Numbered from the whole stretch's first letter, positions 1 through 63,591 are shown. The stretch: DNA of 63,591 nt, filler included, from Myxococcota bacterium (GCA_023150835.1; 3 parts of 3 records of this genome joined end to end with filler, not necessarily neighbours in it); one strand, 5' to 3'. Notes: generated by a model from the letters alone, not told the origin. Numbers and translations: made by a program.

Positions 1-110
1 GATCACTTCTCCCTCAAAGCACTTTGATCTGCCTTTTTCGAGGATCACTTCTCCCTCAAAGCACTTTGATCTGCCTTTTTCGAGGATCACTTCTCCCTCA
101 AAGCACTTTG
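1..110. repeat. 42-bp tandem repeat, about 2.6 copies, cut by window edge
   Basis: GATCACTTCTCCCTCAAAGCACTTTGATCTGCCTTTTTCGAG at 1-42 and 43-84, partial at 85-110. Confidence 0.9.
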
Positions 111-381
111 GGATGCCAAGCAAAAACAGCCCAAGCAACGTCGCAGGCGAGAAAGACCACACCATGCAAAACGAGTACATCGTGGTCATGAGAAAAGAGT
201 CGACGTAGGACGCCCTTCCTCCAACACAGAGAGGCAGCACATCCTTGCCATGCTGCCCGAAGACCTGCTACAAGACCAAGGAGAAGACGAAGAGGACGAT
301 AGCAAATAGGTACGACGCCGATCCCGCCAAAATAAGGGAGGCTTCGGGCGTTGTGTCAGGGATCTCAACCTTTGCAACAGG

Positions 382-1494
382 ATGGAGTTTCGGATGGTAC
401 TGATGACGATCTTGTATTTCGTGGGCGGACTGGTGTGCTTGGTTGGAGGCGCGGATCTGCTGGTCAAGGGAGCCTCGCGCTTGGCAGCGGCTGTGGGGGT
501 GTCTTCCTTGGTGATCGGTCTGACGGTCGTTGCGTTTGGAACGAGCGCGCCCGAGTTGGCCGTCAGCGTCAATTCAGCCCTTGCAGGGAAAGCGGGGATT
601 GCTCTGGGCAACGTGATCGGCAGCAATGTGTTTAATGTGCTCTTTATTCTTGGATTGTCGGCGATCATCGTACCATTGATCGTGGATCAGCAGCTTGTGC
701 GTTTTGATGTACCGCTGATGATCGGGCTTTCGATACTGACTTTCGTGGTATCGTGGGATGGCGTGATCAGCCGCACAGATGGACTGCTCTTTCTTGCGGG
801 GCTGGTCAGCTATGTGGTGTACTCGATTTATCAAAGCCGCAAAGAAACCGCCGCAATCAAAGCCGAATATGAGGGCGAGTTTGGGGTTCCCGAAGAAGAA
901 AAGCACCACTGGCTGAAGAATGTGGCTTTCTTGGTGGTGGGACTTGGCCTGTTGGTACTTGGTTCGCATTGGTTTGTGGTCGCGGCGGTGACGGTCGCCA
1001 AGGCGTTGGGAGTCAGCGAAGTCATCATCGGGATCACGATCGTTGCGATCGGAACTTCGCTACCCGAAGTCGTCACGTCGGTGGTAGCGGCAGTCCGAGG
1101 TGAGCGCGATATCGCGGTCGGAAACGTCGTTGGAAGCAACATCTTTAACATCATGGGCGTGTTGGGCTTTGCGGGGGCGCTTTCCCCGGGTCGCGGGCTG
1201 GAGGTCGCAACATCCATCTTGTACTTCGATATCCCTGTGATGATCGCGGTGGCGGCGGTATGTATGCCGATCTTTTTCTCAAACGGCGTGATCAGCCGCA
1301 CCGAAGGGTTCGTGTTGTTTAGCTATTACATCGCTTACACCGCTTACATCGTCTTGGTGACCATGAAACACCCTGCCCTTGCGACCTTCAACAACGCGAT
1401 GCTGTATTTTATGATGCCGCTCACAGGCATCACGATCTTGGCGATCTTTGCACAACACTTCCGCAAACCCAGCACGCCGACCCCCCAAGCCTAG
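382..1494 (+). CDS. Calcium/sodium antiporter (CaCA, YrbG-like)
   Basis: Two alpha-repeats GTSAPE and GTSLPE, each followed by GN(V)xGSN; about 10 hydrophobic segments. Start may be a few codons downstream. Confidence 0.92.
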   Translation: MEFRMVLMTILYFVGGLVCLVGGADLLVKGASRLAAAVGVSSLVIGLTVVAFGTSAPELAVSVNSALAGKAGIALGNVIGSNVFNVLFILGLSAIIVPLIVDQQLVRFDVPLMIGLSILTFVVSWDGVISRTDGLLFLAGLVSYVVYSIYQSRKETAAIKAEYEGEFGVPEEEKHHWLKNVAFLVVGLGLLVLGSHWFVVAAVTVAKALGVSEVIIGITIVAIGTSLPEVVTSVVAAVRGERDIAVGNVVGSNIFNIMGVLGFAGALSPGRGLEVATSILYFDIPVMIAVAAVCMPIFFSNGVISRTEGFVLFSYYIAYTAYIVLVTMKHPALATFNNAMLYFMMPLTGITILAIFAQHFRKPSTPTPQA

Positions 1495-1506
1495 CCCCCA
1501 AATCGC

Positions 1507-1627
1507 TACGATCTCCGAGAAATCTGTACTCGAAACGTCGGCACGATTTGTTGTAGACGCCCTGTGGTTGGGCAGTCACGGGGGGCTGCCCCTACATCTT
1601 CCGTGTACACGATGGGCGGATTTCGAA
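1507..1627 (-). mobile_element. Family C miniature element carrying a GTAG-type REP hairpin
   Basis: Ends TACGATCTCC...GGATTTCGAA; internal GGGCAGTCACGGGGGGCTGCCCCTAC; similar to 14441-14553 and 50624-50744. Confidence 0.6.
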
Positions 1628-1649
1628 TAATCCTCACAGAGAAAAAACA

Positions 1650-1678
1650 TTGACAGCGATTGCGTGGCTTCGCATACT
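1650..1678 (+). promoter_or_regulatory. Sigma70-type promoter of tRNA-Arg
   Basis: TTGACA (1650-1655), 17-bp spacer, CATACT (1673-1678); about 50 bp upstream of the tRNA. Confidence 0.75.
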
Positions 1679-1729
1679 CAGCGAACTTTTTATGGGTGAG
1701 ATCGTTGTGTGTTGACACAACCCACCCTT

Positions 1730-1804
1730 GCTCCCGTAGCTCAGGGGATAGAGCTGAGGATTCCTAATCCTTGTAAGTCGCAGGTTCGATTCCTGTCGGG
1801 GGCG
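1730..1804 (+). tRNA. tRNA-Arg (anticodon CCT), CCA not encoded
   Basis: Acceptor GCTCCCG/CGGGGGC, D arm GCTC..GAGC, anticodon arm GAGGA-TTCCTAA-TCCTT, T arm GCAGG-TTCGATT-CCTGT. Confidence 0.93.
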
Positions 1805-1942
1805 CATCTTCTTTCCTTTCGTCTCACCGCTGTTTTCCCACCCCACAAACCCCGTCTCTCCACCCAACAACAACCCTTCTCGACAAAAGCAGTGTGCTTC
1901 GCTTCCACACAACCCCCTCCCCAAAGTCGTGTTCGCAGACGT

Positions 1943-3091
1943 TCAGGTTCCGATCACATCAAAAGAACCCGAAGGGCGGGCATCTTCGAGCAAGGACATG
2001 GTGGCTCCACGATACGACTCAAAGCCGGTCACTTCGCTTTCGACTTGCAAAAAAGGCGGGAGTTCGAGGGGGGATAGCAAGCTAGGCACTTCGACTTTCA
2101 ACATCTCGATATGACGGTGTCTTTCGGGTTCGAGATAGGTATCCCACTCAAAGTAATGGTTCTTCCACAAGAAGACGCGGCGGATCTTTTTGAGGGTGGT
2201 GCGTCGGGGATCGGATTCGGCCAACATGGCGATGTATTCGCGGCCACTCAGGGGATATTCGACCTCGACACGTTTTCCGTCGGTGGTGGTGCGCTTCATC
2301 TTGTGGGTGTAGACGTAAGAACCGCGTTCTCCACGTCGTTGTATCCGCGCCTTTGCACCTGCGGGGCTGGTCAGATACGTTTGGTCGATCTCCAACTCTT
2401 GGAAGTGAACAGGCAAAGACTTGGGTTGAGTGCCTCGGGCCAACAGGAATTTGCGGTCGACTTTTTGGGGGGCAGGCATCCCGACGACGTTGCAGACAGC
2501 GGCGACAACGCGCTGAACTTTTTCTTGAAAGTCTGTGGAGTTGTCGATCACGCGCAAACAAGGATGCCCGACCCACGCATCACGCACCTTGCGATCCAAC
2601 ATTCGCGCAAGCTCAGGCGTTTCCGTACGCACCGCGTTGTTTTCGGTGGTGTAAAAAGCCTCGGCTCCATCCGCCGCTGTCACGAGGTGGATCACCGCTT
2701 CATAACGGCGATCGCGCAGCCAAGGTGTTGTCCAACCATGCTCGTCGAGCAAGGCTGTCCAAGCCCCCGCAGGCATATACGCCGAAGCATCCATCGTTCC
2801 GCGATCTGCGATCACGATCGCCGGCCTCCCTGATGCGCGTGCGATCGCAAACACCGCATCTTCGAGCGCCATCATCACCCGCAAGATCCCTTCTTGCAAC
2901 ACCACCAACTGCTCCACCGTACTGCCTTGGACCGACACCCCACTGCCCAACAACAACGAGGCCGTCTCAGGGACGCGATACACTTGGAATCCCATCCCTT
3001 GCATACGCTCGGCGATGTGCGACATCGACGTACTCTTCCCACCACAAGGACCGCCCGTTAACACCACACGCAAAACAGGCACTTTTTCCAT
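1943..3091 (-). CDS. P-loop NTPase (AAA_28-like) fused to CYTH-like domain (TTD14-like architecture)
   Basis: VVLTGGPCGGKST Walker A, IADRGTMD; C-terminal RKFL, IDQTYL, KIRRVF, YFEWDTY. ORF is open upstream to 3280. Confidence 0.8.
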   Translation of the reverse strand: MEKVPVLRVVLTGGPCGGKSTSMSHIAERMQGMGFQVYRVPETASLLLGSGVSVQGSTVEQLVVLQEGILRVMMALEDAVFAIARASGRPAIVIADRGTMDASAYMPAGAWTALLDEHGWTTPWLRDRRYEAVIHLVTAADGAEAFYTTENNAVRTETPELARMLDRKVRDAWVGHPCLRVIDNSTDFQEKVQRVVAAVCNVVGMPAPQKVDRKFLLARGTQPKSLPVHFQELEIDQTYLTSPAGAKARIQRRGERGSYVYTHKMKRTTTDGKRVEVEYPLSGREYIAMLAESDPRRTTLKKIRRVFLWKNHYFEWDTYLEPERHRHIEMLKVEVPSLLSPLELPPFLQVESEVTGFESYRGATMSLLEDARPSGSFDVIGT

Positions 3092-3325
3092 CGGCTTTTT
3101 CTCCGCATCGAACTGACGCAGTTGGATGACAAACCCTCCGCCAACCCGCGTGAACGGGTACTGGCGCGCCACCTTAGCGCCCTTTTCTTGAATTGCCAAG
3201 ATCATCCCCACAAACCCAAGCACGCCAATTCGCAACCATCCCCTTCCCTCACGCATCTCTTGTGCGTAAACTCTTTCCATTGTTTTGTTTTTTCACAAAA
3301 CGCCCTCGAATCAAGGACGGCCCAA

Positions 3326-5158
3326 ATGACGCACCAGCCCGAAAAGCCAAGACCCCACCACCCCAACAAGCAAACCCTCATGCACAACACGCCACTGGTC
3401 GTCAACCCGCTGGCGCTTGTCGGCGAAGACACCCAAGCCGCCAACGCCCGCAAAGCCGCTATCAAGCAGGCCAAACAAACCATCGCAGGCGGTGCGCTCC
3501 TGCTCCCGCTCGATCCGAGCCTCTTGATCGGCCAAGATGCCCACCCATCCGCCCCCTCCGACACCGTTAACGAAACCCTCTCACCCCACGAAGAAGCCCA
3601 GATCTCCGCACTCTTCCAAGATATCTTCCTCGAAGAAACACCTCCCCACCCAAACCACCGCGCCGCCCGACTCGGCACACGCGCTTGGGAAGAACCCGCG
3701 CTCCAACCCCCCTCCTCTTTTCTTCCCCCGCACGAAGACACCGCTCACACTCACCTCGCAGACTTTGCCCCGATCCCACCCATGATCCACGCAACCACAT
3801 TCGACGAACCCATCCCACCCACGATCCGCACAACCACACTCGACGAACCCATCCCGCCCATGATCCACGCAACCACACTCGACGAACCCATCTCATCCTC
3901 CGTCAAATCCCCCGAAACACGTGGCCTCTCCGAGGCAAGCCTGAAAGCGCCCTCGCCTTCGCAAGTCACCAACGAAGCGATGTTGATCGCGAAACGCACA
4001 ACCGTTCTTCCCGAAGTCGATCTACGCGCAGGAAGCCCCACACTCATCCAATCCAACAAAGATCGCTACGAATTCAAAAAAACACTCGGCGAAGGAGCCG
4101 TCGGCGAAGTCGAACTCGCACGCGACAACGATATCCACCGCATGGTCGCCATCAAACGCCTCAAAAAATCACTGCACTCTCCTTCGACTCTGCTGCGTTT
4201 TGCCGAAGAGATCCGCACCGTCGGCAGCCTCGAACACCCCAACATTATCCCGATCCACGATGTAGGTGTCGATGAAGAAGGCCGATATTACTTTGTGATG
4301 AAGCATATCCAAGGCGTAACGATCGAACACATCATCGAACGCCTCCAAGCAGGAGACGCCGAATACCACGCGAAATATAGCTTTGAATATCGCGCCCGCA
4401 TCTGTATGGAGATCTTGCGTGCGATGCAATTTGCCCATAGTCACGGGGTGATCCACCGCGATCTCAAACCCGCCAATATCATGGTCGGCCCCTTTGGTGA
4501 GGTCGTCGTCATGGACTGGGGGATCGCCAAGCGCATCCGCCAAATCACCCCACCCAACGCACAGATCCAAGGCTTCCTCGATCAACTCGATCACGATATC
4601 GCCCAACGCCTCGAAGCCGACGGCGGCTCCCGCGAACGACTGTTCCAAACCCGCAACGACACCCTGCTCGGCACCCCCATGTATATGTCCCCCGAACAAG
4701 CCCTCGGACACAACGACAAACTCGACGAACGCAGCGATATCTACAGCCTGTTTGTCGTCTTCTATGAATTTCTTACCCTGCACCATTATCTCGAAGGGGC
4801 CGCATCCCTCGAAGAACTCTTGCGTGGTATCCTCCAACGCGAACCCAAAAATCCCCTGCTCAATCGCCACACCACACAACCCCCCATCCCTGCGGACCTC
4901 CACTGGTTCCTGCTGTGGGGATTTCAAAAAGATCCCGCCAAACGGCCCCAAACCATCGCCGAGATCATCCACCGCCTCCAACGCATCGAAGACGGCTACG
5001 CGCATATCCAATGCCCCGTCACACTCAACAAGCGCGCTGCCACAGGCTTTGCCCACTTTATCAACCGACACCCCGTCCTCAGCACTCTTTCCACTCTGTT
5101 CGCCGCAACCCTGATGCTCGGTGGATGCGCCTTTTTCGTCCTCCTGTTTCTGCCCTAA
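3326..5158 (+). CDS. Ser/Thr protein kinase with long disordered N-terminus and C-terminal TM helix
   Basis: LGEGAVG, VAIK, HRDLKPAN, DWG, GTPMYMSPE; AAGGA RBS before ATG 3326. Confidence 0.92.
   Translation: MTHQPEKPRPHHPNKQTLMHNTPLVVNPLALVGEDTQAANARKAAIKQAKQTIAGGALLLPLDPSLLIGQDAHPSAPSDTVNETLSPHEEAQISALFQDIFLEETPPHPNHRAARLGTRAWEEPALQPPSSFLPPHEDTAHTHLADFAPIPPMIHATTFDEPIPPTIRTTTLDEPIPPMIHATTLDEPISSSVKSPETRGLSEASLKAPSPSQVTNEAMLIAKRTTVLPEVDLRAGSPTLIQSNKDRYEFKKTLGEGAVGEVELARDNDIHRMVAIKRLKKSLHSPSTLLRFAEEIRTVGSLEHPNIIPIHDVGVDEEGRYYFVMKHIQGVTIEHIIERLQAGDAEYHAKYSFEYRARICMEILRAMQFAHSHGVIHRDLKPANIMVGPFGEVVVMDWGIAKRIRQITPPNAQIQGFLDQLDHDIAQRLEADGGSRERLFQTRNDTLLGTPMYMSPEQALGHNDKLDERSDIYSLFVVFYEFLTLHHYLEGAASLEELLRGILQREPKNPLLNRHTTQPPIPADLHWFLLWGFQKDPAKRPQTIAEIIHRLQRIEDGYAHIQCPVTLNKRAATGFAHFINRHPVLSTLSTLFAATLMLGGCAFFVLLFLP
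3769..3890 (+). repeat. 39-bp coding tandem repeat (PIPPxIxxTTxDE x3) in kinase
   Basis: Visible in DNA and protein. Confidence 0.85.
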
Positions 5159-5348
5159 TCCCCTCCAATCCTCACGTTGCTTGCTCCAAACACCTCACCT
5201 CCCCTACAAAGCTCCATGCACCCTTATTTTTGTGTTGAAGATTTTTTGATCCTGTGAGTCTAATGCCATCAGATCGCAGAGAGCAATCAACGCGACAAAA
5301 GGTCCGATAAGCCCCGCGACCGCAAAACATAGAACAGGAGTTCCTGAC

Positions 5349-5936
5349 ATGAAGAAGATGCTCTTCACAGCGTCCATTCTGGGCGCGCTCGCCTTCGCCT
5401 TCCTCTATTCCCCCAACGATGCCGACGCGCAGCGTTATCGCCGTCGTCGCTGTGCTCAACTCGCCAATCAAGTCAGCGTCTGGTCAGTAGAGCGCAACCG
5501 CCACATCAATCGCTGGAACCGCTGCAAAGCCGTCCTCGGCTGGTCCCACCCTCGTTGTCAGCGTATCCGCAGCACCGTCATCGCATGGCAGCAAAACGTC
5601 AACGTCGCACGCAACAACTACAGTGCGTGGGGTTGCCGCTTTGCATGGGGTACATGGAATGACCCTTGGGCCCCCGCTCCCGCTCCTGCCCCCGGCGCGT
5701 ATGCCAACCAACAATGCGCAAAGCTCGGTGTTCGTGTCAACCGTTGGCGCGGCATCCGCAACGACTACATCAACCGCTGGAACAACTGCCAAGCTGCCCT
5801 CGGCTGGAGACATCCCCGTTGTCGCCACCTTCGCCGCAAAGTCAACAATTGGTACGCAAACGTCAACGTTGCGCGTGGCAACTACCGCGATTGGGGCTGC
5901 CGCTTCCGTTGGGGTAACTGGAACAACCCTTGGTGA
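5349..5936 (+). CDS. Secreted Trp/Arg/Cys-rich protein with two tandem homologous domains
   Basis: AGGAG RBS, signal peptide ending ADA, two ~73-aa repeats each with 4 Cys. Confidence 0.85.
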   Translation: MKKMLFTASILGALAFAFLYSPNDADAQRYRRRRCAQLANQVSVWSVERNRHINRWNRCKAVLGWSHPRCQRIRSTVIAWQQNVNVARNNYSAWGCRFAWGTWNDPWAPAPAPAPGAYANQQCAKLGVRVNRWRGIRNDYINRWNNCQAALGWRHPRCRHLRRKVNNWYANVNVARGNYRDWGCRFRWGNWNNPW

Positions 5937-5955
5937 TCCTCTCGCGCTCACCGGT

Positions 5956-6011
5956 GTTCGGATGATCCATCTTCGGATGATCCATGTTCGGATGATCCAT
6001 GTTCGGATGAT
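5956..6011. repeat. 15-bp tandem repeat (GTTCGGATGATCCAT) about 3.7 copies
   Basis: Direct inspection. Confidence 0.9.
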
Positions 6012-6051
6012 GTAAGCGTCGCCTCTCTTGGCTAGACGATTTCGCAAAGAC

Positions 6052-6087
6052 AAAAAGCCCACGAGTACGGATCTTGTGGGCTTTTTT
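6052..6087. terminator. Bidirectional intrinsic terminator
   Basis: AAAAAGCCCACGAG...CTTGTGGGCTTTTTT between convergent genes. Confidence 0.85.
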
Positions 6088-6214
6088 GCGTTTCCCCCCC
6101 CAAATCAGCCCCAGCCCGACCCCACTTCCCCCAAACGAAGGAGGCCGAGTTTAAGGGCGTCCACAAGCGCTTTGTGTTAGAAGATCGCGTTGGGGGGTAA
6201 GGGGGGGAGCGAGT

Positions 6215-8545
6215 TTAAGGGCGTCCACAAGCGCTTTGTGTTCCATCAGGACGGACACAAGGGGCGTTCGGCTGGCAAAAGGGTTTGGAGCAACACAAGA
6301 CGGGGGGTTGGACGTAGACGCACACTCCATTTTGGCAGTCTTCACCTTGGTTGCAATCACAAGCATTCAGGCAGCTTTGTTGGGAACAGTAGGCCAACTG
6401 ACCTTGGGCATCTTCGCAGCGATTCCCGGGAGGACAGAAGGGCTTGTCGCAACAATAGATCCGCGATCCAGAAGTGACGATCGTGCAGCGCCCGCGCACG
6501 CAAGATTGCCCTTGGTTGGGACAATCGCACGCACTTTGACAGGACGCTGTGGGGCAAAGGGCGGCTTGGTTTTGAGCGTTAAAACAAGCCTGCCCTTGAG
6601 GACATCCGACTTTGTCGCAACAATAGACCGCAGGGAAAGTGCCGATACATTGGCCGCGATAACAATCGTCGCCTTGGGGACAGTCACACGGCGAAGCGCA
6701 GGTCGATTGGGGGGTGCAAGTCGCCCACTGATTGCTTGCGTTGCGACAACGCTCGCCTTGGGGACAGCCCGATTGACCGCAACAATAGACGGGCGGACTG
6801 GTCGTCAAACAGATACCGCTGCGGCAATCTTCGCCTTGCGCGCAATCACACGGAGATTGGCAACGACGCGCTGCGCACTGCCCGACCTGACCGTTGGCTT
6901 GGTAGCAGAATTGATCCAACGGACAACCTGCATTGGAGCAACAATACGCCCCTCCAAGCCCGGGATCTTGATTGCAAAGGCCATTGATACAAGTCGCTCC
7001 TTGGGGACAATCGCAAAGCGTGTTGCAGGGTGCAGGGCAAAAGCCCGATTGCATCGTCTTGTTTTCGCAGCCTTGCCCTTGGGGACAGCCTTCTTTGTCA
7101 CAACAAAAAGCCGGTTGTGCGCTGGTTTTGCATTGCCCGCCTGTACAAGCCTCGCCTTGAACACAATCGCAAGCACTCCGACAAGGACGCGGTCGTTGCG
7201 GGCAGATCGCAACAGAGCCTGTCTTGTCTTTGCACGTCGCTGTGGGTGGACAGCCTTGGGCGTTGTCACAACAATACATCGGCGCGGGGCCGCGAAAGCA
7301 CTTGCCGTTGGAACAGTCGTAGCCTTCGGGACAATCACACGGCGAAACGCACAGCAACGGACACTTCCCCGCAGCACTCGCCGAAGTGTAGCACGTCGCA
7401 CCACCCGGACAGCCCGGGTTCTCACAACAATATCCGGGAAAAGAAGACTTAAAGCACTTGCCCTCGACACAGTACTGACCCTGTGGACAATCGCACAACG
7501 TCGCGCAGCTTTGGGGTGGAGCGCACAGCCCTGTCCCCAAACCACAAAGCCCGACATCTTGCGTTGTTTTCGTCACGCAGACGCCACCGATACACCGTCC
7601 ATCGGACTTTTCGCACAGCTTGCCGATCTGTTGACAAGGGCGGGTCGGGCAGTCCTGATCTTTTTGACAAGCAGGCCCCTCAACACACTTCCCTGCGTCC
7701 TTGTCGCATCCGCCTTTTTTGGGGGTGCGTTGGACATCGCACTTTGCATCGACGCAGCGCGCCAAGACTTCGGCGCATCCTTGCGGGCCTTGCTCACAAC
7801 CCGAGATGCCGCAATCGCGATCTTTGATACAAGCAGGCGCTGGCGCACACTTTCCGTCCGAATCATCGGGCGTTTTGCAAGCCGCTCCCGCAGGACAACC
7901 CGCCTTCGAACAACAATACACGGGCGACTCTCCCCCCACACAACGGCCCTGCACACACGCCTCGCCTTGTGGACAATCGCAGGTCTTTTGACACGCAGGC
8001 TTTTCTCCGCAAACGCCCAAGCTACCGTCACTTCGCTGACACGCTCCTTGTTTACACTCCTCTGGACGCGAACAACACACCACCTTTTGGCCTAGCTTCG
8101 AGCACTGCCCACCTTCGCAAGAAAGCCCCACCGCACAATCACACACGCTCTTGCAAACACGCCCAGCCTCACCGCATATTCCGCTGCCTGTTCGCGGAGA
8201 GCGACACGCCTCCCCCACCACGCAGCCCGCCTTATCGCAACAATACACCGCCACCGCCACTTGGTTGCATACGCCGCCCTCACACCCTTCCCCTTGCTTG
8301 CAATCACAAGGATGCGTACACGCCCTCGGCTCCCCAGCCACCCCATCTACGGGGCTTTCGTTCGCCCCCTCGCTCACACCTTCGATGCCGTCTTTGGAAA
8401 CCCCACTGTCTCCGTCGCGTTCTTCTCCCACACCTTCCGCGCTAGACTCCGTGGGGGGGCCTCCGTCACAACGGCATCCCACCGCAACCACCGCCCACAC
8501 ACCGATCACAAACAACCAACCCCGCAAACGCCAAACCCGCTCCAT
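6215..8545 (-). CDS. Cys-rich repeat lipoprotein (11 CDC/YCC repeats)
   Basis: AAGGAGG RBS before ATG 8545, lipobox VAVGC, repeated CxxxCDCxQGxxCxxGxC...YCCxxxxCPxGxxC. Confidence 0.88.
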   Translation of the reverse strand: MERVWRLRGWLFVIGVWAVVAVGCRCDGGPPTESSAEGVGEERDGDSGVSKDGIEGVSEGANESPVDGVAGEPRACTHPCDCKQGEGCEGGVCNQVAVAVYCCDKAGCVVGEACRSPRTGSGICGEAGRVCKSVCDCAVGLSCEGGQCSKLGQKVVCCSRPEECKQGACQRSDGSLGVCGEKPACQKTCDCPQGEACVQGRCVGGESPVYCCSKAGCPAGAACKTPDDSDGKCAPAPACIKDRDCGISGCEQGPQGCAEVLARCVDAKCDVQRTPKKGGCDKDAGKCVEGPACQKDQDCPTRPCQQIGKLCEKSDGRCIGGVCVTKTTQDVGLCGLGTGLCAPPQSCATLCDCPQGQYCVEGKCFKSSFPGYCCENPGCPGGATCYTSASAAGKCPLLCVSPCDCPEGYDCSNGKCFRGPAPMYCCDNAQGCPPTATCKDKTGSVAICPQRPRPCRSACDCVQGEACTGGQCKTSAQPAFCCDKEGCPQGQGCENKTMQSGFCPAPCNTLCDCPQGATCINGLCNQDPGLGGAYCCSNAGCPLDQFCYQANGQVGQCAARRCQSPCDCAQGEDCRSGICLTTSPPVYCCGQSGCPQGERCRNASNQWATCTPQSTCASPCDCPQGDDCYRGQCIGTFPAVYCCDKVGCPQGQACFNAQNQAALCPTASCQSACDCPNQGQSCVRGRCTIVTSGSRIYCCDKPFCPPGNRCEDAQGQLAYCSQQSCLNACDCNQGEDCQNGVCVYVQPPVLCCSKPFCQPNAPCVRPDGTQSACGRP

Positions 8546-8671
8546 CTCGATCCTCCTTTCGTGCGCAACTGCGCCACAAAACACAAGGATCTCCAAGGTC
8601 TAGAATCCATCCCCCTTTTATCGTCTCCCCTGATCTCCATCGAAGTGATGCAGCCGACAAAAAGACGCGCC

Positions 8672-9091
8672 TCACTTTCCAAAGCCCAATCCACCGCCTC
8701 GAAAGCCACCGCCGCCCCTCGCACGATACTGCACCAGCCGCCCCCCTCGTTGATAGGCTTGCCACCTGACCAGATTCGCCCGTTGCTGCGAGCGATACGA
8801 AGCATAGCCGGGATGAAACCAGATCCAGTTGCTGTAGCGGTATCGATCCTGATAACAATAACCCTTTTGCAGATCACAAACCGCATCTGGCGGACAGTCC
8901 GCCAGATCCTTGCGCGCCCAACCACATCGCTGCGTTAAAAAGCACGACCCCTGCAAACATACGCCCCCCCCGCATTCTGCGTCGCTGACACAGACACGCA
9001 CAAAGTCCGAACGTATCCCAAGCCACAGCCCAAAACCAAATGGGATCACCAAGATCGCAACCACCCAAAAACCAAACGTATCTTTTTGCAT
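8672..9091 (-). CDS. Small membrane-anchored Cys-rich protein with Gly-rich C-terminus
   Basis: GGAGGGG RBS, N-terminal TM, CVSDAEC/CxxxxDC motifs, ends RGGGGFRGGGLGFGK. Confidence 0.75.
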   Translation of the reverse strand: MQKDTFGFWVVAILVIPFGFGLWLGIRSDFVRVCVSDAECGGGVCLQGSCFLTQRCGWARKDLADCPPDAVCDLQKGYCYQDRYRYSNWIWFHPGYASYRSQQRANLVRWQAYQRGGRLVQYRARGGGGFRGGGLGFGK

Positions 9092-9100
9092 CTCCCCTCC

Positions 9101-9958
9101 TCAATCCAAAGCAAACAGCAGCACAACAAACCAAGAACTAAAAAACACCAAACACCACCGACAGATCAAGAAGTTCAGCGCTTCGGTATGTTGGCGGCGA
9201 CGATACCAATCGTCGTCTTGGCGAAGAAACAGCCACATTGCTCCCCAAAACAACACCCCCACCCACAACATCACACAATGCACCGCAAAGATCTCATAAA
9301 AGTACGGTCCATCGGGCGCAGCGTACGCGATCGTCCGCTCAAAAGACCACCCAAGTCCAAGGATCAAGATCATCCACTCCACAAATCCCCGCAACGTCGC
9401 CTTGCGCTCGCGTTGCTCGACTTGCTCTTGGTGCATCTCTCCCTCTGCTTCGGGAACTGGCGCTTCTGCAAACGAAAACACCAACCGAAACCACTTGGAG
9501 ATCCGCGTCGGTTCGCCCCGAAACTCTTCATCCTCCACAACAGGCACCACATACGCATCCAAGACCGACGGGCCAAAACCAAAGATCCCGTACAGCCGCG
9601 AATTATACACCAAAGCACCCACCAAAAGACTCAACGCAAAAAGCTGGATCTTGAGATTCAGATCCCACGCACCAAAAAGCAAAAACCCAGACCACAACCC
9701 CCCTCCCAACAAGCCACACACCGCCCACTTCAACGGGATCTTCTCCTCGTCATACGTCGCAGGTTCATGCGTCACTTTAAAACTGAAATCTCCCGGAAGC
9801 GAACCCTCCTGTAGATCGCGCAGTCCGCCTTTTCCACCGCCTTGCAAATCGTGCAGGCCGCCTTTTGCATTGCCTTGCAGATCGCGTGGATCGTTGTTTC
9901 TGCGATCTTGGTGTGGCTTGTCTTCTTCGATCGGAAATCCCAAAGGATCTTTTCGCAT
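9101..9958 (-). CDS. Hypothetical multi-pass membrane protein
   Basis: About 5 hydrophobic segments; start placed at MRKDPLG because the upstream ORF extension runs through a repeat element. Confidence 0.65.
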   Translation of the reverse strand: MRKDPLGFPIEEDKPHQDRRNNDPRDLQGNAKGGLHDLQGGGKGGLRDLQEGSLPGDFSFKVTHEPATYDEEKIPLKWAVCGLLGGGLWSGFLLFGAWDLNLKIQLFALSLLVGALVYNSRLYGIFGFGPSVLDAYVVPVVEDEEFRGEPTRISKWFRLVFSFAEAPVPEAEGEMHQEQVEQRERKATLRGFVEWMILILGLGWSFERTIAYAAPDGPYFYEIFAVHCVMLWVGVLFWGAMWLFLRQDDDWYRRRQHTEALNFLICRWCLVFFSSWFVVLLFALD

Positions 9959-10038
9959 CGCTCTCACCCTTCTGCCCTTTATTTCTCCACCGCCTCTTTG
10001 GATGGTACTGCGCTTTGTGCAGAATTGTGCTATCCATG

Positions 10039-10190
10039 AGGGCTTGCGCGGTTGGATTCGGTTTTGTAGGGTGCGACCCCACACCCCGCAAGGGAACTTC
10101 GTCCCCTTGACCCCCGTGTTGGCGAAGAGATCATCGTTTTTCACACCAACAACGCTGTCGCTCGTAACGGGCGCGAACACGAGGTTTTTG
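10039..10190 (+). repeat. Family B intergenic repeat, uninterrupted copy (empty MITE target GGGTGCGACCC at 10069-10079)
   Basis: CCCCACACCCCGCAAGGG..CCCCTTGACCCCCGT..GGCGAAGAGATCA..GTTTTTCA..CAACAACGCT.TCGCT matches 28242-28335 and 50488-50580. Confidence 0.85.
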
Positions 10191-10298
10191 TCCATCAGTG
10201 ACAAATCTATCAAAAGAAAAGATCGTCACGCCTTTTATAACACAGATCAAGCCCTCGCTTTGCTTGGTTGTTCTCTTGTTTGTTGGGTAGGATTTCTC

Positions 10299-11561
10299 AT
10301 GGATCGTTTTGTCTTTTCAATGAACTCGGAACCTCCGAACCTATCGTTCCATCCGCCACAAGGATCGAAGCGCCTCACGCAACAGGGTTGGTTTGGTTTT
10401 CGGACAGTTCTGTGGCTTAGTTGCTTTGGCTGGCTCAACATCATGGGCTGCCCGCCAACTCCGACAGTCGAATGCGATGCCAAGACAGCTTGCCCGCAAG
10501 GAAAGCGTTGTGTCGAAGGGGCGTGTCTTTGTGTCGCAGGATACACCGATTGCAACAAGGCTTGCGTGGATCTTCAAACAGATACCGCACATTGTGGTGC
10601 TTGTGGTGGCGTGTGCAAAACAAGCGAAACCTGCCGTCAAGGTGTTTGTGTGCCGATCTGTACCCCGCCGCAAGACGACTGTGGCGGGCGCTGTGTGGAT
10701 CGCAGCAACGACGCCGCACACTGCGGAAGTTGCAACAACGCCTGCGCTCCAACAACGCGATGCCAGCGCAGTTTGTGTGTATCGCCCTGCCCTGCGGAGC
10801 AGCTCTTTTGCGGAGGTTTGTGCATCGATCCCAAAAGTCGCCGTACACACTGCGGAACGTGCGGCAATACCTGTGAGATCGGAAAGTCTTGTGCAAATGG
10901 GGATTGTGTGGCGGCGTGTCCGCCTGACGCAACCGACTTGTGCGAAGGTGGATGTGTGGATCTTCAGTCCAACCCGCTGCATTGTGGCGGATGCAACAAA
11001 GCCTGCCCCAGCGGTCTTCTTTGCAACAAAGGCCGTTGTGTTTGTCCATCCGACCGTTCGGAGTGCGGGGGCAACTGCATCGATCCCCAAGCAGACGCCC
11101 AACACTGCGGCAGATGCAACAGCGCCTGCCCATCAGGACAATTCTGTGCGGCGGGTGTGTGTGTGGCGTCTTGCCCGAGTGCCTCATCTACAAACTGTTC
11201 GGGCGGATGCTTCGACCTCCAAAGTGCGAACGCACATTGCGGGATATGCGGAAATGCTTGCACAGCAGGACAAGTCTGTATCGCGGGACGTTGTAGCTGT
11301 CCGCCCCAAACGACCCTATGCAACGGCCTTTGCGTCGATCTCCAACACGATGTACTGCATTGTGGTTTATGCCAAAATCGCTGTGCGGGTGGGAATGTTT
11401 GTGCAGCGGGCCGTTGTGTGGCGAATTGCCCCCAAGACACCGCCTCCGCTTGTTTGGGCGGATGCTTCGATCTGCTCAAAACAGACCGACATTGTGGCGC
11501 ATGTCACAACGCTTGCCCTCGTGACGCAACATGCCAAAATGGTCGTTGTATCGCCCCTTAA
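10299..11561 (+). CDS. Cys-rich lipoprotein with Stig1/MXAN_6577-like repeats
   Basis: Repeated CVDLQxDxxHCGxCxxxC units; lipobox-like IMGC; start uncertain. Confidence 0.85.
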   Translation: MDRFVFSMNSEPPNLSFHPPQGSKRLTQQGWFGFRTVLWLSCFGWLNIMGCPPTPTVECDAKTACPQGKRCVEGACLCVAGYTDCNKACVDLQTDTAHCGACGGVCKTSETCRQGVCVPICTPPQDDCGGRCVDRSNDAAHCGSCNNACAPTTRCQRSLCVSPCPAEQLFCGGLCIDPKSRRTHCGTCGNTCEIGKSCANGDCVAACPPDATDLCEGGCVDLQSNPLHCGGCNKACPSGLLCNKGRCVCPSDRSECGGNCIDPQADAQHCGRCNSACPSGQFCAAGVCVASCPSASSTNCSGGCFDLQSANAHCGICGNACTAGQVCIAGRCSCPPQTTLCNGLCVDLQHDVLHCGLCQNRCAGGNVCAAGRCVANCPQDTASACLGGCFDLLKTDRHCGACHNACPRDATCQNGRCIAP

Positions 11562-11800
11562 CGACTCATACACGCACAACCAAAGACGTTCGGCTCAAGT
11601 CAACGACTCGGCTCTTTAGGGCCGAGCTTCGAGCAGGTTCAAACGGCTCGCTACATTGAACAAGCCTTGCGTACCGAGTATCTATCCTCAGTGAAAGCAA
11701 CGCAAGTTGATTCACCAAGGTTGAAACCCTTCGCCCGTTTCGCTGTCTGTCTGATACCACGAAGCACAACACGACCCACCGAAGCTTTCGGAGTTCCACA

Positions 11801-14377
11801 ATGCACACACACCGCTTTGCACATCCAGCGCAAGTCACCCGCAAGCCCTTGCCCCCTGCACAAGACGCCAGAAAAAGAGCTCGAAACCTCCGAGACGGCG
11901 ACCCCTCTCTTCGTTTCGGCCTGTTATGGATGTTCTTTGCGACCGTATGGTTCGGTTGCATCGACAAAAACAGCGTAGAAGGACAGCTCCAACAGCTCGA
12001 AAGTACCTATTATGTGCGACGCATCCAAGCCGCCCAAGCTCTCGCAAAGATGGGCAAGACCGCGCAAAAAGCGATCCCTGCGTTGCGCAGGCGCTTTGAG
12101 ATCGACAATGACCCCAACGTGCGCCTTGAGATCGTCCAAGCCTTCGGAAAGATCGGCGACACCGCAGCCATTCCCGAACTCATCCAAGCCATCGGCGATG
12201 AAAACGAAGAGATCCGCATCAAAGCCTCTTACGCTCTTGGTGAGATCGGAACCCCTGCCATCGCTCCCCTCCAAGCCTTGCTTGCCAAACCACAACCACT
12301 TGAAAAAGCCTACCATGCCGTTGCAGCCCTCGGTCACATCGGCCCTTCCGCACTGCCTGCATTGCGTGCCATGTTGCGCTCAACCTCCGACAAGATCCGT
12401 CAAAAAACCGTCGAAGCCCTCAAACAGATCGGCCCTCCTGCTGGCGAAATCCTCTTGCTCGCCATGAACGACGAAGTATCGGGCATCCGCGCCTATACAG
12501 CGTGGTGTTTGATGCAGCTTGGACCCAAGATCCTCCAACAACAACCCAAGCTCCAAGACCCCCTACTTTCGGCCCTCCAAAAAGCCCTTCACGATGATAG
12601 CGACAAAGCCCGAATGTACGCATTGTTAGCGCTTCGCAGCCTCGGAAACCTCGCTGCTTCGGCAGCTCCGCGCCTTCGCCAACTTCTCCAAGACCGATTG
12701 TGGTACATCCGAAAGATCGCTGCCACAACCTTCGCATCGATCGGAGAGACCGCACGCATCGCCATCCCCGATCTGCTTGCTTGCCTCCAAGACGATACAT
12801 GGGATGTCCGACAAGAAGCCGCCGCCGCTTTATTGGGCCTACGCCCTCTCTCGATCATCCCACAGCTTCTGCGCCTACTAAGCGATCACCGCCCACACGT
12901 TCGACGCATCGCCCTCCAACTTTTTCTACAGATTCAAACGACCCCATCTTCCGAACAGATCAAGCGGCTCCTGACCTTGCTCGAAGATCCCTCCGAGATG
13001 GTTCGCGAAGCACTCCGCGAACGCCTCGCACATCTTCCCCGCCCTCCCCTCGCATCGCTGCTGCGAGCCGCGCAAAGCCGACTTCGCCTTACCGCCGCAG
13101 AAGCCCTCTTGTGCCTCGCCCAGATCGGCCCCAAAGCCCAAGAAGCCCACAAAACACTCCAAAGCCTACGCACCAAACCACACGAAACCGCCTTCCACAA
13201 AGCCCTTGGGACCGCACTTCGGGCCACTCAACCGCCATCTGCATCCATCTCTCAAGACCCATGCAACGACACCAGCGCACAAGCACGCAACGCATGCCTT
13301 TTGCAACTTGGTCTTCTTCAATCGCCCGCCCCCAAAACCCTCCAAGCTCTGCGTTTGGCGCTGCGCGACAACGAACAGATCGTGCGCTACCAAGCCGTCC
13401 TTTCGCTTGGATGGCTCGCTACACACCTTGATGACGATAGCGTCCATGCCCTCCACAGCTTGCTCCACCGAGAATCCGAAACAGCCGTTCGCCTCGCCGC
13501 CATCGATGCCCTCGGATGGTCCGCAGCCAAAGCAACGCCCCATCTCCCCGCCTTGCTTCAACGCCTCCCCAAAGCCCCTCCCACCGAGCAAAAGCACATC
13601 CTCCGTACCCTCCGATACATCGGGTTCAACAAGCAAACCTTCCAAACACTCCTTACTCTCGCCGACAAAGCAACCCCAACGCTTCTTCTGCTCATCTTGC
13701 CCGCTCTACCGTCCTTTACAACCTCTGTCTTCCCTCAAAACGCACCCAAAGAACCTTCTCTCACCACACTTCGGACTCTGCTTGAGCGTGCCTTGATCCA
13801 TCCCCTTCCAAAGCTCCGACAGGCCGCTGCCATCGCCTATAGCGAACTCGGCGAACATGGCGTCCCCTCCATCCCCGCACTCCAACGCCTACTCTCCGAC
13901 AATTCCACCGCCGTACGCTCTGCCGCCGCCCATGCTCTCGGATGGCTCGGACACAAGGCAGCTTCCGCCGCACCCAAACTTGGTTGGCTGCTCAAAGACA
14001 ACGATCCTTTCCTCCAACGCAACGCCGTCTTTGCACTCCGCCGCATCGGTTCCAAAGCCGTCGTCGAACTTCTAAACGCCCTTCCCACCGCCTCCACCAC
14101 GCTACGCCACAACATCGCCTATGCCCTCTCTCGCGGAACCATCGAACCCAACGAGATGCTCCAAACCCTCACCGCACTGCGCAAACTCCAATCCACACTT
14201 CCCCCCTCCGATCCCCTTCAAACGCGGATCGCCAGCGCCATCTTGCGCATCGAATCACACGACAAACCCTACGTCCTTTGGGTCGATCACCCACGCTCCC
14301 CCACCTTTGATGCCTTTACCCCCCAACTCCTCCTTCCTCACAAAGAAGATCCTTCGCTCCGCATCCTTTCCGAGTGA
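11801..14377 (+). CDS. HEAT-repeat protein, probable lipoprotein
   Basis: Many (L)xDxxxxVRxxAAxALGxIG repeats; VWFGC near N-terminus; start uncertain. Confidence 0.88.
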   Translation: MHTHRFAHPAQVTRKPLPPAQDARKRARNLRDGDPSLRFGLLWMFFATVWFGCIDKNSVEGQLQQLESTYYVRRIQAAQALAKMGKTAQKAIPALRRRFEIDNDPNVRLEIVQAFGKIGDTAAIPELIQAIGDENEEIRIKASYALGEIGTPAIAPLQALLAKPQPLEKAYHAVAALGHIGPSALPALRAMLRSTSDKIRQKTVEALKQIGPPAGEILLLAMNDEVSGIRAYTAWCLMQLGPKILQQQPKLQDPLLSALQKALHDDSDKARMYALLALRSLGNLAASAAPRLRQLLQDRLWYIRKIAATTFASIGETARIAIPDLLACLQDDTWDVRQEAAAALLGLRPLSIIPQLLRLLSDHRPHVRRIALQLFLQIQTTPSSEQIKRLLTLLEDPSEMVREALRERLAHLPRPPLASLLRAAQSRLRLTAAEALLCLAQIGPKAQEAHKTLQSLRTKPHETAFHKALGTALRATQPPSASISQDPCNDTSAQARNACLLQLGLLQSPAPKTLQALRLALRDNEQIVRYQAVLSLGWLATHLDDDSVHALHSLLHRESETAVRLAAIDALGWSAAKATPHLPALLQRLPKAPPTEQKHILRTLRYIGFNKQTFQTLLTLADKATPTLLLLILPALPSFTTSVFPQNAPKEPSLTTLRTLLERALIHPLPKLRQAAAIAYSELGEHGVPSIPALQRLLSDNSTAVRSAAAHALGWLGHKAASAAPKLGWLLKDNDPFLQRNAVFALRRIGSKAVVELLNALPTASTTLRHNIAYALSRGTIEPNEMLQTLTALRKLQSTLPPSDPLQTRIASAILRIESHDKPYVLWVDHPRSPTFDAFTPQLLLPHKEDPSLRILSE

Positions 14378-14440
14378 TCCTCGTGCCTTCTGTCAACCAG
14401 TATAGGACTTACGCAGTTCGATGGTTTTCGTGGGGTGTCA

Positions 14441-14553
14441 TACGAAATCCGCCCGTTGCGTGATCGTAAAAATGTAGGGGCAGACAGGCGTGGCTGCCCA
14501 ACAATCGGGCGTCTTCGCGCTCTCCTTCGATCACAGATCACTTGGATATCGTA
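14441..14553 (+). mobile_element. Family C miniature element with 3-bp TCA duplication
   Basis: TCA|TACGAAATCC...GGATATCGTA|TCA; internal GTAGGGGCAGACAGGCGTGGCTGCCC; preceded by family B left end AGGACTTACGCAGTT at 14404. Confidence 0.75.
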
Positions 14554-14566
14554 TCATCCGTCCGTT

Positions 14567-15805
14567 TTACGGGGCTGCGACACAACGCCCCGCAGAAGCG
14601 GCACATACCAAACCCATTGGACACTTCGGCGCACCGCTTGAGCAAGGGTACACACAAAATTTTTCGTTGGTACTTTGCACGTTTTCACATTTGGTATCCG
14701 CAAGGGAAAGGCACTGAGATTGCGCAGAACAAGGGCGCAAGCAAACGCCCTTCCCTGCGGTCTGATCGCGTACACAATACAAGTTTTCTTTGCAACCTTC
14801 CGTTGCGACGCGGCTTGGGTCAAGAGAACACACCTCGCCATGATCTCGCGGACCAGCGCTACACGGCGGTTGTTGCTCGTCCAGCAAGCGCCCGTCGCAA
14901 TCGTTGTCCATCCCATTGCAAGCCTCTGCTTGGGGTTTGACTTCGCCTTCACAAGCCCCCCATTGCCCCGCCGTACACTTCTGCTCACCCGATCGGCAGA
15001 TCCCCCGCGTGTCCGTATTAAACGGACCCGAATAACAAGGCCGTGAAAGCGATTCATCCACCTTGCCGTCGCAATTGTTGTCTTTGTTGTCGCAAGCCTC
15101 GGGCTTTGGCGTGATCTCGTTTTCGCACGTCGTGGACCACCGCCCTCCTACACAGCGTTGGATGCCTTGTTTGCACTCGCCCACACCACGCGTCGCAGAG
15201 GCCCCCGTATAACAATCCCGTGTCTCACTGCCTTGACAAGCGGGCATCGGCTCAAAGAGCGGTTCTTCGGGCGTAGGGGATTCTTGTTCGGGGATGGACT
15301 CTTGGGCCTCCGAAACAGGCTCTTGCTCGGACTGGACTTCGCCTGCATCGCTGGACTCGCCTGTTTTGATGCAGATACCGCCTCGGCACGCCTCTTCCGC
15401 AAGGCACTTGGACCCGCAACCACCGCAGTTTTGCGGATCGCTTCGCGTATCGGCACAAGCGTTATTGCACAAACGTGTGCTTTCTTCGGGACAGCATAAC
15501 TCGCTCAAACAGCGCTGTTTCTCAACACAATCCTTGTCTTGTTTGCAAGAAACAGGGATCAAAACGCAGCTTTCTTCTACACAACGCCGCCCCGACGGAC
15601 ATTCGGTGTCTGCTTTGCAAATCTTCGAGCATCGGCCACTTGCACAACGATACGTCGCAAAGAACCCACAATCGGACTCTTTGGAACAAGGCCACCCTGA
15701 CAGATCAACACTTCCCCCCAAGCAAGCCGACCACCACGGCACACCCACCAAAAAAAACCATCCCAACACTCGGCGTATCCGCTTGTTTTTCTCCATGCTC
15801 GACAC
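14567..15805 (-). CDS. Cys-rich lipoprotein with MopE-like metal-binding repeats
   Basis: WSAC lipobox; EACDNKDNNCDGKVDE and EACNGMDNDCDG motifs. Confidence 0.85.
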   Translation of the reverse strand: MSSMEKNKRIRRVLGWFFLVGVPWWSACLGGSVDLSGWPCSKESDCGFFATYRCASGRCSKICKADTECPSGRRCVEESCVLIPVSCKQDKDCVEKQRCLSELCCPEESTRLCNNACADTRSDPQNCGGCGSKCLAEEACRGGICIKTGESSDAGEVQSEQEPVSEAQESIPEQESPTPEEPLFEPMPACQGSETRDCYTGASATRGVGECKQGIQRCVGGRWSTTCENEITPKPEACDNKDNNCDGKVDESLSRPCYSGPFNTDTRGICRSGEQKCTAGQWGACEGEVKPQAEACNGMDNDCDGRLLDEQQPPCSAGPRDHGEVCSLDPSRVATEGCKENLYCVRDQTAGKGVCLRPCSAQSQCLSLADTKCENVQSTNEKFCVYPCSSGAPKCPMGLVCAASAGRCVAAP

Positions 15806-16076
15806 TCACCAACCCGTCATAGACCAAAGTCACCCGCAACCAAGCCTACCCAAGACTCCACGATCTCTTGGATGCTCTCACCCAACACCCAGATGTCCTC
15901 TGTCTTTTTGGCTTTCCTCATTTTTTCTGACTGACGAAGCCGCCCCAAACGTCCGCTCCCAAAAAGGCATGACGAAAGAGGCCCTCTGGATCAAAATGCT
16001 TTGCGAGATCTCGAAATTTTACAACGGATCACATCGACCCTTTGTGTACGCTCCTCATGGCTATCGTATCCGAGCT

Positions 16077-17309
16077 TCACTCCGAATCTTTGGGGCTGTT
16101 GTCCGTATCTTGAAGATGGATCTGTTCACGCAAAAGGGCGCATTGTTCGCGCAAGACGGTGTGCATCGCCCCATCTTCGGCCTGTTGAATCCACGCCATA
16201 ATCCCCGAAACAAACAACTCCTTGATAAAAGCATAAGAAAAACCATCCGTTTGACTTGCGAGCTCTGTCTGCGCCGAAAGATCGACACGCAACGCAGGTT
16301 CAAGCCGATCATTCCAACGGCCAATGTACCGCAATCGCTCGTTGTATCCGGGAATATCAAAAAGATACTTGCGATCAAAGCGACTTGGACGCTTGACCAA
16401 AGCCACATCCAAACGCTCGATATGGTTGGTCGTTGCCAAAGCCAAGATCCCGTGATTGCTTGAAAATCCATCCAACTCGTTCAAGAAAAAAGAGCGATTT
16501 TTATCGTTGAGCAGCGAATCAAGATCCTCAAAGATCAGCACACACGGCGAGACTTCACGCGCTCGCTCAAAAACACGACGCATATTTTCGTGTGCCGTAC
16601 AACAACCTGATTCAAAGCTTTTGACGTAGAGACGGGGCTTTTGGACAGTGTTAAGAATCGCTTTGATCGCGTGGGTTTTGCCATTCCCGGGAGGACCATA
16701 CAACAAAACACCTCGCTTCCACGGGATCTTGTAATGTTCGTATTGTTCTTGTGCATGAAAAAACCCCCAAAGATCGCGCTGCAACGCCTCTGCAAGGCTC
16801 GGAGGTAGGACGATATCATCAAAACGAACGTCTTGTGTGGCTTGGTACAACTCCTCATCCTTGAACCAAGAACCCTCATGAAACACAAGAATCTCCGCAC
16901 GAACCTCTTCGTTCCACGCACACACCACGCGCACAAAATCGTCCGCGATCGCTTCGCTCGGAGCAATCAAAAACACCCGATCTTCGGTGCTGTACCCCGC
17001 ACTCCATTGAAACGCAACCAACTCCATCGAGTGGCCCTCCCACACCACACGGTGCCAAGCATTCTGCGTCGAATACGTCAACTGGCCTTTGTGGTGGCCG
17101 TCGTTGGGGATCTGTTGGTGGCTCTCTGCGATCGGCACATACGAACAACGCCCGTCTTCTGCAAAGGGCTGCACAGCAAAAGACCAAAGGTTGATCTCAC
17201 GCACATAACGCGGCGCTGCATAAGCTGAAAGCCGCCGCCCTGCCTCATACGACAGAACGTTCGCAGGCAACGAAAGGCTCTCATACAAAAACGTTTTTTG
17301 ATTCAGCAT
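16077..17309 (-). CDS. Single-domain classical AAA+ ATPase
   Basis: GVLLYGPPGNGKT, LIFEDLD, LNELDG, TTNH, RPSRFDRK. Confidence 0.9.
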   Translation of the reverse strand: MLNQKTFLYESLSLPANVLSYEAGRRLSAYAAPRYVREINLWSFAVQPFAEDGRCSYVPIAESHQQIPNDGHHKGQLTYSTQNAWHRVVWEGHSMELVAFQWSAGYSTEDRVFLIAPSEAIADDFVRVVCAWNEEVRAEILVFHEGSWFKDEELYQATQDVRFDDIVLPPSLAEALQRDLWGFFHAQEQYEHYKIPWKRGVLLYGPPGNGKTHAIKAILNTVQKPRLYVKSFESGCCTAHENMRRVFERAREVSPCVLIFEDLDSLLNDKNRSFFLNELDGFSSNHGILALATTNHIERLDVALVKRPSRFDRKYLFDIPGYNERLRYIGRWNDRLEPALRVDLSAQTELASQTDGFSYAFIKELFVSGIMAWIQQAEDGAMHTVLREQCALLREQIHLQDTDNSPKDSE

Positions 17310-17702
17310 TTTTTGTTTTGGGGTATCCGCTTTGGGATCGTTGAAAGAAAAAAAGCGCAAGCAACGCGCACACAACGCCCCGCTCCCCAAAAAGTTCGCT
17401 TCTGATCTGCGTTCAATCGTTGTACGGCAAACAAAATCAAATAAGATCATTTACTTATAAAATTATTCCCGCGATCTCACGATAAAACCAAAACACGGCC
17501 TAGACCTAGCGATCAACATCTGGCATGGAACCCAACACTCCAACGATGCCCGCTTCAAACAGACGCCCGAACGCTTTGGGATGCGATCTGTTCGTGCTTC
17601 TCCTTGGCCTTGCTTCGTGCCTTACGCAAATCGCCGATGCTCTAACCGATCCTTCGGTCCATCGGCCTCCAAACCGCTTCTTTTGATGGAAGGACTCTTC
17701 TC

Positions 17703-18746
17703 ATGTCTCTCGCTCTTTTCAGGCTCCAACGACACCACCTCCTCGCGGCTGTCTTCTGGATCCTCCCCTCCGCTGTCTTCGCACAAGCCCTCAACCCCGA
17801 TGATCCCGCCTCCAACAACCTCCGCAAATCCACCCAAGCCACCGTCAAACCCTACAACCTCTCCGCTGCGATCACTTCCTCGCTTGGAACGGGATCATTT
17901 GCTGCCTCCTCTTACAAAAACCACTACTTCGCCCAATCACTCGACCTCTCCGCTTCTGTGCGCGCATGGAAATACTTCTCCTTCGTCGCCCTCTGGGGCT
18001 TTGATGTCGAATACACCCAACCCGACAACGAATCAGGACGCCGCTTTTTCCCACGCGACGTCACCCTCGCCGCCGCTTGGGCCACGAGCCTTGGCAAACA
18101 TGTAAGCACCCGCATCTCCCTCGGAATGCAGCTCCCCACCTCTCTCGCTTCACAAGTCGCCACTCGTTACCTGCGCACCACCGTCGCAGGCACGCTCAAC
18201 GGTAGCTTCGGACCTGTTTCTGTTAGCTATGCTATCGGACTCAGCAAAGACTTCAACCGCTACACCAGCCCCGTCTTCGATCAAAGCCAAGCCGATCTCC
18301 CTTCTGTGCTGCTTCGCCAAAGCACCAGAGAAAATATCGATCTTTCCATCGGACTTGTCCCCATGCCGGGTACGCGCAATATCTCTTGGCTCGTACGAAA
18401 CTCCTTCGCCCTCAACTTCACCCTCTACAAGGGACTTTCTCTTGGCTTCGCCTTCTCCATCTTCAACGCCTTCAAATATCCCTCCCCTGACGACGCCTAC
18501 CGCGCCACCATCCCCACCGTCAACGGCAACGTCAAAGCCGATCTCGTCGGTCGCCTCGACTTCACGATGGGCGATATCTCCCTCAACTGGGCGGCCTTGC
18601 CCTACCTCCAGTTCGCCCTCGGAGCCATCTCCATGCAGATGCCTCTCACCGACAAAAACAACGGCCTACGCATCCCCTTTCTCAACGTATTCACCGCCAA
18701 CGACAACGTCACCACCTTCTACCTTCGCATCGTTGGCTCTTACTAA
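17703..18746 (+). CDS. Probable outer-membrane beta-barrel protein
   Basis: Signal peptide, alternating beta-strand pattern, C-terminal aromatic residue (IVGSY). Confidence 0.7.
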   Translation: MSLALFRLQRHHLLAAVFWILPSAVFAQALNPDDPASNNLRKSTQATVKPYNLSAAITSSLGTGSFAASSYKNHYFAQSLDLSASVRAWKYFSFVALWGFDVEYTQPDNESGRRFFPRDVTLAAAWATSLGKHVSTRISLGMQLPTSLASQVATRYLRTTVAGTLNGSFGPVSVSYAIGLSKDFNRYTSPVFDQSQADLPSVLLRQSTRENIDLSIGLVPMPGTRNISWLVRNSFALNFTLYKGLSLGFAFSIFNAFKYPSPDDAYRATIPTVNGNVKADLVGRLDFTMGDISLNWAALPYLQFALGAISMQMPLTDKNNGLRIPFLNVFTANDNVTTFYLRIVGSY

Positions 18747-18824
18747 ACACACGGTTTTGCCCTTGAATCGGCCATCTCTCAGGCCACAGCACTTTGTACC
18801 CTAGACGTAAGAAACGAGGAAAAC

Positions 18825-21800
18825 ATGAAACGAAAAACCCTCCAATGGCTCTTGCTCCTGCCCTTTGTCGTGGGCGGGATCATCGCAAGCGTCGGCTGCG
18901 CCCAAGATCTCCCCGATATCGACCGCACACAACCACGCGCCCTCAAAAAATCCATCTTCCGACCCACCAACGAAGACGGCACACCTCGCGAATGGTACTT
19001 CCGACAAACCGTGATCGAAGTCCCCTACGGCACAGGCGCAAGCTTTGTTGGCGAAGAAAGCCAAACCGAAAAGATCGTCTGGAAGATTACCGAACGCTTT
19101 CTTTATGCTTATCGCTCAAGAGAATATGTCCTTAACACAGACAAACCCAGCCAACGCCCCGGCACCGAATACGAAGGCACGCCGATCGCCGCCTTTCGCA
19201 TCGAAAGCCACTTTGATATCCAACGCAGTTATAACCCCGCCACAGGCGAACAAAACAACGTCATCATCGAAAACACCATGGATCGGCCTTGGGATCAACG
19301 CGAACATTTTCGCGTGGACTTTGGACAAAACCTGATCGCAGATTTTGCTTTTGTCGCGTCCAACGTCTCCCAACAACCTGTGAGCTATTACATCCCCGAA
19401 AACGAAGTCAACAACAAAGACCGCGCCAAGATCGGCGAAGATTACGTTGATATCGTTCAAAAACTCACCATCCAACCCGAAGTTCACCCTGAATTGTCGG
19501 CCTATTATGGCCGACCGGTCCCGACTTGTTGGTTGTATTCCGAGATCACACGCGACTGCATGGGCCAAACCATCAAAGTACGCGCCTCTTTCAAGCGTGT
19601 CGCCCGCACCGATTACCAAGCCAAACCCTATGACGACAAACGTATGGCCAAATTCGGCTACTTCCGCCAAATCAGCTACACTTACGACCGTGGGCGCGGC
19701 ATCCTCGAAAACAACACCAACCGCACCATGAACCGCTGGCCGATCTGGCGCGATGAAGCACAATGCGCCAAGCCCAACACTCGCCTCTCTCATGCCGACT
19801 GTAAGGTCCGACAATTCGCCTACCACCTCAACGACCAATATCCCGCTGAACTCAAGGCCGAAGCCTCCGAAGTAATCCGCCAATGGAACCAATTCTTCCG
19901 TGAAGCCGTACAGATCCGCTCTGGCAAAGACCAAGGCGATATCTTTGTCCTCTGCCTCAACAACCCCATCCAAGAAGGCGACCCCGCCATCTGTGGAAAG
20001 CCCGGTGACAACCCCCAGATCGGCGATATCCGTTATAGTTTCCTCTACTGGGTCAACCGCCCACACCGCGCATCTCCCCTTGGCTACGGGCCTTCCACCG
20101 TCGATCCCCTCACAGGCGAAGTCGTCGCCGCAAACGCCTACATCTACGGCGGCGCACTCGATAGCTACACCGCTTACGCCACAGATATCGTTCGCTTGAT
20201 CAACGGCGACGCCAAAACCGAAGATATCGGCCTTGGAAAAGACCTTCAAAACTACCTCGCCAATCAACAAAAACTCGGTGTACACGGCCATATCCATTGG
20301 CATGGCGGAATGAAGCCTGCCCTCGACAAGCACTCCCAAAACATCCGTGAACGCATGGCCCTGCTCAAAGAGCAAGTCCGTACCGGCCAAGCCAGCTACG
20401 ATTGGGTCGCCGAAAAACTCAAACGCCTCGAAGATAGCCCCTCTTCCGCAGGGGTGATCGGTGGCGAGATCTTCCAAGCCTTCAATCTACAACTCTTTTC
20501 CCCAAGCGGTCAGATCACCCCCGAGATCCAAAAACTCTACGGACCCCAACGCATCGCCACCCGCCAATTCTTCGATTGGTCCCGTCAGCGCATGGAACGG
20601 CTCTCGACACGCAACGTCATGATGACCGACTTTGTCGACGACGGCGTCCTCGCACGAGCTCTCAAAATGAAAGGGGCCTTTGCTGTCAACGGGAAAATCG
20701 ATTACGAAAAAGTCTATGCACAACTTCGCAAAGAGATCTTCCTCGCCGTCACTCTCCACGAATTCGGCCACAACGTCGGCCTCCGCCACAACTTCTCTGC
20801 CTCCGCTGACGCCCTCAACTATCACGACAAATACTGGGAACTCCGCGCCAAAACCATCCCCGAAGGTGAAAACGCCCCCCTTCCTTTTTATCGCTACGCT
20901 GAAAAAGACGCCAAACTGCTCAACGACGCCATCCAAAAAGGTCTCCACGAATACCAATACAGCTCGATCATGGACTACGGTTCGGGCTTTGCGAGCGATC
21001 TACACGGCCTTGGACGCTATGATCGCGCCGCCATCCTCTACGGATACGCCGATGCTGTCGAAGTCTTCAAAAAAGGCACCACCCAACTCTCCCGCGCCGA
21101 TGCCCAAGCCCAACTCGCCCCCGATACTTGGCACTACACCCAACTCCCCCGTGTGATCGCTGGAAACAAACCCGTCAACGAACAGATCGATGCTCTCAAA
21201 CAACGCGAGATCGCAACTCTCGATGAACTCGCCAAAGACAACGCCTTGATCGAGATCCCTTATCGCTTTTGCAGCGACGAAGTCCACCAAGGACAATCCG
21301 ACTGCAATCGCTTTGACCAAGGGGCCGATCCTTACGAGCGCGTCCGTGATACCACCCAACGCTACTTTAGCTATTACATCTTCAACGCCTACAAACGCGG
21401 TCGCTTGACCTTTGGCGTCGATGTCGGCTCCTACATCAGCCGCATCTATGACCGCTACTTTATGCCCATCGCCTTTCAATACAAACACTTCGTCAACGAC
21501 GGTTTCATTGCACAACGCTTTGAAAAAGCCTGCAACGGCAACTGGTACCAAGACCCACGTTGCGGTGAATCCGGCTTTATCGCATCCATCGCTGCACTCA
21601 ACTTCTTCTCTCACGTCATGCAAACCCCCGACTCTGGATGTTACAAACGCACGCAAGTCGGCACGCGCAACGTCTTTACCCATCAATCCAACAACGCTTG
21701 TACAAGCAAAGGCCCTGAATTCCTCGACGTCCCCTTTGGTGTCGGACGCCCGATGCTCGGCGCTTATGACCGCGACACCTACGGCTACGAATTCTACTGG

Positions 21801-22532
21801 AAGCCCGTTAGCCTCGGTGCTTGGTGGGACAAATACCTCGCTGCGATGGCGCTTGGTGACCCCTACACCCGCTTTATCGGGGTTGATAGCACCGCCGATG
21901 CCCGAAGCTATCTGATCAACTTCACTGCTCTCTACGGAACCTACGTCAACAACATCCTCGGCGGCTTCCTCGCCGAACGCCCCGAAGCCTACGCACCGAT
22001 GCTCGGCGCGGATGGCAAGATATCCTTGCGTGAACCCATCCGACTCGGCGGCAGCAACGACTTGATCGATCCTGCCCCTGTCTACAACTTCACCACCCCC
22101 CTCGATCCCAACGAACAATACACCGCACGCCTTCTTGTCGGATTCATCGGCGCAGTCTACTTCTCCCGCGAAACCGACGACCAACGCTTCAACGAAGCCA
22201 TGAAGATCGCTGTACGCGGACGCGCCGAATCTCCCGACGTTCCCGAAGCCATCCGCCAAGATCCCAAACAGTACGTCGAGATCGTCGAACCCGGCAGCAA
22301 CCGCATCTACTACGCTGTCCGCGCTGAAAACCGTGGCCCCACCTTCTCTGATGCACCCAAGTTCTTCTCTGCCGGCTACGAGCTGCTCAAAAACCTCAAG
22401 GATCAGTACTACGAAAATGACGGCTCCACCCTCAAGCCCGGTGTCCGAAAAGAAACCGTCATGAACGAATTCCACTACATCAACGTCATCCTCGGCTGGC
22501 TCCACGCTGGCGAATACAACAACCCCCGCTAA
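18825..22532 (+). CDS. Large zinc-dependent metalloprotease lipoprotein (metzincin-like)
   Basis: GAGG RBS, lipobox SVGC, HEFGHNVGLRH zinc motif, SSIMDY Met-turn. Confidence 0.9.
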   Translation: MKRKTLQWLLLLPFVVGGIIASVGCAQDLPDIDRTQPRALKKSIFRPTNEDGTPREWYFRQTVIEVPYGTGASFVGEESQTEKIVWKITERFLYAYRSREYVLNTDKPSQRPGTEYEGTPIAAFRIESHFDIQRSYNPATGEQNNVIIENTMDRPWDQREHFRVDFGQNLIADFAFVASNVSQQPVSYYIPENEVNNKDRAKIGEDYVDIVQKLTIQPEVHPELSAYYGRPVPTCWLYSEITRDCMGQTIKVRASFKRVARTDYQAKPYDDKRMAKFGYFRQISYTYDRGRGILENNTNRTMNRWPIWRDEAQCAKPNTRLSHADCKVRQFAYHLNDQYPAELKAEASEVIRQWNQFFREAVQIRSGKDQGDIFVLCLNNPIQEGDPAICGKPGDNPQIGDIRYSFLYWVNRPHRASPLGYGPSTVDPLTGEVVAANAYIYGGALDSYTAYATDIVRLINGDAKTEDIGLGKDLQNYLANQQKLGVHGHIHWHGGMKPALDKHSQNIRERMALLKEQVRTGQASYDWVAEKLKRLEDSPSSAGVIGGEIFQAFNLQLFSPSGQITPEIQKLYGPQRIATRQFFDWSRQRMERLSTRNVMMTDFVDDGVLARALKMKGAFAVNGKIDYEKVYAQLRKEIFLAVTLHEFGHNVGLRHNFSASADALNYHDKYWELRAKTIPEGENAPLPFYRYAEKDAKLLNDAIQKGLHEYQYSSIMDYGSGFASDLHGLGRYDRAAILYGYADAVEVFKKGTTQLSRADAQAQLAPDTWHYTQLPRVIAGNKPVNEQIDALKQREIATLDELAKDNALIEIPYRFCSDEVHQGQSDCNRFDQGADPYERVRDTTQRYFSYYIFNAYKRGRLTFGVDVGSYISRIYDRYFMPIAFQYKHFVNDGFIAQRFEKACNGNWYQDPRCGESGFIASIAALNFFSHVMQTPDSGCYKRTQVGTRNVFTHQSNNACTSKGPEFLDVPFGVGRPMLGAYDRDTYGYEFYWKPVSLGAWWDKYLAAMALGDPYTRFIGVDSTADARSYLINFTALYGTYVNNILGGFLAERPEAYAPMLGADGKISLREPIRLGGSNDLIDPAPVYNFTTPLDPNEQYTARLLVGFIGAVYFSRETDDQRFNEAMKIAVRGRAESPDVPEAIRQDPKQYVEIVEPGSNRIYYAVRAENRGPTFSDAPKFFSAGYELLKNLKDQYYENDGSTLKPGVRKETVMNEFHYINVILGWLHAGEYNNPR

Positions 22533-22555
22533 CAACCCCCCCCCTCATCATACGA

Positions 22556-22655
22556 NNNNNNNNNNNNNNNNNNNNNNNNNNNNNNNNNNNNNNNNNNNNT
22601 TAATTAATTAANNNNNNNNNNNNNNNNNNNNNNNNNNNNNNNNNNNNNNNNNNNN
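22556..22655. other. Artificial contig-joining linker
   Basis: 44 N + TTAATTAATTAA + 44 N. Confidence 0.97.
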
Positions 22656-22859
22656 GCCCTCCCCCGTGAACAGGGGAGGGAGCGAAAGTCGGAAGCCTCG
22701 GGGATTTTGTTTTTTCATGACGCACGCTGTATGCACGAAATGCAGACGCTGCCCGTTCCAACTTCCCCCCGTTCACGGGGGGATTGAGGGGGGGGAGAAA
22801 AAAAGAAAAGGCGATCAAGACCGACTCTACGAGGTTTTCACCTTAACCTAACGCCTATG
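22656..22859 (+). mobile_element. Family A MITE, 5' part lost at contig end
   Basis: Shared internal sequence; ends CTTAACCTAACGCCTATG followed by GGGCGCTGCCC. Confidence 0.88.
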
Positions 22860-22941
22860 GGGCGCTGCCCCATACCCCGCCCCCTTAGCGCGGCTCCCTT
22901 GACCCCGTATGGACGGGACGAACAGACGTTTTTCAAACCAA

Positions 22942-25614
22942 TTAGGGAGAAAGCTGCACAACAGTCACACCATTTCCGCCTTCTTCGCCATCTCCCGGGC
23001 GAAAAGAGATCACATAAGACGAGGTGCGACAAAAGTCGCGGATGGCTTCACGCAAGGCCCCTGTGCCGTGTCCGTGGATCAAATACGCCGCGCCCATCTC
23101 TTCTTTGTAGGCTTTGTCTAAAAAGTTTTCTGCGAGATCAAGGGCTTCATCCACCCGCATACCGCGCAGGTCGCAGGTATTCGAGGAGGTTTGAACCGCA
23201 ACAAAACGGCTGGACTCTTCGCCTTCGACGACTGGTTCAACCGAGGTGCTCGGTCTGCGAGTCCTTCGTTGGGGCGTTTTGGTGGCTTGTTGAACTTTGA
23301 GAGCGGCTTGGGGGGGACGCACCGCGTTGGCCGCCACACGCATCCGCAGCGTGCCGATCTGGACCACCACTTCGCCTTGCGCGTTGGGGGCTTCGATGAT
23401 CTCGGCTTGGGCTTTCATGTTGGGAAGAAAGATCTTGGTTCCGGGTTTAAGCAGATGCGCAGGGAGGGGTTCGGGGGCGGTGGGACGGGACTTTTGAATG
23501 GCCTTTCTGGCGCGTTCTTCGGCTTCTTTGATCAGCTTTTCGGAGCGTTGGATCTCTTCCCACGATCCCTGCTTTTTTTGCAGGTGGTGGATCATCTCAC
23601 GCAAGCTATCACGGGCCTCGCGAAGCTCTTTTCGTACAGCGTCCTCTTCGCCTGCCAACACACGCTCTCGCGTTCGATCCAGCTTTTCTTGTTTTTGCTG
23701 GACTTCTAGCAACTCGCGCTCAAGCTTTTTGCGCGCACGTTCGGCCCGATCGCGCTCCTCATAAAGCTCGGCGTACTGCTGTTCCAGTCGCGCCACCAAC
23801 GTCTCAAAGCGATCCGTCGATGCCGACAACATCGACTCCGCACGACGACAAACCGCTTCATTCAGTCCCAAGCGACGAGCGATATCCAACGCACTCGATG
23901 TCCCGGGCGTTCCTAGATACAACCGATACGTCGGCGACAACGTTTGCAGATCAAAACCCACACTCGCATTTTCAAAACCAGAATCCTCGTAAGGAAGGGC
24001 TTTGAGATACTCGTAATGCGTTGTCACAGCCACGAAGGCTTGTGTTGTTTGCAACGTATGCAAGATCGAAGCAGCCAACACAGACCCTTGTTGGGGATCG
24101 GTGCCTACGATGATCTCGTCGATCAGTACGAGGGTTGCGCGATCGGCGCGATCCAAGATCTGACGGATCTTGACGATCTGTGCCGAAAACGTCGATAGAT
24201 CCTGTTCGATACTTTGTTGGTCTCCGATATCTGTAAAGATCTCCCGAAACAACGGGACTTGGCTTCCTTCTCGCGCAGGGATCGGCAACGCTGCACGCGC
24301 CATCAATGCACACAGGCCCATCGTCTTGAGATTCACGGTCTTTCCGCCTGTGTTCGGACCGCTGATGATCAGCACCCGCGCTTGCTCGCCAAGCATGATA
24401 TCGTTGGCGACCACCTGAACCCCTTTCAGAACCAACAACGGATGACGCGCTTGTTTGAGAACAAACACGCCTCCTTCTTCGGCAGGCGCAAGCGACGGAA
24501 CCGACGCATCCAGCCGCTCCGCAAAACGGATCTTGGCCTGTACCACATCGATATCGCGCAGGATCTCCAGATTCGACAGGAACGTTTGAAGCTCCGTTGC
24601 GACTTGCGCGCTTAACTGCATCAAGATGCGCAGTTCTTCTTGGGCCACGTCGTTTTCGGCCATGCGTAGGGCGTTATTGAGTTCGACAAGCGGCTGCGGC
24701 TCGATGTAGATGGTTGCCCCACTCCCCGACGATCCATACACGATCCCCGGAAACCGCCCACGTTCGGAGGCTTTGACGGGTAACACATAGCGATCTTCGC
24801 GCAGCGTATAATAGGTGTCGGTCAAGTATTTGCTTTGAGCAGAAGTAAGGTAGTCTTGAAGCTTTCGGCGCAGCCGCTCGTGACAAGCCCGAACTTCGGC
24901 ACGCAACGCCCCCAATTCCCACGAAGCGTCTTCGCGCAATTGGCCGTGTTCATCGATCGCACGCTCGATCTCACGGCGCAAACGTGCAAGCGGCGACAGC
25001 AACTCCCCCCGCTCCCACAAAGCCGCTGCTTCGTCCTTGTACGTTTCCAAAAAATTGCGGACTTCACTGGCAACTTGCAGCGCACGAGCGATCTCCAAAA
25101 GGTCGGCCCCTTCGAGATGTCCGCCTTTGTCGAGACGCAATAGCGCAGCACTCATCTCAGGGATGTTTCCCATCGGGATCTCTTCGCCGTATTCGTGCAA
25201 CAAAAACAAACCTTCTTCGATCTGCTTGTACTCGCGTTGAATCGCGGCTCGCGTCGAAAAAAAGGGCAACCGCTCCGCAAGCAATTGCCCCCATGACGTG
25301 CGACACAGCGACGCCAAAAATCGCGTAATCTTCGACCACTCCAACGCTTCGAGCGCTTCTTGATCAAAGGAAAAAGCGGAAGCTTCCATCCGAAAAAAAG
25401 CAGGATGGGGACTTGCTTTGGTGGCTTCGGCGCTCGGGTCTGTTTCAGGTGAAGCGATGATAAAATGCGCAGGTTCCGTATCCAGAGAGGGCGCATCTGT
25501 CCCAACGCCCCCTTGTTCGGCGGTTTTTGTAGCTTCGGCTTGGCGAACCGAGGCGTCCGCTTTTTTTACAAGGTTTTTGTTTTTTGTGGGGTTGGATTCA
25601 GCGGAGGGTCGCAT
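22942..25614 (-). CDS. mutS2: MutS2 ATPase with Smr domain
   Basis: ARHPLL, ISGPNTGGKT, DIGDQQSIEQDLSTFS, GTDP, TTHY; Smr DLRGMRVDEA...HGHGTGALR. Confidence 0.95.
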   Translation of the reverse strand: MRPSAESNPTKNKNLVKKADASVRQAEATKTAEQGGVGTDAPSLDTEPAHFIIASPETDPSAEATKASPHPAFFRMEASAFSFDQEALEALEWSKITRFLASLCRTSWGQLLAERLPFFSTRAAIQREYKQIEEGLFLLHEYGEEIPMGNIPEMSAALLRLDKGGHLEGADLLEIARALQVASEVRNFLETYKDEAAALWERGELLSPLARLRREIERAIDEHGQLREDASWELGALRAEVRACHERLRRKLQDYLTSAQSKYLTDTYYTLREDRYVLPVKASERGRFPGIVYGSSGSGATIYIEPQPLVELNNALRMAENDVAQEELRILMQLSAQVATELQTFLSNLEILRDIDVVQAKIRFAERLDASVPSLAPAEEGGVFVLKQARHPLLVLKGVQVVANDIMLGEQARVLIISGPNTGGKTVNLKTMGLCALMARAALPIPAREGSQVPLFREIFTDIGDQQSIEQDLSTFSAQIVKIRQILDRADRATLVLIDEIIVGTDPQQGSVLAASILHTLQTTQAFVAVTTHYEYLKALPYEDSGFENASVGFDLQTLSPTYRLYLGTPGTSSALDIARRLGLNEAVCRRAESMLSASTDRFETLVARLEQQYAELYEERDRAERARKKLERELLEVQQKQEKLDRTRERVLAGEEDAVRKELREARDSLREMIHHLQKKQGSWEEIQRSEKLIKEAEERARKAIQKSRPTAPEPLPAHLLKPGTKIFLPNMKAQAEIIEAPNAQGEVVVQIGTLRMRVAANAVRPPQAALKVQQATKTPQRRTRRPSTSVEPVVEGEESSRFVAVQTSSNTCDLRGMRVDEALDLAENFLDKAYKEEMGAAYLIHGHGTGALREAIRDFCRTSSYVISFRPGDGEEGGNGVTVVQLSP

Positions 25615-25784
25615 CGTTTTATCCTGTATGTTTTCTCGTTCGATATGGGCCAAACCCACTCCCCCCAAGGATTCGCTTCTGTGAGAGTCGAGAAGGGGTA
25701 GTAGGCAGAGATGGATCATCCCATATCGCCCATGTATGGAGGGGTTCGTTGTGATACCTGTTGGGTGAGGGAGAGCATGGAAGG

Positions 25785-26120
25785 CTAGTTGGGGAGTGTA
25801 TCTTGGCAAGTCTCAAATCGACCGTCCCGTCCGCCCGGGATGTGCGTTTCGGGGTCGCTACAATCGATCTCGTTGATCGAAGCGCGCTCACAGATCTGGA
25901 TCTGGCAGGCTGAAAAAGGCTGCACGATGTACTCATCTAATTTGGAACCCTCAGGGGAAGTTCCGCCGCCAAAGTTGATCTGACACTTTCGTTTGAGTTC
26001 TTGAAAATACGCGATACATGGGCCGGTTGCGCATCCGCTCTCCCATGACACCATCAACCCCAACCCAACCAAGATCACACATCGCACAAACAAAGTTCTC
26101 ACCATCAAGCCACGCAACAT
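25785..26120 (-). CDS. Small hypothetical lipoprotein
   Basis: Hydrophobic leader ending SGC; several additional Cys. Confidence 0.6.
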   Translation of the reverse strand: MLRGLMVRTLFVRCVILVGLGLMVSWESGCATGPCIAYFQELKRKCQINFGGGTSPEGSKLDEYIVQPFSACQIQICERASINEIDCSDPETHIPGGRDGRFETCQDTLPN

Positions 26121-26450
26121 TCGCCTTGTCTTTCTCGCGTTCTTTCTTGTGGAATCGCGTGATCGAACCCTTGTCGATCACGATGTCGCCCCACAACGCG
26201 CCTTGTGTGCCATGCGGATAACACAGACGCAACTCCACTGTCAACGGTTCTACTTGACAACCCACTACTCGCTAAATCACCAAAACTGCAAAGTAAATTA
26301 GCCCGCCATCTCCCTTCTCTCCCCTCCAAAAACGCACTCCTGATGTCTCCGCCCCAAAAAACTTTTTCCCTCCCTGTAAGCCCTGCCCCCTCTGCTGCGT
26401 TTGTCGCACAACGGAAGCCCAACCGACCCTGAAATCCTTGGAGGCCCAAG

Positions 26451-27989
26451 ATGTCTCTTTGCTCTCGTGTTTGTCTGTTGTTTCGCGCTGCTTGGCTTGT
26501 CTCGCTTGGCACGCTGTGTTGGCTCAACGCACGGACAGCCCCCGCACAAGCTGCCCCCCCTCCCCAATATGCCCCCGCTCCGCCCGATCCGAGCGGCTAT
26601 CACCTCCCCACTTTTTCTTGCCAAGGCATCGGCTGTGAGGCCATGTCCGAACCTCAGATCCGCCAACATTATCAGCAACGTGTTTACACCTTCCAACAAC
26701 GCCAACAGGGCCGCTACGTCGCCCACAGCGTCGTGCGTTATGCCCCGCCCCCTTACGCTCCCAACATCCCCTACGGTGGGCTGTACGCAACGCAACTCCA
26801 ACACCACCGCAACCGTATGCTCTACCATCGCGGGCAGTTTCTTTACAAACAGCGGATGCTCCGCCACGATGAACCCCAAAGCCCCCCACCTTACTACGTC
26901 TATCAACAAAACCTGCGGATGCTCTCGTACCATCGCCAACGGATGCAGTACCACTATCAGATGATCCAGCACTACCTCCGCCTTCGGATGCAGCACGCCT
27001 ATCAACAGCAACAGTACCACTATCGCCGTTATCATCACCGCCGCTATCACCGCCCTTATCACCGTCCCCCGATCTACCGCAAAGAGCCTCGCTTTGCTTT
27101 TCGCTTCGATCTCGGAACCGCAGGCACATGGTATGACCCTCAAAACCAACACCTTGCGATGGATATCAGCGCACTAACGGTCAGTTTTGCTGGACGCACC
27201 CCCAACGGAAACACCTTTGGTAGCGGCTTCAAACTGCTTCAAATGGACAACGAAGGCTGGAAAACCCACTGGACCCGCCCATACGATTGGTTGGAAAAGA
27301 ATGAGTGGGGCCATTTCTACTTTTTCGGAAAAAACAAGTACTTTGGGATGCAAGCAGGATTTGTGACGTACCGCGATGTTCGCTGGTCGCTCAATGATCT
27401 CAACGAAGCGCTGGTCGCCCAAAACCTCCCCAAAACCACACTCACCCCCGAAGCACTCCAGATCCTTCTGCCTTCTCTCAAGATCGGCTTCCAAGTCCCA
27501 GATGATGCGGTCGCTCCTGTAGGTTTCAGCCTTTCCGTCGGCGGACAGATGCTTCAATGGGACTTCCAAAGTTTCCGCGCCTACGCCGAAGCCCAGCTTT
27601 CCTTTGCACGCGTGTTGCGCTTTGTGGCTCGCGGCCAGTACCAACAAGAACAAAGCCTGTTGCAGCCCGAAAAGAAGAAAAATAGCTGTGGCTGCGTATC
27701 TTCGGCCCTTTGGGAAGGTCGCTTCTGGGAAGGTCAACTCAAAGGACAGATCGATCTCTTTAGCCTCTTTGGGCGCAAAGAAGGCCGCGCCAGCTTTTGG
27801 AGCACACGCAACGATGCGATCTGGGGGCCGATCTTCCTCGACTTTGGTGTGCGCATCCGTCAAGTCGATCAACACCGCATCATCAACCCCCAAGAAAAGC
27901 TGCTCTTCCAAGAAGGCGCAGGCGTCCGTTGGGGATTCTTCGTCGGCTTGCGCGTCGGCGCGGACAATACACCTCTCTTCATGCAATAA
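26451..27989 (+). CDS. Secreted protein with Tyr/His/Gln/Arg-rich region and probable beta-barrel C-terminus
   Basis: GGAGG RBS, signal peptide, low-complexity block, amphipathic strands. Confidence 0.75.
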   Translation: MSLCSRVCLLFRAAWLVSLGTLCWLNARTAPAQAAPPPQYAPAPPDPSGYHLPTFSCQGIGCEAMSEPQIRQHYQQRVYTFQQRQQGRYVAHSVVRYAPPPYAPNIPYGGLYATQLQHHRNRMLYHRGQFLYKQRMLRHDEPQSPPPYYVYQQNLRMLSYHRQRMQYHYQMIQHYLRLRMQHAYQQQQYHYRRYHHRRYHRPYHRPPIYRKEPRFAFRFDLGTAGTWYDPQNQHLAMDISALTVSFAGRTPNGNTFGSGFKLLQMDNEGWKTHWTRPYDWLEKNEWGHFYFFGKNKYFGMQAGFVTYRDVRWSLNDLNEALVAQNLPKTTLTPEALQILLPSLKIGFQVPDDAVAPVGFSLSVGGQMLQWDFQSFRAYAEAQLSFARVLRFVARGQYQQEQSLLQPEKKKNSCGCVSSALWEGRFWEGQLKGQIDLFSLFGRKEGRASFWSTRNDAIWGPIFLDFGVRIRQVDQHRIINPQEKLLFQEGAGVRWGFFVGLRVGADNTPLFMQ

Positions 27990-28050
27990 CTCACCGACTT
28001 CTCTCAACATAGGACTCGCACAGTTCAGTCGTTGTTGTGGGGCTTTTCCC

Positions 28051-28241
28051 CATAGGCGTTAGGTGAAGCGGAGGAAAGCCCCCCACCCCGCCCTCCCCCG
28101 TGAACAGGGGAGGGAGCGAAAGTCGGAAGCATCGGGGATTTTGTTTTTTCATGACGCACGCTGTATGCACGAAATGCAGACGCTGCCAAAAGGCGATCAA
28201 GACCGACTCTACGAGGTTTCCACCTTAACAAGGCGCGTATG
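28051..28241 (+). mobile_element. Family A MITE (internally deleted), 11-bp TSD GGGCTTTTCCC
   Basis: CATAGGCGTTAGGT...AACAAGGCGCGTATG; TSD at 28040-28050 and 28242-28252. Confidence 0.92.
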
Positions 28242-28398
28242 GGGCTTTTCCCCACACCCCACAAGGAGTGACAGCCCCCTTGACCCCGTATTTGGCGAAG
28301 AGATCACTGTTTTTCAAACCAACGACGCTCTCGCTTGAACTTACGCAAATACGGGGATTTTTCGAAAAAACGCCCCGATCACCCACCCATCGGCCCGA

Positions 28399-29100
28399 TC
28401 ATATGCTCCCTTTTAAGTATGCTTGACGCTGCGGTTCTTCGAGCTTTTCGATGGCATAACGCAGCATCGTTCGCGGCATCTTTTTGTAGCGCGTCCCCAA
28501 AAAGCCCTCCATCACGGCAAGATCGCGTTTTCCGATCTCGCGCAACATCCACCCTACCGCCTTGTGGATCAAGTCGTGCTTGTCCTCCAACAACACCTCC
28601 GCGATCGCCAGCGCCGTCGCAAACTCTCCCCCACGAATCAACGCAAAACATGCCAACATCGCGATCCGCCGCTCCCACAACGAAGCCGATCGCGCCCACT
28701 CAAACAGCGGCCCATGATCCCGATTTCGCAAATATGCCCCCACAATATGCGGCGCACTCAGATCGATCAGATCCCAATTGTTGATCCGCGCTGTCGAGTC
28801 GATATAACGACCGTATATCCGCTGCTTTGTCTCTTCGTCTCCACGTTCAAAACGATCCACCCACATCAACACACCCAACATCCGATCTTCGTGATACGCC
28901 GATGCCAACAACCACTCGATCTGATCTTCTGGCAAAGCCCGATAAGCCCGCACTATCCGACGAATCACAGGCATCTTGATCCCACGAAACTGATCACCCT
29001 CCCCATACTCTCCCGCTCCTGTCTTGAAAAAACGCCCCAAGATCGCGGCATCCGTCGCTTTGCTCGCACCCTTCAATTCGTCTTGCAACTTTTCCCACAT
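28399..29100 (-). CDS. DNA alkylation repair protein (AlkD-like)
   Basis: FFKTGAGEYGEGD, NNWDLID, WERR, LIHKAVGWMLREIGK, MPRTMLRYAIEK. Confidence 0.92.
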   Translation of the reverse strand: MWEKLQDELKGASKATDAAILGRFFKTGAGEYGEGDQFRGIKMPVIRRIVRAYRALPEDQIEWLLASAYHEDRMLGVLMWVDRFERGDEETKQRIYGRYIDSTARINNWDLIDLSAPHIVGAYLRNRDHGPLFEWARSASLWERRIAMLACFALIRGGEFATALAIAEVLLEDKHDLIHKAVGWMLREIGKRDLAVMEGFLGTRYKKMPRTMLRYAIEKLEEPQRQAYLKGSI

Positions 29101-29355
29101 CCTGCCCTCGCCTTGTCTTCTTAACCAAACAACTCCATTCACCTAAACATCGGCCCCATCTGTCACACTTTTCCCACGCCAAACCTTCCGTTCGTTAATG
29201 CGCTTCGATTTTTTAAGAAACTCTGCGTAATACCAGACGATACTCCATGATGAAGATCTGCCAAAGCTGTTTTGTGGCTGTTTCATAACAAGCCGCCAAA
29301 CAACCCAAGCACAACCTCTACAAAACATCTTGCCACCCAAATGTAAGGAGATGCC

Positions 29356-30987
29356 ATGAGCGTCCGTCGTTCGGATAATAACAACAATATTCAGCGCACC
29401 CAACAGGCCCAACAGGCCCAACAAACCAACCGCAACAGCGCTCCCTCTTCGACTCCCACCACACGCAGCAGCGGCAACTCCTTTGAAACGGGCCACTCCC
29501 GCCCCAATTTCGCTCAACCCCAATTCTCCCGCCCCCAGATCACCACCCAAAGCAACACACAATACGTCAACGGTCGTCCTCAGTCCAACTCGACAACCGC
29601 ACAGATCCAAGGCCGAAACCTCGAAGGATCGGCCCAACTTGACACCCAATTTGGCCGCAATGGTCAGATCACCCAACAAGACTTTAGCGCCAACATCACC
29701 CGAAACTACGGCGCAACCACCATCAACCAACAAGCCCAAGGCAGCTACACCAACCAAACCACCTACAACAGTTCCTCCAACAGTCGCGGCGTCGATTACC
29801 AATACAATCGTTCCGCCTCGGTCAACACCAGCGTGACCCACGATTACAACGCCGCACAACGCGGAACCCCCGAATACGCCGCACAACGCGAAGCCTACGC
29901 ACAACGCGCTGAAAACCTCCAAACCCTCCAAAATGCCGGAAACTACGCCGCCGAAAACCTTGGCTTGCGCACCACCCTCGCCGAAGGCTCCGTCAGTTCC
30001 CAATCCCAAGCTGCCCTGATCGACAACGGCAGCACCTTTGTGGGCGCTCGCGCACAAGCCAACGCCCAAGGCTCCGTCACCGTCGGAACCGACGGCGTCC
30101 ATGCCCAAGGCAACGCCGAAGCCCGCGCTGGTGTGTACGCTGAAACCGCAGGACAAGCCACCGGCGCTTATGGCACCGTCGCAGGCAGCGCAGGCGCTCG
30201 TGCCGAAGTGTACGCCACCGCCGAAGGCCAAGCCAGTCTCGATCTCAATGGCCTCAATGCCCAAGGTCGCGTCGCTATCGGTGCTGAAGTCTCCGCCGAT
30301 GTTCACGGCACTTACACCACACCCCCTGTCACCATCGGCGGCGTCGATATGACCGCTGGCATCGACGCAAACGCTCGCGTCGCCGCCCAAGCCGAAGCCT
30401 CCGCAAGTGGCCGCGTCCAGATCACCGGCAACCCGCCCACCGCCATCATCGAAGGCGAAGTCGGCGCTTCTGCCGTCGTCAAAGCCGAAGCAGACGCCAC
30501 TATCCATGTCGGACCCTTCTCCGTTACAGGCTCCGCCTACGCCAGCGCTGGCGCAGAAGCCCGCGCCCAAGGTGCGATCGGATTCGATGACGGAAAACTC
30601 ACCATCAGCGGCGGAATCGGCGCGGCACTCGGCATCGGCGCTGGTGCTGACGTCTCCATCACCGTCGATGTCGGTGCCATCGGCAACGCCGCTGTTGGCC
30701 TCGCCCGCGAAGGCGCTCAAGCCGTCGTCAACACACTCGATGCCAACAACAACGGTCGCCTCGATATCGGTGATGCCGCTGCCATCGGTCAAAACGCTGT
30801 GAACACCGTTCGCGATGGTGTCCAAGCCGTCGGCAACGCCATCGGTGATGGTGTCCAAGCCGTCGGTAACGCCGTGTCCCAAGGCGCTCAAGCCGTCGGC
30901 AACGCCATCTCCAACGTCGGCAACGCCATCGGCGACGGTATCTCCAATGCCGGAAATGCTGTCAAAGAATTTTTCAGCGGTTGGTGA
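29356..30987 (+). CDS. Ala/Gly-rich repetitive protein without Sec signal
   Basis: AAGGAG RBS, strong codon bias, AEAxAG strand repeats, DANNNGRLD loop, 11-aa C-terminal repeats. Confidence 0.85.
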   Translation: MSVRRSDNNNNIQRTQQAQQAQQTNRNSAPSSTPTTRSSGNSFETGHSRPNFAQPQFSRPQITTQSNTQYVNGRPQSNSTTAQIQGRNLEGSAQLDTQFGRNGQITQQDFSANITRNYGATTINQQAQGSYTNQTTYNSSSNSRGVDYQYNRSASVNTSVTHDYNAAQRGTPEYAAQREAYAQRAENLQTLQNAGNYAAENLGLRTTLAEGSVSSQSQAALIDNGSTFVGARAQANAQGSVTVGTDGVHAQGNAEARAGVYAETAGQATGAYGTVAGSAGARAEVYATAEGQASLDLNGLNAQGRVAIGAEVSADVHGTYTTPPVTIGGVDMTAGIDANARVAAQAEASASGRVQITGNPPTAIIEGEVGASAVVKAEADATIHVGPFSVTGSAYASAGAEARAQGAIGFDDGKLTISGGIGAALGIGAGADVSITVDVGAIGNAAVGLAREGAQAVVNTLDANNNGRLDIGDAAAIGQNAVNTVRDGVQAVGNAIGDGVQAVGNAVSQGAQAVGNAISNVGNAIGDGISNAGNAVKEFFSGW

Positions 30988-31180
30988 TCCACCCCCACTC
31001 TCTCTATGATCTCGCCCCCCACTCTACCCGTCTGCCCCTATCCTTCCGCACTCATCGATCTTTCTTCGCTCGTCCACCCCACTTGTGCGCTCATCTCTTC
31101 TCTTGCACGCATCCCCCATTATGCGGCATGATACCCACGCTACATTCTTTTCTGCCCCCAACACTCGCAGGAGGTTGATC

Positions 31181-32554
31181 GTGTCGAACTACGAGGCTCT
31201 CAAACGACAGGCACAAGCCAAACTCAAAGAACGCAATGCCCCCGAAGCCCGCGCACTCTTTCTGCAAGCCGCACAAGCCAAAGGGATCGATCTTCAAGCC
31301 CTTTTGCGACAAGGCGATATCTTGCTCCACCAAGGCAAGATCCCCGAAGCCACCCAGATGTACCTCAAAGTCATCGAAGAAAATCCAACCGATATCACCG
31401 CGTTGTTGGCCCTCGCCCGTTCTGCCCTCTTTATCAACCAAACCGCAGACGCCGAATCCTTTTTGATGGGCGTCGAACGCATGGAACCCGAACATCCGCA
31501 ACTTCACACCTTGCGCGGTCTGCTCTGTGAGACCCAAGGCGATCTGCCCAAAGCCCTCCGCTCTCTCGAACAAGGCGCGGCCTTCGGCCCCAAAGACTAC
31601 CTCGCTCAGTACAATTATGGCCGATGTTTGGCTGCAACCCACGACAACGCCAAGGCCATCCCCTTCTTGCAACAAGCCACCCAACTCGATCCCAAAAGCT
31701 ATGACGCCTATTATGCCCTTGGGATGGCCCAAACCCACCTCGGACAATACGGCGATGCCGTCTTGTCTTTTCAACACGCCATGAAGATCGCCCCCAAACG
31801 GCTCGATATCTACGCCACGATCGCCGATGTCCTCATGAAAGCAGGCGATCCAGAACACGCCCTCCAAGCCCTCAACCTTGGGATGAACACCGTCGAAGAA
31901 CACCCCGCCCTCCTACAAAAAGCCGCCGCTGTCTGCGCAGCTTCCGGCAAGATCGCCAACGCGGTTCAGTACCTTGAGCGCGTCGTCGAAAAAATCCCCG
32001 ACTACTACCAAGCTTGGCTCAACCTCGCCAGTTTCTACATCCTCACCCAAGACCTCGAACGATCCGAAGCCGCAAGCAAACGCGCCGTCGCGATCAATCC
32101 CAAAGACTGGCAAGGACATTACCAACTCGGCAACCTCTACGAAGCCGTCAAACTCTACGACCAAGCCGAAGCCGCCTATCGAAAAGCCGTTGAATGCGCC
32201 CCCCAAGAACCCCGCGCCCACGCCAACCTCGGCATCGTCCTCTTGCAAGTCGACGACCGACTCAAAAACAAAGAATCCACCGGCTGTTTCGAACGCGCTA
32301 TCCAATACGCCACCCCCGGAGATTACCGCTGGCACTACAACCTCGCTCTCGCCTACGCCAAACTCGGCCTCAAACCCCGTACCCGCGAACTGATCAACGA
32401 GATCCTCGAACACTCCAAAGACGAGGAACTCCTCGACGCCACCAAAGCCCTCCAAAAAAACGTCTTCTCCACCCAAGACGAAATGAAACTCAGCCTCGCT
32501 CTCTCTTCCCTCCGCATCGTCAAACCCCCCCGCTCCCACGAAGACGAAGAATAA
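31181..32554 (+). CDS. Tetratricopeptide repeat protein
   Basis: GGAGG RBS before GTG 31181; repeated AxxNLGxxY...A TPR pattern. Confidence 0.9.
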   Translation: MSNYEALKRQAQAKLKERNAPEARALFLQAAQAKGIDLQALLRQGDILLHQGKIPEATQMYLKVIEENPTDITALLALARSALFINQTADAESFLMGVERMEPEHPQLHTLRGLLCETQGDLPKALRSLEQGAAFGPKDYLAQYNYGRCLAATHDNAKAIPFLQQATQLDPKSYDAYYALGMAQTHLGQYGDAVLSFQHAMKIAPKRLDIYATIADVLMKAGDPEHALQALNLGMNTVEEHPALLQKAAAVCAASGKIANAVQYLERVVEKIPDYYQAWLNLASFYILTQDLERSEAASKRAVAINPKDWQGHYQLGNLYEAVKLYDQAEAAYRKAVECAPQEPRAHANLGIVLLQVDDRLKNKESTGCFERAIQYATPGDYRWHYNLALAYAKLGLKPRTRELINEILEHSKDEELLDATKALQKNVFSTQDEMKLSLALSSLRIVKPPRSHEDEE

Positions 32555-32586
32555 TTCGACACATCACAAAATGTAGGGGCTGCCCC

Positions 32587-32829
32587 CATACGCGCCTTGT
32601 TAAGGTGGAAACCTCGTAGAGTCGGTCTTGATCGCCTTTTTTTTTTCTCCCCCCCCCCTCAATCCCCCCGTGAACGGGGGGAAGTTGGAACGGGCAGCGT
32701 CTGCGTCTCGTGCATACAGCGTGCGTCATGAAAAAACAAAATCCCCGAGGCTTCCGACTTTCGCTCCCTCCCCTGTTCACGGGGGAGGGCGGGGTGGGGG
32801 GCTTTCCTCCGCTTCACCTAACGCCTATG
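32587..32829 (-). mobile_element. Family A MITE (243 bp), 11-bp TSD GGGGCTGCCCC
   Basis: TSD at 32576-32586 and 32830-32840; inserted in a GTAGGGGC REP-like hairpin. Confidence 0.93.
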
Positions 32830-33108
32830 GGGGCTGCCCCCATAGGATATCGTGTGAGTCCGCAAGCAACGCTTTTTCGGAATAGATCGCAAAGGTTCAC
32901 GGAAAAGGTGGCGACGTCTGCTTTTTCGACGACCCATCGCCGCTCCCAAAAGACAGACCCATCCGTGTGATCTCTCAACTCCACCGACCGCCCATCACTC
33001 ACCAAGCAGCCAAGATTCCCATCGTATCGAGAAGATCGTCTTGTCATTGCGATGCGCACACGTCTTGCGATAACGCCCGATGAACCTTGCCGATCCGCAA
33101 ACAGCGAA

Positions 33109-33200
33109 AAGGCATCACGAAAACGTGAACAAGCCTCACCCAAACACACAAAGGCATCACGAAAACGTGAACAGGTCTCATCAATATGCACAGAGGCATC
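33109..33200. repeat. 42-bp tandem repeat containing palindrome TCACG-AAAA-CGTGA
   Basis: Palindromes at 33115-33128 and 33157-33170, just upstream of comM. Confidence 0.8.
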
Positions 33201-33219
33201 GGGAAAAAAGGAGGCAGAG

Positions 33220-34743
33220 ATGGATGTTTGTGTCTTGTCGGGCGCAGTCTTGGGGATCGATGCGTACCGTTTGGAAGTGGAAGTGGATGTATCCAACGGG
33301 CATCCAACGTTTGATCTGGTTGGATTGGCCGACGGTGCGGTGCGAGAGAGCCGCGTGCGAGTGCGTTCAGCACTCAAAAATGCGGGTTTTCCGTACCCTT
33401 TGCACACACGGCGGATCACGGTCAATCTGGCTCCTGCGGATATCCGCAAAGAAGGAGCGGCCTTTGATCTTCCGATCGCCTTGGGGCTGTTGGCCGCGTT
33501 GGGCGTGCTCCCGCCCTCGGCGTTTCAAGATATCCTGTTTGTCGGAGAGTTGGCGCTCAATGGCGATCTTCGCCCGATACGTGGGGCTTTGCCGATCGCG
33601 GTGATGGCGCGACAAGAAGGTCTGCGTGCGATCGTGCTTCCCCGCGAAAATGCCCCCGAAGCGGTTGCGGTCGAAGGATTGGAAGTCTACGGATGTTCTT
33701 CTCTTGGGGAGTTGGTGGATTTCTTGATGGGTGAGTTGCAGATGGAGGCTTGGGAGACCCTTTCGGTGGGCGATCCTGCGGATGCGCGCTGGCCGATCGA
33801 TCTGCAAGACGTACGCGGTCAGGAGCATGTCAAGCGCGCTTTGGAGATCGCCGCAGCAGGACTCCATAACCTCCTGATGATCGGCCCTCCGGGCTGTGGA
33901 AAGACCATGCTTGCGCGACGTCTCGCAACGCTGTTGCCTCCGCTGTGTTTTCAAGAATCCCTCGAAACCACCAAGATCTACAGCGTGTGTGGCTTGCTTC
34001 AAGAGCATGGATTGATGTCCCAACGCCCTTTTCGCGCCCCCCATCATACGATCTCCGAAGCAGGTCTGGTGGGTGGTGGTAGTGTGCCGCGCCCCGGTGA
34101 GATATCGCTCGCTCACCACGGGATCTTGTTTCTTGATGAGCTACCCGAGTTTCGGCGCAACGTGCTCGATGTCCTGCGCCAGCCCATCGAAGAACGCAGC
34201 GTCACGATCTCGCGGGTCTCTTCAACGCTGCGCTACCCATGTAATTTTTTGCTCGTTGCGGCCATGAATCCCTGTCCCTGCGGTCATCACGGCCACAACT
34301 GCCGCTGTGGTCAGCTTGATGTCAACCGCTATCAAGGCCGCATATCCGGCCCATTGCTCGATCGCATCGACTTGCACGTCGAAGTCCCCGCCGTCCCCTT
34401 CCAAGATCTGCGCGAAGATCGCCTCGGAGAAAGCTCGGCCACCGTCCGCGCCCGTGTGATCGCAGCCCGCCAACGCCAAGCCGAACGCTTCGCCGACACC
34501 CCCCACCAAGTCAACAGCCAGATGCAAGCCAAAGAACTCCGTCAACACTGCCCGATCCAACAAGACGCCATCCGCCTTCTCGAACGCGCCACCCAACAAT
34601 TCGGCATGAGCGCTCGCGCCTTCGATCGCATCCTCAAAGTCGCCCGAACCATCGCCGATCTCGCAAACGAAGAACACATCCATAGCCACCACATCGCCGA
34701 AGCCATCCAATACCGCACTTTGGATCGCCGACTGGCCGCCTGA
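33220..34743 (+). CDS. comM: YifB/ComM Mg-chelatase-like AAA+ ATPase
   Basis: ITVNLAPADIRK, GPPGCGKT, RPFRAPHH, PGEISLAHHGILFLDELPEF, NPCPCG, SGPLLDRID. Confidence 0.93.
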   Translation: MDVCVLSGAVLGIDAYRLEVEVDVSNGHPTFDLVGLADGAVRESRVRVRSALKNAGFPYPLHTRRITVNLAPADIRKEGAAFDLPIALGLLAALGVLPPSAFQDILFVGELALNGDLRPIRGALPIAVMARQEGLRAIVLPRENAPEAVAVEGLEVYGCSSLGELVDFLMGELQMEAWETLSVGDPADARWPIDLQDVRGQEHVKRALEIAAAGLHNLLMIGPPGCGKTMLARRLATLLPPLCFQESLETTKIYSVCGLLQEHGLMSQRPFRAPHHTISEAGLVGGGSVPRPGEISLAHHGILFLDELPEFRRNVLDVLRQPIEERSVTISRVSSTLRYPCNFLLVAAMNPCPCGHHGHNCRCGQLDVNRYQGRISGPLLDRIDLHVEVPAVPFQDLREDRLGESSATVRARVIAARQRQAERFADTPHQVNSQMQAKELRQHCPIQQDAIRLLERATQQFGMSARAFDRILKVARTIADLANEEHIHSHHIAEAIQYRTLDRRLAA

Positions 34744-34763
34744 ACCCAAAAGGAAACCTCCCC

Positions 34764-35768
34764 ATGCTAACAAGCAAATGGAATACCCTCAAACGCTTTC
34801 TTGTGGGCCTTGAACAACAATTTGGGCAAGGCTTGCTCCAATCCGCCCCCGAATCCCCCCTTCCTGCCGTCTGGTCGAGCGGTTCGTGGGGACTCGATCA
34901 AGCCCTCGGTGTGGGCGGCTATCCAAAAGGCCGCATGATCGAGATCTTTGGCGATGCCGGCGTCGGCAAATCTACCTTGGCCCTCCACGCGATCCAGTCC
35001 TGCCAACAAGCCGGTGGATTGGCTGTTTACATCGACGCCGAACACGGTCTCGATCTTTGCTACGCAGGCGTCTTGGGGGTCCGACTCAACGACCTCTTGA
35101 TCGTCAAACCCAGCAGCGCCGAACAAGCCCTCGGCACGATCGAAACACTCGTCCAAAGCCGACAAGTCGGGATGATCGTTCTCGATTCGATCGCCGCGCT
35201 CGCCCCCCAGATCGAGATCGACACCCAAGGCCAAACCGAACAGATCTTCCTCCAAGCACAGCTATTGAGCCGAACCCTTCGGCGTTTAAGCAGCCTCCTG
35301 CACCATACACCCACCACCCTACTTTTTCTCAACCAACTCCGCTATCACCCCCAAGCCGCCCAAGTCCTCCGCGAAACCACCCCGGGCGGCCACGCCCTCA
35401 AGTTCTACGCCTCGATCCGCCTCGAACTTGTCCACAAAGGCCACTTGCTCCAAAACGACCGCATCCTCGGCCAGCACATCCTCGCTCGCGTCCTCAAAAA
35501 CAAATCCGCCCCCCCCTACCAAGAAGCCCACCTCACGATCCGTTATGGCGAAGGCATCGACTCCTGCGCCGATCTCCTCCAACGCGCCATCCTCCACGGC
35601 ATCGTTCAACGCGATGAACACAAGCACTTGTGTTTTCCCAACGGTATGCTCGGCCCCAACTACGATGCCGCTCTCCATGCCCTTCGACGCAGCCTCCCCT
35701 TGCAAGAGCAGCTCACCACCCTTGTCACCGCCGTCCCGCCCCACCTTCAACACGAACCCGCTGCCTGA
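34764..35768 (+). CDS. Divergent RecA paralogue
   Basis: GGYPKGRMIEIFG, GVGKST, YIDAEH, LDSIAAL, NQLR, GGHALKFYASIRL, KNKSAPP. Confidence 0.88.
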   Translation: MLTSKWNTLKRFLVGLEQQFGQGLLQSAPESPLPAVWSSGSWGLDQALGVGGYPKGRMIEIFGDAGVGKSTLALHAIQSCQQAGGLAVYIDAEHGLDLCYAGVLGVRLNDLLIVKPSSAEQALGTIETLVQSRQVGMIVLDSIAALAPQIEIDTQGQTEQIFLQAQLLSRTLRRLSSLLHHTPTTLLFLNQLRYHPQAAQVLRETTPGGHALKFYASIRLELVHKGHLLQNDRILGQHILARVLKNKSAPPYQEAHLTIRYGEGIDSCADLLQRAILHGIVQRDEHKHLCFPNGMLGPNYDAALHALRRSLPLQEQLTTLVTAVPPHLQHEPAA

Positions 35769-35867
35769 ATGATAGCTTTTTCGCGGCGACGGCTTCTGTT
35801 GCCGCATCTGCGTCGATCACTTTCAACACGAACCCGCTGCCTAAAGAAAGCAGCCCGATCTGTCCGC

Positions 35868-36371
35868 TTAAAACAGCACTTCTTCGAGATGGCGTTGAAA
35901 GCGTGCGAGGGTTCCGTCTTGTTGCTGGACGTTGCGTTGCCGAAGCAAAAGCAACAAGGATTCGCGCTTAAACATAAACTCGGTCAGGATGCGGTTGATC
36001 TGATCGACTTGCCACAAGATCTCTTCTTGTTTGAGCCCATGACGAGCAGCGTCACAAAGCGCATCGCGGCTGACGGCGTAGGCCGACTCACGGGCTTCTT
36101 CGAGGGCGGCGTTCATCGCGGCATAACTGGCATCACGTGCGACTTTGTAGACCGAACGGGCGGCGTCTTGCGCAGCATAGAAGGCATAACGCAAGGCTTG
36201 TTCGGAACATTTTCCTTCGATAAACAACCGCTTGTAGCGAAGGGCTTCGAGGCTCCGAGGATCGGGGGTTATGCCGATCTGGCGACAACGTCGCAACGCC
36301 CGTTCTGCACAATCACAAGCGAAGGTATGCAAAAGATGGTCAGGTATTTTCTCCCACGGCCATAAGTACAT
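35868..36371 (-). CDS. Hypothetical helical protein (Imm5-like N-terminus)
   Basis: FACDCAERAL..DPRS motif followed by Ala-rich helices. Confidence 0.65.
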   Translation of the reverse strand: MYLWPWEKIPDHLLHTFACDCAERALRRCRQIGITPDPRSLEALRYKRLFIEGKCSEQALRYAFYAAQDAARSVYKVARDASYAAMNAALEEARESAYAVSRDALCDAARHGLKQEEILWQVDQINRILTEFMFKRESLLLLLRQRNVQQQDGTLARFQRHLEEVLF

Positions 36372-36774
36372 GTGCTGCTCCGTTGTGGTGTTGGTGCCGG
36401 ATCCAGATCTCTCGGATCTGTTGGGGCAACGCCATCGGATCAAAGGGCTTGGTGATCACGTCGAGCGCACCGAGCGCTTTGTAATGCTCGATCTCGTGAG
36501 CTTGTGCTTTGGCGGTCATAAAGATCACGGGGGTCTGTGCAAAGGCGGGCAGAGTCCGCAGCACTTGCAACATCGTGGGGCCATCCATCTCAGGCATCAT
36601 CACGTCTAGCAAGATCAGATCGGGTCCAAATCGCTCAACCTCTGCGAGCGCAGAGGCTCCGCTATCGCACAAATGCACCGTAAATCGACCGATCGCTTCC
36701 AAAGCGAGTTTAGCGATGGCTTGGATATCAGGTTCGTCTTCGACATACATGATCCGTTCAAGGGCTGCGTCCAT
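36340..36774 (-). CDS. Single-domain response regulator
   Basis: YVEDE, LLDVMMP, FMTA, ITKPF. Confidence 0.92.
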   Translation of the reverse strand: MDAALERIMYVEDEPDIQAIAKLALEAIGRFTVHLCDSGASALAEVERFGPDLILLDVMMPEMDGPTMLQVLRTLPAFAQTPVIFMTAKAQAHEIEHYKALGALDVITKPFDPMALPQQIREIWIRHQHHNGAAHVLMAVGENT

Positions 36775-36835
36775 CTCGCCACTCCACACAAAAAAGCAAA
36801 GATCCCCTATTTGCGAGAACACGGAGGGGTCGCTG

Positions 36836-38317
36836 TTAAAAGGCGCTCGGCGAGACGTTGCGTCCTGCGGCGTGGTTGGACAACCGAAAAAAGAAAACGG
36901 TTCCCATCCCCGCCCCAGAGCGAAAACCGATATCGCCGTGCAAGCGTTCGATGATCGCTCGTGCGATGCTTAAACCAAGGCCCGTACCGCCTTTCAAGCG
37001 CGTGCTTGAGGCTTCGGCTTGGGCAAATTTTTCAAAGACACGCGGTTGAAAAGAAAGCGGGATCCCCGAGCCTTGATCGATCACCTCGACGAGAGCGCGA
37101 TCTTGATCGGGAAGCAGCCGCACACGCACCACCCCGCCTTTCGGCGAAAACTTGATCGCGTTCGACAGCAGATTGGTCAACACCTGAATCAAGCGATCGC
37201 CGTCGACGAGAACTTCTGCACAAAAGCCCGCAGCAACGTCCAGTTGGAGCGTGACGCCAAAGCTTTGTGCGTAAGCGCGGTTCGATTCGATCGCTTGTTC
37301 GAGCAGATCGCGCAGGGCGTGGCGTTTGAGAGAAAAATCCATCTTGCCCGATTCGATCTTCTCGATATCAAGGATATCGTTGATCAAACGCAACAAACGC
37401 TGACTATTTTTGTACGCGATATCCAACATCCCCACAGCCGCAGAAGGCAGTTCTCCAACCACGCCCCCCACCATCAATCCCAAAGACCCCATAATCGAGG
37501 TCAATGGCGTACGCAACTCGTGGGAGACGATCGACACAAACTCATTCTTGAGCATCTCCACGCGCTTGCGTTCGGTAATGTCGCGAAAGATCCCACGCAG
37601 CGTCTTGTTTCCGTCGTAAAGCCGACAACTCACGTTGCCTTCGACTTCCAAGATCCCCCCGTCACGCCGCACAAACCGCGTCTCAAAGCGCTCGTTTTGT
37701 TCGTGCTCCAACAACCGCGCCATCACCGCACGATAATTCCCGATCTCATCGGGGTGCAGCAACGCCTCGATCTGGCCCCCTTCCACTTCTTCTCGCACCA
37801 AGCCCAAGATCGAACAGCATACTTTGTTGGCGTACAAGATCCGCCCGTCTTCATCGCTGACATGGATCATATCGCTTGCGTGTTCAAACAAATCGCGCAA
37901 GCGCGATTCACTTTCTTTAAGGGCCGACTCTGCGCGCTTTCGCATCAACTGGGCCTTGATCCGCGCCAACGCGATCGGAAAGTCGACGGGCTTTGTGATG
38001 TAGTCGTTGGCCCCTTCTTGCAGACTTTCTCCCAGCCCTTCGCTCTCGTCTTTGGCTGTCACCATGATGATCGGCAGTTCGCTTTGTGAGTAGAGCTTGC
38101 GCAAACGTCGCAACATCTCCACCCCGTTGACCTCGGGCATCATAATGTCCAACAAGATCAAGTCGTAGCACTGCTGATCCATCTTCCGCACTGCGCTCGA
38201 ATACCCCTCCGCTTCGTCCACCACATACCCCGCCTTCCCAAGACGACGACGCAAAAGATCGCGGTTGACCTCGTTGTCATCGACCACCAAAAGCCGTTCG
38301 CTTTGTGTTGCAGCCAT
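36836..38317 (-). CDS. Receiver-PAS-histidine kinase
   Basis: VVDDN/LLDIMMP receiver, [28 protein letters not shown]. Confidence 0.93.
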   Translation of the reverse strand: MAATQSERLLVVDDNEVNRDLLRRRLGKAGYVVDEAEGYSSAVRKMDQQCYDLILLDIMMPEVNGVEMLRRLRKLYSQSELPIIMVTAKDESEGLGESLQEGANDYITKPVDFPIALARIKAQLMRKRAESALKESESRLRDLFEHASDMIHVSDEDGRILYANKVCCSILGLVREEVEGGQIEALLHPDEIGNYRAVMARLLEHEQNERFETRFVRRDGGILEVEGNVSCRLYDGNKTLRGIFRDITERKRVEMLKNEFVSIVSHELRTPLTSIMGSLGLMVGGVVGELPSAAVGMLDIAYKNSQRLLRLINDILDIEKIESGKMDFSLKRHALRDLLEQAIESNRAYAQSFGVTLQLDVAAGFCAEVLVDGDRLIQVLTNLLSNAIKFSPKGGVVRVRLLPDQDRALVEVIDQGSGIPLSFQPRVFEKFAQAEASSTRLKGGTGLGLSIARAIIERLHGDIGFRSGAGMGTVFFFRLSNHAAGRNVSPSAF

Positions 38318-38397
38318 CTTGTCTCGCCTTCCTTGCTCGCAGATGCCCTATGTTCGCCGAACGTGCGTGCTGTCTCTCCGAATACCCGTGTTTTTTG

Positions 38398-38769
38398 CTA
38401 AACAACGTCAGGCAAAAAGCGACGGATCTTTTCCATCAATCGGGCGATTTCGATCGGCTTGGTGTCATAATCGTCACAACCGGCCTCCATCGCTTTTTCT
38501 CGATCACCCGCCATCGCATGAGCGGTCAACGCGATCACGGGGATGCGCTGCGTCGCGGGGTCGCCCTTGAGCCTTCGCGTGGCTTCCCATCCATCCAACC
38601 CCGGCAAGCTCAGATCCATCAAGATCAGATCCGGCAGATGCTCCTTTGCGACCCGCAATCCTTCGAGTCCGTCCTGCGCGATCAGCACCACAAATCCGCG
38701 TCGCTGCAAACGCCGCGTCAACATATCTCGGTTCATCTCGTTATCTTCAACCAACAGCAACTTACGCAT
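38398..38769 (-). CDS. Single-domain response regulator (DivK-like)
   Basis: LVEDN, LMDLSLP, ALTAHAM, TKPI. Confidence 0.93.
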   Translation of the reverse strand: MRKLLLVEDNEMNRDMLTRRLQRRGFVVLIAQDGLEGLRVAKEHLPDLILMDLSLPGLDGWEATRRLKGDPATQRIPVIALTAHAMAGDREKAMEAGCDDYDTKPIEIARLMEKIRRFLPDVV

Positions 38770-38896
38770 CCGACCGATCTCGTCACCTCTGCCCCATCCA
38801 AATCATCCGATGGATGAGTCTATTCGAACGACGCTCAACCCTCGCCAACAAGGGACGGCTTTTTCCAAAGCATCGCAACCAACGCAAACACACTTG

Positions 38897-41800
38897 CTAA
38901 GAAAGACGTTCCAAACGCGACAACCATTCACACACGCCCAGCAACAACACACTTTCCTCCGAATCATCAAAGACCGCACTCACAAGGCCCAAAAGACCCG
39001 CCTGAAGCTGCACTTGCTCTCGCTTTTGTACAATCAGCGCGATCGGGATATCGCCCCACAACGGATTGGAGCGCATCGCACGTAAAAAAGCAAAACTGTC
39101 CAACGAAGACACCGCCACATCGATCAAGATCGCATCGGGAGTTCCCCGATTTAAGGCGCTCACCGCTTCATTTCCGTTGCGTGCGATCACGGGAAACCAA
39201 CCCACCCCATGCAACCGCTCCGAAAGCAGATGGCCCAAACGCTCGTTGCTCTCGATGATCAATACTTTTTGTTGCCCAGAACTCACAGACAGCGTCCGCA
39301 AATTCTGCAACAACAGTCCCCGATCCACGGGCTTGGTCATATAACCCGAAGCTCCCCACGCAAACCCTTGGCTCTTGTTGTCCAACATCGACAAGATCAA
39401 CACAGGGATCCGTGCAAGCGCTTTGTCTTGCTTCAAACGCTTGAGTACGCTCCATCCGTCCAAACCCGGCAAGATCACATCCAAGGTGATCACCTGTGGT
39501 CGCAAAGCAGAAGCCATCTCAAGGGCCGTTTCTCCATCCCGCGCAAGCGCCACCCCAAAACCTTCGCGTGTCAAGATCCGCGTCATCAAATCCAACATCG
39601 CAGGATCATCATCCACCACCAACACCAACGGCATCGGATGCCCCTGCCCTTCCGCAGCAGACGTAGCTCCAGAAACAGGCATCACCCCTTCTCGAACCAC
39701 GTGGCTTGCCTCAAACACTCCGCTCCCCCACTTCGTCTTCTCCGCCCCCACAGCCGCCGCTGGTTCTCGTCCCGCCCCCACAGCCGCCGCTGGTTCTCGT
39801 CCCGCCCCCACAGCCGCCGTTGGTTCTCGTCCCCCCCCCACAGCCACCGAGGGTTCTCGTTCCACCAAAGCAGAAGAGGGGGGCGGCAAAGAAAGCGTAG
39901 GCAGCGACAAGACAGGATTTGAGATGCGTGTACCGCGCAAGGTCGGTTCGGGTTGGATAGTGGGAAGCGAAAAGGCGGATGTCTTTTTGATCGGGTTGGG
40001 GTGCGAACTTGTCGGAGAGGTCAGGGGTTCTGCGGGCTGCTCTTCTGTGGGTGGGAAGGAAGGCAAAGGAAAGGGAGTCGAGCGATTGACACGAAAAGAT
40101 GCAGGCGGAACGGCTGAGATGCGGCTATTGTGATCGGAGGATCCGCCTGTGCGCAAGGCAGGGTGGGTTCGCCGCAATTCTTTTGGCGGGGACTCCGCCG
40201 CCGCTCGTTGCAACGGCTCTTGTTCGGTCGAAGAGCGCCGTTGGTTCGGGGTTTCGGGCGAAGAACGTTGCAGCGGCGAGGTTTCGGGCGAAGAACGTTG
40301 CAGCGGCGAGGTTTCGGGCGAAGAACGTTGCAGCGACGAGGTTTCGGGCGAAGAACGTTGCAGCGACGAGGTTTCGGGCGAAGAACGTTGCAGCGACGAG
40401 GTTTCGGGCGAAGAACGTTGCAGCGGCGAGGCTTCGGGCGAAGAGTGTAGGGATTCATGCTCGGTCGAAGAACGCCGCAGGGTCGGGGTTTCCGTCGAAG
40501 AGCGCCGTAGGGTCGGGGTTTCCGTCGAAGAGCGCCGCAGGGTCGGGGTTTCCGTCGAAGAACGCCGCAGGGTCGGGGTTTCCGTCGAAGAGCGCCGTAG
40601 GGACGAAGTTTCAGAGGAAGAGTGTAGAGGTTGATGTTCGGTCGAAGAGCGCCGCAGATCGGTGGGTAGAGGGGGAGAAAGAGGTGGGTGATCGCTCTTG
40701 GCTCCGAGTCCGATCACGACACGAGGAGCGGAAGGTGCGGGATCGCCGAGAGATGCGTTGGATTCTCGGCTGCGCGGTGCAGGTTCGAGATCGACGGCGA
40801 GGTTTTGCGGCAAAAAGACCGTAAAGCGCGAGCCTTTCCCCGGGAGGCTATCGACTTCGATATCTCCCCCCATCATCCGGCAAAAATGCCGACTGATCGC
40901 CAACCCAAGCCCTGTACCGCCGTACTTTCGGCTTGTCGAAGAATCTGCCTGAGAAAAAGCCCGAAACAACAGCTTTTGCTGTTCCTGTTCGATCCCGATG
41001 CCTGTGTCCTCGACAGAAAACACCACCCACTGTTGTCCCCCACGCCGTATCTCGCTGATGCGCAAATTGACCTCGCCCTGTTGCGTAAACTTGCAAGCGT
41101 TGGACAACAGATTGAGCAATACTTGGCGCACCTTGGTTGGGTCGCACAAAAACTCTTGGGGCTCGGCTTCCATCTTCAACGAGAGGCGGTTTTGATTTTT
41201 CTCTGCAAGCGGTCGGATCGTCGTCATCACGTCATGGATCATGTCGCGCAGTCGCACAAACTCCATAAACAATTCCATCCGCCCCGCCTCGATCTTCGAG
41301 AGATCGAGAACATCGTTGACCAGCGCCAACAAGTGCTTGCCCGAGGCGTTGATCTTTTCCAGATCGGTCACGAGATCTTCGTAACATCCCTGCTGGATAT
41401 CCTCTTGCATCATCTCGCTGTACCCGATGATTGCGTTGAGTGGCGTGCGCAACTCGTGGCTCATATTCGCCAAGAATTGGCTTTTGGCGTTGTTCGAGGC
41501 TTCTGCACTTTCTTTGGCTTTGCGGAGTTCTTGCTCGATGCGCTTGGTCTCGCTGACATCGGTCGACACCGAGACTCCGCCCACCACCGCCCCCTCTTCG
41601 TCAAAAAGCGGCGTATAATACGCCTCAAAAAACGCTCCTTCGATCTCAAGGATCGTAAAGATCGCCTCCCCTCCCAAGACACGCTCCGCGCAATGGCGAA
41701 TGGTTTCGTTGCCCAAGGATACGATCGACTGCCCCACAAGCTCGGCGCTATTCCAGCCGATCTGATGAAGGTTCCGCCCCAACGCCAACGTGATCACGCC

Positions 41801-42376
41801 CGCTCCATCGAAGACAAAGAAATGGATCGGAGCGCTATCCAAGATCATCTGCATCCATGCTTGATTTTCTTCGAGTGCTTCTTCGGCGCGTTTGCGTTCG
41901 GTCGACTCAAGCCCCGTCCCCAACACCAAGCGGCGCCCCTTAAAAATGATCGGAGCCAAGGTCAGATCCAACCAACCGATCCCACCGTCGCGCCGCTGAA
42001 AAGCGATCTCAAAACGCCGCTCTCCAAATTGATGCCGTAAAGACACCAACGCATCGTGAAGCTGGGCGCGTTCCTCTTCGGCGATCAGTTCCCAAAAAAC
42101 CCCTTCGATCAGCTCGTCGCGTGTGTAGCCCGTCAACCGAACCAACGCAGGATTGACATACAACAGCTCCGTATCATGCAATACAAATGTCGCAGCAGGC
42201 GATATCTCGGCCATGATCTGAAATTCTTCGCTGTCCAACTCGCGTTTGGGGGTTGTCTGCCAACGCGCTTGTTCCTCCGCCAACAGCGCCATCATCTCTT
42301 CGTAGGCCTCTTCATCTTTACAAAGCTGCCTCAAGCGCCCACGCGACTCTCGATCCACGCCAGCCTCCGCATCCAT
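38897..42376 (-). CDS. Hybrid PAS-PAS histidine kinase with repetitive linker and two receivers
   Basis: [28 protein letters not shown]; receiver VVDDD/TLDV; second, degenerate receiver. Confidence 0.93.
40200..40660 (-). repeat. 30-bp coding tandem repeats ([10 protein letters not shown] / [10 protein letters not shown])
   Basis: About 15 ten-residue units in the kinase linker. Confidence 0.9.
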
Positions 42377-42554
42377 ACGACGCTACCGCGCCCATGCCAT
42401 CGCGTCTTTCGCTCCTATACGTCCGTTTCTAAACCCTTGACCGCAGCCGAGAACACCTCGTCTTTTGCCAACCCACAGCAGTGCATCGCGTTTCTAAACC
42501 GTTGACCGCAACCAAGACCCCTGCGCCTTTGATCAGACTCGAAACACCAAGGTA

Positions 42555-45431
42555 TCAGCCACCAAGCACCGATGTTTGGGGCTTTTTGGGGCAGCACCAT
42601 GCAGACAACGCACGAGCAAGCGTTTCTTGACGGACGGGCTTGGCCAGATAGTCATCCATTCCTGCGTCCAACGCACGTTGTTTGTCTTCTTCGAGGTCGC
42701 TTGCACTCATTCCGATGATCGGAAGTCCTTTTGCGAAGCGTTGTCGGATCAACGCAGTGGTTTGATAACCGTCCAGTTCGGGCATTTGACAATCCATCAG
42801 GATGGCCTTGTAAGGCACATCACACGACCGCTGCAAACAAAACAAGGCTTCTTGGCCATTCGACGCCAAGTCCACCGCGTAGCCCAGCCGATCGAGGGTC
42901 AGCGTCATCACACGCTGGTTCAGCAAGTTGTCTTCGACCACCAACACACGAGGATGCTCGGCTTTTTCCGCAGAAGATCGTGCCTCTCCTTGATCTTGTT
43001 GGAGAAAAGAGATGTCTGATTTGTTGTTTTTGGGGGGGCGTGTCTGGGGTGCCTTTTCCATTCGTGCTTCCTTCTCCCCTACGCGCAAGTCTTTTGTTTG
43101 CAAACCCCGCCCCCTCGCAGGATCGCCCTCAAAACGTTTTGTCGGATACCCCGTTCTTTCTCCACCCCCACGCGGAGAAAAACGTTCTGTGGTTATAGAA
43201 TGCTTTTGTTGTTCTGTCGAGAGCGTCGTTTGAGTATGGCCGATGCTGTACGCCAACGCATCTACCGCGTGGCGGGAGCCAAACGCCGAGGGATGGCCGA
43301 CGTTCTCTGTGTAAGCGGCCTGTTCTTGGCGCGCCAAAACAGCCGAAGGATGGGACGACATCGACGAGGGGGAGAGATGGGAGATCGCTGCGAGCGAAGG
43401 GTGGGCTTCGCCCCAGCGATCTTGCGGATGATAGGAAGGAAACAGATCGGAGCGTTCGAGGCGGATCGAAGTGCTTGATGGGGTGGTTCCTGCTTTTTTA
43501 TAGGGATTGCTCGTGACGTGGCGTTGCTCTTTTTGCCAAGCCAACGCCAACGAAAGAACCCGCCGCATCTCTTCTTGGCGAACGCGCCGTTCAAAAACAA
43601 AAAGCCCTGCACGCGCCGCCGCCCAACGCGGCACAAAATGGGGATTCGAGAGCGATACCACATACGCACAACGCGAAGCTACGGGAGATTCCGCATAACT
43701 CGCCAACCAAGACCACGCCTGTTCTTCCATGCCATCGGCCTCGATCCAACACAACGAAACTCCCGTCGGCTCATGTTCAGACCACAACAACCGCGCCTCC
43801 GCCTCGTAGAGGCTCCCGACGCTTTCACACATACATCCCCACGCCGACAACAAACGCCTCGCCCAAACACGCCGCGTTCCGAGTCGATCCACCCACAAGA
43901 TGCGCGGTGGCGGCACCCAACTCTCGATCCCAACCAGCGGCAAAGCAGGCGTGGGTGATCCATTCCACACCAACCCACTTCCCTGTTTTTGGGTCGTCAA
44001 CGGCAACCACACCGCAAAGCAACTTCCGATATCGGGAACACTCGACACTTCGATCCGGCCCCCCATGCGCTCCGCCAGTTGTTTGGCGATCACCAAGCCC
44101 AAGCCCGTCCCTCCAAAGTGGCGGCTTGTCGAAGCATGAGCTTGTTCAAAGATCGAAAAGAGCCGAGGGATGGCCTCGGCTTCGATGCCGATCCCTGTGT
44201 CGCGCACACTCAAACGCACGCCTTCGCCCAAGCGTTCGGCATGTACGGACACCTCTCCTGCTTGGGTAAACTTTAAGGCGTTGGCGATCAAGTTCATCAA
44301 GATCTGCCGCAAACGCAGCGGATCGCCCCAGATATGGTGCGGAAGATCAGGGTCGATCATACCCACCAACGGCAGTGACTTGTTGTGCGCTTGGGGCCAA
44401 AAAAACGACAAGACGCTCTCGATCAAGTCGGGGAGATCAAACGAGACCTGTTCAAGTTCGAGGCGACCCGCCTGTAGCTTGGAAAAGTCCAAGATATCGT
44501 TGACCAGATCCTGAAGCATCAGGCCCGACTCACGGACGATCTGGAGCAGCTCGTTGTCGTCCAATTGTCGTTGCTCGTTTTGCAGCAGCTCCAAGGCCGT
44601 CAACATCCCATGCAACGGCGTGCGGATCTCGTGACTCATCCGCGCCAAAAATGCCGAGCGCTCTTCGGCGGCTTGTACAGCTTCTTCGTGGGCTTGTTGT
44701 AGCTTTCGTTCGAGATTTTTGTGCGCGGTGATATCGCGTACGATCACCAAGGCTTCTTCGGGATGGACGGCCACGATCCGCGCCTCGTAAGCGTGTTCTC
44801 CCGCTTGACGCTGCTTGACGCTGTATTCCATCTGTTGTGCAACCCGCGAGGTCAGCACAAGATCGATCTTCTCTTGCATCTTTTCATCGATCCCAACGGG
44901 CCAAGGGCGTTCCGCTGCGCTTTGTGGATCAAACACATCCCGCCAACTCAAGGCATCCCGTACTCGGGCGTCTTCGCTCACATGAAACAAACAATCCGGC
45001 AATGCGTACAACAATGCCCGATGTCGCTCCTCGATCTGCTCAAGGGCTGCCTTCGTTTGCTCGCTCTCTTCTAACTGTCGCCGCAATCGCCCCCCCAAAG
45101 CGTGCATCTGTCCAAGCGACAAACCCACCCACGAAAACAATGCCATCCCCGCAAGGTACAGACTTGGCTGGTGAACGATCTCGTTCGGATAGCCCGCAAG
45201 ATACAACAACGTGGTCTGATTCCCCATCGCCACCATCGCTGCCAACAAGCCCACGCGCCGCCCTGCGATCCCGCCGCTCAATCCGACAGGAACCACCGCC
45301 AATAAACCTGCCAATGCGCCAAAATTCCGATACAACGGCAGATACAGCGCCCACATCCCGATCCATGAAAGCCACATCAAGATCACCCAAAGGCTTCTTC
45401 GATCTGTGATGTCGCTGATCTTCTGGCTCAT
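42555..45431 (-). CDS. Membrane-bound hybrid histidine kinase
   Basis: N-terminal TM helices, SHEIRTPL, NALKFT, GGTGLGL, C-terminal receiver LMDCQMP. Confidence 0.92.
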   Translation of the reverse strand: MSQKISDITDRRSLWVILMWLSWIGMWALYLPLYRNFGALAGLLAVVPVGLSGGIAGRRVGLLAAMVAMGNQTTLLYLAGYPNEIVHQPSLYLAGMALFSWVGLSLGQMHALGGRLRRQLEESEQTKAALEQIEERHRALLYALPDCLFHVSEDARVRDALSWRDVFDPQSAAERPWPVGIDEKMQEKIDLVLTSRVAQQMEYSVKQRQAGEHAYEARIVAVHPEEALVIVRDITAHKNLERKLQQAHEEAVQAAEERSAFLARMSHEIRTPLHGMLTALELLQNEQRQLDDNELLQIVRESGLMLQDLVNDILDFSKLQAGRLELEQVSFDLPDLIESVLSFFWPQAHNKSLPLVGMIDPDLPHHIWGDPLRLRQILMNLIANALKFTQAGEVSVHAERLGEGVRLSVRDTGIGIEAEAIPRLFSIFEQAHASTSRHFGGTGLGLVIAKQLAERMGGRIEVSSVPDIGSCFAVWLPLTTQKQGSGLVWNGSPTPALPLVGIESWVPPPRILWVDRLGTRRVWARRLLSAWGCMCESVGSLYEAEARLLWSEHEPTGVSLCWIEADGMEEQAWSWLASYAESPVASRCAYVVSLSNPHFVPRWAAARAGLFVFERRVRQEEMRRVLSLALAWQKEQRHVTSNPYKKAGTTPSSTSIRLERSDLFPSYHPQDRWGEAHPSLAAISHLSPSSMSSHPSAVLARQEQAAYTENVGHPSAFGSRHAVDALAYSIGHTQTTLSTEQQKHSITTERFSPRGGGERTGYPTKRFEGDPARGRGLQTKDLRVGEKEARMEKAPQTRPPKNNKSDISFLQQDQGEARSSAEKAEHPRVLVVEDNLLNQRVMTLTLDRLGYAVDLASNGQEALFCLQRSCDVPYKAILMDCQMPELDGYQTTALIRQRFAKGLPIIGMSASDLEEDKQRALDAGMDDYLAKPVRQETLARALSAWCCPKKPQTSVLGG

Positions 45432-45527
45432 CTTGCACCCCCTCGTGCATCACGTGCCAACCCATTCCACTTCCAACCTTCAAACGTCGGCAGAACATAA
45501 ATGCTTTTCACTCAAAAAGATAGCCCC

Positions 45528-46673
45528 TTAGTTTTGCAAAGCATCCAGCAACGCACGTCCATATCGCCGCACGCGCCACCCAGACATCCCCGGTACTTTG
45601 GCCAAAGACACCAGATCGCGTGGCCGATGAAGCAGACAATTCTTCAACAACTGACCCGAAAACAACAATCCCCCTTCGATCCCCTCTGCCTCTGCCAGCG
45701 CATTGCGCCAATCGCGCAGTCGATCAAAATGCTCCACGTCCAACGAAGACTCTGACACACGGCCTTTTTGCGTTCTGGGCTTTTTTGGCAGAGGGCGCAG
45801 CGGCCCTTGGCTCCGTACCACCGCCTCGATCAACAGTTCTCCATACTCTCGGATCTGCGCAGGCTTCATCCCTCGTAAGGCCGAAAGCTCCTTCACTGTT
45901 CGCGGTTCTCGTACCGCCATCTCGATCAAAGCATGATCAGGAGCCACCAAAAATGCGGCCTTGTTGATCTCTTCGCAGATCAGATGTCGGGCCACATACA
46001 AAGCGTGCAACGTTTGAAGCTGTCGCGCAGAGAGTTCTTTGGCCCCCTTCAACCGAAGAAAACCGCTGGAATCAAACAATTTCTCTTCGTAGTGGGTTTG
46101 TTGCGCGATGTTGCGCGACTCTTCTAATGCCGCATCCAACCAACCGCATTCTTCAAGCTGTTCCAACAGCAAGTCCTTGAGTTCGAGCAGATGGCGAACA
46201 TCCGTAGCCGCGTAAGCAAGCGCCTCTTCGGGCAACGGGCGTATCGACCAATCCAACGTCTGAAACTGCTTGGTGATCTGCAACCCAAAGAAACGCTCCA
46301 ACAAAGCGCTCAATCCACGTCCGGGGAGCGCCAAAAATCCCGCCGCGATCTCCGTATCAAACAGCCCTTGCGCATGGATCTGATAATCTCTTTGCAGGTT
46401 CAAAAGGTCGTTGACTGCGCTATGAAAGACTTTTAAGCGCTGTGCATCCGACAAAAATTCACGCAAGATCGCGATCGACGCTTCCCCAAGCGCCAGCAGA
46501 TCCAACAACGCTACCTGCCCGCGTGTCGCAACTTGCATCAAACAAAGCCGTGGGCGGTAGCTATGAACCCCATCGCTTTCCGTATCCACAGCGTACTCTT
46601 GTTCTTCGCGCACACTTGCCCACCACGCCGCAAAGATATCGTCCCGATCAATCCACTGCCACATCTGCACCAC
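45528..46673 (-). CDS. rnd: Ribonuclease D with HRDC domains
   Basis: AVDTE, CLMQVA, FHSAVNDL, FDTEIAA, DWSIRPL, YAATDV. Confidence 0.9.
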   Translation of the reverse strand: MVQMWQWIDRDDIFAAWWASVREEQEYAVDTESDGVHSYRPRLCLMQVATRGQVALLDLLALGEASIAILREFLSDAQRLKVFHSAVNDLLNLQRDYQIHAQGLFDTEIAAGFLALPGRGLSALLERFFGLQITKQFQTLDWSIRPLPEEALAYAATDVRHLLELKDLLLEQLEECGWLDAALEESRNIAQQTHYEEKLFDSSGFLRLKGAKELSARQLQTLHALYVARHLICEEINKAAFLVAPDHALIEMAVREPRTVKELSALRGMKPAQIREYGELLIEAVVRSQGPLRPLPKKPRTQKGRVSESSLDVEHFDRLRDWRNALAEAEGIEGGLLFSGQLLKNCLLHRPRDLVSLAKVPGMSGWRVRRYGRALLDALQN

Positions 46674-47607
46674 GCTCCCTCTCTATCTGCGCAACCCACG
46701 TCCTCAAAAACGCCTCGCCTTCTTCTTCGGCTTGTTGCGCCAATGCCTCCAACTCCCCAAGCACCACTTCCGCACTTTCGGCACGCGCCTCCAAACTTGG
46801 CTCCAATACGCGCTCCAAGATCGGCTCCACTTCCTCACGCCAAGGCAAGTCAACCCCCACCATCGGCGGCATCTGCAACACCGGCAACCTCTCCAAGATC
46901 TGCTCTGGTGACATCCCTGCAAACAAGCGCCGCCCCATCAACATCTCCCACATCACCAACCCCCACGAAAACAGATCCGATCGCGGCTCCACAGGCCGCC
47001 CACAAGCCGCCTCAGGCGACAGGTACGCAAAACGCCCGCGCAGCGAGTCCCACGCCGTCTGCCGCAAGATCACATCCGACACCGCGATCCCCAAGTCCGC
47101 CACTTTGACCCAACCTGCGGTACTCACCAACAGATTCGGCGGCGAAAGATCCCGATGCACTACCGATATCTTCTTTCCTTCGGACACTTCGGCTTGATGA
47201 AGGTAACACAGCGCACGCAAGACCTGTATCCCTACACACACCGCTGCTTGCGCAGGCCAACGCACGCCCCGCTGTTGGGTCTCCTGCAACAACACACCCA
47301 GATCACAGCCTTGCACATACTCCATCAAAAGATACGGCGCTGCGGGATCTTCACAACCCGCTACATACGACGCCAGATGCGGATGTTGCAAACGCTCCAT
47401 CATCCGAATCTCATCACAAAACATCGCGATGATCTCGTCGTCCGCATCAAACGGAAAACGCAAGGTCTTTAAGGCATAACGCACACTTGGATCGTCTTGC
47501 GGCCCCACCAGCCACACCGAGGCCACTCCGCCTTCGGCCAACAACCGCAACGCGACCCAAGACCACTCCCGCAAGACCATGCGCTGCACAACACTCGATC
47601 CCCTCAT
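46648..47607 (-). CDS. Stand-alone Ser/Thr protein kinase
   Basis: LAEGGVA, ALK, HRDLSPPN, DLG, YLSPE; ATG overlaps the rimI stop (ATGA). Confidence 0.88.
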   Translation of the reverse strand: MRGSSVVQRMVLREWSWVALRLLAEGGVASVWLVGPQDDPSVRYALKTLRFPFDADDEIIAMFCDEIRMMERLQHPHLASYVAGCEDPAAPYLLMEYVQGCDLGVLLQETQQRGVRWPAQAAVCVGIQVLRALCYLHQAEVSEGKKISVVHRDLSPPNLLVSTAGWVKVADLGIAVSDVILRQTAWDSLRGRFAYLSPEAACGRPVEPRSDLFSWGLVMWEMLMGRRLFAGMSPEQILERLPVLQMPPMVGVDLPWREEVEPILERVLEPSLEARAESAEVVLGELEALAQQAEEEGEAFLRTWVAQIERERGADVAVD

Positions 47608-48101
47608 CCCTTCGGCTCCATCGACAACACAAACACCCACGCATCCTCGATCGGCTTGTCGTAATACTTTTTCCGCAGACCCACCTGTTCAAACCCAAAC
47701 GACCGATACAAGCCGATCGCTGCAACATTCGAGATCCGCACTTCCAAAAAGATCTCCAACACCCGCGCTTCTCGCGCAATCCGTATCGCATCCTCCAGCA
47801 TCTTCCGACCGATCCCCATACGCTGATACGCCGGAAGCACCGCCACATTCAATAGATGCAACTCGCTTGGCAACAACCAAGACAAACAATACCCCACAGG
47901 GATCTCTTCTCCACCAAGAGGATCGCGCAATACCGCCAAGCGAAAACGCGACCAAGGATGCGTAAACTCCGGCTCCAAGGCTTTTAATGACCACGGGTGC
48001 GGCTGTGCCATCCGCTCGATTCGGCATATCGCCGAGATATCGGCCTGCGTCGCCTGACGCAACGACAAGACTTGCCCTTGTATCTCTAAGATCGCGCTCA
48101 T
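47604..48101 (-). CDS. rimI: Ribosomal protein S18 alanine N-acetyltransferase
   Basis: HPWS, ELHLLNVAV, QRMGIG, LEVRISN, LY..FGF, RKKYY..EDA. Confidence 0.9.
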   Translation of the reverse strand: MSAILEIQGQVLSLRQATQADISAICRIERMAQPHPWSLKALEPEFTHPWSRFRLAVLRDPLGGEEIPVGYCLSWLLPSELHLLNVAVLPAYQRMGIGRKMLEDAIRIAREARVLEIFLEVRISNVAAIGLYRSFGFEQVGLRKKYYDKPIEDAWVFVLSMEPKG

Positions 48102-48167
48102 CAAACCCCTTACGACCTGTCCCACGCCACCGCCGTCGCCACCTTCATCTTCCCCCGCCTGTGCGCT

Positions 48168-50012
48168 TTATTCACGCGGTAGCTGGATCAATGTCAGATT
48201 GAGATGGCTTGTGCCGACGCGGTAACGCTCCATAAACTGACGGATATTTCTGTGCCGAAAGCCTTTATAGCCATCCTTGGCTTTTTCCGCAAGCAAACGC
48301 TTGTACGCTAGACCGTGCTGAATGTTGTAATGAAAGTAACTTTTGCTCTTCGATCCCCAACGCGGATGCGAGACCGTCCGAATGATCAGACTCAAGTTGT
48401 CCATCGGCATGATCTCAAAACTCTCCCGATAATGCGGGCTGTAGGGCCAGTACTCCTCCGCATTGGAAAAGTAAGCCATCCGCACCACGATCCCCATCTC
48501 TTTGGCGGCCTTCGCCACACCGCGCAAGCTGCTCTCTTTCAACAAGTCCCCCGGCATCGCACGAAAACGACCGAGCAGATGAAGCTTGCGGATATGCTCG
48601 TAGTGGCGCGGCGTGATCAACCAATGCTCTTTGTTCGCAAAGGTCTTGGCTTTCGCAAACTTTTCGCTAAAGTACCGAAAGAATTTCCCGCGATAACGCC
48701 CATAAGCCCGCAAGATCATCTTGCGATCAGGATCTTCTTTGTAAGTTTCTTCAAGCAAGGCTTGGCTGGTCTTTGCACGTTTGGGATCGTAGTACTTGAC
48801 GAATTCTTGGCCTGTCTCCGCCTTCAACAAAAAGGCGCGATGCACCTTGTGAACCCAAGGGATCACCGCGTCATAATCCATCAGCCACACATACTCCGAA
48901 CGCGCCCACGCAATGAAGTTATAGTTTTGATCGGCCCCGATCCCGACATACCCTCCCCCCAAGTTCTGGATATAGGGATGCCACAAGTACGGATGGCTTT
49001 CATTGGAGGTGACGTAGTGGTTGGGGTCGCGACAATCACTGCCTGAGCGCCCTGCGCGGGGACACAGTTTTTTGTTGGCGAGGACATCTTCGGGACTCTT
49101 CCAAAACAGTTTGTTGTGCTGTTCGGAAAGCGGTGTCGCGGGAGTCGAGATCGCGGGGCGAGGCTTGAGATGCAGATAAGTCCCCGCTGTTTGCGCCAAC
49201 GTCGGGGTGCTTGAGGCACAACGAATACCCGCCATCATGCTCGGAAGATTGGGGTCTGCCGCTTTGCGTGTGTAGGCAGCAAGCTCGTTGGGGCCGCGCA
49301 GAAACGACCCACCCCGCAAGATCTTTTGGCTCGAAGTGGAGCAATCATCACGCCCACCACACGGGCCTTTGGGATCGTTTCCTTGGCAAGCCTCACCACA
49401 AGCCCCTTCACAAGCCCCATAACACGGGGTGTACCAGTCCTGCACCCACTCGGCGACGTTCCCCGACAAATGAAACACACCAAAACCTTGTGCTTCACGC
49501 CCCTTGGTTCCGACAGGATGGCGTGGGCCACAGCGCGAAGTGTGGGCTCGCCGACACGTCGGAGCTTCTTTGCCCCAAGGATAGTCCGTACCGTTGGGAC
49601 CGCGTGCTGCCCGTTCCCATTCCGCTTCGGTCGCAAGGCGCTTTCCGACAAAGCGGCAGTACCGCACTGCATCGTACCAAGTGACATGTGTCACAGGATT
49701 CTTTTTTTGCAAAAAAGACGGGCTGATCGGGATACCAAACGGACGAAAACAACCGCCCGCTTTGACGCAACGATCATACGCTTCGTTGGTCACTTCGTGC
49801 TTGTCCAGATAAAAGGTCTCGACGGTCACTTGGGCCGCTGGTTTGGCGTTCTGCTCGCTATCATGGCCCCGCGTAAAGCTACCCCCCACGATGCACACCA
49901 TCCCTTCGGGAGCTTCTTTGCAAGGGGCCGCTGCATGGGCGGCCACAACATTCAAACACCAAACCACGAATCCAAGGCCCACGCTCCGCCCCATTCTTCC
50001 GATTTTTCGCAT
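48168..50012 (-). CDS. Secreted FGE-sulfatase (SUMF1) domain protein with additional C-terminal domain
   Basis: FYLDKHEVTN, RLATEAEWERAARG, YPWG, SGNVAEW, RGGSF; C-terminal YVGIGADQNY and YFSNAEE. Confidence 0.85.
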   Translation of the reverse strand: MRKIGRMGRSVGLGFVVWCLNVVAAHAAAPCKEAPEGMVCIVGGSFTRGHDSEQNAKPAAQVTVETFYLDKHEVTNEAYDRCVKAGGCFRPFGIPISPSFLQKKNPVTHVTWYDAVRYCRFVGKRLATEAEWERAARGPNGTDYPWGKEAPTCRRAHTSRCGPRHPVGTKGREAQGFGVFHLSGNVAEWVQDWYTPCYGACEGACGEACQGNDPKGPCGGRDDCSTSSQKILRGGSFLRGPNELAAYTRKAADPNLPSMMAGIRCASSTPTLAQTAGTYLHLKPRPAISTPATPLSEQHNKLFWKSPEDVLANKKLCPRAGRSGSDCRDPNHYVTSNESHPYLWHPYIQNLGGGYVGIGADQNYNFIAWARSEYVWLMDYDAVIPWVHKVHRAFLLKAETGQEFVKYYDPKRAKTSQALLEETYKEDPDRKMILRAYGRYRGKFFRYFSEKFAKAKTFANKEHWLITPRHYEHIRKLHLLGRFRAMPGDLLKESSLRGVAKAAKEMGIVVRMAYFSNAEEYWPYSPHYRESFEIMPMDNLSLIIRTVSHPRWGSKSKSYFHYNIQHGLAYKRLLAEKAKDGYKGFRHRNIRQFMERYRVGTSHLNLTLIQLPRE

Positions 50013-50244
50013 CCCTTCGCTCTCCAAACATCCAGCGTCTACACAACGAGGCCACTCAACATAGCCCCACAACATCGACCCCACCGCACAGATGGCATCA
50101 AGTCATCCCCCCTACAAACCACAACCACCAACCAAACGCAAATTTCTCACCCGCTCCCCTCTGCTCACACAACAACGCCATCATTTCGGTTTTTGCGAGG
50201 ATTTTTGCGAGGATTTTTGCGATGGTGTTTGTGGGGTTTCACCC

Positions 50245-50487
50245 CATAGGCGTTAGGTGAAGCGGAGGAAAGCCCCCCACCCCGCCCTCCCCCGTGAACA
50301 GGGGAGGGAGCGAAAGTCGGAAGCATCGGGGATTTTGTTTTTTCATGACGCACGCTGTATGCACCAAATGCAGACGCTGCCTGCCCGTTCCAACTTCCCC
50401 CCGTTCACGGGGGGATTGAGGGGGGGAGAAAAAAAAAGGCGATCAAGACCGACTCTACGAGGTTTCCACCTTAACAAGGCGCGTATG
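50245..50487 (+). mobile_element. Family A MITE (243 bp), 11-bp TSD GGGTTTCACCC
   Basis: TSD at 50234-50244 and 50488-50498; inside a family B repeat. Confidence 0.93.
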
Positions 50488-50623
50488 GGGTTTCACCCCA
50501 CGCCCCACAAGGGACTATCGCCCCTTGACCCCGTATCGGCGAAGAGATCAGGCGTTTTTCAAAACAACGACGCTCTCGCTTGGAGGGCCGCGAACACGGG
50601 GTTTTTTCTCAGCATAGGACTCA

Positions 50624-50744
50624 TACGAAATCCACAGGGTGCGTGATCGCAAAACGTAGGGGCAGCCCCCTGTGGCTGCCCGAAAACAGGGCAGTTACAG
50701 CGGATCGCACCTACCCTTCGCGTACACATCTTTCGGATATCGTA
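50624..50744 (+). mobile_element. Family C miniature element
   Basis: TCA|TACGAAATCC...GGATATCGTA|TAA; internal GTAGGGGCAGCCCCCTGTGGCTGCCC. Confidence 0.7.
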
Positions 50745-50862
50745 TAAACCATCCGTTCCTCCTCAAACAATCAACCAACAAACCGTGCGAAGAGGTCTTC
50801 TTGCGGGTGCCACACTCGCTTTCCTCTTCTTCCCACCCATGCAGCCACCTGTCCCCCTCAGA

Positions 50863-51897
50863 TCAGCCTTCTTCCTTCGTCGCTGTGGGTTCTCCCACCG
50901 CTTGCGCTTGCAGCTTCGCTACCGCTTCCGCCGCCAGCCCCGTCACTTTCGTGATCTGCTCCATCCCCAGTCCCATCTCCAGCAGCCGCAACGCCATCTC
51001 CCGCTTTTCTTCTTCTCGTCCCTGCTGCAAACCCTGCTGCAAACCCTGCTGCAAACCCTGCTGCAAACCCTGCTGCAAGGCTTGTTGTTTCACATAATCG
51101 ATCAAAGGATTTTGTTCCAACCAACTCATCTTAATCTCCTCCAAAATCTCCGATATCGCAAAGACACGCGCAAAAAAGAACGCCGCCATCGCCAACAGAT
51201 CTTGCTTGCGATCTTCTTGCGCCTCACTTCCCATAATGGCCTCTGCAAGCCGTTTGATAAAGGGTTTTTTCGCACCTTTCATCAATGCCGCAAAAGGCAG
51301 CAGATACATCGGCGCTTCTTTGACGAACGCCTCCGCATCATATCCCCCCGGCAACCACACCTCTCTCCATCGCACCGAGGCGTGTAGCTCCCCCTGCAAC
51401 ACCATCGTTTCCTCGCACCTTCGCTGCCAAGCGCCCTCTGGCCAATACGACGGCGCATCCACACCCACCTGCCAGACAATGTGCATCACCGGTAACTTTT
51501 CCTTTTCATACAATCCCCAACCATACATCCCCAAACGCCGACCCATCCGAGGATTGTACGACGATTCAAACTCCAGATGTACCAAAAAGCTCTCTTCCTC
51601 CCCATCCTTCTGCGTCTTCACCCGATACACCCGATCCGTCAAACGATGCGTCATCTCCACTTCCCCGCCCACCGCTTCACACGACGCTATCCCCTCGATA
51701 CCCCCCAGATATCCCACCAGTTCCGCACCATACGCATCTGCCAACCGCTTCATCATCTCATCGAATGGCGTCCGCTCTTTCTTCTCCTCGCCCTCGCTCT
51801 TTCCTGCTTCTCCAACCTCGCTTTCTTCTTCAACCTCTCCCGTCTCTCCAACTTCTCTTGCTTCTGCACTCTCAACGCGCTTTCTGCTTTTTCTTTC
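50863..51897 (-). CDS. Rpn-like PD-(D/E)XK nuclease / putative transposase, 5' end cut by contig break
   Basis: PFDEMMK, TDRVYRV, VHLEFES, GLQQ repeats and C-terminal MALRLLEMGLGMEQITKVTGL; frame open up to the gap. Confidence 0.75.
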   Translation of the reverse strand, partial: ERKSRKRVESAEAREVGETGEVEEESEVGEAGKSEGEEKKERTPFDEMMKRLADAYGAELVGYLGGIEGIASCEAVGGEVEMTHRLTDRVYRVKTQKDGEEESFLVHLEFESSYNPRMGRRLGMYGWGLYEKEKLPVMHIVWQVGVDAPSYWPEGAWQRRCEETMVLQGELHASVRWREVWLPGGYDAEAFVKEAPMYLLPFAALMKGAKKPFIKRLAEAIMGSEAQEDRKQDLLAMAAFFFARVFAISEILEEIKMSWLEQNPLIDYVKQQALQQGLQQGLQQGLQQGLQQGREEEKREMALRLLEMGLGMEQITKVTGLAAEAVAKLQAQAVGEPTATKEEG

Positions 51898-51898
51898 T

Positions 51899-51998
51899 NN
51901 NNNNNNNNNNNNNNNNNNNNNNNNNNNNNNNNNNNNNNNNNNTTAATTAATTAANNNNNNNNNNNNNNNNNNNNNNNNNNNNNNNNNNNNNNNNNNNN
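51899..51998. other. Artificial contig-joining linker
   Basis: 44 N + TTAATTAATTAA + 44 N. Confidence 0.97.
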
Positions 51999-52136
51999 GC
52001 TGGCAAGATACGAAAGGAGACGGAAAGATCGGATGGCAGAAGCTGTGGGAAGGTTACGAGCAATTTCTCGACATCCTCCAAGGATGGGAAATGTCAAAAA
52101 CATCAAGTGCATAGAAAAGAAGTGTCCAAGAGAAAG
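51999..52136 (+). mobile_element. 3' end of IS4-family (IS50/Tn5-like) insertion sequence
   Basis: 52001-52114 reads WQDTKGDGKIGWQKLWEGYEQFLDILQGWEMSKTSSA*, like the Tn5 transposase C-terminus; the end (reverse strand CTTTCTCTTGGACACTT) resembles the Tn5 end CTGACTCTTATACAC. Confidence 0.8.
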
Positions 52137-52747
52137 CCCCAAGGGAGGTTGGGGTTAAAGATCACGTCGCCATCGCTGAGATCGCCTTGGGAGTTGATGG
52201 GGATAGGGCGCGCAAAGGCCAGAGTTGAACTGCCTGCACCAAACTGCGCCCACTCCGCTTGGGTGGGAAAATACAGCACCACACTGCCGTCGCGTGTCGA
52301 AGGGGCGAGGTTGGTGCGGATACCGCCGTAGGTTGCTTTGAACGAAGTACAGGTGGGTTTGCTCCACGCATCGACGGCTTCTTGGAGCGCGGTGGCGAAC
52401 TGTGCCTCGGTGCGGCGCTGAAATCCGCCCGGTCGGTTGTTGGGGTTCCAATACCATGTCAGCGGAATGGTCTTCCATTTGTAGGCTGCGCCGCCCGAAC
52501 AAGCGTTGCGGTTGGCACAATCGGGGACGCTGTTGTATCCGTTGGCTCGTGGGTTGGCGGGGTCACAACAAGCACCCGCTCCTCCGGCGTTTCCAACGGT
52601 GGAGTCGCAACGGTTGCCTTTTTCTGCGCAGCGTCCGTTATAAACGAGAGGGTTCCATGCGAAAACATCGGTAGGAAGGACAAAAGTCGACACCAACAAG
52701 ATCGCGGCCATCTGCAACGAGCGGTGTGCGGTGGTTCGTTTGGTCAT
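52137..52747 (-). pseudogene. Secreted matrixin-like metalloprotease gene truncated by IS insertion
   Basis: Signal peptide, KW, AVDAWS, TLAFA, DGDVIFNPNLPWG, then abrupt switch to IS sequence before any HExxH. Confidence 0.7.
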
Positions 52748-52778
52748 AATTGAGGGTCTCCTGTGGGATCCGCGTTGC

Positions 52779-53606
52779 TTAGGGATGCGTGTGTTTGTGG
52801 GGGGTGGATCGGGGGGCTTGTTTTGGGGCGATCTTGGGGATCTGTTGAACACCTTTGGGCAGAGGGTGTCGGGTGTTGAGCTTGATCGCTGGTGGGAGGA
52901 TCTTGAGTGTCGGCAGCGGCAAGACTTTGACTTGCTGGAAGTCTTGCCAATGTTGACGCATCCGGCTTTTCAGGACGCGCAGGCTGGTAAGTGCGGTGAT
53001 ATCTTTGATCTGTGCTTGGGGGGTCGGATAGGCCGAGAGCTTGTGGTAACTTCGCGCAACGATGGGTTCGGCTGAAAAGGTGGCACCTGTGGGAGGGCGC
53101 AAGATGTGCCACTGGCCTTGGGTCCAACCAACAAGCAGATACTCGTTGGCAGGGAGATAGCGGCTCGCCTCCAAGACGGCGATCACTTCTTGGCCGACTT
53201 CAAAGTGCGGGCTGTTGGGCATCACCACTTTTACATCGCCGATCTGGCCGCCGTAATGACGGATCACCACTTCCTTGGGGGCTTTGCGACCGACGACTTC
53301 TTCTTGGACAGCAAGCGTCACCAATGTCACCACGCCCATCTTGCGCGGAGCCCACACATAACGTTTTGCCGTCACACGGCCTTGCACGATCAACGTCGAC
53401 TTGGCGACGACTTCTTTCTCACTGAGCTTGATCAGCGAGAGCGCGTGGGCGTCTTGCATCGAACCCGCCAACAGCACAAAAGCGAGACACGTCCATAGAT
53501 AGCCCAACCACGGGTGCTGGGGGGATGTTTCTTTTTGGAAAGATCGAAGGGAAAGGATACAACGCTGATCTGCATATCCTTTGCTCATCCGTTTGCTGCC
53601 TTGCAT
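52779..53606 (-). CDS. Hypothetical secreted protein upstream of matrixin-like gene
   Basis: AGGAG RBS, signal-like segment ending AHA, STLIVQGRV...GGQIG...F.VGQEV pattern. Confidence 0.75.
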   Translation of the reverse strand: MQGSKRMSKGYADQRCILSLRSFQKETSPQHPWLGYLWTCLAFVLLAGSMQDAHALSLIKLSEKEVVAKSTLIVQGRVTAKRYVWAPRKMGVVTLVTLAVQEEVVGRKAPKEVVIRHYGGQIGDVKVVMPNSPHFEVGQEVIAVLEASRYLPANEYLLVGWTQGQWHILRPPTGATFSAEPIVARSYHKLSAYPTPQAQIKDITALTSLRVLKSRMRQHWQDFQQVKVLPLPTLKILPPAIKLNTRHPLPKGVQQIPKIAPKQAPRSTPHKHTHP

Positions 53607-53789
53607 TCTCTATCTCCTGTTGAGTCCTAGGCTTTGTGGAACTTGAAAACGATGAAGTTTCCAGAAAAGACGGGAGCTTACTTGTAGCAGAAAGGTCTTG
53701 GCTTTTTGCGTTCGTTTTTGGAACCGACGAGGGGCTTGTCGAAAAGGCGGGAAACGCGGGACGTGGGCGCGAAAAGGCATCCGATGCGC

Positions 53790-55271
53790 TCAAGCCAAAC
53801 GCACGACTTTGTGCCAAAGCGAAAGGCGATCTTGCACGATGGCAGCATCCATCTTCGGAGAAAATGTGCGGTCTTCTTTCCAAGTCTCCCGAATCTCCTC
53901 TGTCGAAGACCACAGCCCTGCCCCCAATCCCGCAAGAAAAGCCGCACCAAGAGCCGTCGTTTCAAGCATTTGTGGACGCACGATCGGCGCTTGCAAAAGA
54001 TCCGATTGAAACTGCATCATCAAGTTGTTTTGCGAAGCTCCCCCATCCACCTTCAGTCCAGTAATCGGTTTGCCCAAGTCCGAGGCCATCGCCGTCAAGA
54101 CATCGTGCGTCATAAAGGCGATGCCTTCGAGCGTTGCGCGTGCAAGATGCGCTGTGTTGGTTCCGCGTGTAATCCCCCAGATCAAACCCCGCGCATCAGG
54201 ATTCCAATACGGCGCACCAAGCCCCGTCAAGGCCGGCACAAAGATCACACCCCCGCTGTCTTCCACCGAGGCCGCAAGCTCCTCACTTTCGGGACTTTTG
54301 GGAATGAACTTCATCTGATCGCGTAGCCATTGCACCGCAGCACCCGCAATAAACACACTCCCTTCAAGCGCGTACTGCGCGGCCTGCCCTTGGATCTGCC
54401 ATGCCACCGTCGTCAGTAGCCCATGTTCCGAAGGGATCGGCTTGTTCCCTGTGTTGACCAGCAAAAATGCTCCCGTTCCGTATGTGCATTTTGCATCCCC
54501 CACCGAAAAACAAGCCTGACCAAACAACGCCGATTGCTGATCGCCTGCCATCCCCGCGATCGGAATGCCCGATGGCAACGCACCTTCCGCAACGGTATGA
54601 CCATAGATCTCCGCGCTGCTGCGGATACTCGGCAACATCTTCATCGGTACACGCAGTGGACCGCACAGATCTTCCGACCATTCAAGCGTATGCAGATCCA
54701 TCAACAGCGTCCGTGATGCGTTGCTCACATCCGTCACAAAGCTCCCCCCGCCCGTCAGTCGCCACACCAGATAGGTGTCGATCGTACCAAAGCAAAGCTC
54801 GCCCTGTTCGGCCTTGGCGCGTGCGCCTTCCACATTGTCCAAGATCCAGCGCACCTTGGTCCCCGAAAAATAAGGATCCAACACAAGACCCGTTTTTTCC
54901 CGATAACGCGGCTCCAATCCCGCTTCTTTGAGTTCTCGACACAAGTCCGTTGTGCGGCGACATTGCCAGACGATCGCGTTGTAGATCGGCTTGTGCGTCT
55001 TGCGATCCCAGACCACCGTCGTCTCCCGTTGGTTGGTGATCCCGATCGCTCCGATCTGATCGCCTCCCACTCCTGCCTCTTCTAAACACGCTTTGATCGC
55101 CTGTTGCACCGATCGCCAGATCGCTTCGGGATCATGCTCCACCCAGCCCGGCCTCGGATAGATCTGCGCGTACTCGCAATTCGCCCGACCTTTGACCTCC
55201 AACGCCCGATCCAAAAGCATCACTGTACTGCCCGTCGTCCCTTGATCGATCGACATCACATAACCCGCCAT
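53790..55271 (-). CDS. glpK: Glycerol kinase
   Basis: IDQGTT, GITNQRETT, IVWQCRR, DPYFSGTK, GDQQSALFGQ, KCTYGTG, DGGA. Confidence 0.96.
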   Translation of the reverse strand: MAGYVMSIDQGTTGSTVMLLDRALEVKGRANCEYAQIYPRPGWVEHDPEAIWRSVQQAIKACLEEAGVGGDQIGAIGITNQRETTVVWDRKTHKPIYNAIVWQCRRTTDLCRELKEAGLEPRYREKTGLVLDPYFSGTKVRWILDNVEGARAKAEQGELCFGTIDTYLVWRLTGGGSFVTDVSNASRTLLMDLHTLEWSEDLCGPLRVPMKMLPSIRSSAEIYGHTVAEGALPSGIPIAGMAGDQQSALFGQACFSVGDAKCTYGTGAFLLVNTGNKPIPSEHGLLTTVAWQIQGQAAQYALEGSVFIAGAAVQWLRDQMKFIPKSPESEELAASVEDSGGVIFVPALTGLGAPYWNPDARGLIWGITRGTNTAHLARATLEGIAFMTHDVLTAMASDLGKPITGLKVDGGASQNNLMMQFQSDLLQAPIVRPQMLETTALGAAFLAGLGAGLWSSTEEIRETWKEDRTFSPKMDAAIVQDRLSLWHKVVRLA

Positions 55272-55444
55272 CCGCTTTCTCCTCAGATGATGCTTGCGTC
55301 GCTTCTTTTGCCCTTTGTTCGGCTCTTTTCGCGACGGGTGACTCGTTCTCTTCTTCCTCAACAAAAACGCACTATACAAACCCCCTTCTATCAAGGGAAG
55401 GCCCATCCCTCCTGCCCCCCCTTTCGTGACCCTGATTTCTTTCC

Positions 55445-55512
55445 TTGACAAACCTCTTTCTTTCTTTTATTTGATGACCATGTTCATCGAGTGTGTTCAA
55501 TGAGCTTGTTCA
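55445..55512 (+). promoter_or_regulatory. Promoter with three tandem TGA-N6-TCA operator boxes
   Basis: TTGACA at 55445; boxes TGACCATGTTCA 55475, CGAGTGTGTTCA 55488, TGAGCTTGTTCA 55501 (13-bp period). Confidence 0.75.
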
Positions 55513-55562
55513 CTAAGAAATGAGACGGGGATCTCCGAGCGGAAGAGAAGGCGGGTAAAGAC

Positions 55563-58094
55563 ATGGCGGTGCATTGGTTTGGAGACGAAGAGACGAAGGA
55601 ACTGAGTTTGGTGGGAGGGAAGGGCTGGAATCTGGGCGAGATGTATCGTGCAGGATTTCCAGTACCGAAGGGTTTTTGTGTGAGCGCAAAAGCGTATGAG
55701 CGTGTGTTAAAGATGCCGAGGATGTGGGAGCAGATCAGCGAGTATTTGGAGAAGATGAAAGGAGCGGATATCACGGCGAAACAGGTGTATGCGGAGCAGA
55801 TACGTTCGTTGTGGTGGGAAGTGGAGATCCCGACAGATATCGCACAGGCTGTAAGCGAGGCTTACGAAGCGTTGGGGGGAGAGCGGTTGGTGGCGGTGCG
55901 GTCTTCGGCGACGGCGGAGGATCTGCCTGAGGCGAGCTTTGCGGGCCAACAGGAGACCTTTTTGGGGGTGAGAGGGCAAGAGTCGTTGTTGTCGAAGGTG
56001 CGGTCTTGTTGGTCTTCGTTGTGGGCGCTGCGTTCGATGGATTACCGAGAGCGACAAGGTTTTCCACATGAGAGCGTGCGGCTGTCGGTGGTTGTGCAGG
56101 AGATGATCTCGCCCGATGTTGCGGGAGTGTTGTTTACGGTAAATCCGTTGAATGGGCAGCCACAGCAGATGCTGTTGAATGCGTCGTATGGACTTGGAGA
56201 GACGGTGGTTTCGGGGCGGGTGACACCGGATACATACACGTTGCACAAGGGCGAGCCGTTGCGTGTGATCGAACGTGTGTTGGGTGAGAAGGCCGAGCGT
56301 TTGGATATGTTGCCTGAGAGCGGAACGGTGGCAACGCCCGTGGATGCGGAGGCAAGGGGCCGCTTTTCTTTGAGCGAGGGTGCGTTGCAAAAGCTGGTGC
56401 AGCTCGGGATGCGGGTGGAAGGGCATTACAGCGCGCCACAAGATATCGAGTGGGGTGTGGTGGGAGAGGACGTGTTTTTGTTGCAAACGCGGCCGATCAC
56501 GACGCTTGCGCAGATCCCGCCGTCTGTGGAGGTGAGACCCACGAAGAAACTATCTTCTCTTCAATCACGGATCTTGGACGATATCTTGGAGCATTTTCCT
56601 GACGCTCCGTATCCCTTGGATCATGCGTCGGTGGTCGATACGTATCAGCAATTCTTGGATGCGACGCGGGCTTTGGGGATCACCATGACCGAGGCCAAGC
56701 AGATGATCCGTATGGACGAGGAGGGTCGGCCTTTTGTGGAGATCGGGCGGATGGGGGCGAATCTGCGGTTGTTGGGGTTGCCGTGGATTGTTTGGCGCAA
56801 GATGCGGCGAGATCCGTCGTTGTGGAGAACAGCCGAAGAAGAAGGGGTTGCGCTGCGTTTGCAAGCGCTTGGAGAAGTGGATCTCGATCCTCTCGATGAC
56901 AAGGGACTTGTGGAGCATACAAAACAAGCGAATGCTTTGGCTTCGGCGGTGGGCAAGACGCGCTTTGCGGACTACATCTATCCAGCGATCTTGCGCTCTG
57001 TTTGGCTCAAGCTGTTGATGCGTTTGGCGGGGCAGCGCGGAGCAGAGAGCTTTGATCTGTTGGGCGATCTCTCCTTCAAGACCGCAGAGATCCATCATGC
57101 TTTGTCCGAAATGGCGAAGACAGCGCGGCGCGTCCCTTCGGTGGCGGCTTGGTTTCGTGAGGCGACGCCTCCGCTGCGTCTGGAGGATGTCGCACAAAAT
57201 CCCGAAGCATCGGCGTTTGTGACCGAGTTTGGTGCATTTTTGAAGCGCTACGGAGCGCGCACAAACAAGGTGTATCTGCCTTTTTCCAATCTTTCGTGGG
57301 GTGAACAGCCTTCGGCGCTGCTTGCGACGCTTGCGGTGATGGTGCGTTCTTCCGAAGCAGAACAAGACGAAGAGGCCCAACGCATCGAGCGATATCGCCA
57401 GCTTGTGCAACGGATCACGGCGAAGTTGCCGTGGTTGTTGAGGCGGTCTTTTACGCGGACGCTGGAGCGTTTTCGTGAAGGGCATATCGCACGAGAAGCC
57501 ACGTTGTTTGCGATCGAAGGGGCTTTTGTGCAGGCGCGGCGCGGGGTGTATGCTTTGGCGCAGCGCTTTGTTGCACGAGGTCTGCTGCAAGACGCAAACG
57601 ATGTGCGCTATCTTACACTCGAAGAGATCGAGGGGGGCGTTGACAAAAAGCTCGAACCAGAAGCGATCAAGGCGAGGGTTGCGTCACGGAAAAAAGCGCG
57701 TCGAACAGCGCAGTCCTTTTGGCAAGCAAGGCCCATCCTCTCAGGAAGCTCCGAAAAAGGCGTATACAAGGGCATTGCAGGAAGCCCGGGCCAAGCGACA
57801 GGAACGGTTTGTGTGGTGATGGGTGTCGATGCGTTTTTTAAGCTGCAAGAAGGGGATATCTTGGTCTGCCCTTACACAGATCCAACATGGACGCCGCTGT
57901 TTGCGATGGCGTCAGCGGTTGTGGCCGACACAGGCGGGCCTCTTTCACACGCCGCGATTGTTGCGCGAGAGTACCAGATCCCCGCTGTCTTGGGTTTGTC
58001 CAACGCCACCACGATCTTCCAAGATGGGATGCGCGTCTCTGTGGACGGAACAACGGGCCTCGTGCGCATCTTGGCGCAAGTGTCCGAGGCGTAG
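55563..58094 (+). CDS. PEP-synthase-like small-molecule phosphotransferase (rifampin phosphotransferase architecture)
   Basis: VGGKG, VAVRSSATAEDL..ASFAGQ, DIEW, LQTRPIT; C-terminal swivel domain GGPLSHAAIVAREY. Confidence 0.88.
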   Translation: MAVHWFGDEETKELSLVGGKGWNLGEMYRAGFPVPKGFCVSAKAYERVLKMPRMWEQISEYLEKMKGADITAKQVYAEQIRSLWWEVEIPTDIAQAVSEAYEALGGERLVAVRSSATAEDLPEASFAGQQETFLGVRGQESLLSKVRSCWSSLWALRSMDYRERQGFPHESVRLSVVVQEMISPDVAGVLFTVNPLNGQPQQMLLNASYGLGETVVSGRVTPDTYTLHKGEPLRVIERVLGEKAERLDMLPESGTVATPVDAEARGRFSLSEGALQKLVQLGMRVEGHYSAPQDIEWGVVGEDVFLLQTRPITTLAQIPPSVEVRPTKKLSSLQSRILDDILEHFPDAPYPLDHASVVDTYQQFLDATRALGITMTEAKQMIRMDEEGRPFVEIGRMGANLRLLGLPWIVWRKMRRDPSLWRTAEEEGVALRLQALGEVDLDPLDDKGLVEHTKQANALASAVGKTRFADYIYPAILRSVWLKLLMRLAGQRGAESFDLLGDLSFKTAEIHHALSEMAKTARRVPSVAAWFREATPPLRLEDVAQNPEASAFVTEFGAFLKRYGARTNKVYLPFSNLSWGEQPSALLATLAVMVRSSEAEQDEEAQRIERYRQLVQRITAKLPWLLRRSFTRTLERFREGHIAREATLFAIEGAFVQARRGVYALAQRFVARGLLQDANDVRYLTLEEIEGGVDKKLEPEAIKARVASRKKARRTAQSFWQARPILSGSSEKGVYKGIAGSPGQATGTVCVVMGVDAFFKLQEGDILVCPYTDPTWTPLFAMASAVVADTGGPLSHAAIVAREYQIPAVLGLSNATTIFQDGMRVSVDGTTGLVRILAQVSEA

Positions 58095-58194
58095 CGTTAT
58101 TTCGCCGTTGTTGTGTGTTGCGGATGAGCCGAGGTGATCGATGTGAAGTGTGCTGTGGCCTTTGTTGTTTGTTGCGGATGAACCGAGGTGATCG

Positions 58195-58857
58195 ATGTTA
58201 AGCGTGCTGTGGCCTTCGTTGTTTGTTGCGTTGAGCGGATCGTTGTCTGTGGGATCGATCTTGATCGTGCTGTTGTTGTTGAGCAGCCAGCGCGGGGCGT
58301 GGGTTGCTTCTTCGTATGTTTTCGGATACTGCGCGGGATATCTTAGCTTGGGCGGAGTTCTCTGGCTCGCAAGTCAACGCACTGCCGCGCTTTCCGTTTC
58401 CAAAACCGTCTCATCCAGCGTGTTGATCGGCTTGGGCGGGCTGTTGTTGTTCTTTGCCTTCCGTTCGTGGAAAAAAGAGGCATCCGAAGAAAAACCGAGC
58501 TTTTTTTCTTTTTTTGATGCGATCTCTCCCCAAAAATCTGCTTTCTTTGGGTTTCTTGTGGCATTACTCAATGTCAAAAATCTGGCTCTTTTTTTGTCCT
58601 CACTTTCTTTTTTGCTTGCAAGTCATCTTGCGATCAACGAAGGGCTTGTTGTCTTGTTTTCGATCGTCCTTGTTTTTTGTTTTGGAGTGTATTTACCGCT
58701 GTTTGTGTACCTACTTTTTCCTAAGCGCTCTGCTGCTTTTTTGGCGTGGATGCGTTGGTGGCTTGAGGCCAAAAAGCGCGCCTTGTCGATCGGCGTGTTG
58801 CTCTTCTTTGGAGTGATCTTTTCGGGTCGTGGCTTACTGTTTTTTTTGAGGGGATGA
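58195..58857 (+). CDS. GAP/Sap-family (LysE superfamily) membrane protein
   Basis: 6 TM segments, LLLLSS.RG and NVKNL motifs. Confidence 0.7.
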   Translation: MLSVLWPSLFVALSGSLSVGSILIVLLLLSSQRGAWVASSYVFGYCAGYLSLGGVLWLASQRTAALSVSKTVSSSVLIGLGGLLLFFAFRSWKKEASEEKPSFFSFFDAISPQKSAFFGFLVALLNVKNLALFLSSLSFLLASHLAINEGLVVLFSIVLVFCFGVYLPLFVYLLFPKRSAAFLAWMRWWLEAKKRALSIGVLLFFGVIFSGRGLLFFLRG

Positions 58858-58913
58858 TAATACAGGCGGATCTCGTATGACGGGCGGGGATGATACAACA
58901 GGCGGATCTCATA

Positions 58914-59396
58914 TTATGGGCGGGGAGAGGTGACACGAGAAAAGAGCAAGGGTTGTTTTTTTCCCGTGTCATCGCTTGCACAGACGATCTTTTCTTTGCT
59001 CCAAGAACACAGCGAGATCGCGGCTTCTGTTTTTCCTTGAGGTGTGAGTGTGAGCTTCAATCGGCCTTCCACAAATCGCCATTCGCCCCGATCGACCTGT
59101 GTTTCTACATGGCCTTTGATCAACGGATTGATCATCGCCATCTTCATCTCTGCCGAACCATCGGAGCGTAGCACCAAGATCACACCCATGCGCCCCAACA
59201 TCGCTCTCTGGAATTGCGCGAATTGCGCTTTTTCTTTCGGAAGCCCTGCGACTTCTTCGCGGGCGACTTGTTTCATCGCACTCTCTTCGAGCCGGTACTC
59301 TCCCGCCACTTCACTGGCTTTGCAGCCTGTGCCGATCAACAAAAGCGCCGTCCATCCGAGCGTTCCCGCGAGTTTTCGCACACCATACCAATCCAT
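58914..59396 (-). CDS. Hypothetical lipoprotein
   Basis: GTGC lipobox; similar to neighbouring gene. Confidence 0.75.
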   Translation of the reverse strand: MDWYGVRKLAGTLGWTALLLIGTGCKASEVAGEYRLEESAMKQVAREEVAGLPKEKAQFAQFQRAMLGRMGVILVLRSDGSAEMKMAMINPLIKGHVETQVDRGEWRFVEGRLKLTLTPQGKTEAAISLCSWSKEKIVCASDDTGKKQPLLFSRVTSPRP

Positions 59397-59409
59397 CTTT
59401 TTTCTCCAT

Positions 59410-59886
59410 CTATTTTTTGCGACGCCGAAAATAAAGCTGCGGGATGCCTTTGGCGTCTTTGCAGTTCAGGTGCTCGCCTTCTCGCAAGCAAAACAGCGTT
59501 TTTTTGCCGCGTTTGTCTTTGGGCGGGCCGATCACGAGGTGCGCACCGTCGATCTTCCATTCCATCTCGTCGGTCTTGCTTTTTGGTTTTTCTGTAAACG
59601 GGTTGACGGCTTTGGATTCAAGGATCGCGACTTTCTTCGGAGAGAAGCGCAAAGTCAGTTTGACGCGCATCTTTTGGATGGAGGCGATCATGCGCTTGAT
59701 CATCGGTTGCGCATTCGCTGGCAGCTTTGCAAAACGTGGCTTGAGTGTTTCCAAAAGCCGCTCTCTGTCTAGCGTATAACGCTCTTCTTTTTGATCGCTC
59801 GGTGCTTTGGGCTTTGTTTTGTTGTCTCCGCCGTTCCACAAAAACGGAACGAATGCCAACAAGATCAAACACTCACGCAAACGCAT
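59410..59886 (-). CDS. Hypothetical secreted protein, paralogue of 58914-59396
   Basis: AAGGAG RBS before ATG 59886; shared YxL..NP..D..EW..C..C pattern. Confidence 0.75.
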   Translation of the reverse strand: MRLRECLILLAFVPFLWNGGDNKTKPKAPSDQKEERYTLDRERLLETLKPRFAKLPANAQPMIKRMIASIQKMRVKLTLRFSPKKVAILESKAVNPFTEKPKSKTDEMEWKIDGAHLVIGPPKDKRGKKTLFCLREGEHLNCKDAKGIPQLYFRRRKK

Positions 59887-59998
59887 TCTCAACTCCTTCG
59901 GGGTATTCGACTTTTCCCTTGCCTTTGCTTTGTACCGCCGTGACGCGGACGACTCTCTGTTGTGCGGCCTTTTGCAAGATGCACAAACAAGCCCTTCT

Positions 59999-60646
59999 TC
60001 ACAAGCCCCCACTTGCTCGGTAGCCCCGTAAAGATTGCTCGAACAGTCGCAAAAACATCTCCACAAAATGTTCCACAGGCTCCATCCCCTCGCGCAATCC
60101 AAAGATCAATGCCAACTGATAATGCGACCACACCCCCATACAGGCCAAGCCGATATCCAAGTCCTCTCGTAGCCGACCTTGCGCACGTTCTTGTTCCAAT
60201 AAGCCCGCCACCCAGTCCAAAAAGCCCGCTGCTTGGACCGCCATGCGCTCTCCCCATTCACCTTGCAAAAAAAACACGTGCTGCACCAACGTCCGCGAAA
60301 GTGACGGATTCTCCGCATAACGTGTAAACAAACAACGCATCATGTGCTCCAGTTGGGACTCTATCTTGGCCGTCCGATCGAGGCTTGCATACGCAACCTC
60401 CATCGTCTCCTCTATAAACTCGTAAAAGATCGCCGCCAGCAAAGAAGGCTTGTCTGGAAAGTGCGCAAACACCGTCCCCGTCGCAACCCCCGCATGTTGC
60501 GCCAATTGCCGCATCGTCGTCTCTTCGTACCCACGCTCTACAAACAACGCCCGCGCTGACGACAACAACGTCGCTCGCGTCTCTTCTTTTTGTTGCTCTC
60601 GCTTGCCCAATCTGTCTCGCCTTTCTTCTTGTGTGAACTTGTTCAA
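59999..60646 (-). CDS. TetR/AcrR family transcriptional regulator
   Basis: ARALFVERGYEETTMRQLAQHAGVATGTVFAHFPDK HTH. Confidence 0.95.
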   Translation of the reverse strand: MNKFTQEERRDRLGKREQQKEETRATLLSSARALFVERGYEETTMRQLAQHAGVATGTVFAHFPDKPSLLAAIFYEFIEETMEVAYASLDRTAKIESQLEHMMRCLFTRYAENPSLSRTLVQHVFFLQGEWGERMAVQAAGFLDWVAGLLEQERAQGRLREDLDIGLACMGVWSHYQLALIFGLREGMEPVEHFVEMFLRLFEQSLRGYRASGGL

Positions 60647-60671
60647 TGAGTTTGATCAATGAACAAGGTCA
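60634..60671. promoter_or_regulatory. Three tandem TGA-N6-TCA boxes overlapping tetR start
   Basis: TGAACTTGTTCA 60634, TGAGTTTGATCA 60647, TGAACAAGGTCA 60660 (13-bp period). Confidence 0.8.
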
Positions 60672-61102
60672 GCCCACGCAAAAGATAGCGCGCAGCCTCC
60701 AAAAAGCCAAAGAAAAAAGCGAGAAACATGGCGAAAGGTGAGCGGATCCACAAAGGAAAAGTATGTAGGAATGCGTTATGGGGGGGATTTTTGTTCACTG
60801 CGCCACTTCGATTCACAGTCGTGTCGTTTGAATAGGCGTGAAAACACGGGGGTTTTTGAAACAGTGTCGATCCGAAGTGAGAGAGGCGGAGAGGCAGGAG
60901 AGGCGGGTATGTCCGCTTGCGGGGGGATGGTTGTACGAAATCCGTTCATTGTGTGATCGTAAAGACGTAGGGGCAGACAGGTGTGCATTTGATCCGACGA
61001 ATTGGACGTCTTTTTACGAAGAATTTGATTTTATTGAAAAAAATGGCGGCACGTCGTTTGACCCTCACCCCCATAGGCGTTAGGTGAAGCCACAGCTGGC
61101 CC

Positions 61103-61688
61103 CTCTTACATGGGTACAAAACGCGGGCATCACGCAGAGGATATCGAAAAGAAGAGTCCACGGAAAGCACGGAAAGCACGGAAAGTACGGAAAGTACGGA
61201 AAGTACGGAAAGTACGGAAAGTACGGAAAGTACGGAAAGTACGGAAAGTACGGAAAGTACGGAAAGTGCGGAAAGTGCGGAAAGTACGGAAAGTGCGGAA
61301 AATGCGGAAAGTGCGGAAAGTGCGGTAAGTACGGAAAGTGCGGAAAGTGCGGAAAGTGCGGAAAGTGCGGAAAGTGCGGAAAGTACGGAAAGTACGGAAA
61401 GTACGGAAAGTACGGAAAGTACGGAAAGTGCGGAAAGTACGGAAAGTACGGAAAGTACGGAAAGTACGGAAAATACGGAAAGTACGGAAAGTACGGAAAG
61501 TACGGAAAGTACGGAAAGTACGGAAAGTGCGGAAAGTGCGGAAAGTACGGCGACGGGGTTTCTCTGTGCGCTCAGACTTTCTGCCTTCCTCCCCCTCGCG
61601 GCAGCAGCGAGGCTTTGCGAGCGTCGCAGGGAGAGGGGTGTCGCGAAGCGACGGAGTGAGGGTCACGCGATTTGTCCCCCAGTAAGAG
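61103..61688. mobile_element. Family E element with 23-bp terminal inverted repeats
   Basis: CTCTTACATGGGTACAAAACGCG ... CGCGATTTGTCCCCCAGTAAGAG (19/23 complementary). Confidence 0.65.
61159..61550. repeat. 9-bp minisatellite (CGGAAAGTA/CGGAAAGTG), about 43 units
   Basis: Direct inspection. Confidence 0.97.
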
Positions 61689-61804
61689 CCAAAGACCGTG
61701 AACAGGGGAGGGAGAGAAAGTCGGAGGCAGCGAGGTTTTGGTTTTCCATGCTGTAGGCTGTTTGCACAAGAGATCGTCTTTGCCTGCTCCAACTTCCCCC
61801 CGTA

Positions 61805-61900
61805 GGGGGGATTGAGGGGGGATTGAGGGGGGATTGAGGGGGGATTGAGGGGGGATTGAGGGGGGATTGAGGGGGGATTGAGGGGGGATTGAGGGGGGGG
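61805..61900. repeat. 11-bp tandem repeat (GGGGGGATTGA) x8
   Basis: Single unit in other family A copies. Confidence 0.95.
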
Positions 61901-62323
61901 CGAGCAAAAGAAAAGGCGATCAAGACCGACTCGACGAGGTTTCCACCTTAACAAGGCGCGTATGACCCTCACCCCCCCAGCCCCCCTCTCCCTGCTGTCG
62001 CTCTTGCGAGGATGGAGAAAAAAGCGTACGGATGGCAGAGACTTTGGCTTTGCTTTCCCCATAACGCACAGCAAACCTTGTTTGCGCTTGTGGGTCATGG
62101 GGATGTCCGCCTTTGACAGGGGTGAGGTGCGAAACCCCGCACTGCCCGATATGATCGTTCGCAGGTTTGAACTCGAAATGAATTCGTTGGAGCAAATGCC
62201 CCGTGGCTGCCCAATCACAGGGCGTTTACAACAAACCGCATCGACGCTTGTGGATACGCTTTTGACGGATATTGTAGGAATTATGATCGCAAACCTTTGT
62301 GTACACATCACTCGGGTATCGTA

Positions 62324-63256
62324 TTATTTGCACTGGCCGTTTTGGCAGACTTGGCCAGCGGCGCAATTGGCGTTGCTTGTGCAGGGGGTGGTGTGAGGTT
62401 GGCATTGGCCATTTTGGCAGACTTGGCCAGCGGCGCAATCGGCGTCGCTTGCGCAGGGGGTGATGTGAGGTTGGCATTGGCCGTTTGAGCAGACTTGGCC
62501 AGCGGCGCAATCGGCGTTGCTTGCGCATGGCGGCGGAACAACGGGCTTGCAGGAGCCTGCTTTGCAACCTGTGCCGATGCCACATTTTTGGCCGCAAGCA
62601 CCGCAATGATCGTTGTTGGTTTGGAGATCGACGCAGATCGAGCCACAACGGGTCTGACCAGACGGGCAAGTGCAGTTGTTGTCGATTACGCCGTCGCAGT
62701 CGTCATCAAGGCCGTTGCAGATCTCTGTCGAAGCTTTACAAGCGATGTCGCATTTCCCGCTGCTTTGGTTCTTGACGAAGTTTGTGTTGCATTGGCAAGT
62801 TCCGTCTTTGAGGCAAGTTCCCGCTAAGGCCGACATCTCAAGACGGTGGTTGCAGGTTTGATCTTGGCCGAATGTGCAGACAGGCTGGGTGACGGCCTTG
62901 CATTGGCCGTTTTGGCAGACTTGGCCCGTGGGGCATTCTGCGTTGCTTTGACAGGGTTTGGTGACGGCCTTGCATTGTCCGTTTTGGCAGGTTGAGCCGA
63001 TGCCGCATTTGGTTGCGCAGGCACCGCAATGATCGTTGTTGGTGCGCAGATCGACACAGGCCGAGCCGCAGGAAGTGCCGCCTGTTGCAGCGCAGGGATC
63101 GGCTTGAGCGATGCAGGTTCCATTTTGGCAGATGTATTTAACTGGGCAATCTTTACCGGTAATACATTCTTGGACGACACCACAGCCAGAAAAAGAGGTC
63201 AGCCAAAGGCAACAAACAAGGGCCAATGGAATGGGATAAAAACGCAATCGATACAT
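62324..63256 (-). CDS. Cys-rich lipoprotein (Stig1-like, MopE-like and CxSNADC repeats)
   Basis: GGAG RBS, FSGC lipobox, CVDLxTNNDHCG, EICNGLDDDCDG. Confidence 0.88.
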   Translation of the reverse strand: MYRLRFYPIPLALVCCLWLTSFSGCGVVQECITGKDCPVKYICQNGTCIAQADPCAATGGTSCGSACVDLRTNNDHCGACATKCGIGSTCQNGQCKAVTKPCQSNAECPTGQVCQNGQCKAVTQPVCTFGQDQTCNHRLEMSALAGTCLKDGTCQCNTNFVKNQSSGKCDIACKASTEICNGLDDDCDGVIDNNCTCPSGQTRCGSICVDLQTNNDHCGACGQKCGIGTGCKAGSCKPVVPPPCASNADCAAGQVCSNGQCQPHITPCASDADCAAGQVCQNGQCQPHTTPCTSNANCAAGQVCQNGQCK

Positions 63257-63454
63257 GGTTATACTCCGATAAGGTCCATCGTGCTTGTGGATACGCCGCT
63301 TGGGGCGTTGTGATCAGGTGAACGAATGGTCTTGCAAGATCCTTCGATCTCATTGACAAGGCAGCCCTTGAAAATCGAACCCAAAGAAAAAAAAAGAGGA
63401 GATCTGCTCCAGAGAGGAGCGAGGCAGTTTCATGGTGTTTGTGGGGCATTGCCC

Positions 63455-63591
63455 CATAGGCGTTAGGTTAAGCGCTTGTTGGCCCCCCCACCCCAGCCCT
63501 CCCCCGTGAACAGGGGAGGGAGCGAAAGTCGGAAGCAGCGGGGATTTTGTTTTTTCATGACGCACGCTGTATGCACGACGCGCAGACGCTG
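63455..63591 (+). mobile_element. Family A MITE, cut by window edge
   Basis: GGGCATTGCCC followed by CATAGGCGTTAGGTTAAG and shared internal sequence. Confidence 0.9.

Follow-up and report, generated by a model that had tools for sequence, protein, structure and literature searches.

Insertion sequences of the IS231 subgroup of the IS4 family are tabulated with CAT ends and 10–12-bp direct repeats (Table 1, PMC2266710), and the same source gives Y-2-R-3-E-6-K as the hallmark of the family and describes cut-and-paste chemistry for IS231A (PMC2266710). The IS231 transposase is reported to mobilize non-autonomous derivatives in trans (PMC6199540). IS421 is assigned to the IS4 family, IS231 subgroup, with a DR of 10–12, and its copies are given as 99% identical to IS186 (PMC6352166). 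For IS186 itself, a target of GGGG(N6/N7)CCCC was derived from 59 reconstructed sites, and insertion occurs in both orientations (PMC5009759). REP sequences are also described as targets of insertion sequences, including ISPpu9/10, ISPa11, ISPsy8, ISRm19 and ISRm22 (Tobes and Pareja 2006, PMC1525189). IS4, IS231 and IS186 are absent from a 2024 review of prokaryotic MITEs, and our searches of open-access text brought up no account of MITEs that descend from IS186/IS421-like elements.

We analyzed a stretch of 63,591 nucleotides from a Myxococcota bacterium, here called the window. By reading, alignment and blastn, one element with CAT...ATG ends was found in six copies in these 63.6 kb. We are highly confident that it is a MITE of the IS4 family and IS231 subgroup, IS186/IS421-like, that would depend on a DDE transposase supplied in trans from elsewhere in the genome. 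As is typical of MITEs, it is short and gene-less, and has terminal inverted repeats and locus-specific duplications of fixed length. The copies are the following.

22657–22859, plus strand: MITE copy; left part lost in the assembly gap 22556–22656 (N...TTAATTAATTAA...N), right side abutting a family-B repeat
28051–28241, plus strand: MITE copy of 191 bp, a deletion derivative without 52 bp that include hairpin 2
32587–32829, minus strand: intact MITE copy of 243 bp, directly after the GTAG head of a family-C-like repeat
50245–50487, plus strand: intact MITE copy of 243 bp, used as the reference
61072–61964, plus strand: MITE copy, long variant of 893 bp
63455–63591, plus strand: MITE copy cut by the window end and preceded by a family-B head

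An initial annotation of the window had proposed six copies of one element, and this was borne out by reading and aligning the copies and by six exact matches to the left-end 18-mer (K at position 15). In 100 dinucleotide-preserving shuffles of the window, 0.05 such matches were expected and none of the shuffles reached six; the right-end 18-mer has four exact matches, with a shuffle expectation of 0.07. The proposed intact length of 243 bp applies to copies 32587 and 50245, but not to copies 28051 (191 bp) and 61072 (893 bp). Copy 28051 is 99.3% (137 nt) and 100% (54 nt) identical to copy 50245 in blastn, and identity between copies falls to 89.8% for copy 63455 and much lower for copy 61072. 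The missing parts of copies 22657 and 63455 are artefacts of the assembly and the window: these two do abut GGGCGCTGCCC and GGGCATTGCCC, as had been noted, but their truncation is not biological, the cuts being an assembly gap and the end of the window. Runs of N around the TTAATTAATTAA linker at 22556–22656 and 51899–52000 mark joined contigs; the first break falls inside a MITE copy and the second touches no copy.

All six copies lie outside Pfam-supported genes, which agrees with the proposal that none is in a gene, and none of the six is nested in another copy. The genes of the window include those for Ser/Thr kinases, cysteine-rich repeat proteins, hybrid histidine kinases, RecA and MutS2, a content compatible with a Myxococcota host though not proof of one. 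The window also contains repeats of other types. Tandem arrays of a 30-bp unit (39712–39891 and 40163–40680) occur inside an ORF for a 1159-aa hybrid histidine kinase (38897–42376, minus strand), between the kinase and receiver domains. Repeats of ~160 nt occur in cysteine-rich ORFs at 6215–8596 (minus strand), 9402–11561 (plus strand), 14567–15805 (minus strand) and 62324–63256 (minus strand). Pfam matches of these ORFs are Stig1, Dickkopf_N, DUF7107 and Cu-binding_MopE; the ORF at 6215–8596 has no Pfam match, and the same DNA repeats are present in it. A 12-bp tandem repeat, (CCCTGCTGCAAA)n with ~6 copies (51008–51087), is located in an ORF-rich stretch without Pfam matches.

The sequences immediately adjoining the ends of the element are as follows.

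28040–28050 and 28242–28252: 11-bp duplication GGGCTTTTCCC, flanking copy 28051
32576–32586 and 32830–32840: 11-bp duplication GGGGCTGCCCC, flanking copy 32587
50234–50244 and 50488–50498: 11-bp duplication GGGTTTCACCC, flanking copy 50245
61061–61071 and 61965–61975: 11-bp duplication ACCCTCACCCC, flanking copy 61072
22860–22870: single flank GGGCGCTGCCC, adjoining the incomplete copy 22657, in a family-B repeat
63444–63454: single flank GGGCATTGCCC, adjoining the incomplete copy 63455, in a family-B head

Read base by base, the duplications are perfect (11/11) in all four complete copies and no two loci are alike, exactly as the initial annotation described them. An alternative delimitation with 13-bp duplications and AT...AT ends fits copies 28051 and 50245 and fails at copy 32587, whereas 11 bp with CAT...ATG ends suits every complete copy and was adopted. 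CAT begins each of the ten ends present in the window, and both this and the length of the duplications (11 bp in 4/4 copies, within the range of 10–12) are as in the IS231 subgroup. The left and right 18-nt ends of one copy are identical at 12/18 positions, consistent with the imperfect inverted repeats reported initially. One end had been misassigned: the right end of copy 22657 is of the canonical CATAGGCGTTAGGTTAAG type, not of the CATACGCG type, and is identical at 18/18 positions to the left end of copy 63455.

The usual right end of the MITE matches the consensus end at 13/18 positions. The positions common to every end compared (those of the MITE, its relatives and IS421) are CATAnGCG.....T.AAG, and because the diverged right end keeps them, its use by the same transposase as the left end is plausible. 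TAA is found at positions 15–17 in 5/5 right ends and in 1/5 left ends (copy 63455), and the other four left ends have GAA. At positions 11–12 the ends of the MITE have AG or TT where the subgroup signature has AA; this signature, CAT-------AA--TAA---, is thus partly matched by the MITE, and it is fully matched by IS421. Directly after the right duplication of copy 32587, at 32841–32846, is CATAGG, the first six letters of the end of the element, which may be a chance occurrence or the stump of an older insertion.

Two GC-rich hairpins, inverted relative to each other, are carried by each intact element, in line with the initial description of its interior. In the reference copy 50245 they are:

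50285–50308: hairpin 1, CCCTCCCC-N8-GGGGAGGG
50397–50414: hairpin 2, CCCCCCG-TTCA-CGGGGGG

It had been suggested that the element both carries and targets REP-like hairpins. The targeting part stands, but the carried hairpins have CCC...GGG polarity and there are zero GGG-N5-CCC sites within the element, so the MITE does not carry its own target. The MITE folds modestly better than shuffled sequences, with z of −2.2 to −2.3. These folding values, the GC-rich hairpins and the GTAG-headed REP-like repeats in the surroundings could also indicate an element of the REP/BIME type, with a RAYT (Y1, IS200/IS605-like) as its transposase, or a structured regulatory RNA gene. We consider this highly improbable, given that REPs are not characterized by 11-bp duplications, nor by CAT ends like those here, which are identical to the ends of DDE IS4 elements, and that the GTAG-headed palindromes are the targets and neighbours of the element and not the element itself. 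Furthermore, copy 50245–50487 has no Rfam match at E≤1, and a scan of 50100–50800 identified no promoter-like or terminator-like site inside it. At the gathering score, Rfam yielded nothing in the whole window except one tRNA. A match to a miRNA family at E≤1 in 50200–50760 lies in a family-C palindrome and is spurious.

As expected for a MITE, the copies show no similarity to a transposase in tblastn with a related transposase, and their longest internal ORFs have no Pfam family match except for a repeat artefact in the long copy. The 893-bp variant shares 19 nt on the left, 134 nt in the middle (78%) and 83 nt on the right (93%) with the other copies in blastn, and contains two minisatellites.

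61160–61550: minisatellite 1, 9-bp unit × 43.4, 95% matches
61804–61898: minisatellite 2, 11-bp unit × 8.6, 100% matches

The 11-bp array is an expansion of sequence that adjoins hairpin 2. Across the 9-bp array runs an ORF (61084–61659) that encodes (GKY/GKC)n and matches the Pfam collagen repeat with 66.9 bits; the match is probably a repeat artefact, and the ORF might conceivably be a passenger of the long variant.

The target proposed initially, GGG-N5-CCC, is present at five of the six insertion flanks, the exception being ACCCTCACCCC, which has no G-block. The same motif, GGG(N)5CCC, is reportedly the one preferred by IS231A (Hallet et al. 1994). There are 14 distinct GGG-N5-CCC sites in the window when duplicates are collapsed, and the element is in 5 of them; eight sites are outside Pfam-supported genes, of which five are occupied. 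The unoccupied sites include those at 10069, 1581 and 50659. The motif is not enriched in the window (22 raw matches, compared with 28.5 ± 5.8 in shuffles), and with so rare a motif, five insertions out of six cannot be put down to chance. The reconstructed occupied sites are GGGG-N5-CCCC (28039 and 50233), GGGG-N3-CCCCC (32576) and one without a G-block (61061). The MITE spacer of 5 (or 3) thus differs from the N6/N7 published for IS186. GGGG(N6/N7)CCCC occurs in the window just once with each spacer, both times near 1174, and the element is absent from both sites.

Most of the insertions are in a repeat of ~130 nt, family B, with ~81% identity between copies.

10058–10200: family-B repeat
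22860–22941: family-B repeat
28230–28375: family-B repeat
50476–50615: family-B repeat
63433–63454: family-B repeat
10066–10080, plus strand: empty paralogous target GTAGGGTGCGACCCC, in the head of the fifth family-B copy (10058–10190)

The head of family B consists of GT[AG]G, then GGG-N5-CCCC, then ACACCCCRCAAGG, and the insertions at 22860, 28040, 50234 and 63444 are all at the same point of this head. Four of five family-B copies are thus occupied by the MITE, in the same position and also in the same orientation (4/4, p ~0.125), a regularity that might suggest a composite unit of MITE and family B spread by segmental duplication or recombination. However, the MITE is bracketed at each locus by a duplication peculiar to that locus (CTTTT or TTCAC cores), the family-B flanks of copies 28051 and 50245 are 80.8% identical while their MITEs are 99–100% identical, an empty family-B copy exists, and two MITE copies are outside family B. 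The separate duplications, together with flanks that are less alike than the MITEs in them, practically exclude spread as a composite and support separate, later insertions of the MITE. The single orientation at family B is not predicted by a purely palindromic target.

Distant segments of family B (CCCCGTAT.. / ..ATACGGGG) pair as a long-range stem, and a T-run comes next. Copy B10 has a different stem sequence, and in an RNAalifold comparison of three sequences 1/37 pairs was changed on both sides. Family B, for which no Rfam match was found, may represent a structured RNA or else something terminator-like.

Copy 32587, with its target at 32576, stands directly after the GTAG head of a sequence that resembles a second repeat, family C, the head match being 24 nt long (32563–32586).

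1559–1648, minus strand: family-C repeat
14438–14510: family-C repeat
50620–50700: family-C repeat
60934–60985: family-C repeat
32563–32586: family-C-like head

In family C, a GTAG-headed palindrome, GTAGGGGCAGCCCCCTGTGGCTGCCC, is preceded by conserved sequence. The parts of the repeat are a conserved leader of ~40 nt (..ATACGAAATCC..GTGATCG..) and then the GTAG-headed palindrome GTAGGGGCAGCC..GGCTGCCC, which is REP-like. The claim that every copy sits in another repeat therefore holds for five of six, namely the four in family B and the one at a family-C-like head, and not for copy 61072, whose site (ACCCTCACCCC) has no other copy within the window. Flanks like those of the 61061 site, CCCTCACCCC, also adjoin the end of the element at three loci of other genomes (L003, L010 and L018). 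Since the GGG-N5-CCC sites are mostly at the heads of two intergenic repeat families, the MITE piles up there. Like the REP-targeting insertion sequences, it has a fixed insertion point in short, GC-rich, palindromic intergenic repeats, and ISRm22 is a precedent for this within the IS4 family (PMC1525189). Those elements, by contrast, are autonomous and make 2–6-bp duplications, whereas here a MITE is flanked by 11-bp duplications, and the feature recognized is a short G-block/C-block motif rather than the whole REP.

The absence of a cognate transposase from the window, as initially stated, was confirmed by tblastn, which found no credible candidate (best E 0.007 over 61 aa, in an unrelated ORF). 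We scanned genome contigs with the left end and recovered at least 23 loci, for a collection in which ~35 chance matches are expected overall; by eye, L001, L011, L021 and L023 look like chance matches in coding DNA. At least four distinct loci are full-length elements of 1342–1364 bp that have the same 18-mer at each end, in opposite orientations, from MAGs of uncultured Proteobacteria, Alphaproteobacteria and Chthonomonadaceae. An IS4-family transposase between the same ends, the check that had been suggested, is thus present in full-length elements of other phyla. These and the named relatives, followed by short derivatives, are listed here.

L014/L015: full-length element, 1364 bp; 11-bp duplication AGGGTCGCCCC in L014
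L009: full-length element, 1358 bp; 11-bp duplication GGGGCGCCCCT, intact 407-aa ORF
L003, 2001–3354: full-length element, 1354 bp; both ends, no duplication within 2 mismatches
L010, 2001–3342: full-length element, 1342 bp; both ends, no duplication within 2 mismatches
L024: IS421, 1339 bp, 370-aa transposase; 11-bp duplication GGGGTTGCCCC
L025: Rhizobium element, 1352 bp; duplication ACCTCACGCCC
L006: short derivative, ~211 bp; both ends, no duplication within 2 mismatches, of a family shared with L005
L016: short derivative, 186 bp, from a Hyphomicrobiales MAG; both ends, no duplication within 2 mismatches
L018: short derivative, 149 bp; both ends, flanks that match only with 2 mismatches
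L004: short derivative, ~225 bp by eye; diverged second end, unlike flanks

In L003 one flank is an imperfect inverted repeat of the other (CCCTCACCCC.. / ..GGGGGTGAGG), which would fit an element placed centrally in a palindrome or one that underwent recombination with a second copy. The proteins of L009, L014 and L010, as a group, score 149.5, 132.7 and 118.5 bits with NF033592 ('IS4 family transposase'), for which the cut-off is 115 bits; the L003 protein, with 107.1 bits, is below it. The proteins of the full-length relatives also match PF01609, and the Y-2-R-3-E-6-K signature, YRFRWQIELAFKRMK, is readable in their pairwise alignments. A comparison of the L009 transposase with PDB sequences gave nothing meaningful (best E 0.42).

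Among plasmid sequences, tblastn with the L009 transposase recovered Rhizobium IS4-family elements (64–66% identity), E. coli IS421 (39–43%) and Bacillus IS231-type elements (24–28%, over ~58% of the query). The element is therefore IS231-like, as had been proposed, at the level of the subgroup, in which IS421 is filed; the closest named relative, however, is IS421/IS186 (41% at the amino-acid level) and not IS231 proper (24–28%). IS421, as read in L024, resembles the MITE in its CAT...ATG ends, which match the consensus end at 14/18 positions, and in its 11-bp duplication. The IS421 transposase shares 41% identity with that of L009, which has the exact end of the MITE, and 29% with that of L003. 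Judged by these ends and transposases, the element is a relative of IS186/IS421 and not a member. Unlike the MITE, which is gene-less and has 191–243 bp (893 bp in one copy), IS421 is autonomous, with a transposase, and its two ends match each other for at least 22 nt, compared with differences at 6/18 positions in the MITE. IS231 and MIC231 of the Bacillus cereus group share the CAT ends and 10–12-bp duplications, but MIC231 elements carry passenger genes in 0.7–3 kb whereas the MITE is non-coding, and IS231-type proteins are only 24–28% identical to the transposase of the full-length relatives. The full-length relatives (1342–1364 bp) and IS421 (1339 bp) are smaller than the 1450–5400 bp typical of the subgroup (De Palmenaer et al. 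2008).

The terminal 18-mer of the full-length relatives is identical at 18/18 positions to the left end of copy 63455 and the right end of copy 22657, and at 17/18 positions to the other left ends. Beyond the first 18–33 nt they have no similarity to the interior of the MITE, so none of the full-length elements fetched is a direct parent; nor is the MITE interior shared by any other of the loci fetched. Among the matches listed, autonomous elements with the same 18-nt end are found in other phyla only. The interior of the MITE has no match beyond the ends in plasmids and phages except for one of 37 nt, in which the hairpin-1 module matches an Azospirillum plasmid. A stretch of 77 MITE-encoded residues in a spurious ORF matches one of four candidate proteins (P0121, 85% identity), from a Myxococcota bacterium.

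Based on the known chemistry of related elements, we propose that a DDE transposase from elsewhere in the genome would bind the ends of ~18 bp, cut out the element and join it to the target with 11-bp staggered cuts, about one helical turn apart. Repair of the gaps would then give the 11-bp duplication, and GGG-N5-CCC would result from a transposase that prefers a G-block at one edge of the staggered cut and a C-block at the other. The cut-and-paste chemistry would be analogous to that of IS231A, IS10 and IS50, and we infer mobilization in trans by the transposase. Activity seems to have been recent, judging from the perfect duplications and from copies that are 99–100% identical amid flanks of ~81%.

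Alternatively, these could be real IS4-type MITEs whose cognate transposase has been lost from the host, a fossil family that has long been immobile. Such a history would suit the lack of a transposase in 63.6 kb, copies that differ by up to 10% (89.8% identity for copy 63455) or, in the case of copy 61072, far more, a right end that has drifted to 13/18 of the consensus, and MITE-like relatives in other genomes that are mostly without clean duplications. We think it rather unlikely, though worth weighing, because none of the four complete copies has a mismatch in its 11-bp duplication and two copies are 99–100% identical inside flanking repeats of ~81%. In addition, one contig ends inside a MITE copy, as expected of a high-copy, little-diverged repeat.

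The family may belong to a wider lineage. Short derivatives with the same end were found in other lineages, mostly without clean duplications. L004, L005, L006 and L019 are from one Xanthobacteraceae MAG, and the hairpins of L016 (CCCCCACCCC / CCCTCCCC-loop-GGGGAGGG) resemble hairpin 1 of the MITE in the window. Both GGG and CCC blocks occur within 11 nt of the end at only 8/22 distinct fetched loci among the matches listed, a point against the IS186/IS421-like MITE reading. Flanks of the form GTAGGGGC..CCC adjoin the same end in L002, L007, L008 and L014, from Xanthobacteraceae, Myxococcota and Alphaproteobacteria MAGs. In L008 and L020, which are from one Myxococcota MAG, family-C sequence is directly beside the same end, and 30 nt are shared with the left end of copy 61072 (87%).

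We speculate that the IS186/IS421-like branch of the IS4 family could form one lineage spanning several phyla, with insertion directed to the heads of REP-type palindromes (GT[AG]G, then GGGG..CCC). It would have kept an almost invariant 18-nt end despite transposases of 27–29% identity, and would repeatedly give rise to MITEs that fill these sites to saturation. In favour of this are the occupation of four of five family-B heads, the GTAGGGGC..CCC flanks in three groups and the short derivatives L004–L006, L016 and L018. The L009 and L003 transposases are 27% identical, yet the end is common to both; the loci were picked by an exact-end search, however, so the conservation of the end is in part a selection effect. 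On balance, this wider scenario is doubtful.

The family itself is, as far as open-access text goes, a new MITE family of a known kind, MIC231 derivatives and REP-targeting insertion sequences being already known, and it leaves the accepted view of how such elements work unchanged. For the host, the MITE explains why the genome assembly is interrupted at these repeats, and the presence or absence of individual copies is a marker for strain typing. The locus is also a natural example of target choice in the IS4 family, with filled and empty versions of one site side by side. The occurrence of the same 18-nt end beside REP-like heads in distant phyla may bear on the mutual influence of REP families and insertion sequences; if the cross-phylum homing is true, REP families and this lineage of insertion sequences would be ecologically coupled across bacteria.
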